From assembly GCA_964632315.1 (NCBI GenBank), contig CAZWEM010000045.1:4893-40453 (forward strand): 35,561 nt of DNA, in the 5' to 3' direction. The DNA comes from an uncultured archaeon. GTDB lineage: Archaea; Asgardarchaeota; Lokiarchaeia; Sigyniarchaeales; SOKP01. The notes under the pieces are model-generated. The model had not been told where the DNA came from. It searched no databases and saw only the letters and a list, made by a program, of their open reading frames with translations. The position numbers were made by a program, and so were the translations under genes. This document shows, in pieces, positions 1-35,561 of this stretch. Within the stretch, counting starts at the first letter, position 1, and every line of letters starts with the position of its first letter.

Positions 1-1340
1 CTAAAATATTTTCCAGTAATTGTGTCTGATACCCACAATTCTTTTGGAGATCCTATAAATGTTATATTTCCTCCATTAATGCCTGCACCTGGACCAATAT
101 CAATTACATTATCAGCTATAGATACCGAAAGTTTGTCATGTTCGACATAGATAACTGATCCTTTTAGTTCTCTAAAGTTTGGAAGAAATTTTTTCACATC
201 ATAAGAGTGTTGTCCGATAGTTGGTTCATCAAGGATATGAAGTATGTCTTCAAGTTCACTTATTAGAGTTAATGCAATTCTAACTCTTTGAGCTTCCCCC
301 CTAGAAAGGGTTGGAGAAGATCGGTTTAATGTTAAATAATTTAATCCAACACTTTGTAAAGCACTGAGTCTTTTTTTAATCTCACTGATTAGTCTCTTTG
401 TTGATGGCGGTAATTCCTCTGAATCAATAAGTGTAATTAGTTCCTCGATAGACAATTTTAAAATTTCTGAAAAAGTGTGATTATCAAATCTTACTTTAGA
501 GATTAATGGTAGCATTCCAGTTTGAGAACATTTTTGACAACCTTTACCTTTACAATGAGGACAGTTTAAATTAAAATGCTTTGGCTCAATAAATGGCAAA
601 TAAATACCACAATTAGCACATGAATTAGTAAGTGAATAGGTCTTTGTCTTTCCATTCTTATTAACCTTTATGAAAGTAGTCCCAAGAGCCTTAATCAAGT
701 TAAAGGCAGTTCGAATATCTCCTGCTAAATTTTCTTTGGAAAGATTGGCAATCTTTACGTCAATGTCATGAGCTAAATTATGTTTTAACTCTTGATTTAA
801 CCATCGTTTTCCGTTGACAATTAAATTGCTTCCAAATTCATTACTTAAAAAATTCAGTAATGATTTATGAGATCCATAAGAAGATTTTACGAGTTGAGCA
901 GAAATTTCAATATCATGAGATTGAATTTCTTTCAAAATGAAATCAATCAATTCATCTTCTGAATAATTTAATACTGGTGCATCACAATTTTGACATTTTC
1001 TTTCTCCAAATCTAGCAAATAACAGTCTTAAAAGAGGGTGAAGACCAGAAGCAGTTGCTAAAGTTGAGTTCGGATTCCTATTTAATAAATTTTGACCGAC
1101 AGCAATCGCAGGACTAAGACCTTTTATAGAATTTAACTTAGCGGGATTTAATCTAATTCCTCTCGAACTTGAGGCAAATTGTTCTAAGAATCGCCTTCTG
1201 GCTTCGTGATAAATCGTATCAAAAACTAATGATGACTTACCCGAACCAGAAATTCCTGTAACAGCAGTTAAACCATCATTAATTTCAACATCTATATTTT
1301 TTAGATTATTTTCTTTAGCTCCTTTTACCTGGATATTCAT
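1..1340 (-). CDS. uvrA: UvrA-family ABC ATPase (excinuclease ABC subunit A-like), N-terminal half; runs off the left edge
   Basis: Not in the ORF track; translated by hand from ATG at 1340: MNIQVKGAKENNLKNIDVEI...VTGISGSGKSSLVFDTIYHE (Walker A), GLSPAIAV, RNPNSTLAT, Zn motifs CQNC/CANC/CPHC/CQKC, signature LSRGEAQR, Walker B ILDEPTIG, VEHD, IDIGPGAG, TGKYF at the edge. Confidence 0.93.
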   Translation of the reverse strand, partial: MNIQVKGAKENNLKNIDVEINDGLTAVTGISGSGKSSLVFDTIYHEARRRFLEQFASSSRGIRLNPAKLNSIKGLSPAIAVGQNLLNRNPNSTLATASGLHPLLRLLFARFGERKCQNCDAPVLNYSEDELIDFILKEIQSHDIEISAQLVKSSYGSHKSLLNFLSNEFGSNLIVNGKRWLNQELKHNLAHDIDVKIANLSKENLAGDIRTAFNLIKALGTTFIKVNKNGKTKTYSLTNSCANCGIYLPFIEPKHFNLNCPHCKGKGCQKCSQTGMLPLISKVRFDNHTFSEILKLSIEELITLIDSEELPPSTKRLISEIKKRLSALQSVGLNYLTLNRSSPTLSRGEAQRVRIALTLISELEDILHILDEPTIGQHSYDVKKFLPNFRELKGSVIYVEHDKLSVSIADNVIDIGPGAGINGGNITFIGSPKELWVSDTITGKYF

Positions 1341-1499
1341 GTTTTTCTATTTCCGGTTCTTACTAATAAAAACGATAATAAAATTATTAAAAATTGATAT
1401 GAGTTCGGATAATCCCTAAATTTACATTATATTTTCTATTTTATTAATCATATACTTTAATCATATAATATCCATATTTAAAACAAGTCAGATATAGAA

Positions 1500-2669
1500 A
1501 TGACACAGAAATTATATTGGGAAGATGCTTATGCTACGGAATTCACAGCAAAGATTGAATCTATAGAAAAAGAAGGGTTAGTGTTAGATAAAACACTATT
1601 CTTTCCTTTAAGTGGAAACCAAGCAAGTGATAAAGGTATTTTAATCCATCAAAATGGTCGATCCCCAGTAGATTCAGTGTCAATCAGTAAAGGTAAAATT
1701 TTCCATCAAGTTTCATCGGAATTCGAAGAGAAAGTTAAAATTGGAGATGAAATAACTGGGAAAATAGACTGGGAATACCGCTATGGTATCATGAGGGCGC
1801 ACACTTCTCAACATATACTTTCAGCTATTATTTTAGAAAATTACAACAATAAGACCTCAAGGGCAAATATTGAGTTTGAAGAAGTTACGATTCAACTCGA
1901 ACAAACTCTAAGTGAGGTTCAATTTCGGGATGCCCTTGCAAAATTGAATGAGATCTGTACTATTAAAAACAAAGAAATTACAGCTGAGATTTATCAAGAA
2001 GAAGATTTATCTAATTTAACTGATAAAATCCGATCTGAAATTCCTGATAAAAATGACATCCGCTTGATTAGAATAAACAAGCTTGATTTGGTTTGTTGTG
2101 GAGGAACTCATTTAAAACAGTCAATTGAGGTCGGACCTGTCATAATTTATGAATTTAAAAAAGGTTTAGATATAAGATATTATGTTGGAAGTAAAGCAAT
2201 AGGTGCTCTCTCAAAATTAAACACCGAGATGCTCGATCTTTCTAGTATTTTAAACACGTCTTTAATAAAGTTAACAAAAAAAATCCAAAATTCCTTAATT
2301 GAACTAAATAAGAGCAAAGAGTTTATAGAAACTTTACTTGAACAGAATTTGTTATTAATATCTAAATCCCCGATTATAACATTCAAGGATTATAATATAT
2401 ACAACCTTAATTATCAAATTGAAACGAAAATCATAAAGAGAATTATAGATAAATTTCCCACAAATTCATTAATATTAGCAATGTTAGGGGAAAATCGAGT
2501 TCAGGTTGTTTCAAATTCAGAAAAAATTAGTGCTAATAGTATCATCCAAAAATTAATAAAGAAATTCGGTGGGAAGGGAGGCGGAAGTAATTTTATCGCA
2601 CAATCAAGTTTAGATAATATTCCTACTGAGCTTATATCTGAAGTTAGACAAATTATCAGTGAAATTTAA
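1500..2669 (+). CDS. alaX: Alanyl-tRNA editing protein, long AlaX type with C-terminal DHHA1/C-Ala domain
   Basis: N-terminal LYWEDAY..EF, LDKTLFFP..GNQ..D.G, Zn ligands HTSQH (HxxxH) and CGGTH (CxxxH), C-terminal GGKGGG motif. Confidence 0.9.
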   Translation: MTQKLYWEDAYATEFTAKIESIEKEGLVLDKTLFFPLSGNQASDKGILIHQNGRSPVDSVSISKGKIFHQVSSEFEEKVKIGDEITGKIDWEYRYGIMRAHTSQHILSAIILENYNNKTSRANIEFEEVTIQLEQTLSEVQFRDALAKLNEICTIKNKEITAEIYQEEDLSNLTDKIRSEIPDKNDIRLIRINKLDLVCCGGTHLKQSIEVGPVIIYEFKKGLDIRYYVGSKAIGALSKLNTEMLDLSSILNTSLIKLTKKIQNSLIELNKSKEFIETLLEQNLLLISKSPIITFKDYNIYNLNYQIETKIIKRIIDKFPTNSLILAMLGENRVQVVSNSEKISANSIIQKLIKKFGGKGGGSNFIAQSSLDNIPTELISEVRQIISEI

Positions 2670-2676
2670 TATATAT

Positions 2677-3993
2677 TTATTGGATGATTTCCCATCCCTT
2701 AATTTTGGCGAAAATTTCAAATGGTTTCATAAAATCTCCGTAAACAACAGAAATGTGATGGGCTATTCCGTTATCAATGATTTTTTGTAACACATTCTTA
2801 ACTCCATTTTCAAATTTTACTTTAACATAAGTACCTTTCAAAAGTTTTTCCATTGGAAGACCCGTGGCTTTTTGAAGAAAGATTCGATAACTCCCTAAAG
2901 CATAGTCGAATCTAAGGATTGAGATATCCCCATCCTTCATTACAAAATCTGCCGTTACTCCTTTCCCTCCAGCAAAGTAAGAATCTAAGGATTTAATGCA
3001 TTTCCCATCAGATAGATTACATGATGCAACACCGCAGTGCCAAAGTAATGCAAAATCTTCTTTAAAATCTACTTGAGAAAAATCAGCCATGAATGGATAA
3101 CTAGCTCCTATAGCTTTCTGAGCAAGCATAGAAATCGCTCCTAGCACATCTCCTTCACACGTTAAGATTTTATGTTCTGACTGAAGTACAGACATTGCAG
3201 CACAAGGGGAGATTCCAAACTTATCTGCGAATTCTGGCCAACATCTTATTGCTAAAGCATCAATATCATGAGTTGATATGAAGTTATCAAACTTTACGAT
3301 CAATTCTGCCACAAGATGTGCTTGTTCAGTTGAAATTTCTCCAAGATCAAACGTTTGTTTTAATTGCACAAGTCTTTTGTTGATCTCACTATCGCTCGTT
3401 CCAAAATCAAAAACTTCTTGTAATTCATAGTGGTCAACCAATATTCCTAGTTCTTTATATAAATTTAATTCATCAACATCTAGGTTAAAGAACCCTTTTG
3501 CACGATAACCTATTATCGCAATATGAGAAGTAAAGAGTGTTTTTATGACTCTAACAGCATCTATCCAATCTTGATCAATTTTCCTCCCAATATTAATAGT
3601 ATAATTTGTTACACCTGATTTATACAAATTGCTTGCATTTAAATTCACACCACAAACAGAATTTAGACGTATTTTTCCCCCATCATATGGTAATTCTTCT
3701 AAAGCCCAAAGTAGAATTGGCTTCTGTATCACTTTATTTAATTCTAAAATTAAATGCCCTAATGCAAATGTTCCACTTATACATACTAAAGCATCTATTT
3801 CTCTTGAAGCTAAATCTTGGGCTGCCTCTTGAGCCTCAGAAACCTCAATTATTAATTCCGGGATGATCTCCCATGTTACATTTTCAATTATGCTTAAATC
3901 TTCAATCATGTTAGAATAAATTTGTGCAGCCGTTTCAAAATCAAATGTTTTCCGAGCTAAACAGACAAGGCCAATTGAAACTTCATTTTTCAT
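2677..3993 (-). CDS. L-fucose/L-arabinose isomerase family protein
   Basis: Motifs NSVCG, AIRCWPE, CEGD, WHCG and GIAHH typical of the FucI/AraA-related family; substrate cannot be assigned. Confidence 0.8.
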   Translation of the reverse strand: MKNEVSIGLVCLARKTFDFETAAQIYSNMIEDLSIIENVTWEIIPELIIEVSEAQEAAQDLASREIDALVCISGTFALGHLILELNKVIQKPILLWALEELPYDGGKIRLNSVCGVNLNASNLYKSGVTNYTINIGRKIDQDWIDAVRVIKTLFTSHIAIIGYRAKGFFNLDVDELNLYKELGILVDHYELQEVFDFGTSDSEINKRLVQLKQTFDLGEISTEQAHLVAELIVKFDNFISTHDIDALAIRCWPEFADKFGISPCAAMSVLQSEHKILTCEGDVLGAISMLAQKAIGASYPFMADFSQVDFKEDFALLWHCGVASCNLSDGKCIKSLDSYFAGGKGVTADFVMKDGDISILRFDYALGSYRIFLQKATGLPMEKLLKGTYVKVKFENGVKNVLQKIIDNGIAHHISVVYGDFMKPFEIFAKIKGWEIIQ

Positions 3994-4117
3994 GTAATCT
4001 CACTTTTTCCTCAATATTAGTAATCAGAAACTGTATAATCATAAAATAATGTTTTTTTGGTATTAAATATGGATTATAATTGATTTAACAAAACTAAGTA
4101 AAAAGTCAAATTCTAAA

Positions 4118-5974
4118 TTAAGGCTCTTTCAAACTATGCAAGATATATCGTTGAGCGATTAGATCCACACTGACCTTTCCTAAAACTTTTCCATTTTCTA
4201 CAACTGGCATGGCAGAAATTCTAAATTGCTCAAAATCGCGAACAATATCAATTATTGTATAATTTGGGTCAGCAACAATCACGCTTTGAGTCATAGCCGC
4301 ATCAAGGTTGACATCACATGCATTATCAGCCATCGCTTTCGTAATATCCCAATCTGTAACAACTCCAATCAATATACCTTCCTTTAACACAGCAGCGATA
4401 TCACTATTATCTTTAATTAGTAAAGCTGCAGCATCTTGTGCTGTGCTATTAACATCAATCGTCGGAATTGATTCCATTATGTCTTTAGCAGTTAATTCTT
4501 TTTCTTTTCCAATTAAACGTTGTAAACTAATTTTTTCAGCAGCGTTAGAAGGAAGCATATCTGGATTGGAAGTTAACAGATCTACTAATTCAATCATGTT
4601 ATTATGAATTACATTCTTTCTATATTCTTCTCCAGCAATTAACCTTTTCTTCGACAATGCAGTAAAATCTTCTTTGTGTTGATTTAACCAAGCCATTACT
4701 TCACTTTTTTTCCCAAGGAGTTTTGGAGGTATTTGTAAATTATCAGGAGTTTTAACGATATGTTCTTGGGCAGCAAATATGACTCCTCCTGAGTTAACGA
4801 GGTAGTCATTTGCAATCATTATCCCTTTTTCTTTATAAACTATTTGCTCCATGCGTATTCTCGCGGCTTTCCTGTTAGGATCTGGAGAATAAGTGTTAGC
4901 TCCCTCAATTATTACACTCCATCTTCCCATTCTATCAACTGTCATGGAAGGAGCTTCATTTTCCCATACACCTAAATAATTAAAAATGGGAGCTGCGGGT
5001 ATAAAACAAAAAGCATCCTCAAGCAATAGATTATTGGGGTTTGTAGAAAAGTAAATTGAAGACTTAGTATTTTTATCTTGGATGTTATCAATATAGTAGT
5101 TTTTTGTTACAATTCCTTTCTCCTTCCAATAGTTGAAAAGATCCTCAGTAGGTAATCCCTGTTCATCATATAAGTATCCCTCGAGATCACTTATTCCTGT
5201 AATCTTTACCCAATGAATCCTCTCTTTAAAAATTCGAGCAGCATGAGCCCCTACCGCTCCAAAACCTTGTATTAATATTGTCAAATCTTCCATTTTAGGA
5301 ATATCTAATTGTGCAAATTGGGGTAAAACTCGTAACCTAGGCATAATTTCAATTAAAGTTTGAAATGCTGTTACTACTCCTCCTGCAGCCCCTCCTAACT
5401 CATCAATTCTATTTCCTCCCATCAATAAAGGTTTGGAGACTGCGCTATCTATCCCGTTTTCAATGGCAATAGTTAACATATCATTGTCATTAGTTCCGAC
5501 ATCGGGTCCAGGAACATATATATCCTTATAACGCCCTATGAGTTTTGCAAATCCTTTCACAATTTCATCATGCTCCTCTTGAGGTAATCCTCTTTTAGCG
5601 ATGATACCAGCTTTACCTCCTCCATATGGTAAATTAGCTGCTGCGTTTTTTAAAGTCATCCCACGAGCTAAATTTTGAATAATGGGAGGAGTCACGTCAG
5701 GGAGCATTCGAATTCCTCCCATTGAAGGTTTCCCCATCGACAGATTATCAATAATTAAATATCCTCCAATTTCTTTTGGAGAATCATCATCCCACATGCA
5801 AATTACTAAATGAGGTCCTACTTTATCACTGACTATGCCTAATTGTGAAAGTAAGAGTTCATCAGCATTTCCAAATTCTAAATAACACCGTCCCTCTTCT
5901 TTGATCAATCGATTTTTTCGGGTTATTTCTGGAAGTCTTTCTTTAAGATAAGAATCCATAAACTTTGGAATCAT
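4118..5974 (-). CDS. Glu/Leu/Phe/Val dehydrogenase fused to a C-terminal CBS-domain pair
   Basis: GGIRM, GMTLKNA..NLPYGGGKAGI, PGPDVGT, QGFGAVG (nucleotide binding), IEGAN, NSGGV; C-terminal TAKDIM...GVVTDWDI...MPVVENGKVLGKVS CBS repeats. Confidence 0.9.
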   Translation of the reverse strand: MIPKFMDSYLKERLPEITRKNRLIKEEGRCYLEFGNADELLLSQLGIVSDKVGPHLVICMWDDDSPKEIGGYLIIDNLSMGKPSMGGIRMLPDVTPPIIQNLARGMTLKNAAANLPYGGGKAGIIAKRGLPQEEHDEIVKGFAKLIGRYKDIYVPGPDVGTNDNDMLTIAIENGIDSAVSKPLLMGGNRIDELGGAAGGVVTAFQTLIEIMPRLRVLPQFAQLDIPKMEDLTILIQGFGAVGAHAARIFKERIHWVKITGISDLEGYLYDEQGLPTEDLFNYWKEKGIVTKNYYIDNIQDKNTKSSIYFSTNPNNLLLEDAFCFIPAAPIFNYLGVWENEAPSMTVDRMGRWSVIIEGANTYSPDPNRKAARIRMEQIVYKEKGIMIANDYLVNSGGVIFAAQEHIVKTPDNLQIPPKLLGKKSEVMAWLNQHKEDFTALSKKRLIAGEEYRKNVIHNNMIELVDLLTSNPDMLPSNAAEKISLQRLIGKEKELTAKDIMESIPTIDVNSTAQDAAALLIKDNSDIAAVLKEGILIGVVTDWDITKAMADNACDVNLDAAMTQSVIVADPNYTIIDIVRDFEQFRISAMPVVENGKVLGKVSVDLIAQRYILHSLKEP

Positions 5975-6103
5975 TATAATCCCTATTTTATAATATTATG
6001 ATTTTTGATAAGAATGCATTTGATTATTATTTATTTCATTTTAAAAAATTTTGGTTTGGAAAACTGATGTCTTATCAAGTATTATGAAAAGGACAATTTA
6101 AAA

Positions 6104-7150
6104 CTAAATAGACATAAATATTTGATTCACACGAAATGTACCAATAAAAGATATAACAAAACCAATCAAAATTGAAATAGCAAATAAGTAGCAAGCTACC
6201 TTAGAAACTTTTTGGTGCCATTCCTTAGCTTTAGTCTTCTTTAGGAATCCTAATGAAGCAGCAGTTATAAGTAAAATAATTGTGATTAAGCCTAATATCC
6301 CATGGATTGAATAAAATAAGGCTCCTCGAGTTAAGATTGTGAGATAGCTCCAATAAATAAAAGATGCAAAGGCAGAAATTATGAAAAATAATGATGAAAC
6401 TAAATGAAAACGCTTCTTCATGAAGGTTGGCAGTTTAGGATATCTTTTAGTATTAGGGATAGATTTATTTCCAGATATAAAAGCTAATCCACCAAAAATA
6501 AATGCTATAGAAAATAAATAAGCATGTGTTATCCATGAGGTAAAGTTTGTTCTCATAGCATTATCACTCCATCCTCGAGATTCCCAGAATCCTATGTAGT
6601 CATAGTCTACTACTTCAATACTGACAATCCATTTTACCCACTTATACCCATAGTGATCAGGACATACTAAGCGTAGTGGAAATCCTTGTGCTAGTGGTAA
6701 ATCTACACCATTCATTTTGAATGCTAAGAGTATATTTGTTGCGTATGCCTCTTTTAAATTTAAAGAATCAGAGTAGTTATCAGCGGCATAAAATATAAGA
6801 TCTTTAGCAGATGTAAGCACTCCTGCTAATTCTAATATTCGAAAAAGAGGTACCCCCTCCCATCTTGCAGTACCAAAAGGACCATCGACGCATTCTAATG
6901 TTGCAATTTCGGTTACAGAATCCATTTGAGTGAGATTTTCATAATCAAATACAAGTTCATTCTCGATAGCTCCAGTTATTGCTAGGGACCAATTCTCTTT
7001 TTCGATATTAGGTACGTTTCCTATTTGTAATTCAAAGAATAGATTATTGGGAGTGATAATAGTGCGTAATAAGTGATTAAATCCTACTAATACTAATGGA
7101 ATTGAGAGTGCTAGGATTAAACCGAGAAAATATAAAGTTGATTTCTTCAT
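6104..7150 (-). CDS. Sulfite-oxidase-family molybdopterin oxidoreductase with N-terminal membrane anchor and a C-terminal four-helix, four-His membrane domain
   Basis: Mo-ligand Cys in TLECVDG, WEGVPL, GFPLRLVCP..YGYKWVKW, GFWESRGW. Start moved from TTG 7174 to ATG 7150 (MKKSTLYF). Four C-terminal hydrophobic helices each begin with a His. Confidence 0.85.
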   Translation of the reverse strand: MKKSTLYFLGLILALSIPLVLVGFNHLLRTIITPNNLFFELQIGNVPNIEKENWSLAITGAIENELVFDYENLTQMDSVTEIATLECVDGPFGTARWEGVPLFRILELAGVLTSAKDLIFYAADNYSDSLNLKEAYATNILLAFKMNGVDLPLAQGFPLRLVCPDHYGYKWVKWIVSIEVVDYDYIGFWESRGWSDNAMRTNFTSWITHAYLFSIAFIFGGLAFISGNKSIPNTKRYPKLPTFMKKRFHLVSSLFFIISAFASFIYWSYLTILTRGALFYSIHGILGLITIILLITAASLGFLKKTKAKEWHQKVSKVACYLFAISILIGFVISFIGTFRVNQIFMSI

Positions 7151-7226
7151 TTTAAGATAAAGCAAAAAAATCAATATTATAATATAAATCTCTTTGTTAT
7201 CGAAGTAAGGAAATCGGTATTTTAAT

Positions 7227-9038
7227 TCAAGAAAAATCAGATAATTCTAATTCCTCTATCTTTTCTTTAGTAGGAATCCCATCCAAATTCCATCCCATAA
7301 TATTATAGTAGTCATCTAAAAGTGAATTCAAATCAACCGTATGTCCCCTACTCTCACCAACGGAAAGGGGAATTTTTAGAAATCTTTTAGGAATTGTATC
7401 ATCTTTTCGATTAAATCCAATTTTGATATTATATAACCGTTCCAGATTGATAATTCGTTCTGCAGCTTTGAGCATTTTTTCAGGATTCATTTTCATCCCT
7501 GTTATTGCATTGTAAGCTTTAATCTGATCATTTAGAGGAATTCCAGCTCGCATTGTTGAACACATGGCAATTGAATCAACGATACACATGCTAAATTGCT
7601 GATCTCTTTCTAATAATGCTTTCCCCTCAACCTCAAATCGATTTCCTAAGGATAATTCTACCCCAAAAGTAGTTGCGTACATGTGATGGGCTCCTTTTGG
7701 AGAGGTTGCATATGTCAGAGCCATTGCTTTTGCTCCACGTGGATCGTATACTGGGAATGATTGTCCTTTGGAATGAATAGCGTAACTTTCACTTCCTAAC
7801 TTTTTACTCGCAAAACCAATTCCTTCAGCAAGAAGATCTCCAATTCCATTACGTTCCCCAATCTTCTTTAACAAAATTAATAACGCTTCTTTATTCCCAA
7901 AATTAGCTTCAATCCCATCAATATTATCATTATTAAGTCTGTTTGATTCAAAAGCTTCCATTAACATTGAAATGCATGCACCAGCATTTATTGTATCAAA
8001 ACCATAATTATCACAAATCTTCGATGCTTTCACTATCGTTTCCCAATCACTTATACCACAATTCGGACCAAGCATACCTACTGTCTCAAATTCAGGACCT
8101 TCTAATACTATCAAGCGTCCATCTCGAGAAGATATATTAACTCTCTTTCCACAAGCAATTGGACATGAAAAGCAAGAACTATCTCCAAAAACAATTCTCT
8201 CTCTCATTCTGGAACCCTCAAGCTTATTACCTTCTGCAAAATATCCTTCAGTAAAATTACGATTCACCCAAAATCCTGCATTATTTATTCTTTCGACTAA
8301 TTCCATTGTTCCGTATTGTCTTCTTTTTCTTCCTCCTCGCGATTCTCGAAGATTTTTTATTAACTCTTTACTTAGTGATATAATCGTTTTTGGATTAGGT
8401 ATTTTTAGATCAGAACTTCCTTGCAATGCTATTCCTTTTAGGTTCTTTGAACCCATAACGGCTCCAGAACCTCCACGACCAAAATCTCTATAAAAAGCGT
8501 GTGAAATCGTAGCATATCGAACAAGTTTTTCCCCAGCGGGACCTATCACTACAATTTGAGCTGGTTTATCTAAATTCACGTCTTTTTGGATTAAATTCTC
8601 GCTCTCTGGAATATGCTTTCCCCATAACTTATCAGCTGATTTAAATTCAACCTTTTCATTAATTATAGATAAAAAAATAGGTTTTTTAGACTTCCCTTCG
8701 ATAATCAATCCATCAAATCCTGCATACTTTAGTTCTGGGCCCCAATGGCCCCCACAAAGTGAATATGAATAGCTTTGAGTAAGAGGGGATTTAAAAGTAA
8801 CACATATCTTGTTATTTCCTGGTATTAAGCTTCCCGCGAGTGGACCATTCATGAATATTAATTTATTTTTAGCAGAGAGTGGATCTATATCTGGAGGAAC
8901 TTCTTTCATTAAATAAAATGCTCCTAATCCTCGACCACCAATATATTTTTCTAACAACTCACTCTGGAGAGTTTCTACGTTAGAATCTTCACGAGACAAA
9001 TCAACTCTCAGAATTTTTCTAATCGAACTTTCATCCAA
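7227..9038 (-). CDS. aor: Aldehyde:ferredoxin oxidoreductase family protein (tungstopterin)
   Basis: ILRVDLS, YIGGRGLG, KSPLT, GRGGSGAVMGSKNLK, Fe-S ligands CFSCPIAC, GPEFET, YDPRG, YY..MGW..DG.P; TTG start. Confidence 0.93.
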   Translation of the reverse strand: MDESSIRKILRVDLSREDSNVETLQSELLEKYIGGRGLGAFYLMKEVPPDIDPLSAKNKLIFMNGPLAGSLIPGNNKICVTFKSPLTQSYSYSLCGGHWGPELKYAGFDGLIIEGKSKKPIFLSIINEKVEFKSADKLWGKHIPESENLIQKDVNLDKPAQIVVIGPAGEKLVRYATISHAFYRDFGRGGSGAVMGSKNLKGIALQGSSDLKIPNPKTIISLSKELIKNLRESRGGRKRRQYGTMELVERINNAGFWVNRNFTEGYFAEGNKLEGSRMRERIVFGDSSCFSCPIACGKRVNISSRDGRLIVLEGPEFETVGMLGPNCGISDWETIVKASKICDNYGFDTINAGACISMLMEAFESNRLNNDNIDGIEANFGNKEALLILLKKIGERNGIGDLLAEGIGFASKKLGSESYAIHSKGQSFPVYDPRGAKAMALTYATSPKGAHHMYATTFGVELSLGNRFEVEGKALLERDQQFSMCIVDSIAMCSTMRAGIPLNDQIKAYNAITGMKMNPEKMLKAAERIINLERLYNIKIGFNRKDDTIPKRFLKIPLSVGESRGHTVDLNSLLDDYYNIMGWNLDGIPTKEKIEELELSDFS

Positions 9039-9040
9039 CT

Positions 9041-9475
9041 TTAATTTTCACCAGAATTACTCTTATTTTCTAAGTATTGAATAGCGTGTTCTGGACAAAT
9101 TGCCACGCATGCGGGCTCACCACCACATAAATCACAGAAAACAATATGTTCATTAGAAAGATTCAATTTTGGAGTAGAATACGGGCACGCATAATAGCAA
9201 TCCATGCAAGCAATGCAATTTTTTTCATCAACTATTATTGCATTCGTCTCTAATTCTCTCGATAATGCCTCATATTCACATGATTCAATGCAAGGGGCAT
9301 CTATACATTGGTGGCAGTAGATCGCGTTGTCTATTTGTTTTACATGATCTCTCCTTATCCTAATAAGGGCCATTTCAGGATTGATCACTTGATAATGGCT
9401 CAAACTGCATATAATTTCACATAAGCGACAACCAATACATTTGCTAGATTCAAAGTGTAAGCTTTTATGACTCAT
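9041..9475 (-). CDS. 4Fe-4S dicluster electron-transfer protein (AOR-associated, DmsB/HydN-like)
   Basis: CIGCRLCEIIC, CHQC..APC..SC, CIACMDCYYACP, CDLCGGEPACVAICP; ends 2 nt before the aor start. Confidence 0.92.
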   Translation of the reverse strand: MSHKSLHFESSKCIGCRLCEIICSLSHYQVINPEMALIRIRRDHVKQIDNAIYCHQCIDAPCIESCEYEALSRELETNAIIVDEKNCIACMDCYYACPYSTPKLNLSNEHIVFCDLCGGEPACVAICPEHAIQYLENKSNSGEN

Positions 9476-9624
9476 GACATTTTTAAAGTAAAAATTTATA
9501 ACACTCTAACCTTAAAATTGGATTAAATGATTTTAATTTTATCATTATACGCTTTAGAAATAATGTTAGGGAAATTACTTGTATAACACTTTTTGAATAG
9601 ATTAATTATTTAAAAAAAGGGGCG

Positions 9625-9645
9625 AAATGTCTATACATTTAAATA
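9625..9645 (+). promoter_or_regulatory. Candidate operator palindrome overlapping a TATA-like box
   Basis: AAATGT-ctat-ACATTT inverted repeat (9625-9640) running into TTTAAATA (9638-9645) in the divergent ferredoxin/MFS intergenic region. Confidence 0.3.
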
Positions 9646-9716
9646 TATTATTTACTCACTTAAGCATAAGATAGATAAATATCCAATTCTTATCAATAAA
9701 TTGGTGAAATGAGAAA

Positions 9717-11123
9717 ATGAAAGATAATAAAGGATTTTTTAGCATATTTCGTAATAATCTTCTGATAGCATACGCGTTAGGTGGATTTTTGGTTTCATTT
9801 AGTTCGAACATCGCTTATTCAAATTTAACTGATGAAATGTTTAGCTTGGGGTTTGAGATCTATAGTATTATGATTTTTACTCTTGTTTTCTTAATTCTCA
9901 CATTTGGCTTGCTTATATGGGGGCCATTTCTCGGAAGATGGATTGACAAGAGATATTCCCCAAATGGGAGAAGACGGATTTTCTTGCTTGTCACTAGTAT
10001 AGCCATTGGGTTCATTTTGCTTACAATTATCATCCTACCTTTTAAGTTTGGAATTTTAGACCCTTTTCTAAATGCCTTTTTTCTTTTATTAATTTTAGGC
10101 GCAAATAGTACTGGAATATTCATATTTTCTTTAAACTATTCCTCATTGTTTCCAGAGATGTTTCAGAGTTTGCAAGAAAGAGCAGATGCTCGGACATTAG
10201 TGATGATTTTGGCAATTATCGGAAATATTTTAGGAGATCTCGTTCCCTTAAATATAAACTTTCTCCCTTTCATTACTAGTATACTTATATTCATAGGATC
10301 GTATGTCTTACTTCGATATGGGGTTAAAGAACCCTATAATAGAATGCTCATGAATTATAAAATCGAACCGAACGTTGAAAAACAACACTCAATTTTAAAA
10401 AATCCTCTTTTTAAGAGTTTTTTAATTTTAAGCATCCTTTTGATTGTATCAAGTCAGCTTTTGGATGATGGGTTATCATATCATATATCAAATCTTTTAA
10501 TATTCATGCAATTTAATGGTCTATCGTCTGAGATGATAGACTTTTTAGGAATGTTAAGTTTTTATGGGTCTCAGATCACCGGCTTAGTATTCCTAGTGTA
10601 TTGGAGAAAAATAAGTTTCACCCGTGGAATTCAGAGAGGCTTGAAACTTGTTTTAATTATAACCCTGATCTTAATCGTAATTGGTGTAATATCTTTTGAT
10701 ATATATTCTGGAATAATTCTTTCTTTTATTTTAAATGGGTTATTAGTTGGAATATCTTTCTTCTTAATTTTATTTTTAGCAATAATCATTGATAATTATT
10801 TCATAAACATCATGAGACGTAGAGAAGCGAGCCATATTGGAGTTTACAATCTTATAAGAGGAGTCTTTGAATTTCTCACTTTGATGTTTATCACTTATAT
10901 TTACGCATTTGGTGCCTTTTTTGGTTTAATTGGAACAGAAACGGAATTTTTAATCGGATATATCCCAAAGGATATTGCTTTTATTATTGGAGGAATTCTT
11001 ATATTGATCGGTTTCCTTTATCTAAAGAGAATTCCACTTAGCAAGGAAGAGTATAACAAAATAGAGTCTCAAGTAATAGAAATTAATAAATCGCTCACTA
11101 ATGAAGAGAAAATTTCAAAGTAA
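9717..11123 (+). CDS. MFS transporter, glycoside-pentoside-hexuronide (MFS_2/MelB-like) type, divergent
   Basis: About 12 hydrophobic segments; PFLGRWID...NGRRR loop motif, YSSLFPEMF...ER, and IID.......RRE...IG motif typical of GPH carriers. Confidence 0.82.
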   Translation: MKDNKGFFSIFRNNLLIAYALGGFLVSFSSNIAYSNLTDEMFSLGFEIYSIMIFTLVFLILTFGLLIWGPFLGRWIDKRYSPNGRRRIFLLVTSIAIGFILLTIIILPFKFGILDPFLNAFFLLLILGANSTGIFIFSLNYSSLFPEMFQSLQERADARTLVMILAIIGNILGDLVPLNINFLPFITSILIFIGSYVLLRYGVKEPYNRMLMNYKIEPNVEKQHSILKNPLFKSFLILSILLIVSSQLLDDGLSYHISNLLIFMQFNGLSSEMIDFLGMLSFYGSQITGLVFLVYWRKISFTRGIQRGLKLVLIITLILIVIGVISFDIYSGIILSFILNGLLVGISFFLILFLAIIIDNYFINIMRRREASHIGVYNLIRGVFEFLTLMFITYIYAFGAFFGLIGTETEFLIGYIPKDIAFIIGGILILIGFLYLKRIPLSKEEYNKIESQVIEINKSLTNEEKISK

Positions 11124-11192
11124 TATATTTTTTCTTTTTTAAAAAACATATACCTTATGCTAAAAGAGAAGTTTTGAACTTAAACATGTATT

Positions 11193-12095
11193 CTACATGT
11201 TTAAATTGGAGATTATCAGTAAAGCATCGTTTAAAGTCCATATCAAACCTTCCATGAGTCTCACGTATCGTTCGTTTACATAAACCTTACCAATATACTC
11301 TTTTGTTTTTAAAATTTCTTCGATCTCATCCGCATTTTTAACTACAGTTTTTTGAATCTTGATTCCAAGTGAATCAAGAAAGAATTCATCAGATTCTGAC
11401 TCATTTTGAGAGACGATTGAATTTAACCAATAAGAATTTTGACTCATATCAATATTACTAGATAAAAGCACATTTTTCCTTAATTCTAAAAAGTAATAAT
11501 TCGCTGTATTGTAATCCATCTCCGCTGAATAAAACAACGTAATGAGTAATGTAATGTCACCAATTATTAAAGTCGTGGATATTATCTTCTGATTATTACT
11601 AAAGATTAGAAAAACTTGATTAATTGTTTTTGAAAAATATTTTTGAAGCTCAATTTTTTTAATCATGGTAAAAGAAATTTCCCCGGGAAGGGATGAAAAA
11701 ATTAAATTACCCGAATTGGTCAAAACAAGACCCCCGAATATTCCTTTAATGTTAATGTTTTCTCTTATTAATTCGATGATTTTTTTAATTATGACCGAAA
11801 AGGTGTAGGTAATCAAGAGGTCTTCCTCAGTTCCAGATCCATCAGAATATATTTCCAAATTGGAAATATCAAAATCTACTCTCTGATAACCTCTAACTAC
11901 AAAATGTTTATCAATAAAAACTTGAAAGCTATGTTCACAGACATAATTCATTGGAATTGATATTGTAGTTACACTACGACTTTCATTAATTATACTCTCG
12001 GGGATTTGAATATACTTACTCTTGCTGCAATGTGGACAGACAACATGTATCTTAGCCAAATTATCATGATCATTGTTAATGTTATCGATAGTCAT
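11193..12095 (-). CDS. Hypothetical protein: N-terminal CPxC...CxH zinc-ribbon-like domain plus a putative roadblock/longin-like domain
   Basis: CPHC...TISIP..YVCEHSFQVFIDKHFVVRGYQRVDF resembles a domain I associate with Lokiarchaeia proteins; GIFGGLVLTNSGNLIFSSLP resembles the roadblock beta-hairpin. Confidence 0.6.
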   Translation of the reverse strand: MTIDNINNDHDNLAKIHVVCPHCSKSKYIQIPESIINESRSVTTISIPMNYVCEHSFQVFIDKHFVVRGYQRVDFDISNLEIYSDGSGTEEDLLITYTFSVIIKKIIELIRENINIKGIFGGLVLTNSGNLIFSSLPGEISFTMIKKIELQKYFSKTINQVFLIFSNNQKIISTTLIIGDITLLITLFYSAEMDYNTANYYFLELRKNVLLSSNIDMSQNSYWLNSIVSQNESESDEFFLDSLGIKIQKTVVKNADEIEEILKTKEYIGKVYVNERYVRLMEGLIWTLNDALLIISNLNM

Positions 12096-12326
12096 ATTTA
12101 GATGCCCTTATATGAGAAAACTTTCAATATTTCTTATGAAAGTTCTATTTTTTATACTTTTTTATTTTTAAAGAATTAATTCTTAAAAATATATATATGA
12201 TAATAAGATTGGGTAATAAAATTAGATTTATCCTAATCTAAAACAACTCGGCTCAATTAAATATAGAAGCTTAAAAAAGATAAATTTATTTTATGTATAC
12301 TAATAATCGGAGAGTTTTAGAGATCA

Positions 12327-13199
12327 ATGAATAGACTTAACCAAACCATTACACTTAGAGATAGAAGAATTCTTGGTTTTGCAGAAAAAGGTCCATTATC
12401 GGGGAAACCTGTTTTTCATTTTAATGGATTCCCTGGATCAAGACTGGAAATAACCCTGATAGAGGAGAATATTCTAAATAAATTAAATGTTCGATTAATT
12501 GGTGTAGATCGACCTGGTATGGGTTTATCTGATTTTAAAAAAGATCGAACATTATTAGATTGGCCTGATGATATCTTAGAACTTGCTAATTATTTGAATC
12601 TAAAAAGATTCGCAGTTGAGGGTGTATCAGGAGGAGCCCCCTATTCACTAGCATGTGCATTTAAGATTCCAGACCATCTCACTTCATGCGCGGTAATTGG
12701 CGGAATAGGACCAATTGATTTTAAAAAAGTAGTTGGAAGCTCATTGTTATATTTCATTATTAAGCGAATTTATTTTTTATTTAGAATTTCAATGCATTTT
12801 CAAGGAAAAACTGCAAGAAATGTCAAAAAGATGGAGTTAAAATGGAAAAAAAGCTTTAATGATTTGCCTCCAGCAGATCAGAAAATATTGAATGATCCAA
12901 CAAATTTATCCAAATTTTTAAAGGAAGGTGCAGAAGCGTTTAAACAAGGGAGTAAGGGGGTATCTTATGAAGGGAGATTGTACACATATCCATGGCAGTT
13001 TAAACTTGAAGATATTAAATCGTTCTTGAAGGTTTTCATATTTCACGGAGAATTAGATCAAATTGTTCCATTATCAATCGCGAAAACTGTATCACAATTA
13101 ATACCAAATAGCATTAGTAAAATTTACCCTGAAGAAGGTCATTATTCTGTTCCTATCAATCATATCGAAGATATTTTAAATTTACTATTAAATACATGA
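12327..13199 (+). CDS. Alpha/beta-fold hydrolase
   Basis: FNGFPGSR, DRPGMGLS, nucleophile elbow GVSGG, HGELDQIVP (Asp), EGHYS (His). Confidence 0.92.
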   Translation: MNRLNQTITLRDRRILGFAEKGPLSGKPVFHFNGFPGSRLEITLIEENILNKLNVRLIGVDRPGMGLSDFKKDRTLLDWPDDILELANYLNLKRFAVEGVSGGAPYSLACAFKIPDHLTSCAVIGGIGPIDFKKVVGSSLLYFIIKRIYFLFRISMHFQGKTARNVKKMELKWKKSFNDLPPADQKILNDPTNLSKFLKEGAEAFKQGSKGVSYEGRLYTYPWQFKLEDIKSFLKVFIFHGELDQIVPLSIAKTVSQLIPNSISKIYPEEGHYSVPINHIEDILNLLLNT

Positions 13200-13990
13200 T
13201 TGAGGTTTGTTTTATGAGGATAATTGATGCTCATGTTCACTTATTTGATATCAAAGGATATCTTGAAAAATTAATAGCAGTTATGGACAATATAGGAATT
13301 GAAAAGTGTTGTTTAAGTGGATTAGGTGAATTATTCAATTGTGTTGCTAATACTGGTATTAAAATGGCTATTGAAAAATATCCAGATAGACTTATTGGTG
13401 CTTATTATATTCGTCCTGGCGTTGACTCGAAGTTAGATGTAATAAAAGCTTATGACCAAGGGTTCAAAATGATCAAAGTTACTTTACCAAAAAAACCATA
13501 TGACCATCTTGATTTTTTCCCTCTTTGGCAACAAGCAGAAGAATTAGAATTACCTATTTTATTTCATACTGGAGTTGTGACTCTAATGAAGAAGGCACCA
13601 AATGAACGAATCTCTTCTTGGTTTATGCATCCAATGCGAATAGAGCCGATTGCTAATGCATTTCCTGATCTAAAAATGATTCTTGCCCATTTAGGAGTTC
13701 ATTGGAATGCTGATGCAGCTGAACTAATACGGATGAAGAAAAACGTATATGCAGATTTATCGGGTTCTCCAACGGGATGGAGAATTAGAGCAGACCGAAT
13801 CGGAATGAATCATTGGTTATGGTGGCAGGGAGCATTTAAAAAAATTATTTTTGGATCTGATGCCTTTATTACAGACATTCAAAAAATCGTTGAAGAAGAT
13901 AAAAAAAGATTAAATGATTTAAATATCGATTTAAACACTCAAAAGTGGATTTTTTATAAGAATATCCTAAAGATAATTGGTGAAAAATGA
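13196..13990 (+). CDS. Amidohydrolase_2 family TIM-barrel metallohydrolase
   Basis: IIDAHVH, PILFHTG, ILAHLG, NVYADLS, IFGSD; ATGA overlaps with both neighbours; alternative start ATG 13214. Confidence 0.88.
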   Translation: MIEVCFMRIIDAHVHLFDIKGYLEKLIAVMDNIGIEKCCLSGLGELFNCVANTGIKMAIEKYPDRLIGAYYIRPGVDSKLDVIKAYDQGFKMIKVTLPKKPYDHLDFFPLWQQAEELELPILFHTGVVTLMKKAPNERISSWFMHPMRIEPIANAFPDLKMILAHLGVHWNADAAELIRMKKNVYADLSGSPTGWRIRADRIGMNHWLWWQGAFKKIIFGSDAFITDIQKIVEEDKKRLNDLNIDLNTQKWIFYKNILKIIGEK

Positions 13991-14826
13991 TAGATAGGAA
14001 AGTAGAATTACGAGAACTTTTAAAACTATCTCCAAAAGAAGTTACAAAACGAGCGGGAGATCATTTAATTGTTTGTGAAAATATTGAGGAATTACATCAA
14101 CAATTTGCGAATGATATATTTAATGAGATTAGAAAAAATAATAAAAATAATAAACCTACAAAGCTAATCCTTCCAATTGGGCCAACGGGACAGTATCCGA
14201 TTTTAGTGGATCAAATCATCACGCATGATCTAGATCTTTCTAATTGCTGGTTTTTTTTTATGGATGAATATTCAGATGAAGATGGATATGCATTATCTTT
14301 AAATCACCCTTTAAGTTTTAAACGAATTGCTAAAAAATTGTTTCTCATTCCTTTACGCGAAAAATTTGGATTGGAAAGTTCACGGGTGATATTCCCAGAT
14401 GAATCTAATATTGATACTCTAGGAGATCTTATTCAAGGAATAAATGCATGTTATGGGGGAATCGGGATTCATGGTCATGTTGCTTTTAACGAACCTTCGA
14501 TGGATGTTGCTATATCTAATCCTCGCAAAGTACAATTAAATAAATATACAATAACGATCAATGCAATTAGATCCCAAGTTGGAGGTAATTTAGAAGCATT
14601 TCCGAATTATGCCTTTACAATAGGAATGAAACAAATTCTTTCAGCAAATCGAATTAGATTATATTGTCGAAATGGAAGTTCTTATGACTGGGCTAATTCA
14701 GTACTTCGAATTGCCTTATTTGGTGAAGCGGGTGATGATTATCCAGTCACATATATTCGAAATCATCAAAATTATATAATTATAACTGATAAAGACACAT
14801 TACAAACCCCTAAAAATCTAATTTAA
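13987..14826 (+). CDS. Glucosamine-6-phosphate deaminase/isomerase family (NagB-like)
   Basis: LPIGPT, FFMDEY, HPLSF, GGIGIHGHVAFNEP, AFTIGMKQIL, YPVT. Confidence 0.85.
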   Translation: MIDRKVELRELLKLSPKEVTKRAGDHLIVCENIEELHQQFANDIFNEIRKNNKNNKPTKLILPIGPTGQYPILVDQIITHDLDLSNCWFFFMDEYSDEDGYALSLNHPLSFKRIAKKLFLIPLREKFGLESSRVIFPDESNIDTLGDLIQGINACYGGIGIHGHVAFNEPSMDVAISNPRKVQLNKYTITINAIRSQVGGNLEAFPNYAFTIGMKQILSANRIRLYCRNGSSYDWANSVLRIALFGEAGDDYPVTYIRNHQNYIIITDKDTLQTPKNLI

Positions 14827-14864
14827 GGATAAAAAAAGAAATAGTAAATTAACTGAGAGAGATT

Positions 14865-16169
14865 CTATTTGAGATTAATTACATCCTTATTTAATTCCAG
14901 CATTTCATCGAACATATCTTCTGCCTTAGTAGCATTTTCTATAGTAGGATCAAGTAATAACGCTTGGAACGCAATTTCCTTGGATTCTTTTATTACGGCT
15001 TCTACAACAAGATCTTGGACAGAAGCTTGATTACGTAATAAAGCAGCAAGACCCTTTGGATATTCTCCAATTTTTATGGCTTGTAAACCATCTTTATTAA
15101 CTATCGCTGGAACCTCCACCACAAGGTCTTGGGGAATATTCGTAATAACTCCTTCATTAGGTAGGTTGACTGATTCTTCTTTATGATTGGAATTTTTTAA
15201 GATTCCTTCTATTATTGGAACAGCTCGTTCAGGATCGGGTTTAATTAGACGATAACCTTTACCTTTTTCTACTAACTTTTGAATTTTACCACCAGTATAT
15301 AATGTAGCAGTTTTATACCCATTATAAAAATCTCTAGCTCCTTGGACGTCTCCTTTATCCCAGGCCCAGGCTATATACTCTCCATAATGTGAGTCCGTTG
15401 TATAGGGGATATAACCAAATTTTTCTAAGATATAGCGATTTAAGTCTACATCAGTCATAAATCCTGTAAGATTTTTCAAGTATTCTGGTGCTCTTTTCCG
15501 TAACTCGGGATAAGCATCTTTTCCAGTATCTTTATATTTACACGATAGAAGAACTCCAAAATGATTCAAACCTGCAGCTATCATATCAAGGTTATCCAAA
15601 AGGGTGTTGAGAATTCGAGTATAATGAATTTTAAAATGATGGAATTCATGACATAACCCAACAAATTTAAGAGATGGAAATTTACGTTTGATTGCTAAGC
15701 AAACTCTACTCATGGGATTTGAATAATTAATAAAAAGAGCATTAGGGCAGATTTTTTTAACATCTTCACATATATCTAAGATTGGAGGAATAACCCGTAG
15801 AGAATGAAATAAACCTCCTGGACCGCCATTCTCTCCCATTATCTGCTTATTTCCATATTTATGGGGTACACTATAGTCCAATTCAAACCATTCAAATCTT
15901 GGGGGAACTTCAATCGAATTTACGATAAATGTTGCCCCCTTTAAAGCATCCTTTCGATCGGTGGTAGCTTCTACGGAATAATCTAGCTTATCTTTTTCTA
16001 TGACCTCACTACAAGCTTCTTGTGCTAACTTTAAGTTGGTTGGATTAATATCATGTAAGCTTATTTCAGATCCTTTTAAAATATTGCTATTAAAAATACT
16101 TCCAACAGTTCCAAGTCCAAATTGTAAAGATCCAGCTCCAATAATTACTATTTTTTGCTTTTTCGTCAT
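14865..16169 (-). CDS. Glycoside hydrolase family 4 (NAD+/Mn2+-dependent), alpha-galactosidase/alpha-glucosidase-like
   Basis: KIVIIGAGS, GENGGPGG, INYSNP, GLCHE, AGLNHF, VEVPA, QALLLDP. Confidence 0.9.
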   Translation of the reverse strand: MTKKQKIVIIGAGSLQFGLGTVGSIFNSNILKGSEISLHDINPTNLKLAQEACSEVIEKDKLDYSVEATTDRKDALKGATFIVNSIEVPPRFEWFELDYSVPHKYGNKQIMGENGGPGGLFHSLRVIPPILDICEDVKKICPNALFINYSNPMSRVCLAIKRKFPSLKFVGLCHEFHHFKIHYTRILNTLLDNLDMIAAGLNHFGVLLSCKYKDTGKDAYPELRKRAPEYLKNLTGFMTDVDLNRYILEKFGYIPYTTDSHYGEYIAWAWDKGDVQGARDFYNGYKTATLYTGGKIQKLVEKGKGYRLIKPDPERAVPIIEGILKNSNHKEESVNLPNEGVITNIPQDLVVEVPAIVNKDGLQAIKIGEYPKGLAALLRNQASVQDLVVEAVIKESKEIAFQALLLDPTIENATKAEDMFDEMLELNKDVINLK

Positions 16170-16241
16170 AATTATGTAAAGTGAATTATTTTTTCATTTA
16201 AAAAAGGTATAATTAGTGGAGAAAAAGAAAGTGTAAAAGGT

Positions 16242-18842
16242 TTATGTATTTTTAATCAAATCATATAAGGAAGAAATTTTAATATAATTCTTTAAGTCAA
16301 GGTTAGATTGAGAACTATTAATGGATTTGATGTTAGCAAGAAAAATGCAACGTTCTTCCATTGGTTCCATCGAAAAATAATTGTCGGAAGCAACGAAATC
16401 GAAAACCTCTGAATCAACATGTACATATAACGCTAAATTCTCACATGTAATTTTTATTCCATATTTTAAATTTGTTTCATTTTCTATTTTCTCTAAATGC
16501 CATGAAATTTTTGGATCAGGCAATTCAAATCTTTTTGGGGCATCAAAAAGTCTGAATCCCTTTAATAAATCATCTCCCTGAATTCCGTAAAAAATTATGC
16601 TTTGTTTAATTTTTTCAAAATCTATATTGTATTCCGAGAATCTAACCGTTTCTAAGAGTTTGGATGAGCAAGGAGGTATTTCTACATCGTATAACTTATT
16701 AATCAAAATCTCTCCATCATTTTTTATTAATTTCCAATATAATTTAGAAGGCTTTGAAATAGGATAATCATTGGATATCCAAAATTCTACAGTATCACCA
16801 TATTCTTTAACACTTGGTAATAGAGGAGAATAGAATCTTTTGGCTAGATAATGAAGCGCTTTCCATCTACCATAATAGTCAAAGGAAGACCAACTCGCAA
16901 CAGGCCAACAATCATTCAATTGCCAATATATGGAACCCATGCAATGAAAATCATTACGATTTTGTCTCCAAAATTCTACACCATACTGAATTGCTTCAGC
17001 TTGAGTGATTTGGGACAAAATGACTTGCTTTTCAAACTCTTGGGGAATTATAAATCGCTTCCTCATGTATCTTAAAATCTTCTTGTTTCCTCCTTCGTTT
17101 TTTTGATGATTCGTCATAATAGGGGAATCAAGATATAACTCATCTTTAGGACAAAATCTTGTTATCGTTTTTATCGAGGGAAAACTTTCAAATCCAAATT
17201 CCGACATAAATCGAGAAGGAAACTTTCTGTAAGATTTGAAAGAAGCTCCTCCATGCCATACCTTCCAAAAATGAGAATCCCCTCTTTCTGAATTATTAGG
17301 GTTAGCTGAGAGTACCTTTGATCCGTCATATTTATCCAAGGCAGAACTGGGCCAATAAGGATGTCTTGGATCATAGTTTTTGATTATATTTGGTATCATT
17401 TCTTTAAAGAGATCTAAGTATCCTTTTTCATATTTCTGAATTAAAATGGGATCCTTCAACTCCGCAGAATCAAGAAGCCATTTCCATAATTGCTCGATTT
17501 CATTATTACCACACCATAGTGCTAAACTTGGGTGGTTTCTTAATCTTTTGATGTTTTCAATTGCTTCATTTCTAACATTTTCGACAAATTTTTCGTGAAT
17601 GGGATAAATCGCACATGCGAAAGGAAAATCTTGCCACACTAAAATTCCACGCTCATCGCAGAGTTTATAAAAAAGATCATCTTCATATATTCCCCCGCCC
17701 CAAACCCGAATCATGTTCATGTTCGCAGCAATACAATTATTGATATTATTTTCATAAAGTCCTAATTTCTTACCACGTGGTATGAAACTATCAATTGGAA
17801 CCCAGTTTGCTCCTTTAGTAAACAGGGGGATTCCATTTATTCTGAAATAAAAAGTTTCTCCCCATTTATCAGGTTCACGGATTAATTGTATATCCCTTAT
17901 ACCGAACTTCTCTTTTATGAAATCAATCCTTTCATTATTATAATAGAGTGATATATCTATTTCATAGAGATTTGGTCTTCCTAAATCGTGTGTCCACCAA
18001 ATGTAAGGATATTCAATCTCGTATCTAATTATTAACTCAGAGTTCGTCAGATCACAAACTCCAATATGTGAAATATCATCTGGTCCTGTGATGGTGCATT
18101 TTAACGTAAACTCATCCATCTCTTCTGTTTCGAGTATTTCAGATAATTTGATAATTATCTTGAGGTTTACTTTTTCGATATTTAACCCATCATATTCGTT
18201 AGATGCAGAGAGAGTTGTTATATCTTTGTTATAAACAAAATCCATATCTATATAGTACGACTCAATTTCCATGCCATCAAATGCTTTGAGTTCCACTTCT
18301 TTCCATATTCCAATATCTGGTAATTCAGGACCCCAATCCCAACCAAAAGAATATTGAGCTTTCCGAAGATAGGGCAATCCTGGCATGCTATGCGTGGTTT
18401 TAAGTTTAATCTTATATTCATCAACAAGCTTTGCTGCTTCTTGAATAGGACTTTTGAATTCTACTTTTAAAAGATTATTTTGCGTATTTAAAATGTCATT
18501 GATTTTAAATCTATAGGAACGAAACATGTTATTTACCCTACCTAGATGAATTCCATTGAGTTTTATCTCTGCTATCGTATCTAGACCTTTGAAACTCAAT
18601 AATATGTGCTTATAGGATAAAATTTCATTACTGACGTCAAAATACGTTTCATATGTCCAGTCTTCGTATGCTATCTTGTTAATTTCGTGCTCGTTATTGC
18701 CATAAAAGGGATCTTTAATGATTTTTTCATCTATTAAAGTTTCAAAAAGCGTTCCCGGAACTTCTGCTGGTATTTTTAGATGCCTCTCTTGATTAATCAG
18801 CATCCATTTTCCATTAAGAGATTGAATTTTTTTAGATTTCAA
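16242..18842 (-). CDS. Glycoside hydrolase family 2 beta-mannosidase-like
   Basis: RKAQYSFGWDWGP, KGANWVP, NMIRVWGGGIYE, WQDFPFAC, WCGNNE (acid/base), RFMSEFG (nucleophile), YWQLNDCWP; no signal peptide; TTG start. Confidence 0.92.
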   Translation of the reverse strand: MKSKKIQSLNGKWMLINQERHLKIPAEVPGTLFETLIDEKIIKDPFYGNNEHEINKIAYEDWTYETYFDVSNEILSYKHILLSFKGLDTIAEIKLNGIHLGRVNNMFRSYRFKINDILNTQNNLLKVEFKSPIQEAAKLVDEYKIKLKTTHSMPGLPYLRKAQYSFGWDWGPELPDIGIWKEVELKAFDGMEIESYYIDMDFVYNKDITTLSASNEYDGLNIEKVNLKIIIKLSEILETEEMDEFTLKCTITGPDDISHIGVCDLTNSELIIRYEIEYPYIWWTHDLGRPNLYEIDISLYYNNERIDFIKEKFGIRDIQLIREPDKWGETFYFRINGIPLFTKGANWVPIDSFIPRGKKLGLYENNINNCIAANMNMIRVWGGGIYEDDLFYKLCDERGILVWQDFPFACAIYPIHEKFVENVRNEAIENIKRLRNHPSLALWCGNNEIEQLWKWLLDSAELKDPILIQKYEKGYLDLFKEMIPNIIKNYDPRHPYWPSSALDKYDGSKVLSANPNNSERGDSHFWKVWHGGASFKSYRKFPSRFMSEFGFESFPSIKTITRFCPKDELYLDSPIMTNHQKNEGGNKKILRYMRKRFIIPQEFEKQVILSQITQAEAIQYGVEFWRQNRNDFHCMGSIYWQLNDCWPVASWSSFDYYGRWKALHYLAKRFYSPLLPSVKEYGDTVEFWISNDYPISKPSKLYWKLIKNDGEILINKLYDVEIPPCSSKLLETVRFSEYNIDFEKIKQSIIFYGIQGDDLLKGFRLFDAPKRFELPDPKISWHLEKIENETNLKYGIKITCENLALYVHVDSEVFDFVASDNYFSMEPMEERCIFLANIKSINSSQSNLDLKNYIKISSLYDLIKNT

Positions 18843-18952
18843 CTTCCTTCTTTTCTAACTTCAATTCGAATATGTATTATAATTAAAGAATTAAATATTA
18901 AGCTATCAATTTAACCAAAAAGGTTAAATTGAAATGAGATTTAAATACCATT

Positions 18953-19762
18953 CTATTCGACTACATATTTAAAATTTCCATCATCAAGAATCCAAGAATC
19001 TAAAAATTGATCTCTTTTTTTTGAACCCCAAGTATCGTCGATATTAATGATTCCTTCAATTAATGTTTTTAATAATTCTTTCCCGACTGCATAATCTTCA
19101 TGCGCGGGATATAATTCGACTTTCTTTTTAGTTTTACAAATTTCGAGCATTTTTTGCAAACTTTCAAGAATAATTGGAAATTCACTTGGTTTAGGAAGAT
19201 ACATTGCACCATAATGTGCAGTATCTCCAGTAAAAAGTTCATTATTATTAGTGAGAATTGAAATTGAACCCATAGAATGGCCAGGAGTATGAACAACTTC
19301 AATAGTGATATCCCCCAAGTCGAATTCATCACCCTCCTTTAAGGAATGTATCACTTTTGCAGGCTGGTATTTAAAATCCTTTTTTTCTAAACGGGTTACT
19401 ACTTGTTTAGGAGAAGATTTCAAAAATAAAACGTCACAAACTGTTGAAACATCTTTATATTCCTTCTCATGTACCCATATTTCCCCAAACTCCTCATTTC
19501 CTCCACGATGGTCGAAGTGGGAATGAGTATTAATCACCATCAGCTCTTTATTTTTTATTAACCTGTTTATAATTGACTTAAGGGGATATAAACCGCATCC
19601 TGTATCAATTAAAAGTGCTTTAGTGGTACCAATTAAGAGATATATGTTGATATACGTAGTATAATATCGTGGATCAATATTATCAAGATTTTCTCGAATT
19701 ATAAACAAATAATCCTTATGTTGAATGATTTCAAACCATTCATCCAGTTTGCTCATAAACAA
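18953..19762 (-). CDS. MBL-fold metallo-hydrolase
   Basis: LIDTG, THSHFDH, TPGHS, FTGD, PAH; ATG at 19756 is the likelier start. Confidence 0.9.
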   Translation of the reverse strand: MFMSKLDEWFEIIQHKDYLFIIRENLDNIDPRYYTTYINIYLLIGTTKALLIDTGCGLYPLKSIINRLIKNKELMVINTHSHFDHRGGNEEFGEIWVHEKEYKDVSTVCDVLFLKSSPKQVVTRLEKKDFKYQPAKVIHSLKEGDEFDLGDITIEVVHTPGHSMGSISILTNNNELFTGDTAHYGAMYLPKPSEFPIILESLQKMLEICKTKKKVELYPAHEDYAVGKELLKTLIEGIINIDDTWGSKKRDQFLDSWILDDGNFKYVVE

Positions 19763-19881
19763 AATAATTAGATGTGTAATTTAAAATTTAGTATCTAGCA
19801 ATTTCAAATTTTAATTAAATATTAAATTTTCAGCTTAATTATAAAAAATATTTCTAAATTATTTGTGTCTGATGAGATTTT

Positions 19882-21306
19882 ATGAATGTGGAAGATACGG
19901 ACAATGAAGAATTTGAGGTTTTACCCTATGAACCTCGGATGATCCCTACACCACCTGATAAAATTAATGTCTCAAGAACCGTATTAATCTCTCTTGCTTT
20001 CTTTATAGTTTTATTTGCATGGTCTTTCTTTAATTTTAAAGTTCCATTACTTTTGGATGAAGTCATTGGGCCCATACCGATAAGAGACTTGATAAAAGGG
20101 GCGGTAATGGCGCTTGATAATATCTTAGCAATTTTTCTACAACCATTTTTTGGTGATCTGAGTGATCGAACGAAGAGTAAGCTGGGAAGAAGAATACCAT
20201 TTATATTTATTGGAACTTGTATTTCTGCCATCTTCTATATCATCATTCCTTGGATGCGAGTTTTAACAGGTTTAGTGCTCATAATATTCTTTTTTGATTT
20301 AGCAATGTCAATCTATCGATCTGCATCAATTGCAATCTTACCCGATTACACCCCAGAAAAAATGTACTCCAAAGCAAGCGCGATTCAACAATTAGTTGCA
20401 AATATGGGAGGTCTTTTTGCTTTTGCGATACCTATTATTATTGGATCTCTCGAAGGTACATTAAATCCAATTCTATTTGATGCAATTGGATTTATCATCG
20501 TTGGAGTAGGTATGATCATATTGGCAATCATAGAGGTGCTAAAAGTTAAAGAAACTCCAACTGGAAAAAAATTTTTCCGAGTTTCTGATACGAAAATCCA
20601 TATCGATCCGTTATCATTTAAAGCTATACAGTCAAGATCAAAAAATGTTGATTCTTCTTCAAAATTAAGCTCTTATCGAGATACTATCAATATTTTAGGT
20701 CACCATAAAGATTTCGCATTTTTCTTGGGTACCGTGTTTTTTATGTATTTAGCATTTGCATCAATTGAATCCTTCTTTTCAAGTTTTGCTGTGTCATACT
20801 TTCAAATTACCGAGGGAGCTGCAGGAACATTATTTTTAGCATATTCTGGACCAATGATTGCAAGCGCATACTTTGTAGGACTATTAGGACAATCTGAAAA
20901 GATTGGGAGAAAAAAAGCTGTGAAGATATTTCTTGGTTGGTTGACCATATCTGTATTTTTCATGGCTGGAATAATCGTACCGATTACATATCATAACTAT
21001 AATCCGTTGATTATAATAATTACCTTAGTTCTGATTGCGATTCCTTGGATGGGCTTTATCGTTAATAGTTTTCCAATTCTATGGACTCTTGCTCCCAAAG
21101 AAAAAACAGGAATTTATACGGGCATTTACTACACTTTTAACCAAGCTGCGTATAGTATCGCTCCGATAATATTTGGTGGGATTCTTTCTATTTTTAGTGC
21201 ATTTGGAGATTATCGTTATATTATACTATTCCCCTCTATATTAATTCTAATAATTATCGCTTTTATCTTATTTTTCAAGTTAAAAGCTGGAGAATCTAGA
21301 GAATAA
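19882..21306 (+). CDS. MFS transporter, SLC45/GPH-like sugar or oligosaccharide carrier
   Basis: 12 hydrophobic segments; MALDN...QPFFGDLSDRTKSKLGRRIPF, A.LPDYTP, G.YTGIYY. Confidence 0.88.
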   Translation: MNVEDTDNEEFEVLPYEPRMIPTPPDKINVSRTVLISLAFFIVLFAWSFFNFKVPLLLDEVIGPIPIRDLIKGAVMALDNILAIFLQPFFGDLSDRTKSKLGRRIPFIFIGTCISAIFYIIIPWMRVLTGLVLIIFFFDLAMSIYRSASIAILPDYTPEKMYSKASAIQQLVANMGGLFAFAIPIIIGSLEGTLNPILFDAIGFIIVGVGMIILAIIEVLKVKETPTGKKFFRVSDTKIHIDPLSFKAIQSRSKNVDSSSKLSSYRDTINILGHHKDFAFFLGTVFFMYLAFASIESFFSSFAVSYFQITEGAAGTLFLAYSGPMIASAYFVGLLGQSEKIGRKKAVKIFLGWLTISVFFMAGIIVPITYHNYNPLIIIITLVLIAIPWMGFIVNSFPILWTLAPKEKTGIYTGIYYTFNQAAYSIAPIIFGGILSIFSAFGDYRYIILFPSILILIIIAFILFFKLKAGESRE

Positions 21307-21492
21307 AAAATCATTAAATTCTCATTTTTTCTTCTATTATATGAACCTTGTATTATTTTGTCATTAAAGGTATTATTTGGAAACGTTACTTTTTTTGTCG
21401 TCACTTAATTACGAAATAATGTCATATTACAAGGATATAAATAGGTAGAATTTTGTGTCCTTTTTTGTATCTAATTTCGGCATTAGTTTATC

Positions 21493-21948
21493 ATGATAAT
21501 AAGAGAAGTAGGAATAATTTCCTGTGGAGTTCCCATCATATTTGAATCGTATCATAACATACGAAAGGAGGATTCCAATCTGATTTTGAATTCTGGTTTA
21601 TTATCTAGCATTTTATCTTTTGCAGAAAGCACTATTGCACCAGTGGAATATCTACAAAGTAATAGATATACCGTTGTATTTAAAAAGGATGAGCTTCATG
21701 ACAAAAACACGCTTAAACCATTCATCGCTTATTTGATAGTTGACAATTTTGAAAAAAATGTAGATAAATATGTTAAGAGAAAAGTAATGCCCCTCTTAAA
21801 AAAGGTTTTGAGAAAGTTTAAAAAAGAATATGAGGGTGCAAATTTCACATCACTCTCACAATTTGAGAATTTTCGTCTCTGTTTGAGTAAAATTTTAGGT
21901 ATTAATATAACCAAAATAGAAGATAATTTTGTTTCTATAGGTTTTTAA
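21493..21948 (+). CDS. Putative longin-domain protein (eukaryotic-signature-like)
   Basis: 151 aa with beta-beta-alpha-beta-beta-beta-alpha-alpha pattern: II.EVGII..GVPI, L.SGLLSSI.SFA, L.KV..KF...Y, QFENF...L.KIL. Confidence 0.65.
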   Translation: MIIREVGIISCGVPIIFESYHNIRKEDSNLILNSGLLSSILSFAESTIAPVEYLQSNRYTVVFKKDELHDKNTLKPFIAYLIVDNFEKNVDKYVKRKVMPLLKKVLRKFKKEYEGANFTSLSQFENFRLCLSKILGINITKIEDNFVSIGF

Positions 21949-21993
21949 AATTTAATTTTATCGAAAAATAACCATATTTTAAATATATTGAAC

Positions 21994-22019
21994 TTACATA
22001 AATTAATTACATAAATTAA
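21994..22019 (+). repeat. Perfect 13-bp tandem duplication (TTACATAAATTAA)x2
   Basis: Read directly: units at 21994-22006 and 22007-22019, ending 31 nt before the 7TM start codon. Confidence 0.8.
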
Positions 22020-22050
22020 TTTATTCAATGAAAAAATTAAAGATTTTATT

Positions 22051-22776
22051 ATGTTACTTCAATTTGATCTTTCTAGAATTTTTTTAGTTTTAGTAATTAA
22101 TTTACTTCTCGGAATCATATTTCTAATATTTGCTTTCAAAATCCTTCATATTAAACGAGGAAGGTTAAATCTTACCTTCAGCGGATTTTATTTATCGACC
22201 GCAGTCGGATTAATGATAAATGCCGCATATGCTTTTATCAATGAAGCAATCAAAAATACAAGTATCGCTCAACTATTAAATTATTTTGCAAACTTTTTTG
22301 CCTTCTACGGGGTGATATTTATGTTAGCTACAAATTACATTTTATTAAAATCAGAAGCAGTCTATTCATTCAAATCTGAGTTGAAATTAATCTTGGGTTA
22401 TGCAGTAGCACTTGGATTAATGGGTGTTCTTTATTTATTAGGAGGGGATTTTGGAGTGCAAATAGATGCTTCTACTTTATGGAGACCTGTCTGGTCACTT
22501 CCATTCTTTTTATACGTTACAACTGTTGTTACTATTTTTGCAGTCATCCCTGTTATAATAACGTCCATCAAAATTGCCAAGAAGATGCAAGAAAAAGAAA
22601 TAAGACGAAGATGGATCAATTTAATGATTGGCTTATTTGGCTTATTTGTTTACCTATACGGTGCATTTTTTAACAACTATATAAACAACAGCACATTTCG
22701 TACAGTCTTTAGCTTTTACGCAATAACTGTGATATTATGGGTATGGCTAATATATAGAGGTATAAAACGAGAATAA
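22051..22776 (+). CDS. Stand-alone seven-transmembrane protein of unknown function
   Basis: Seven hydrophobic helices in 241 aa, basic loop KIAKKMQEKEIRRR between TM5 and TM6, no soluble output domain, no Lys within TM7. Confidence 0.75.
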   Translation: MLLQFDLSRIFLVLVINLLLGIIFLIFAFKILHIKRGRLNLTFSGFYLSTAVGLMINAAYAFINEAIKNTSIAQLLNYFANFFAFYGVIFMLATNYILLKSEAVYSFKSELKLILGYAVALGLMGVLYLLGGDFGVQIDASTLWRPVWSLPFFLYVTTVVTIFAVIPVIITSIKIAKKMQEKEIRRRWINLMIGLFGLFVYLYGAFFNNYINNSTFRTVFSFYAITVILWVWLIYRGIKRE

Positions 22777-22790
22777 ACTTTTTTTTTAAT
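22777..22790 (+). terminator. Oligo-T tract between convergent stop codons (archaeal-type terminator candidate)
   Basis: Run of nine T directly after the 7TM stop, overlapping the stop of the convergent GNAT gene. Confidence 0.4.
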
Positions 22791-23892
22791 TATTTAATGA
22801 ATCAAGTACACGGTTTACTAGTGGTTTACACTTTTTAATAACATCTAATGTATCAAAAGTTGAAACTTTTATTTTTTTAGGAATATAGGCATATAATACC
22901 GAGTCTGTTAAATTACCATTTGGATCGACAATAGAACCAAAATCATATCCTATAACTTTAAATCCATTGTCCTTAGCCAATTTCATTGAATGTATTCCTT
23001 GCTCTGTAGTAGGAATTCTCCAATCAATATATCTCCATTTTGAGTATTTCTTAAGATACATTTTAAGCATAATGTCATGAATACAACCCTCCAAATGAAC
23101 TGATCCAAAACTTTTATTTTCATAGATTCGCATATTATGCCATTTAATCTTTGAATCTCCCATCATTATTGTTAGATCATACTTTTTCATTTTTCGATTA
23201 TTTTTTATGATATAGTCATAAAAATAGAAGACATCTTCATCATTTAATAGATAAACTACACTATGACGTTTTTTCCAAAATTTATTTATTGGTCTGACAT
23301 AAAAAATAACAGGAATAGGATCTCCTTTCACATATGGTTTTTTGGATTTCCCATTCAAAATTCTTCTGTCTCCCCAAGTGGCATAAATTGGATTAAAACC
23401 AAATGCGGTCCCTCCGGTATTTTCCATGATTGCTTGAGCACCCTTACTTTCCGCTCTAGACTCAGCATTTAATCGCAAAATATTTTTAAAAGCAGGTAAT
23501 TTTAAGATATTCAAAATTCCTAGTGCCCCCATCTCAGAAGCTAAACCCAATCCCCTATAATCTGGTCGAATTACTAGTTTTTCTGCTATAGAGGTATAAT
23601 AGTTGCTAATTTCCATGAGTCCCGCTCCAACCATTATTGTTTTGGTTGATTCGAATTTTTCCCCAATAAACCAATAGGTTTTATCACTTGCTATATGTTT
23701 TTTTAATTTTGATATATCATAGACTTCAGGGTCAACATAATTATATTCGTATATCTCATAAAAGATCTGATTTAATTGATGAGCATCATCTGGTTCTCCT
23801 AATCTTAATCCATATTTCTCTCCATTTTTCGTAGAGAATGTTGCAAAATAGGATTTGTCTAATGTTATCTGCATATTACTTAAATCATCCAC
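22786..23892 (-). CDS. GNAT-family N-acetyltransferase with extended C-terminal region
   Basis: LR.GEPDDA..L N-terminal motif and acetyl-CoA motif VIRPDYRGLGLA; GTG start. Confidence 0.75.
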   Translation of the reverse strand: MDDLSNMQITLDKSYFATFSTKNGEKYGLRLGEPDDAHQLNQIFYEIYEYNYVDPEVYDISKLKKHIASDKTYWFIGEKFESTKTIMVGAGLMEISNYYTSIAEKLVIRPDYRGLGLASEMGALGILNILKLPAFKNILRLNAESRAESKGAQAIMENTGGTAFGFNPIYATWGDRRILNGKSKKPYVKGDPIPVIFYVRPINKFWKKRHSVVYLLNDEDVFYFYDYIIKNNRKMKKYDLTIMMGDSKIKWHNMRIYENKSFGSVHLEGCIHDIMLKMYLKKYSKWRYIDWRIPTTEQGIHSMKLAKDNGFKVIGYDFGSIVDPNGNLTDSVLYAYIPKKIKVSTFDTLDVIKKCKPLVNRVLDSLNN

Positions 23893-24036
23893 ATTATCCT
23901 TAGTAATCTAATGGGTAAAGAATTTAATAAATATTCGTTTTTTTCACAAGAAAAAAAGGATTTTTTAACTAAAAAGTAAATTAATAGAGTAAAATAGAAT
24001 TCGTATAACACGAACAAATTAGTAATTTTGGTCGAT

Positions 24037-24945
24037 TTATAAAGACATTTTATAAGTCGAATTAGAAACTTTGAAATAGATTCTTTTTAAGACAATTTCA
24101 AAAGATTTATTTTCAACGTCATAAGGATTTCCTATATTTTCAATTATCTCAAGAATCCGACCTGGTTTTTTAATATTAAAATTCAAAGCATTGCTTTCTT
24201 TTTTCATATTTTCATAATTTAAATCTGAGATTTTCGGTACACTAATTTTTGAGGATAAGTTCTTTGAATCAGTTGTCAGATTATACCTTTTATTATCTTC
24301 TTTAAAGGTTTTTAGGCTTAAATCTTCTAAAAGTTCATTCTTGGGTTTACCTCTTAATTCTAATAATAAAAAGGGATTAAAATCGATGACTCGAGATAAA
24401 TACAAGATCACAGAAGCAATGTGCTTACAAGGAATTGCTTTATCCGGACAAGAACAGCTTGCATCTAACCCATTTAAAGCGTTAGGAAATATCTCTTGCC
24501 CTATTTCTTCAAAAGACTTGATAAATTCAAGGGGTAAAATTCCTTCTAGTAATTTAATAAGATTCAGAGGTTGCTTGGAAAGTTTTTGAATAATTTTCTT
24601 CCAGCTTTCATCCTCGATCGTATCAAAATTTATTTTAACTCGATAAGGAGTTGGAGCGGTTCCTTGAACAGTAGCAAAGATTTGCCCTTTAGTTATTGAG
24701 ATATTATCAATTCTCTTTTCATCATTAGCATAGTCAATACCTCTCTGCATTCTAAATGGACGACCGATTTGTAAATTATGATAGATCCATTCTTTTCCCC
24801 AGGAAGTTTTAGCATAATTAATTAAATCTTTTTTAATTTGTTCAACCTCTTCATGAGTACGCCTTCGTTCATATTCTGTTTTTTTTTCTGGTTTCTTTTT
24901 GCTTGAACGTCTATTTTCCAAGAATTCTTTCTTTCTATTATCCAT
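24037..24945 (-). CDS. SWIM zinc-finger protein
   Basis: R..RG..YA, A.VQGT..PY.V, CSCPD...PCKHIA, F.LL.LRG; directly downstream of the SNF2 gene. Confidence 0.92.
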   Translation of the reverse strand: MDNRKKEFLENRRSSKKKPEKKTEYERRRTHEEVEQIKKDLINYAKTSWGKEWIYHNLQIGRPFRMQRGIDYANDEKRIDNISITKGQIFATVQGTAPTPYRVKINFDTIEDESWKKIIQKLSKQPLNLIKLLEGILPLEFIKSFEEIGQEIFPNALNGLDASCSCPDKAIPCKHIASVILYLSRVIDFNPFLLLELRGKPKNELLEDLSLKTFKEDNKRYNLTTDSKNLSSKISVPKISDLNYENMKKESNALNFNIKKPGRILEIIENIGNPYDVENKSFEIVLKRIYFKVSNSTYKMSL

Positions 24946-24960
24946 TTATCTCACAACCGA

Positions 24961-27900
24961 TTATTTACTTAAAACTAATAATTCCTTTAACTTATCTCCT
25001 TCAAGGCCAGTGATCCACGACTCTCCAGTAGTCGTAACAATCTTGTCGGCCAAATCTTTCTTCTCTTCCAACAAAGCATCTATTTTTTCTTCAATAGTTC
25101 CCTTAGAAATGAATTTATATACATTTACCACAGATCTTTGTCCGATACGGTAAGCCCGATCTGTAGCTTGATTTTCAACCGCAGGATTCCACCACCTGTC
25201 AAAATGGATAACAGTTGTTCCTTGTGTCAAGTTCAGTCCCGTTCCCCCAGCTCTTAATGAAAGAATCAAGATAGGAGGGCTATCAGTTTCACTAGATTGA
25301 AACTTATCAACAATTGACTTTCTTTTTTGTTCTGGAATTCCTCCATGAAAATATAATATCTCTAGCTTTAATCTATTTTCTAGAACTTTCTTAATAATAT
25401 CTCCCATCTGAGTGAATTGGGTGAAAATCAAAACTTTCTCCCCATTTGAAATTACTTCCTCAGACATCTCGACTAATCTTTTTAACTTTTTAGATTTTGA
25501 AATGACTTGTTTCAAATTTTCTTCAAAATTAATTGAATTGATATCTTTCTTTATAAATTGATAAGGATGGTTACAAATTTGTTTTAGTTTCACTATTAAA
25601 CTTAAAATTAGTCCTTTATTTTTTCCTTTATCAGAATAGGTTTTTTGAAGTTCTTTTAAGGTACTATTTACAAGATCTTGGTATAATTCTACTTGGTCTT
25701 CAGTTAATTCAATAAGAATTTTCATTTCATTCTTCTCGGGTAAATCACTGATTATATTCTTATCTGATTTTACCCTACGCATTAAAAATGGATTAATAAT
25801 TAATTTTAACCTATCAATTGCTTGTTGATCTTGAAACCTATCTATGGGAATGATGAAATCCTTCTGAAAATCTGACCTACTACCCAATAAACCAGGATTC
25901 AAAAAGTTAAAGAGAGACCATAATTCCATTAACCTATTTTCGATCGGTGTACCGCTTAGACATATTCTGAATTGCGATTTCAGTTTATTTATCGCCTGAG
26001 TCTGTTGAGAATAATAATTTTTCATATTCTGACTCTCATCTACGATGATCCCGCTAAATTGGATCGTTTCCAAAATTTCGACATCATTCCTTATAGTTCC
26101 ATATGAAGTCAGAAATACTCGATGCGATTGTGTAAATTCTTGGATCTTAGTTAAATCTCGAATCCGATTAGGACCATGATGGATTGTGACTTTAAGCTCT
26201 GGAGCGAATTTATTTAACTCGTGTTGCCAATTAAACAAGATTGAAGTTGGACAAATGATCAAATAACTTCCTGGATTATTAGGAAAATTTTCTTTCAAAT
26301 AACTCAAAAAAGCAATTATTTGAATAGTCTTCCCTAAACCCATATCATCTGCTAGGCAAAGTCCAAAGTTAAATCTTGCTAAATTACCCATCCAATTTAG
26401 ACCTTCTTGTTGATAATGCCTTAATTTACCTTTAAATAATGAGGGAACGGAAATAGAATCAAATTTATTGATTTTTACAAGACTATTTATAATTTGTTTA
26501 AAATCACCCTCTAAAACTACCTCATACTCATTTCCCTGTGCTGATTGAAATTTTCCAGTCATACCGAGCCTCAATGCGTCCATATAGTTTTCAATATGTG
26601 GCTTTTGAAGTGTTTGTAATTCTTCTAAATCTGCTTGTTCAATTAAAACCCAGTCTCCATCCAAATTAATAAGTGGTTTATTAGATTTTATGATCTGGTC
26701 AACCTTTTCTTTCGATACCTCCTTTTCTCCTATTTTTACCTCCCATTTAACATCTAATAATGAATTAACGTCGAATAACGAGGGTAATACCGAATAGGTC
26801 CTCATATTTTGATCTTTTATGTCTCTGGAACGGATTAATAACTTGTTAGTTAATCTTTGCATACCTCCTCTTTTAAATACCTCTGGAAGCTCGACAATGA
26901 CTCCACTTTGTATCAGTAAATCCTTTGGAAATTTTAAAAAATTAATTACCTCGTCATTCGTCAAGTATATGGTACTTTGGAGTTCATCCTCAAATGCTCT
27001 TTGAACAGGAGGATATATTTTAACTATTTTTCCAAGAGCTCTTAATATAAATTCTAAATCAGATCCTTCCTTGTTTACATCATTTTTTAATTCTTCATTA
27101 AGTATATTTGCAACCACCCAGAGTTCCCGTAATGGATAAGATTTATCTTCTAATATTAGGAATATGTTTAAGGACCACTTGCTCTGATTTTCTTTAGGAT
27201 ATTCAAGTTTTAATCTAATTGAGAAATTAACTTTAAATGGGAAGCTTCTAACAGATTGAGTCCAATTTTGAATTAAATCCGGTAAAATTGATTCGTGGAA
27301 ACCACCAATTTTGTATAAAGGATCTTTGGAAATAAGAGACGTGAGAAATTTATAATCCCATGAGGGTTTAAAATTTTCATTAGCTTCTCTTTCAATTTCT
27401 GAGCTATAATATTCTTGAAATGCTATAAAATCTTTTTGATTTAATATTGTCCTTATGAGGCTATCTCCTACTTCATCTAAAAATAAGGAAAATAAATATG
27501 AAGGATGCCATAATCCCTCCGATTTAAATCCACCATTGGATGCAATAAAGTCTATTGGGAGGCAAAAAGAGGCCCATGAACTCCAATTAACTATTGCATC
27601 AAATCGTGATCTATCATTTTCCGTTTTCACTAATACCTTCCAAGAACTTTTATGGTACTTGGAATTAAATCTTTCCATTTTTGGAATAAATTGACCCCTG
27701 TTAAGTAACTCAAACAAGAGCTTTGTTAGAAAAGTCCATACCTTAATCGAATCACTATAATCAACTTTTTCTTCATTGTTAATATCTAATAACTCCATCT
27801 TATATAGTAACCTTGACATTGGAACGATAGGTATTATTTTTCCCCTTTTAATGGAAATATCAAAAAAATTCGAATTCTTAACTGGAAATGCTAAATTAAT

Positions 27901-28152
27901 CTGGCAAGAAATTAATTTTTCTGATGGTATGGAGGGAAAAGCAAGCTCAATACAGTCATTTAATTCTTTTTCAGAGTATTCTTTTTCAATCCAAGCAAAA
28001 AAAAAATCAACATTGTTTGGAAGAACCTCAGAACCAGAAATGATTTTAAAGCCACTCATTTGCTCATTCCAATAGGAAGATGGGATATAACTTAATTCCA
28101 GCTTTAGTTTTGATTTCAAATTAATAATGCGCTCCAATAATGAAATTCTCAA
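24961..28152 (-). CDS. SNF2-family ATPase/translocase with DUF3670-like region
   Basis: LRHYQQEG, LADDMGLGKT, DESQ, SGTPIEN, LKQICNHP, FTQF, SLRAGGTGLNL, DRWWNPAVE, QATDRAYRIGQ; exact start uncertain. Confidence 0.95.
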   Translation of the reverse strand: MRISLLERIINLKSKLKLELSYIPSSYWNEQMSGFKIISGSEVLPNNVDFFFAWIEKEYSEKELNDCIELAFPSIPSEKLISCQINLAFPVKNSNFFDISIKRGKIIPIVPMSRLLYKMELLDINNEEKVDYSDSIKVWTFLTKLLFELLNRGQFIPKMERFNSKYHKSSWKVLVKTENDRSRFDAIVNWSSWASFCLPIDFIASNGGFKSEGLWHPSYLFSLFLDEVGDSLIRTILNQKDFIAFQEYYSSEIEREANENFKPSWDYKFLTSLISKDPLYKIGGFHESILPDLIQNWTQSVRSFPFKVNFSIRLKLEYPKENQSKWSLNIFLILEDKSYPLRELWVVANILNEELKNDVNKEGSDLEFILRALGKIVKIYPPVQRAFEDELQSTIYLTNDEVINFLKFPKDLLIQSGVIVELPEVFKRGGMQRLTNKLLIRSRDIKDQNMRTYSVLPSLFDVNSLLDVKWEVKIGEKEVSKEKVDQIIKSNKPLINLDGDWVLIEQADLEELQTLQKPHIENYMDALRLGMTGKFQSAQGNEYEVVLEGDFKQIINSLVKINKFDSISVPSLFKGKLRHYQQEGLNWMGNLARFNFGLCLADDMGLGKTIQIIAFLSYLKENFPNNPGSYLIICPTSILFNWQHELNKFAPELKVTIHHGPNRIRDLTKIQEFTQSHRVFLTSYGTIRNDVEILETIQFSGIIVDESQNMKNYYSQQTQAINKLKSQFRICLSGTPIENRLMELWSLFNFLNPGLLGSRSDFQKDFIIPIDRFQDQQAIDRLKLIINPFLMRRVKSDKNIISDLPEKNEMKILIELTEDQVELYQDLVNSTLKELQKTYSDKGKNKGLILSLIVKLKQICNHPYQFIKKDINSINFEENLKQVISKSKKLKRLVEMSEEVISNGEKVLIFTQFTQMGDIIKKVLENRLKLEILYFHGGIPEQKRKSIVDKFQSSETDSPPILILSLRAGGTGLNLTQGTTVIHFDRWWNPAVENQATDRAYRIGQRSVVNVYKFISKGTIEEKIDALLEEKKDLADKIVTTTGESWITGLEGDKLKELLVLSK

Positions 28153-28154
28153 CT

Positions 28155-29315
28155 TCAGAGAGAAAGAATAATCGGTTGGGATTTTGTAATTACTTCAACC
28201 TTGCCATTATGAACAACCACATCATTTTCTATTCTAGTTCCTCCAATACCCTTTTTAATGATACCAGGCTCTATCGTGAAAACCATTCCATCCTTAATGG
28301 TTTCTTCTTTCCAATATTTCAAAGAATAATCATCAGTTGGCTTTCGAGTGATAATCGGTGAATCATGCACGGAAAGGCCTAAACCGTGACCTAACGAATA
28401 AGGCATTGAGAATCCACCATCTTTTATCATTTGCTCAGCAGTATCATGAAGCTTCCAAGTAGGTAATCCTGTATCGATCATATCTATTATTGTTTCATAA
28501 ATTCTGACTGTTAAATCTCTCATTTTAACCTGCTCTTGCGTTAGTTCCCCAAAGCTAATTGGGACGGTGATGTCAGAATGATATCCCTGATATTTAGCAC
28601 CAAAATCAATTAAAGCTAATCCTGGAATAGCAAATTTTTGAGTACTTGCACTAGGATATTGATGGATTTCATGTGCTCGGTTCGAGTTTGCAACCAGAGT
28701 TTCAAATGCAATATCATCTGCACCATATTTTTCTACTTTTTTACGAACTAGGAAAGATAAATCTTTTTCTGTTTCATCAGATGCATTTTTACAGAAATTT
28801 TCTATGTCAACGATGGTATTATTTCCAATTTTTGCGGCTTTTTTGAGTTGTTGGATTTCAAAATCACTTTTAGTTGCTCTTAGTTTGGATAGGAATTTTG
28901 TTAGTTTTATAGGTTCCTTGAAAAATTTAATCTCAGGGATAAGAGATTTCATTTTGATAATCTGACCATATGGAAAAAAAGTCTCAACTCCAATCATTGC
29001 TCCCTTTTTATTCCACCTTTTCTCAATTAAATCTTTAATTGCCAATACCCAATTGTATTTGAAATTACTAAGATCAAGGATTTCATCCACTTCTGAATGT
29101 TTTTCTGCAATGTTTATGTCCCAAGGAGCTAAAACTGACTCCCCACTTGAATTTATAAGTAAATAAGCATCAGAAGGATGACCAGAAAGATACTGTAGAT
29201 TCACATTTGGACCTTCTTCGTAATCTAGGATCATTAAAACGTCTAATTGGTTTTCTTGCAAAAATCGAACCAGTTTTTCATATTTTTCTTCTGAAATTGG
29301 TCGCATTTTATTCAA
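28155..29315 (-). CDS. Xaa-Pro peptidase family (M24B) aminopeptidase/prolidase
   Basis: LR..KS..EI, IDFG, SDIT, GHGLG..VHD, FTIEPG, RIEND; ATG at 29306 is the likelier start. Confidence 0.92.
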   Translation of the reverse strand: MNKMRPISEEKYEKLVRFLQENQLDVLMILDYEEGPNVNLQYLSGHPSDAYLLINSSGESVLAPWDINIAEKHSEVDEILDLSNFKYNWVLAIKDLIEKRWNKKGAMIGVETFFPYGQIIKMKSLIPEIKFFKEPIKLTKFLSKLRATKSDFEIQQLKKAAKIGNNTIVDIENFCKNASDETEKDLSFLVRKKVEKYGADDIAFETLVANSNRAHEIHQYPSASTQKFAIPGLALIDFGAKYQGYHSDITVPISFGELTQEQVKMRDLTVRIYETIIDMIDTGLPTWKLHDTAEQMIKDGGFSMPYSLGHGLGLSVHDSPIITRKPTDDYSLKYWKEETIKDGMVFTIEPGIIKKGIGGTRIENDVVVHNGKVEVITKSQPIILSL

Positions 29316-29505
29316 TATCTATTTCTTTAATATTATATAATGAGAAAATCAGCATGAAATAAATAATATAGTCTTTGATCTATGTGTGGATTATGATATT
29401 GACCTTTTTTACTAATTTAGGCAGCAAAAAAAAAACATCTTTAGAATTAGAAAGAAAAATGCATCATTAGAGAGTTTATTTTAATCCTATTTTACATTTT
29501 GAATA

Positions 29506-30795
29506 TTATTTTGTTGATTTTAGGGGTTGAACATTCTTTATATAGAAAAATGCCACTACTAAACAAGCACCTAGTATATAACTTGCAAAACCAAAAATGC
29601 CGCTATAACCATAGAATTGTATTATAAAGCCCATAATTGAGGCCCCTATTGCACTTCCAAGTATGGATAACGCATTAAATGTTCCTGTTGCATTTCCACG
29701 TTTCTCTTGGGGAACTATATCAAGTACTAATGCTGATAATGGAGGATTTATAAATGAAATTCCAAGCATCAGACATAATACCAACGGAACAAGTAACATT
29801 TCTAAAGTAAAAGTTAAAAGAATTGCAGATGGAATTCCAATAACTAGACCAATCAAAACAGCTCCTTTTCTCCCGATTTTATCAGAAATCATCCCAGAAA
29901 AGAGTGATCCTCCAAAAAATATTATGATCCCCGGAATAAAAACAATAATCATTTGAATAATTGTATATCCAAAATGTTCAAGTAATAAAGGTGCAAATGC
30001 AAAGAATCCCCCCATAATACTATTTACAAGAAAATTGATAAATGAACTGGGTAATATCTTTACAAATTGATAAGATTTATCTTGGTTTTTATCCAGATTT
30101 TTTTTATCTGTTACCTTTTGATCATTAGTAACTAAATCTTCTTGAACATTGGTGAAATTTATATTTTCATTAGTGTCTTTAACAAACTTTACTTTTGTTG
30201 GAAGTGTTTCTTTTAAGAATAAAAAGAGTATAATAGCAGAGATAATTGCTAGCCCTGCGCCTATATAAAATGGCATCCGTAAACTAAATAATCCAGCAAG
30301 TATAATTCCTAATGGGAGGCCTACTATTGTTCCTATGCCGTATATGAGGCTAAACCACCCCATTATAGTCCCTCTTTTTTTTCTCTGGAAAATATCGCCC
30401 AAACAAGCTTGTATTACTGATATCAATGCTGATACACCTTGAATTGAACGATAAATAATAAATTCAAGAATTGTATGTGAAAAAGAAATCATTATAGAGC
30501 CAAATGCATAAATTACAGCAGATATAAGCATGAGGCTTCGTCTCCCATAACGATCAGACAGCCTTCCAAACGGTACTTGAGATATGGTTTGAGTTAAACC
30601 AAAAACACCCACGGCAAACCCCGTCAAAATGACAGACTCTGAAAGGCTCTCCGCAATTAAAGGGAGGCTAATATTATAAAGGTTATATCCTAAACTTCTA
30701 ACTAGTTCGCTGAAGAACAGTGTATATGTTATTCTTTTCGCGAATTTCGATTCGAAAAGTTTTGATTTGCTATTTATGGTTGTATTATCCTTGAT
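29506..30795 (-). CDS. MFS transporter (DHA1/TetA-like); 5' end extended beyond the ORF-track start at 30627
   Basis: Motif A GRLSDRYGRR and SDKIGRK. Frame is open upstream to a TAA at 30814-30816 and encodes a TM1-like helix (TLFFSELVRSLGYNLYNISLPLIA). The start given (ATC) is tentative. Confidence 0.8.
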   Translation of the reverse strand: MKDNTTINSKSKLFESKFAKRITYTLFFSELVRSLGYNLYNISLPLIAESLSESVILTGFAVGVFGLTQTISQVPFGRLSDRYGRRSLMLISAVIYAFGSIMISFSHTILEFIIYRSIQGVSALISVIQACLGDIFQRKKRGTIMGWFSLIYGIGTIVGLPLGIILAGLFSLRMPFYIGAGLAIISAIILFLFLKETLPTKVKFVKDTNENINFTNVQEDLVTNDQKVTDKKNLDKNQDKSYQFVKILPSSFINFLVNSIMGGFFAFAPLLLEHFGYTIIQMIIVFIPGIIIFFGGSLFSGMISDKIGRKGAVLIGLVIGIPSAILLTFTLEMLLVPLVLCLMLGISFINPPLSALVLDIVPQEKRGNATGTFNALSILGSAIGASIMGFIIQFYGYSGIFGFASYILGACLVVAFFYIKNVQPLKSTK

Positions 30796-30975
30796 TAAAT
30801 TACTTTTTCGCGATTACGATCACTATTTTTACTTAAATAATATAATTGAAAGAAAAACCTACATAATTAAAAGATTTAGACTAAAATTTATACTAAAAGA
30901 ATTTGTGATTGATTTATAAGTGAAGCAAGTAGAAGAATCAAATCCAATTATGGAGTATTTAAAATTTTGACTCTT

Positions 30976-32061
30976 TCATATAAGATTTTCTTCCAACATG
31001 GTTTTATTTACATCAACTCCTAATCCCGGTTTATCTAACGCGCTCACATAGCCATTTATGCACTTAATTGGTTCTTCGAGAATTTGATATTCATCTGGAA
31101 TGAAGGGAAATTCACACCATTCGCATCTTGTAGACATGATAAAATGAAGATTCGCCGCAGTAATATGACCAAATGCAAAAATGTGTGGAATGCATTGCAC
31201 TGCGTTAACTTCTGCCATAGCATCAATTTTTTTCAATTGTAAAAATCCTCCGCTTCGAGTTACATCAGGTTGAACAATATCAAACGCTCCTCGAGACAAT
31301 ATATCTTCGAACCGAAAAATACCCATATCATTTTCTCCTCCAGCAATCTGTACGGGTGATAGTTCTCGTAATTTTGCAAGACCATTAAGATTATCTGTGG
31401 GTATGGGCTCTTCCAACCAAGTCACATTGTATTTATCGCAAATTTTTGCAACCTTTAGTGCTTCGTGCACAGATTGATATGCTGAATTAGCATCTACCAT
31501 GATATCAATGTCAGGGAAAGCATCTCTAACTTCTCTTATAATATTCTCATCTTTATTAGGACCATTACCAATTCTTAATTTTACCGCTTGAAATCCCCCA
31601 AGCTCAGGTTCAAGAGCGGGCCCCACAGCACCTACAACCGCTTTAGCTTTATATCCTCTAGGCATTGAAGCATATGCTTTTACTTTCTTCTTGCGCCCTC
31701 CAAGTAGTTTGTATATTGGTTGTTTTGTAGCTTTACCAATAATATCCCAGCAAGCAATCTCTACCGCAGAAGTAGCTTGAGGAATTCCAAACATTATGCG
31801 ATTTGTATTTTGATACATTTCATGGTAAATTTCTTCAACCATAAAGGGATCTTTTTTTAACACTATTTTTTTTAATGCTTCTTCAATAAAAACCTGCTGT
31901 GCTCTATTACTCAAATTCCAATGGGAGAGTGCCCAACCATCAATTCCCTCATCTGTAATTAGCTGCGTGTACAATCCACCAGCTTGAAGGCGCGGCATGC
32001 TTCCAATCTTGATCTTAAAGTCAAGTTGTAGCAAATGAGTTTTAATGTCAGTAATAATCAT
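30976..32061 (-). CDS. Mandelate racemase/muconate-lactonizing enzyme family protein (enolase superfamily; acid-sugar dehydratase-like)
   Basis: SAVEIACWDI.GK...PIYKLLGG, KLRIG, metal ligands MVDAN, WLEEP, GGEN, QPD, PH. Confidence 0.9.
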   Translation of the reverse strand: MIITDIKTHLLQLDFKIKIGSMPRLQAGGLYTQLITDEGIDGWALSHWNLSNRAQQVFIEEALKKIVLKKDPFMVEEIYHEMYQNTNRIMFGIPQATSAVEIACWDIIGKATKQPIYKLLGGRKKKVKAYASMPRGYKAKAVVGAVGPALEPELGGFQAVKLRIGNGPNKDENIIREVRDAFPDIDIMVDANSAYQSVHEALKVAKICDKYNVTWLEEPIPTDNLNGLAKLRELSPVQIAGGENDMGIFRFEDILSRGAFDIVQPDVTRSGGFLQLKKIDAMAEVNAVQCIPHIFAFGHITAANLHFIMSTRCEWCEFPFIPDEYQILEEPIKCINGYVSALDKPGLGVDVNKTMLEENLI

Positions 32062-32174
32062 TTTAATATCCTTCCTTTTACAATTTAAATTTATTTTTTC
32101 ATAAAAGCTTTTAGACGAATAATTATTTAATTCTTTAGATATTATAAAAATATAATCAGACTCTTCTCAACAAA

Positions 32175-33206
32175 ATGGGAGAACTAAAAAAATCAAATAG
32201 AGACATCTGTGAGGGGCTCACGGATATTTACTTGATGTATTTTGACGAAGCTCGAGGACACGTCCCACTCTTTATCTATCCAGAAGAAAAGTTCAGTGAT
32301 TTAGTCCATAATAAAACGTTCATGCGTCCAATTAAATATCACCCAATATGGTTCTTAACTGTAGATGAACAAGAAGCTTTGGACCATATAGATTTAGAAT
32401 TTAAAGGTTATACCTTTTTTGGGAAAAAGTTTTTCGCAAAATCAAAGAGAAAGAAGAAACGTGCTGGATTAGATGATGAGACACCTGAAACTATCATAAT
32501 TATCATATCCCTACCTAATGAAGTAGAAATATTTGGAGATGACTTAATTAGACTGTTAACTAAAAGAATTATCGACCATTTTGGAGACAAATTATATGAA
32601 CTAATTGAATATGAAAACGTAAAAGATGAGGTAATTAAAACTCCTAGGATCAAAGAAATCATCGTTGAGGGAGAAAAAATTAAAAAAAGATTGGAGAACC
32701 TCATTTCAACGACTTGCGGACAATATTTTAGTTCTGTCATAAAAGAAACAGATACAAATTCGATTAAGCAGCAAAAGGCTCTTTCCTACCTAGCTTTGAA
32801 AGGAGTTGATGTTTCTCACTTGGCTTCTGGTGAGAAAGACAGCACTTTTTCGAATATAAAACTATTTGATCCATCTACAAGAAATAAAGAAGCCTTAAAA
32901 CTAAACTATCCATTTAATATCTCCGAAATTGGGATTATTGGAGATAGCCACGAGTTAGAAATAATTGTGCAAAATACTACTGATGAAGAAATCAGAGATG
33001 TTATTGTAAAAATTACTCATGTGAAGGAATTTTTCGAGAAAGAAATTATGAGTCAATTAGTTGATGAATGGTTTCCTCAAGAAGAACTTGTTTTTTTATC
33101 ACCTATTACTCCTCAAGTGAATGAGTATCTTTTCTTTATAATAGATAACGAGACTGAAAAAAGACTTTTGTCTCAAAAAATTGATATTAACATTTTAACT
33201 AAATAA
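32175..33206 (+). CDS. Hypothetical protein with putative longin/uDENN-like N-terminus and beta-sandwich-like C-terminus
   Basis: YLMYFDEARGHVPLFIYP resembles the FD...G.....YP opening of uDENN/longin domains; LEIIVQNTT.EEIRDV.VKI resembles an Ig-like strand pattern. Confidence 0.5.
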   Translation: MGELKKSNRDICEGLTDIYLMYFDEARGHVPLFIYPEEKFSDLVHNKTFMRPIKYHPIWFLTVDEQEALDHIDLEFKGYTFFGKKFFAKSKRKKKRAGLDDETPETIIIIISLPNEVEIFGDDLIRLLTKRIIDHFGDKLYELIEYENVKDEVIKTPRIKEIIVEGEKIKKRLENLISTTCGQYFSSVIKETDTNSIKQQKALSYLALKGVDVSHLASGEKDSTFSNIKLFDPSTRNKEALKLNYPFNISEIGIIGDSHELEIIVQNTTDEEIRDVIVKITHVKEFFEKEIMSQLVDEWFPQEELVFLSPITPQVNEYLFFIIDNETEKRLLSQKIDINILTK

Positions 33207-33224
33207 AATTGAAAGTGAAAATTC

Positions 33225-33713
33225 ATGTCTAAAGAAGAAATTGATAAAGAAGAAATAATAATTAGGAATTATCGGACTTCGGATTATGAAGCGACTTTAG
33301 AAATATTAAGAGAATTAGATCAAACTTTTCATATTGGATTAAAAGAAGATCAATGGAAACAATCGTCTGGTTTAAGACAATTTAAACCAAACTTGAAACG
33401 CATCACGTTGATCGCAGAATTAAAATCCACTGGAGAGGTTGTTGGAATGGGGATGATTGAAGCATTAAAAAACCCATTAGGACAATATATAGGTTATTTG
33501 AATAATTGGGCTACAAAGCAAGAATATATTGGCATGCAAGTTGGAAAAATCCTTGCAAAGCGAGCTATTAAATTATTAAGATCATGGGGGTGTGAAACTG
33601 TTCGTATAATCGTTGCATGGGGCTTTCCAGAAAAATTACTAAAAGTTTTCGAACAAACAGGATTCAAGCCCATTCAAATCGTGCTTGAAAACAAGTTTGA
33701 GAATGAACAGTAA
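33225..33713 (+). CDS. GNAT-family N-acetyltransferase
   Basis: IIRNYR.SDY, GEVVG, EYIGMQVGK.L, F.QTGF. Confidence 0.8.
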   Translation: MSKEEIDKEEIIIRNYRTSDYEATLEILRELDQTFHIGLKEDQWKQSSGLRQFKPNLKRITLIAELKSTGEVVGMGMIEALKNPLGQYIGYLNNWATKQEYIGMQVGKILAKRAIKLLRSWGCETVRIIVAWGFPEKLLKVFEQTGFKPIQIVLENKFENEQ

Positions 33714-33960
33714 TTATTTTTCTGATTTCCTTACAATTTTTTAATTTTATACCCAAATATTGATCATTTCTTTCAGATTCTTGTTCTGTTATATGAGTAT
33801 CCCCAACATTAAGTCTTCTATAAACTCATTTCAATTCCAAGAATTCCACTCCCAATATTTAGGAAAATTATTTTATTCTAAAAGATAGAAGATATACAAT
33901 ATACAATTTTAGTTAAAAAATTAAAATAAGAATTGATAAAATAAGAGGTTAAAATGAAAA

Positions 33961-35403
33961 ATGCCAATTGGTATTAAAAGTTATGGGGCATATCTTCCAA
34001 AATACATGCTTCCTCGTGAATCAATAGGGAAAGCGTGGGACTTTCCAGTTGTACCGGGAACTAAAGCCGTGGCAATGGAAGATGAGGATAGCTTGACGAT
34101 GTCAGTAGAAGCTGGACTCGATTGTTTGGAAGGAATCAATCCTAAGACGGTTGATGGATTATTTTTCGCATCAACGACTCAGGTTTATACTGAAAAAGAT
34201 TCTGCCTCGCTTATTGCCACCGTACTAGATATGCGAGAAGATATTCTTACTGCTGATTTTTCTGATTCTACTAAAGCTGGAACAACAGCATTAACTCGAG
34301 CAGTTGATACAATAAAGGCAAATGAGGATATTAAAAGCATCCTAGTCGTAGCTGCAGATACAAGAATACCTGAACCCTCCACGATGTGGGAATTTGGATT
34401 TGCTGATGGTGCTGCTGCATTATTAGTTGCAGATGAAGAAAATATCCCAATCTCAATTGATGATTATTATTCTGTTTCCGCAAATACAACGGGTCCTTGG
34501 AAGAGAGCAGATAAGGATGAGTTTATTCGCACGTTTGAAGTTAAAATGGATGCAATGTTTTATACCCAAAGCATGACAAAAGCAATGTCAGAACTCTTGA
34601 AACGCAATGGATTAAAGCCAGAAGATATTAATATTGCTGCATATTATTATAATAATCCCCGAATGCATAGTACAATCTCGAAGATCATGAAATTTGGTCA
34701 AGGAGTCGCTCAAAATAGTATATTCTTTCAAGTAGGAGATACCGGTACTCCTATGCCTTTCATGCTACTCATTGCCAGCCTACGACGTCCTAAACAAGAC
34801 GATAAGATCATTATGGCAGGATTTGGAGACGGTGCCGATGCTATACTCATGCAAGTTAAAGATAAAGATGGTGTACGACAAATTGGTAAAGGCAGAATGG
34901 GTTTCGTAGGGCACCAAAAGTCAATGGCTATCCTTAAAAATTATAACAAGTTCATAGAATTTAAAGAATTACTCAACAAGGATAGATATAAGCGAAAAAG
35001 TTCTGCGGTGACTCTCTGGAGAGACACGGCTTCTGTGTATAAGTGGTACGGGCTAAAATGTAAGAATTGCGGTACTGTTCAGTATCCCGATCTCATGCGT
35101 ACCTGCTCCTTCTGTCGAGCTGATGATCAACTTGAACATGTGAAACTTTCTAAGAAGGGCACAATCTTCACTTTCACGCTCGATCATTTAGTTGGGGGAG
35201 CCTATCTCAACACTCCCGTGCCTCGATGCGTTATTGACCTCGAAGGTGGTGGACGGGTGCTCGTGAACATGACTGAAATCGAAAAACCAGAAGAAAACGT
35301 TAAAATTGGAATGGAAGTCGAAATGACCTTCAGGAAAGAGCATGAAGGGGCTGAATTCAAGAATTATTATTGGAAATGTCGACCCGTGAGGGGGAGACCG
35401 TAA
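33961..35403 (+). CDS. HMG-CoA-synthase-like (thiolase-fold) domain fused to DUF35 zinc-ribbon/OB-fold domain
   Basis: GI.SYGAYLP, KAVA..DEDSLTM.VEA, DGAAA, GDTG, GFGDGADA; C-terminal CKNCG...YP...CSFC and G.IFTFT...GMEVEMTFRK...YYWK. Confidence 0.88.
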   Translation: MPIGIKSYGAYLPKYMLPRESIGKAWDFPVVPGTKAVAMEDEDSLTMSVEAGLDCLEGINPKTVDGLFFASTTQVYTEKDSASLIATVLDMREDILTADFSDSTKAGTTALTRAVDTIKANEDIKSILVVAADTRIPEPSTMWEFGFADGAAALLVADEENIPISIDDYYSVSANTTGPWKRADKDEFIRTFEVKMDAMFYTQSMTKAMSELLKRNGLKPEDINIAAYYYNNPRMHSTISKIMKFGQGVAQNSIFFQVGDTGTPMPFMLLIASLRRPKQDDKIIMAGFGDGADAILMQVKDKDGVRQIGKGRMGFVGHQKSMAILKNYNKFIEFKELLNKDRYKRKSSAVTLWRDTASVYKWYGLKCKNCGTVQYPDLMRTCSFCRADDQLEHVKLSKKGTIFTFTLDHLVGGAYLNTPVPRCVIDLEGGGRVLVNMTEIEKPEENVKIGMEVEMTFRKEHEGAEFKNYYWKCRPVRGRP

Positions 35404-35410
35404 AGGAGGT
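35404..35410 (+). promoter_or_regulatory. Shine-Dalgarno site for the thiolase gene
   Basis: AGGAGGT ending 8 nt before ATG 35419, straight after the upstream stop codon. Confidence 0.7.
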
Positions 35411-35418
35411 AATGAAAA

Positions 35419-35561
35419 ATGGTTAGACATGGTATTAGAGATAAAGTCGCAATTATAGGTTGTGATATGACTAAATATGGCGAGCTTTGGGATAAATCGC
35501 AATATGACCTGCTTTTTGAAGCAGTTCAGAGCGCTACCAAAGACGCTAGAATTAATAAGGA
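35419..35561 (+). CDS. Thiolase / acetyl-CoA acetyltransferase (SCP2-type) N-terminus; runs off the right edge
   Basis: Hand translation MVRHGIRDKVAIIGCDMTKYGELWDKSQYDLLFEAVQSATKDARINK matches the VAIIG...T.FG.........L..EA...A..DA thiolase start; DUF35 context agrees. Confidence 0.85.
   Translation, partial: MVRHGIRDKVAIIGCDMTKYGELWDKSQYDLLFEAVQSATKDARINK

Follow-up and report, generated by a model that had tools for sequence, protein, structure and literature searches.

How can a molybdenum-cofactor (Moco) domain that is predicted to face the outside of an archaeal cell be loaded and supplied with electrons when no twin-arginine (Tat) system is found in the genome that encodes it? To our knowledge, the extracytoplasmic Moco enzymes studied to date all receive their cofactor in the cytoplasm and are then exported, already folded, by Tat, and we know of none that matures without it. 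The question is raised by a gene in the 35,561-nucleotide stretch of Asgard archaeal DNA analysed here (the window). A first-pass annotation had read its product as an N-terminal anchor, a sulfite-oxidase-family (SUOX) domain with a Mo-binding Cys and a membrane bundle with four His residues. Here, we describe the architecture, conservation, family relations and predicted topology of this protein, together with searches of host genomes for Tat, haem and Moco genes. An outward Mo-Cys domain in cells where no Tat is found could be an exception to the loading rule, could use a new export route, or could have a role other than Moco catalysis.

The gene and its molybdenum domain

The coding sequence (P0001) occupies positions 6104..7150 of the minus strand and encodes 348 amino acids plus the stop, with an ATG at 7150 that is backed by the N-termini of homologues. 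A longer reading from a TTG at 7174 is unlikely, since the homologues begin at an MKKS-type start and a TATA-like element lies upstream of the ATG. This element, TTTATATTATAA, was located by inspection about 35 nt upstream of the ATG, in the intergenic region read directly from the sequence between the stop of an AOR gene and the start codon (7151..7226, minus strand), which is probably the gene's own promoter.

The architecture first proposed was borne out by Pfam and by conservation in 47 homologues (35-83% identity): an N-terminal membrane helix is followed by a minimal SUOX domain with Cys87 and then by four membrane helices with one His each. About 100 full-length homologues exist under generic database names, nearly all of them from Asgard MAGs, and the protein is conserved among Loki-type archaea and related Asgard lineages. 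Among 16 related loci the fusion gene alone is shared, and the ferredoxin-AOR neighbours seen in the window are not conserved. The AOR or its ferredoxin as a dedicated partner was rejected on this ground. Since the neighbourhood is not conserved, neither a donor nor a substrate can be read from the context. In a genome of the same family (G049), the gene is flanked on one side by a Mo/W-type ABC transporter and on the other by a moaC-moaA-moaD-moaE-moeA-moaB-moeA cluster.

The N-terminal signal-anchor helix (TM1, residues 3-28; 7067..7144, minus strand) is preceded by KK and carries a Pro-Leu kink. In the AF2 model it is composed of helices 3-15 and 17-28 (pLDDT 89-97), and its IGxLxLLxxPL consensus, which includes the kink, is kept among homologues. 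Residues 31-199 (6554..7060, minus strand) form a minimal SUOX-fold Mo/W-pterin domain, assigned from Pfam, Foldseek and topology counts and predicted to be extracytoplasmic. The Pfam family Oxidored_molyb (PF00174) matches residues 44-189 with an E value of 5e-39 and 134 bits (cut-off 24) and is matched by all 47 homologues. Foldseek placed the domain with SorA (2blf, E 6e-16) and YedY (1xdq); the search with the whole model also returned 1sox and 2bih, and structures of PruR match the model significantly as well (E 3e-7). The predicted Mo/W ligand, Cys87 (codon 6890..6892, minus strand), is invariant in 47/47 homologues, and its loop, which has the full YedY length, aligns without gaps with the Cys of the YedY RCVEAW loop. 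The TPNxxFF, GFPxRxV and GYKWVKW motifs of the domain are invariant or nearly so in the same set.

The Mo site resembles that of YedY/MsrP rather than that of a sulfite dehydrogenase, since the positions of the sulfite-binding Arg and His are missing. The R55/H57 motif of SorA is not present, as SorA FFVRYH aligns with FFELQ in the Asgard protein, and the Asgard protein lacks the Arg-bearing stretch of about 17 residues that follows the Cys in SorA. The Mo-co dimerisation domain (PF03404) has no Pfam match in the 348-aa protein. NCBIfam scores are 108 against a cut-off of 600 for SorA, 87 against 420 for SoxC and 67.5 against 207 for MsrP (NF003767). By these comparisons, sulfite oxidation is disfavoured as the activity.

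The four-histidine bundle and its relatives

The C-terminal part (residues 206-336; 6143..6535, minus strand) is a four-helix bundle of the DUF4079/cytochrome b561 type according to Pfam, profile links and fold matches; its helix boundaries were taken from the structure model and its sidedness from K+R counts. His209 in bundle helix 1 (codon 6524..6526) and His283 in helix 3, within an FYSIHG motif (6302..6304), are placed on the outer side. His249 in helix 2 (6404..6406) and His312 in helix 4 (6215..6217), each after a K/R-rich loop, are placed on the cytoplasmic side, all four codons being on the minus strand. The four His are invariant in 47/47 homologues, and when distant stand-alone DUF4079/b561 proteins were added to the alignment, several of them scoring above a Pfam cut-off for one of the two families, only these four and two Gly were still invariant. 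One His on each of four consecutive helices, at alternating membrane faces, matches the layout of the b561 core that the first-pass annotation had recognised.

Both Pfam scores for residues 209-333 of the protein itself are below threshold (DUF4079, PF13301, 26.2 bits against 31.4; Cytochrom_B561, PF03188, 21.5 bits against 23). Over the family, DUF4079 is reached at E <= 0.001 in 39 of the 47 members (best 8.9e-12) and Cytochrom_B561 in 12 (best 2.2e-6). Profile searches retrieve proteins above the Pfam cut-off for DUF4079, and two profile-linked relatives, P0164 and P0165, pass the b561 cut-off with 31 bits. A search of the C-terminal domain against solved structures, with the single sequence and with a 15-sequence profile, gave no match at E <= 10, so the b561 link rests on Pfam, transitive profile matches and fold comparison.

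In the whole-model Foldseek search the Mo domain dominated and b561 appeared only at rank 50; the bundle was therefore modelled separately. Alone, it matched cytochrome b561 (4o7g/4o6y) in Foldseek with a TMq of 0.69, 23% identity and an E value of 0.02. VIA-align gave Z 12.3 for 4o6y (138 residues, 20% identity) and Z 11.9 for Dcytb (5zlg), with 138-143 residues aligned at 19-20% identity across both; these are modest scores, and Z 12.3 falls where helical bundles can match by chance. Designed helical bundles filled the top three VIA-align rows (Z 13-15, 4-8% identity), and we took them as generic four-helix geometry. Among natural proteins, cytochrome b561 of plants and Dcytb of humans match best, which is the outcome, at modest scores, of the structural comparison that had been suggested for this part of the protein. 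In the ESM Atlas, the C-terminal part falls with b561/DUF4079 clusters at values of no more than 0.77-0.79, which we treat as a lead rather than as evidence. The ferric-reductase domain of MsrQ (PF01794) has no Pfam match in the protein or in the source genome. Taken from profiles and fold, the bundle appears to belong to the DUF4079/cytochrome b561 group. Our literature searches returned no report of a function for DUF4079, of haem binding by DUF4079, or of this fusion, and the one paper that names DUF4079 is on an unrelated subject.

Topology, export and cofactor supply

The distribution of positive charge is of particular interest for the orientation of the Mo domain. Across the 47 homologues, the loops after bundle helices 1 and 3, already noted as rich in K and R, carry on average 5.1 and 5.6 such residues, and the tail before TM1 carries 2.2. 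On the Mo-domain side the means are 1.0 for the segment after TM1, 1.0 for the loop that joins bundle helix 2 to helix 3, and 0.8 for the C-terminal tail. N-glycosylation sequons occur at twice the shuffled expectation, and one of them is retained in 31 of 47 homologues. A relative, P0159, carries Ig-like domains ahead of the same bundle, in the position of the Mo domain, and Ig-like domains are usually extracellular. From the positive-inside rule applied to the 47 homologues, the enrichment of sequons and the Ig-domain relative, the Mo domain is predicted to face outside, in agreement with the side to which the charge pattern had first assigned it.

The N-terminus reads MKKS and contains no twin-arginine consensus, confirming the earlier observation of KK in place of RR, and any RR within the first 20 residues is found in only six of the 47 homologues. 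Neither TatC nor TatA was found in the source genome (G000), which is 99.5% complete, and a search of 15 fusion-bearing genomes, of which two are closed, returned no TatC. The missing RR had raised the question of how such a protein loads its cofactor, and the gap is wider than the N-terminus alone had indicated. The first-pass annotation had also suggested a search for haem genes, and hemB, like TatC, was found in 0/15 genomes. Searches of the source genome for hemC, HemW, Ni_hydr_CYTB, Ferric_reduct, a second DUF4079 and multihaem c-type motifs found none, which would leave the fusion protein as the one haem-protein candidate in the families tested. Since hemB was not found in the 15 genomes and no other haem family tested was found in the source genome, any haem would have to be scavenged. 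Haem auxotrophs that retain haem proteins are well known in bacteria. The proposal that two haems wire the Mo domain to the cytoplasm has gained the invariance of its four His; haem binding itself we infer, in genomes where hemB was not found.

The supply of Moco presents a similar picture. Pfam searches of the source genome did not find MoaC, MoeA or the MoaA C-terminal domain. With the G049 proteins as queries, tblastn found no MoaC, MoaD, MoaE, MoeA or MoaB in it, and MoaA retrieved generic radical-SAM matches only. MoaC was found in only five of the 15 fusion-bearing genomes, and was not found in the source genome or in nine of the other 14. The source genome encodes about 15 tungstopterin AOR genes, yet none of the Moco synthesis genes tested, and it also encodes a cytoplasmic SUOX paralogue. 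The families searched for yielded no respiratory acceptor.

Known systems, proposed mechanism and significance

The closest analogy is with MsrP/MsrQ (YedY/YedZ) of E. coli, and the first reading of the gene as a one-gene analogue of this pair seems reasonable. Like the model proposed here, it combines an outward SUOX-fold Moco domain and its Cys ligand with a di-haem b membrane feed; MsrP and the Asgard protein both lack the dimerisation domain, and their Cys loops align without gaps. MsrP/MsrQ, however, consists of two polypeptides, of which MsrP is exported by Tat, whereas the Asgard protein is one polypeptide with no RR and no Tat found in its source genome. MsrQ is a six-helix ferric-reductase-domain protein with pairs of His on two helices, unlike the b561/DUF4079 bundle with one His per helix, and no Ferric_reduct gene was found in the source genome. 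Animal sulfite oxidase and plant nitrate reductase also join a SUOX-fold Moco domain to a haem domain, cytochrome b5, in one chain. Unlike the Asgard protein, they are soluble, have the single-haem b5 and a dimerisation domain, and possess Arg-rich anion sites that are absent here. Eukaryotic b561 and Dcytb (4o6y, 5zlg) share with the bundle the four-helix core with one His per helix at alternating faces, but b561 has six helices and uses ascorbate, whereas the Asgard protein has 1 + 4 helices and an enzyme domain of 170 residues in its first outer loop. Single chains of the Sco3746 type, known from bacteria and euryarchaea, join a Moco domain outside the cytoplasm to a membrane domain that is predicted to hold two haem b groups (Tooke et al. 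2017, PMC5449189). Since such haem-Moco membrane proteins have already been described, the one-gene redox module put forward in the first-pass annotation is not new as a kind, and it is the arrangement that is new. In Sco3746 five helices come first and the Moco domain is C-terminal, with a conserved twin-arginine before helix 5 and a need for both Sec and Tat (PMC5449189). In the Asgard protein the Mo domain lies between helix 1 and the bundle, the haem domain is of another family, and there is no RR, in genomes where Tat was not found. Finally, PruR is a minimal SUOX fold located outside the cytoplasm, where it arrives without the help of Tat and then acquires its pterin ligand; it is a signalling protein with no redox partner, in which Trp replaces the Mo-ligand Cys and the hairpin is truncated (PMC11194511), whereas the Asgard proteins keep an invariant Cys and a full loop.

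From these comparisons we infer what cofactors the fusion protein may hold, which way electrons would flow, what it may reduce and how it could be loaded. The protein would be a single-chain, MsrPQ-like transmembrane reductase of five helices that works on scavenged cofactors, with a di-haem bundle and an outward Mo/W-pterin, a reading for which we judge the chances of being right and of being wrong to be about equal. A YedY/MsrP-like SUOX domain, placed in the first outward loop of a DUF4079/cytochrome b561-type bundle, would carry a Mo- or W-pterin on Cys87. The bundle would most likely contain two haem b groups, one held by H209 and H283 near the outer face and the other by H249 and H312 near the cytoplasmic face. 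A cytoplasmic donor may dock at the K/R-rich inner loops, from which electrons would pass through the two haems across the membrane to the metal-pterin centre outside. This centre could reduce oxo-compounds such as N-oxides or sulfoxides, one possible substrate being the methionine sulfoxide of surface proteins. Since no Tat was found, nor haem or Moco synthesis in the source genome, the protein would be inserted by Sec/YidC, and its cofactors would be scavenged, at least in this organism, and possibly loaded after export.

The four-His bundle could instead be free of haem, holding other metal centres or serving only for anchoring or dimerisation, with the electrons of the Mo domain coming from elsewhere. 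That none of the 15 fusion-bearing genomes yielded tetrapyrrole synthesis, and the source genome neither a haem chaperone nor another haem protein family among those tested, speaks for such a bundle, as does the lack of any characterisation of DUF4079 in the literature. We nevertheless consider it unlikely: the four His persist from the Asgard fusions to proteins above the Pfam b561 cut-off, one per helix on alternating faces as in b561; we know of no b561 fold without haem; and haem auxotrophy in a bacterium with haem proteins is no rarity. Alternatively, the whole protein could be reversed, with a Mo domain in the cytoplasm that is loaded in the ordinary way and a bundle that exchanges electrons with the outside. 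This orientation would remove the need for Tat or for loading outside the cell, and the cytoplasmic SUOX paralogue lends it some support. It would, however, leave about 11 K/R in two short loops outside, a bias that holds over 47 sequences, and it runs against the sequon enrichment and the like orientation of the Ig-domain fusion P0159. The fold match, moreover, spans b561 residues 43-194, read as core helices 2-5, the first of which we take to begin on the non-cytoplasmic side. Moco would still be required, for which none of the synthesis genes tested was found in the source genome, and a reversed protein is very unlikely.

An outward sulfite dehydrogenase, acting on exported or environmental sulfite and passing electrons inward through the haems, would fit SorA and SoxC as the best overall sequence and fold matches. 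With FFELQ in place of the SorA R55/H57 motif, the Arg-bearing insertion after the Cys and the dimerisation domain both missing, a SorA score far below its cut-off (108 against 600) and no respiratory acceptor among the families searched, such an enzyme is very improbable. More serious is the view that, in the same topology, the outward SUOX domain has no Moco as a catalytic centre but binds an external or scavenged pterin as PruR does, and helps the cell to acquire cofactor in the role of a receptor, carrier or reductase. PruR, a Sec-exported SUOX fold that binds excreted pterins in the periplasm (PMC11194511), matches the fold with E 3e-7; about 15 AOR genes without Moco synthesis among the genes tested imply an uptake route; the gene sits in an island for Mo/W uptake and Moco biosynthesis in G049; and no Tat system was found. 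In such pterin-dependent, Moco-auxotrophic cells, the bundle would supply electrons or merely anchor the domain. In PruR-type proteins, however, the Cys is missing and the hairpin is shortened (PMC11194511), whereas the Cys here is invariant in a loop of full YedY length. Five of the fusion-bearing genomes make Moco, and a redox bundle on a pure carrier would have no obvious purpose, so that a role in pterin acquisition seems improbable to us.

In this bundle, archaea may have a relative of the cytochrome b561 core, a structure familiar mainly from eukaryotes. The MsrPQ-like reading also admits a stronger form, tentative and rather doubtful: in Tat-less archaea that make neither cofactor, an unfolded SUOX domain would pass through Sec/YidC, the Mo/W-pterin would be inserted outside the cell, and the bundle would take up external haem. 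If true, insertion of the molybdenum cofactor would be seen for the first time in a protein already exported, and the physiology of Asgard archaea would appear to be founded in part on cofactors scavenged from syntrophic partners. The source genome encodes many pterin enzymes but none of the Moco genes tested, and its one haem-protein candidate occurs where no tetrapyrrole synthesis was found; this makes it directly testable whether Asgard archaea depend on their partners for cofactors, a dependence that bears on syntrophy models of the origin of eukaryotes.

The fusion gene and its family

The fusion gene is an intact ORF on the minus strand of the window (6104-7150), encoding 348 residues that begin MKKSTLYF. 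A TTG 24 nt upstream of the ATG would lengthen the protein by eight residues; since homologue N-termini coincide with the MKKS-type start, and since the ATG is preceded at about 35 nt by a TATA-like TTTATATTATAA, this longer start was rejected, the coordinates of the first-pass annotation were kept, and we infer that the gene probably has a promoter of its own. Pfam places Oxidored_molyb at residues 44-189 (E 5e-39), and two matches at residues 209-333 fall below their curated cut-offs, DUF4079 (26.2 bits; cut-off 31.4) and eukaryotic cytochrome b561 (21.5 bits; cut-off 23). With 47 homologues as input, AlphaFold2 gave a confident model (mean pLDDT 91, pTM 0.83): the N-terminal helix (residues 3-28) is kinked, a domain rich in beta structure spans about 55-181, and four long helices follow at 206-229, 246-274, 282-302 and 306-336.

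A search of 5.8 billion proteins retrieved 165 relatives, about 100 of them full-length (around 340-355 aa). The full-length proteins are nearly all from Asgard MAGs, labelled Lokiarchaeota, Hodarchaeota, Thorarchaeota or Promethearchaeota by their sources; one relative is from Methanomassiliicoccales. The family is already catalogued under generic database names ("molybdopterin-dependent oxidoreductase" or "DUF4079 family protein"), and a literature search found no publications on this fusion. Across the 47 aligned sequences (35-83% identity), C87, the predicted Mo/W ligand, and H209, H249, H283 and H312 of the bundle are invariant, as are the SUOX motifs TPNxxFF, GFPxR and GYKWVKW. Conservation so far above chance confirms the Mo-Cys and the single His per bundle helix originally noticed in one sequence. 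Second fusion copies in G099 (L017 6147-7187) and G077 (L018) form a divergent paralogous clade that retains the Cys and all four His; an alkyl-sulfatase-like metallo-beta-lactamase gene adjoins both (Pfam was run on the L017 copy only).

The bundle, the Mo site and their orientation

A profile of the bundle alone (A2), searched against 1.84 billion representatives, matched only 49 clusters: the fusion family, its fragments, a few stand-alone proteins of 135-190 aa and the 798-aa P0159, in which five Ig-like domains precede the same bundle. P0159 and the stand-alone P0162-P0165 are clearly above the Pfam DUF4079 cut-off (35-55 bits), two of them also above that for Cytochrom_B561 (31 bits), and P0152 is marginal for DUF4079 (31.5 bits). 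When these relatives are aligned jointly with the fusion, the four His and two Gly are invariant and nothing else. Among the 47 family members, 39 match DUF4079 and 12 match b561 (E <= 0.001). With the bundle modelled alone (pLDDT 84.6), the best natural fold match in Foldseek was Arabidopsis cytochrome b561 (TMq 0.69, 23% identity, E 0.02), and VIA-align gave Z 12.3 for the same protein (138 residues aligned, 20% identity) and Z 11.9 for human Dcytb (143 residues). For helical bundles such fold scores are in a grey zone, but the identity to b561 is well above that of unrelated fold-match rows (2 to 14%). The b561-type four-His architecture first proposed is supported. The alignment covers b561 residues 43-194, which we take to be the four haem-binding core helices 2-5. 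The relative P0132 consists of an N-terminal helix plus four-helix bundle without a Mo domain, which fits the idea that a DUF4079 protein with five helices gained the Mo domain by insertion in its first outward loop.

Two unlikely rival readings are a reversed topology and a sulfite dehydrogenase. Concerning the first, mean K+R counts across the 47 sequences are 5.1 and 5.6 in the loops following bundle helices 1 and 3, the loops that the first-pass annotation had called K/R-rich, and 2.2 in the N-terminal tail; they are 1.0 in the segment following TM1, 1.0 in the loop between bundle helices 2 and 3 and 0.8 in the C-terminal tail. The net charge of the Mo domain is about -11, and its N-glycosylation sequons number twice the shuffled expectation (2.26 observed versus 1.11; N72 is kept in 31/47), a count inflated by relatedness and used as supporting evidence only. 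In P0159 the Ig-like domains, a usually extracellular type, occupy the Mo domain's position. The K+R bias, sequons and Ig-like domains agree in placing the Mo domain outside, as had been proposed, so that the b561 arrangement would result, with H209 and H283 close to the outer face and H249 and H312 close to the inner one. As for sulfite, the overall similarity of the SUOX domain is highest to SorA, but the SorA motif FFVRYH, whose R55 and H57 were identified through deposited mutant chains, aligns to FFELQ, and the stretch with Arg that follows the Cys in SorA has no counterpart in the alignment. The Cys loop is gap-free against YedY/MsrP (IATLECVDGPF versus IYRMRCVEAWS), and Pfam finds no dimerisation domain. 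Together these features point to a minimal, YedY-like core, and sulfite oxidation is unlikely.

Cofactor supply and export

The source genome, G000 (4.45 Mb, 119 contigs, 99.5% complete by marker genes, 8.6% contaminated), was searched for the tatAC and haem synthesis genes that the first reading had pointed to: TatC and TatA were not found, nor were hemB, hemC and HemW, nor Ni_hydr_CYTB, Ferric_reduct, a second DUF4079 or multihaem c-type motifs. Pfam searches found no MoaC, MoeA or MoaA C-terminal domain. When Moco proteins from a genome of the same family served as tblastn queries, MoaC, MoaD, MoaE, MoeA and MoaB were not found, and MoaA gave generic radical-SAM matches only. G000 has about 15 genes of the tungstopterin AOR family, at sites including window 7227-9038 and contigs C50, C9, C37, C27, C47, C71, C21, C2, C5, C46 and C58. 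Within the genus, only 2/9 genomes gave a MoaC match. The lineage is rich in pterin enzymes, and the pattern looks like auxotrophy for the pterin cofactor. A second SUOX-fold gene in G000 (contig C8 15500-16094; L002 1414-2007) encodes 197 aa without signal or membrane helix, has the Cys loop IHCVTTWS and is probably a cytoplasmic YuiH-like enzyme.

Across the phylum, fifteen of the 121 sampled genomes, two of the fifteen closed, carry the full-length fusion. TatC was found in 0/15 of these (11/121 overall), hemB in 0/15 (6/121) and MoaC in 5/15 (66/121). One MoaC-positive genome is G049, of the same family as G000, and its locus (L003; G049 contig C50 3132-13517) is the only informative context: the fusion gene lies in a Mo/W island, directly after the binding protein, permease and TOBE ATPase of a Mo/W-type ABC transporter, and is followed by moaC-moaA-moaD-moaE-moeA-moaB-moeA and an FTR1 iron permease. 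Elsewhere the neighbours vary, and the ferredoxin-AOR pair beside the gene in the window is not conserved at related loci. That ferredoxin (9041-9475, minus strand) is a 144-aa two-cluster protein whose gene precedes the AOR gene by 2 nt. Another neighbour, at 4118-5974 (minus strand), encodes a Glu/Leu/Phe/Val-type dehydrogenase with a CBS pair at its C-terminus.

In other phyla, SUOX relatives at a greater distance bear clear Tat signals of the SRRxFL type. Among the nearest relatives without the fusion and among further Asgard SUOX proteins, the N-termini instead show Sec-type signals, lipoboxes or anchors, and the Cys is mostly kept, so that outward SUOX domains without Tat seem, from these sequences, to be a wider pattern. 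Asgard SUOX proteins at L020 (G102), L021 (G025), L024 (G109) and L025 (G087) combine an N-terminal Sec-type anchor with either an Ig-like domain of the Mo-co_dimer type or a further membrane anchor at the C-terminus; they too appear to be extracytoplasmic, and most lack a Tat consensus. The closest non-fused relatives, P0098, P0103 and P0105 from bacterial metagenomes, are exported with Sec-type signals and have two tandem SUOX domains each; P0098 has a lipobox, and Thr replaces the Mo-ligand Cys in P0103 and P0105.

A proposed single-chain redox module

On the best reading, the protein is a transmembrane redox module in one chain, working like MsrPQ, in which an inner donor would pass electrons to two haem b groups in the bundle and these to an outward Mo/W-pterin centre that would reduce an oxo-substrate; haem and Moco binding, electron-flow direction, donor and substrate are all putative. 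The bundle may instead be without haem, a reading to be weighed with the missing haem genes on one side and the four invariant His on the other. Alternatively, the SUOX domain may serve pterin or cofactor acquisition. PruR, a SUOX fold exported by Sec whose ligand is taken up outside (PMC11194511), is the one relevant precedent for a Sec-exported SUOX fold that acquires its ligand outside, but PruR has no Cys and the Asgard fusion has one.

For the redox module, MsrP/MsrQ is a known example of the same kind, and in the Sco3746 family haem and Moco domains are fused in one protein that requires both Sec and Tat (PMC5449189). The kind is therefore already known and the Asgard arrangement is new: it differs in domain order and haem-domain family and is found where no Tat system was detected. 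The interest of the fusion lies less in itself than in the conflict that it exposes, a conserved Mo-Cys domain predicted to face outward in lineages where Tat and haem synthesis, and often Moco synthesis as well, were not found.

Follow-up and report, generated by a model that had tools for sequence, protein, structure and literature searches.

A probable heteromeric thiolase module in Asgard archaea, pairing an apparently dead HMG-CoA-synthase/DUF35 fusion with an adjacent thiolase

The stretch of DNA analysed here (the window, 35,561 nucleotides of contig CAZWEM010000045.1 from an uncultured Asgard archaeon) ends in two genes, the first specifying an HMG-CoA-synthase (HMGS)-like protein fused to DUF35 and the second a thiolase which is interrupted by the contig end. 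The likeliest role of the fusion is that of a non-catalytic partner of the adjacent active thiolase. We propose that the two genes probably specify a heteromeric SCP2-type thiolase, with the thiolase as the sole catalytic subunit and the fusion as its non-catalytic partner, and that this accessory module makes no HMG-CoA. The module is not the mevalonate HMGS of this organism; the locus is an archaeal member of a class which has been characterised in bacteria, and is common in one archaeal lineage. Since a description of that class in bacteria, with assays, appeared in January 2026, the module is less novel than was assumed in an earlier interpretation made without database searches (the sequence-only reading), the central proposal of which, a pseudoenzyme serving as scaffold or partner, is nevertheless still the best one.

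The features of the locus are collected in Table 1. Pfam, NCBIfam and the AF2 model all place an HMGS-fold domain and DUF35, the latter made up of a zinc ribbon and an OB-fold, in one polypeptide. OB_ChsH2_C (PF01796, DUF35) matched residues 394–458 with 43.4 bits, above its cut-off of 27.1, and zf-ChsH2 (PF12172) matched residues 358–389 with 22.6 bits, slightly below its cut-off of 23.2; ACP_syn_III was also matched. Across 141 sequences, zinc-ribbon residues Cys367, Cys370 and Cys385 and linker residue Tyr328 are invariant, and Cys382 is conserved in at least 90%. AF2 returned a single confident model (mean pLDDT 95.6, pTM 0.94) with linker helices at residues 302–309, 314–321, 328–334 and 349–354. 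The top Foldseek match to the HMGS-like domain was the archaeal HMGCS 6esq_I (TM 0.92, target-normalised; rmsd 1.8 Å), followed by PhlA (5mg5_A, 0.87) and MucA (9vbo, 0.87–0.89), while the OB part matches the DUF35 subunit 6esq_E (E 1.3e-11). Orthologs of the fusion in Asgard MAGs show 71–100% identity. The TAA stop codon occupies nucleotides 35401–35403 and is separated by 15 nt from the thiolase ATG at 35419. A fusion to DUF35, followed 15 nt later by a thiolase behind a strong Shine-Dalgarno site, had been read from the sequence; the domain matches, the AGGAGG motif and the gene order agree with this, the fusion being followed by a full-length thiolase in 79 of 80 loci from related Asgard species.

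Table 1. Coordinates of the features of the fusion/thiolase locus (positions within the window)
Feature	Position	Strand	Basis
Pseudo-HMGS/DUF35 fusion gene	33961..35403	+	480-aa ORF; domain searches with Pfam and NCBIfam
Shine-Dalgarno-like AAGAGGT before the fusion ATG (33961)	33943..33949	+	Sequence reading; role putative
HMG-CoA-synthase-like thiolase-fold domain, aa 1–305, apparently catalytically dead	33961..34875	+	Foldseek, alignments
Helical linker between both domains, aa 306–350	34876..35010	+	AF2 model
DUF35 rubredoxin-like zinc ribbon, aa 358–389; Cys367, Cys370, Cys382, Cys385	35032..35127	+	PF12172 match
DUF35 OB-fold, aa 394–480	35140..35400	+	PF01796
Thr72 codon ACG at the catalytic Glu position (GSES -> ASTT)	34174..34176	+	Alignments
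Thr104 codon ACT at the catalytic Cys position (FACKAGT -> DSTKAGT)	34270..34272	+	Alignments
Tyr229 codon at the catalytic His position (FHQPN -> YYYNN)	34645..34647	+	Alignment
Asp260 codon at the catalytic Asn position (GNT -> GDT)	34738..34740	+	Alignment; Asp in PhlA too
AGGAGG Shine-Dalgarno site, 9 nt before the thiolase ATG	35404..35409	+	Sequence reading
First 47 codons of SCP2-type (PRK06157-type) thiolase, interrupted by contig end	35419..35561	+	Best NCBIfam match NF004810

Catalysis by HMGS depends upon a Glu-Cys-His-Asn tetrad, the residues of which are taken from Liao et al. 2026 (PMC12960953). In the fusion the tetrad is wholly replaced, by Thr72, Thr104, Tyr229 and Asp260. The residues were mapped through three independent alignments, to PhlA (9skh/5m3k), to the HMGCS of M. 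thermolithotrophicus (6esq_I) and to the canonical HMGS of the same genome, and all three bear out the dead HMGS-like fold of the sequence-only reading; those to the Methanothermococcus enzyme and PhlA revealed no Cys/Glu/His triad. Thr occupies position 72 in 107/107 close orthologs and in 114/134 distant representatives, and Tyr occupies position 229 in 105 of the 107, although this position is variable across the wider family. None of the 134 distant full-length representatives has Glu at the Glu position or Cys at the Cys position. The latter is mostly Leu in close orthologs (76 of 107, or 71%, against 30 with Thr and one with Ile), so that Thr104 is no hidden nucleophile: the replacement of the Cys reported earlier is confirmed by alignment, but Thr itself is not a meaningful substitution. 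Judged by these residues, the HMGS-like domain is catalytically dead.

That the fusion might be a true HMG-CoA synthase with non-canonical residues is suggested by its HMGCS fold and by the many orthologs named 'hydroxymethylglutaryl-CoA synthase' in databases, but we give this next to no credence. None of the four tetrad residues is kept, most orthologs have Leu where the nucleophile should be, and tetrad replacement killed activity in the archaeal complex (PMC12960953). Moreover, every HMGS model scored below its cut-off: the archaeal NCBIfam models NF003274 and TIGR00748 matched residues 2–334 with 174 and 114 bits, against cut-offs of 244 and 353. Neither by curated score nor by possession of Glu, Cys, His and Asn does the fusion belong to the archaeal HMG-CoA synthases.

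A canonical HMGS is also found elsewhere in the genome. This 542-amino acid protein, with Glu, Cys and His intact, is encoded on contig C4 beside genes for a UbiD-like protein and a cis-prenyltransferase, in line with the earlier view that the fusion does not serve mevalonate synthesis. Its 140-amino acid C-terminal extension was considered as a divergent DUF35 and rejected (hhalign probability 0.5%). A separate live thiolase/DUF35 pair, with CAS, HDCF and GHP motifs intact, is located on contig C43. Since many records call the fusion gene 'HMG-CoA synthase', whereas the true HMGS is the 542-amino acid protein, Asgard reconstructions which count the fusion as a mevalonate enzyme are wrong.

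The distribution of the module points in the same direction. Several near-complete congeners yielded no copy of it, which argues that it is accessory and not the entry to the mevalonate pathway. Among five genomes with the fusion, the thiolase is directly adjacent in four and broken in the fifth; among five without it (93–100% complete), none has a thiolase above the NF004810 cut-off. Around the Asgard loci lie genes for a GNAT protein, an enolase-superfamily protein, an uncharacterised 343-amino acid protein and, in many cases, a beta-eliminating lyase. In contrast to the bacterial loci, those of Asgard archaea have no beta-oxidation genes close by, a point against the reading proposed here.

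The thiolase gene itself stops at the contig end and, by tblastn, its remainder is absent from the assembly, only the 47-amino acid start being recovered. Orthologous loci therefore served to assess its catalytic state. The top models for the fragment are NF004810 (40.8 bits, the fragment being too short for the 403-bit cut-off) and NF004720, and no other thiolase of the source genome reaches the NF004810 cut-off. Full-length orthologs comprise 391–397 amino acids, and one of them (from genome G008) scored 510 bits on NF004810. In 44 ortholog sequences the motifs C87-A-S, H292-D-C-F and G341-H-P are invariant. An ortholog submitted against the PDB matched the archaeal acetoacetyl-CoA thiolase 6esq_A with E 4e-62 and PhlC with E 1e-24. 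Because CxS, HDxF and GHx are kept, and because the protein is far nearer to 6esq_A than to PhlC, ordinary CoA-dependent thiolase chemistry is expected. The suggestion that the partner is a PhlC-like thiolase with unknown acyl-transfer chemistry thus does not stand; NCBIfam likewise assigns it to the PRK06157 type.

These data also bear upon a PhlACB/MucABC-type Friedel-Crafts C-acyltransferase, which would transfer acetyl to a small-molecule acceptor and was the analogy favoured in the sequence-only reading. PhlA (E 2.7e-22 and 8.5e-20) is a slightly closer sequence match to the HMGS-like domain than is archaeal HMGCS (2.5e-18), the fusion and PhlA have Arg135 and the Asp at the Asn position in common, and 28 of the 80 loci have a divergent gene of the tyrosine-phenol-lyase/tryptophanase family upstream. 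Structurally, however, the domain is nearest to archaeal HMGCS, and the partner thiolase, closer to archaeal ACAT than to PhlC, has an invariant HDxF motif which is lost in PhlC and MucB. PKS and NRPS genes were not found in the neighbourhoods of the 80 loci. We regard such a transferase as very improbable.

An association of the fusion with the thiolase was examined by complex prediction, using the thiolase of the closest intact ortholog (locus L041; fusion at 6001–7443, thiolase at 7461–8648). Support was weak, with a median score of 0.60 (runs 0.72, 0.60 and 0.55) against 0.00 for the best control; the runs agreed in at least 93% of contacts, and partner pLDDT was 91 or higher. In calibration, 58 of 80 solved complexes and 2 of 110 mismatched pairs reached the mark, and scores of 0.60 or lower were those of only 7 of the 80 solved complexes plus both passing mismatches. 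Since like complexes have been solved (6ESQ, 5M3K, 9VBO), the pass may reflect memorised structures; we do not count it as evidence for the association. Three metatranscriptome studies contain contigs that cover parts of the gene, and one 75-nt piece spans the fusion-thiolase junction (35370–35444). The stretch is also present in salt-marsh sequencing runs. The metatranscriptome contigs are a weak hint, since contigs in RNA libraries are no proof of transcription.

The fusion is under strong purifying selection. Its dN is approximately 0.07 with dS saturated, giving an omega of at most about 0.03–0.04, and the dead domain is at least as constrained as DUF35. Four of the seven genome pairs compared show 86–89% identity for the fusion versus 72–74% for canonical HMGS. 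Among 107 orthologs, 154 of the 480 positions are at least 99% conserved; such conservation of the dead domain exceeds what a passive scaffold obviously needs, a point against the explanation that we prefer. In 141 sequences of 28–89% identity, two charged residues missing from canonical HMGS, Glu78 and Arg135, are conserved in at least 90%.

Perhaps, then, the domain has acquired a novel role in ligand binding, regulation or catalysis. Its rate of evolution equals or falls below that of the live HMGS in the genomes compared, and Glu78 and Arg135 are foreign to the canonical enzyme. We nevertheless hold this to be quite improbable: the former His and Asn positions are free to vary family-wide and Leu fills the Cys position, as in a pocket that is filled and out of use, and in the solved complexes neither PhlA nor MucA takes part in catalysis. 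A related idea is that the domain in Lokiarchaeia-type Asgard archaea is more than a vestigial scaffold and retains an acyl-CoA/CoA-binding chamber for regulation or for the docking of further enzymes. The conservation above that of live HMGS in most genome pairs, together with Glu78/Arg135 and a conserved run of tyrosines (Tyr228–230) at the old active site, could point to such a chamber; we consider it unlikely, though deserving of some weight. If true, the module would be a dedicated hub, as yet undescribed, for processing acyl-CoA in the fermentative metabolism of Asgard archaea, arisen or acquired beside an intact mevalonate complex.

Under the preferred reading, a non-catalytic fusion serving an active thiolase, the downstream PRK06157-type protein would be the only catalytic subunit, using the nucleophilic Cys of CxS, the His and Cys of HDxF and the His of GHx for ordinary CoA-dependent thiolysis of a 3-oxoacyl-CoA (or the reverse condensation). 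The zinc-ribbon/OB domain of the fusion would clamp the thiolase. The dead domain would stand in for the HMG-CoA synthase of the archaeal thiolase/HMGCS/DUF35 complex, most likely holding the oligomer together and, by analogy with 6esq, forming the HMGS side of a shared CoA-binding chamber. The module would then be an accessory paralog of the mevalonate-entry complex with no HMG-CoA product. We infer the physical complex of fusion and thiolase, the part played in the CoA chamber, the thiolytic direction and the substrate; acetoacetyl-CoA thiolysis is an activity known solely from the bacterial counterpart.

The direction of the reaction might, alternatively, be biosynthetic. The same complex would then condense acyl-CoA with acetyl-CoA, in reverse beta-oxidation or archaeal fatty-acid synthesis, or supply acetoacetyl-CoA to a separate HMGS, with the fusion as a docking hub. 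Asgard genomes are reported to have multiple thiolase/DUF35 pairs in abundance (Schmerling et al., bioRxiv 2024.07.05.601840), and SDR and MaoC dehydratase genes lie directly upstream of the fusion at bacterial homolog loci. With the HMGS site dead, however, the two-gene module has no pull on the endergonic condensation, and mevalonate is still required in the near-complete congeners which lack the module. No reductase or dehydratase was found near the Asgard loci. We judge a biosynthetic role to be unlikely, while granting it a small share of the probability.

Several known systems resemble the module which we favour, that of a dead fusion accompanying a live thiolase. PhlACB (PpATase, 5M3K/5MG5), CsATase (9SKH) and MucABC (SmaATase, 9VBO) likewise combine a non-catalytic HMGS-like subunit, in which Glu and Cys are replaced, with a DUF35 subunit and a catalytic subunit of thiolase fold. 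PhlA, where Cys83 and Gly115 take those two positions, is the best PDB sequence match of the fusion. The Phl and Muc proteins are separate subunits encoded in antibiotic gene clusters; PhlC and MucB act on small-molecule acceptors and no longer have HDxF (Liao et al. 2026, PMC12960953), whereas the Asgard protein is fused, lies in no such cluster and is accompanied by an invariant HDCF. Since the thiolase retains the HDxF absent from PhlC, the likeness to PhlACB is architectural only. The benzoylsuccinyl-CoA thiolase BbsAB (7PXP) and the Sulfolobus KT/DUF35 fatty-acid-synthase complex are, like the partner, SCP2-type, DUF35-dependent thiolases with HDxF; unlike in the fusion, their DUF35 has no attached HMGS-like domain.

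The archaeal thiolase/HMGCS/DUF35 complex (6esq) possesses the same three folds, and the dead domain, the thiolase and the DUF35 part each match one of its subunits. In that complex DUF35 is separate, the tetrad is present and the distribution is near-universal; in the Asgard module DUF35 is fused, the tetrad is absent and the distribution is patchy and accessory. Because the tetrad is absent, no channelling to HMG-CoA is possible in the module.

The closest known system is the fused PfACAT/HMGS-DUF35 of P. fluorescens, which has lost the tetrad but kept CxS, HDxF and GHx, and which cleaves acetoacetyl-CoA and does not make HMG-CoA (Liao et al., Nat Commun 2026, PMC12960953). Both systems have the HMGS-like domain and DUF35 on one chain without E-C-H-N, a thiolase with CxS/HDxF/GHx (here by orthologs) and no PKS/NRPS context. 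The bacterial fused homologs examined, the Pf protein not being among them, show approximately 29% identity in the fusion and 46–48% in the thiolase. Full-length matches, each a fused protein followed by a thiolase, were located in Variovorax, Azoarcus, Rhodococcus and Sphingobium (98–100% coverage, E down to 5e-42); those of the first three share the gene order, the dead tetrad and NF004810 thiolases of 575–659 bits. The bacterial loci lie among SDR, MaoC, acyl-CoA dehydrogenase and CoA-transferase genes, and relatives of the fusion form at least 356 clusters at 50% identity with E<=1e-30. In bacteria the loss of HMGS function has been attributed to their use of the MEP pathway (PMC12960953). 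The present locus is archaeal and shares its genome with an essential canonical HMGS, so this explanation is inapplicable; as archaea need the mevalonate pathway, the loss of HMGS function in such complexes is independent of MEP and can happen in a paralog. The class of dead HMGS/DUF35 with a live thiolase thus reaches from bacteria into archaea, and the tight co-occurrence of the fusion with a PRK06157-type thiolase in bacteria and Asgard archaea marks a portable two-gene thiolase module.

The window is the final 35.6 kb of the 40.5-kb contig C45, part of a 4.45 Mb assembly with 33% G+C. Its closest relatives are MAGs labelled Promethearchaeia/Promethearchaeota (Asgard, Lokiarchaeia type), and the runs containing this stretch are salt-marsh and marsh metagenomes. 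Residues 2–334 of the fusion protein resemble archaeal HMG-CoA synthase (HMGS) models, scoring far under the cut-offs (NF003274, 174 vs 244 bits; TIGR00748, 114 vs 353 bits), while residues 358–458 resemble a DUF35 zinc ribbon and OB-fold. The remainder of the thiolase gene that follows is absent from the assembly. Since the ORF, the domains, the stop, AGGAGG and ATG, and the cut-off thiolase frame were confirmed, the sequence-only reading, which had described a dead HMGS-DUF35 fusion preceding a thiolase, is accurate in all details that could be checked.

Coordinates of the fusion module and of the canonical HMGS (G000, source genome; C4, contig; L002, locus; other positions are those of the window)
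Feature	Position	Strand	Remarks
Uncharacterised 343-aa protein and 162-aa GNAT acetyltransferase	32175-33713	same as fusion	upstream of fusion
Fusion gene, 480 aa	33961-35403	+	ORF
Fusion stop TAA	35401-35403		
AGGAGG	35404-35409		directly after fusion stop
Thiolase ATG	35419		opens thiolase frame; contig ends after 47 codons
Canonical HMGS, 542 aa	G000:C4:153472-155100 (L002:637-2265)	minus	Glu (GTETITY), Cys (NACAGG) and His (FHAPF) motifs; PF01154 and PF08540

The catalytic tetrad of HMGS maps to identical positions in the fusion in three independent alignments, namely with PhlA (9SKH, 5M3K), the HMGCS of M. thermolithotrophicus (6ESQ_I) and the genome's own canonical HMGS. At the positions of E82, C114, H238 and N270, the tetrad of MtHMGCS (PMC12960953), the fusion carries Thr72, Thr104, Tyr229 and Asp260; all four residues are replaced, the Glu, Cys and His positions as proposed from the sequence. 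Among 107 full-length orthologs (at least 71% identity) the Cys position is occupied by Leu (76), Thr (30) or Ile (1); the Leu residues in 76/107 rule out Thr104 as a concealed nucleophile. In the wider family, sampled by 134 full-length representatives (28–49% identity), Glu and Cys are absent from the two key positions, where Thr (Glu position, 114/134) and Leu (Cys position, 92/134) predominate, and there is free variation at the old His and Asn positions. In the archaeal complex, tetrad replacement abolished HMG-CoA formation (PMC12960953). An AlphaFold2 model of the fusion, built from 141 sequences, is of very high confidence (pLDDT 95.6, pTM 0.94), and therefore implies that the two domains would be held in a fixed arrangement. 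Its top structural match is the HMGCS subunit of the archaeal thiolase/HMGCS/DUF35 complex 6ESQ (TM 0.92, rmsd 1.8 A), followed by PhlA, the Chromobacterium ATase subunit and MucA.

Mevalonate synthesis has its own enzyme. The canonical HMGS on C4, with intact Glu, Cys and His motifs, adjoins UbiD-family and cis-prenyltransferase-like genes; its presence and the patchiness of the fusion across congeners bear out the earlier view that the fusion is not the mevalonate enzyme. The canonical protein gets its highest score from the bacterial-type model TIGR01835. It contains a long insertion and is extended at the C-terminus by a Cys-rich stretch of ~140 aa, which is not recognisable as DUF35 (hhalign probability 0.5%). 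The fusion is present in 13/18 congeners first sampled and was not found in several of that sample that are 93–100% complete. Across 301 sampled genomes of the phylum it occurs in 89, mostly in the window's own family (69/91), and several large families yielded no copy (0/71, 0/27 and 0/19). The fusion and its thiolase are thus an accessory module. Elsewhere in the source genome, C43 encodes a thiolase whose CAS, HDCF and GHP motifs are intact, together with a stand-alone DUF35 protein, and at G000:C1:63600-70100 another three SCP2-type thiolases are clustered with two more DUF35 genes of the stand-alone type. Counting this cluster and the C37 and C43 pairs, thiolase/DUF35 pairs are many, and multiple pairs have been reported for Asgard archaea (bioRxiv 2024.07.05.601840).

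Despite its dead site the fusion is functional. Against its ten closest orthologs dN is ~0.07 with dS saturated (>1.7), so that omega is at most about 0.03–0.04, and the dead HMGS domain (dN 0.064–0.074) shows no relaxation relative to DUF35. In 4/7 genome pairs the fusion is 86–89% identical vs 72–74% for the canonical HMGS. Orthologs in the genus (G002-G017) fall into two groups by fusion identity to the window, 86–89% and 74–75%, which do not track canonical HMGS identity, and one MAG, DZ2S.252, has three fusion copies (L062, L080, L100). This points to paralogous lineages, to exchange between Asgard archaea, or to contaminated bins.

Of the 80 species-level Asgard loci gathered using the fusion protein, 79 have a co-directional gene for a 391–397-aa thiolase immediately downstream. 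In 44 orthologous sequences (70–97% identity) the thiolase motifs CxS (C87-A-S), HDxF (H292-D-C-F) and GHx (G341-H-P) are invariant. Among solved structures the thiolase comes closest to the acetoacetyl-CoA thiolase of the archaeal complex 6ESQ (4e-62), PhlC being distant (1e-24). With 510 bits, an ortholog (from G008) passes the 403-bit cut-off of NCBIfam NF004810 (PRK06157), which none of the source genome's other thiolases reaches. Five same-family genomes without the fusion (93–100% complete) have zero thiolases over it; among five fusion-bearing genomes one is immediately adjacent in four and stop-interrupted in the fifth. By this pairing, co-presence and co-absence, fusion and thiolase thus act as a single unit. 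A second, 391-aa paralog stands in tandem after the 395-aa partner in L074, L092, L093, L094, L096 and L100. In some congeners the thiolase is split or has in-frame stops (three TAA at G016:C28:22059-23325; two ORFs in G007, L040:10571-11788), and stop codons also occur in the fusion genes of G144 and G257 (one TAG and one TAA); either gene decay or misassembly could account for all this.

The 343-aa protein, which has no Pfam match, and the GNAT are syntenic with the fusion in 56/80 and 59/80 Asgard loci (L041-L120). An enolase-superfamily (MR/MLE) gene occupies the opposite strand in 39/80; no functional link to the fusion is evident for these three. A divergent beta-eliminating lyase gene (PF01212, tryptophanase/tyrosine-phenol-lyase family) is immediately upstream in 28/80 (e.g. 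L052:130-1509, minus strand) and absent from the window. MscL- and AAA-type genes also occur, and the neighbourhood across the 80 loci gives no clue to the pathway. An 88%-identical fusion copy lies on a 5.3-kb contig assigned to the bin 'Candidatus Deferrimicrobium sp.' (L042, DATKTP010000068.1), within the Asgard gene set of enolase-superfamily gene, 343-aa protein, GNAT, fusion and thiolase; the contig probably comes from an Asgard archaeon and was mis-binned.

We propose that the thiolase would be the only catalyst of a complex in which the fusion takes the HMGS position of the ancestral assembly and clamps the thiolase via DUF35. There it would probably hold the oligomer together and preserve the CoA chamber at the interface, reported to be kept even in dead-HMGS complexes (PMC12960953). 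Substrate and direction are putative. The predicted complex of fusion and thiolase received only 'weak support', may reflect memory of solved homologs and is not counted as evidence.

When 1.8 billion cluster representatives were searched without a profile, at least 356 clusters matched (E<=1e-30), nearly all of 460–490 aa, with labelled members from Helarchaeota, Actinomycetota, Dehalococcoidia and Acidimicrobiia. Fused homologs on megaplasmids of Variovorax, Azoarcus, Rhodococcus and Sphingobium likewise have a dead tetrad; downstream, as in the Asgard loci, comes an NF004810 thiolase (575–659 bits), and the pair lies among genes for SDR, MaoC dehydratase, acyl-CoA dehydrogenase, enoyl-CoA hydratase and CoA-transferase, a beta-oxidation-like set. 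Modestly new are the strict co-occurrence of fusion and PRK06157-type thiolases in bacteria and Asgard archaea alike, the module's presence in an archaeon alongside a full mevalonate-entry set, and a dead HMGS domain better conserved than the live enzyme in most genome pairs.

The module is an archaeal representative of a class characterised in 2026: Liao et al. (Nat Commun; PMC12960953) described the same class, finding HMGS, ACAT and DUF35 genes but no secondary-metabolism genes at 1,001 bacterial loci, and purified one fused example, PfACAT/HMGS-DUF35. The window's module falls at the first step of their scheme, in which the Friedel-Crafts acyltransferases PhlACB and MucABC are a further one, in which the thiolase also lacks HDxF and acylates small molecules. 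The likeness to PhlACB drawn from the sequence therefore holds for architecture, PhlA too being non-catalytic (Gly115 at the Cys position, Cys83 at the Glu position), but not for chemistry, since HDxF, lost in PhlACB and MucABC, is kept by the partner thiolases of the orthologous loci.
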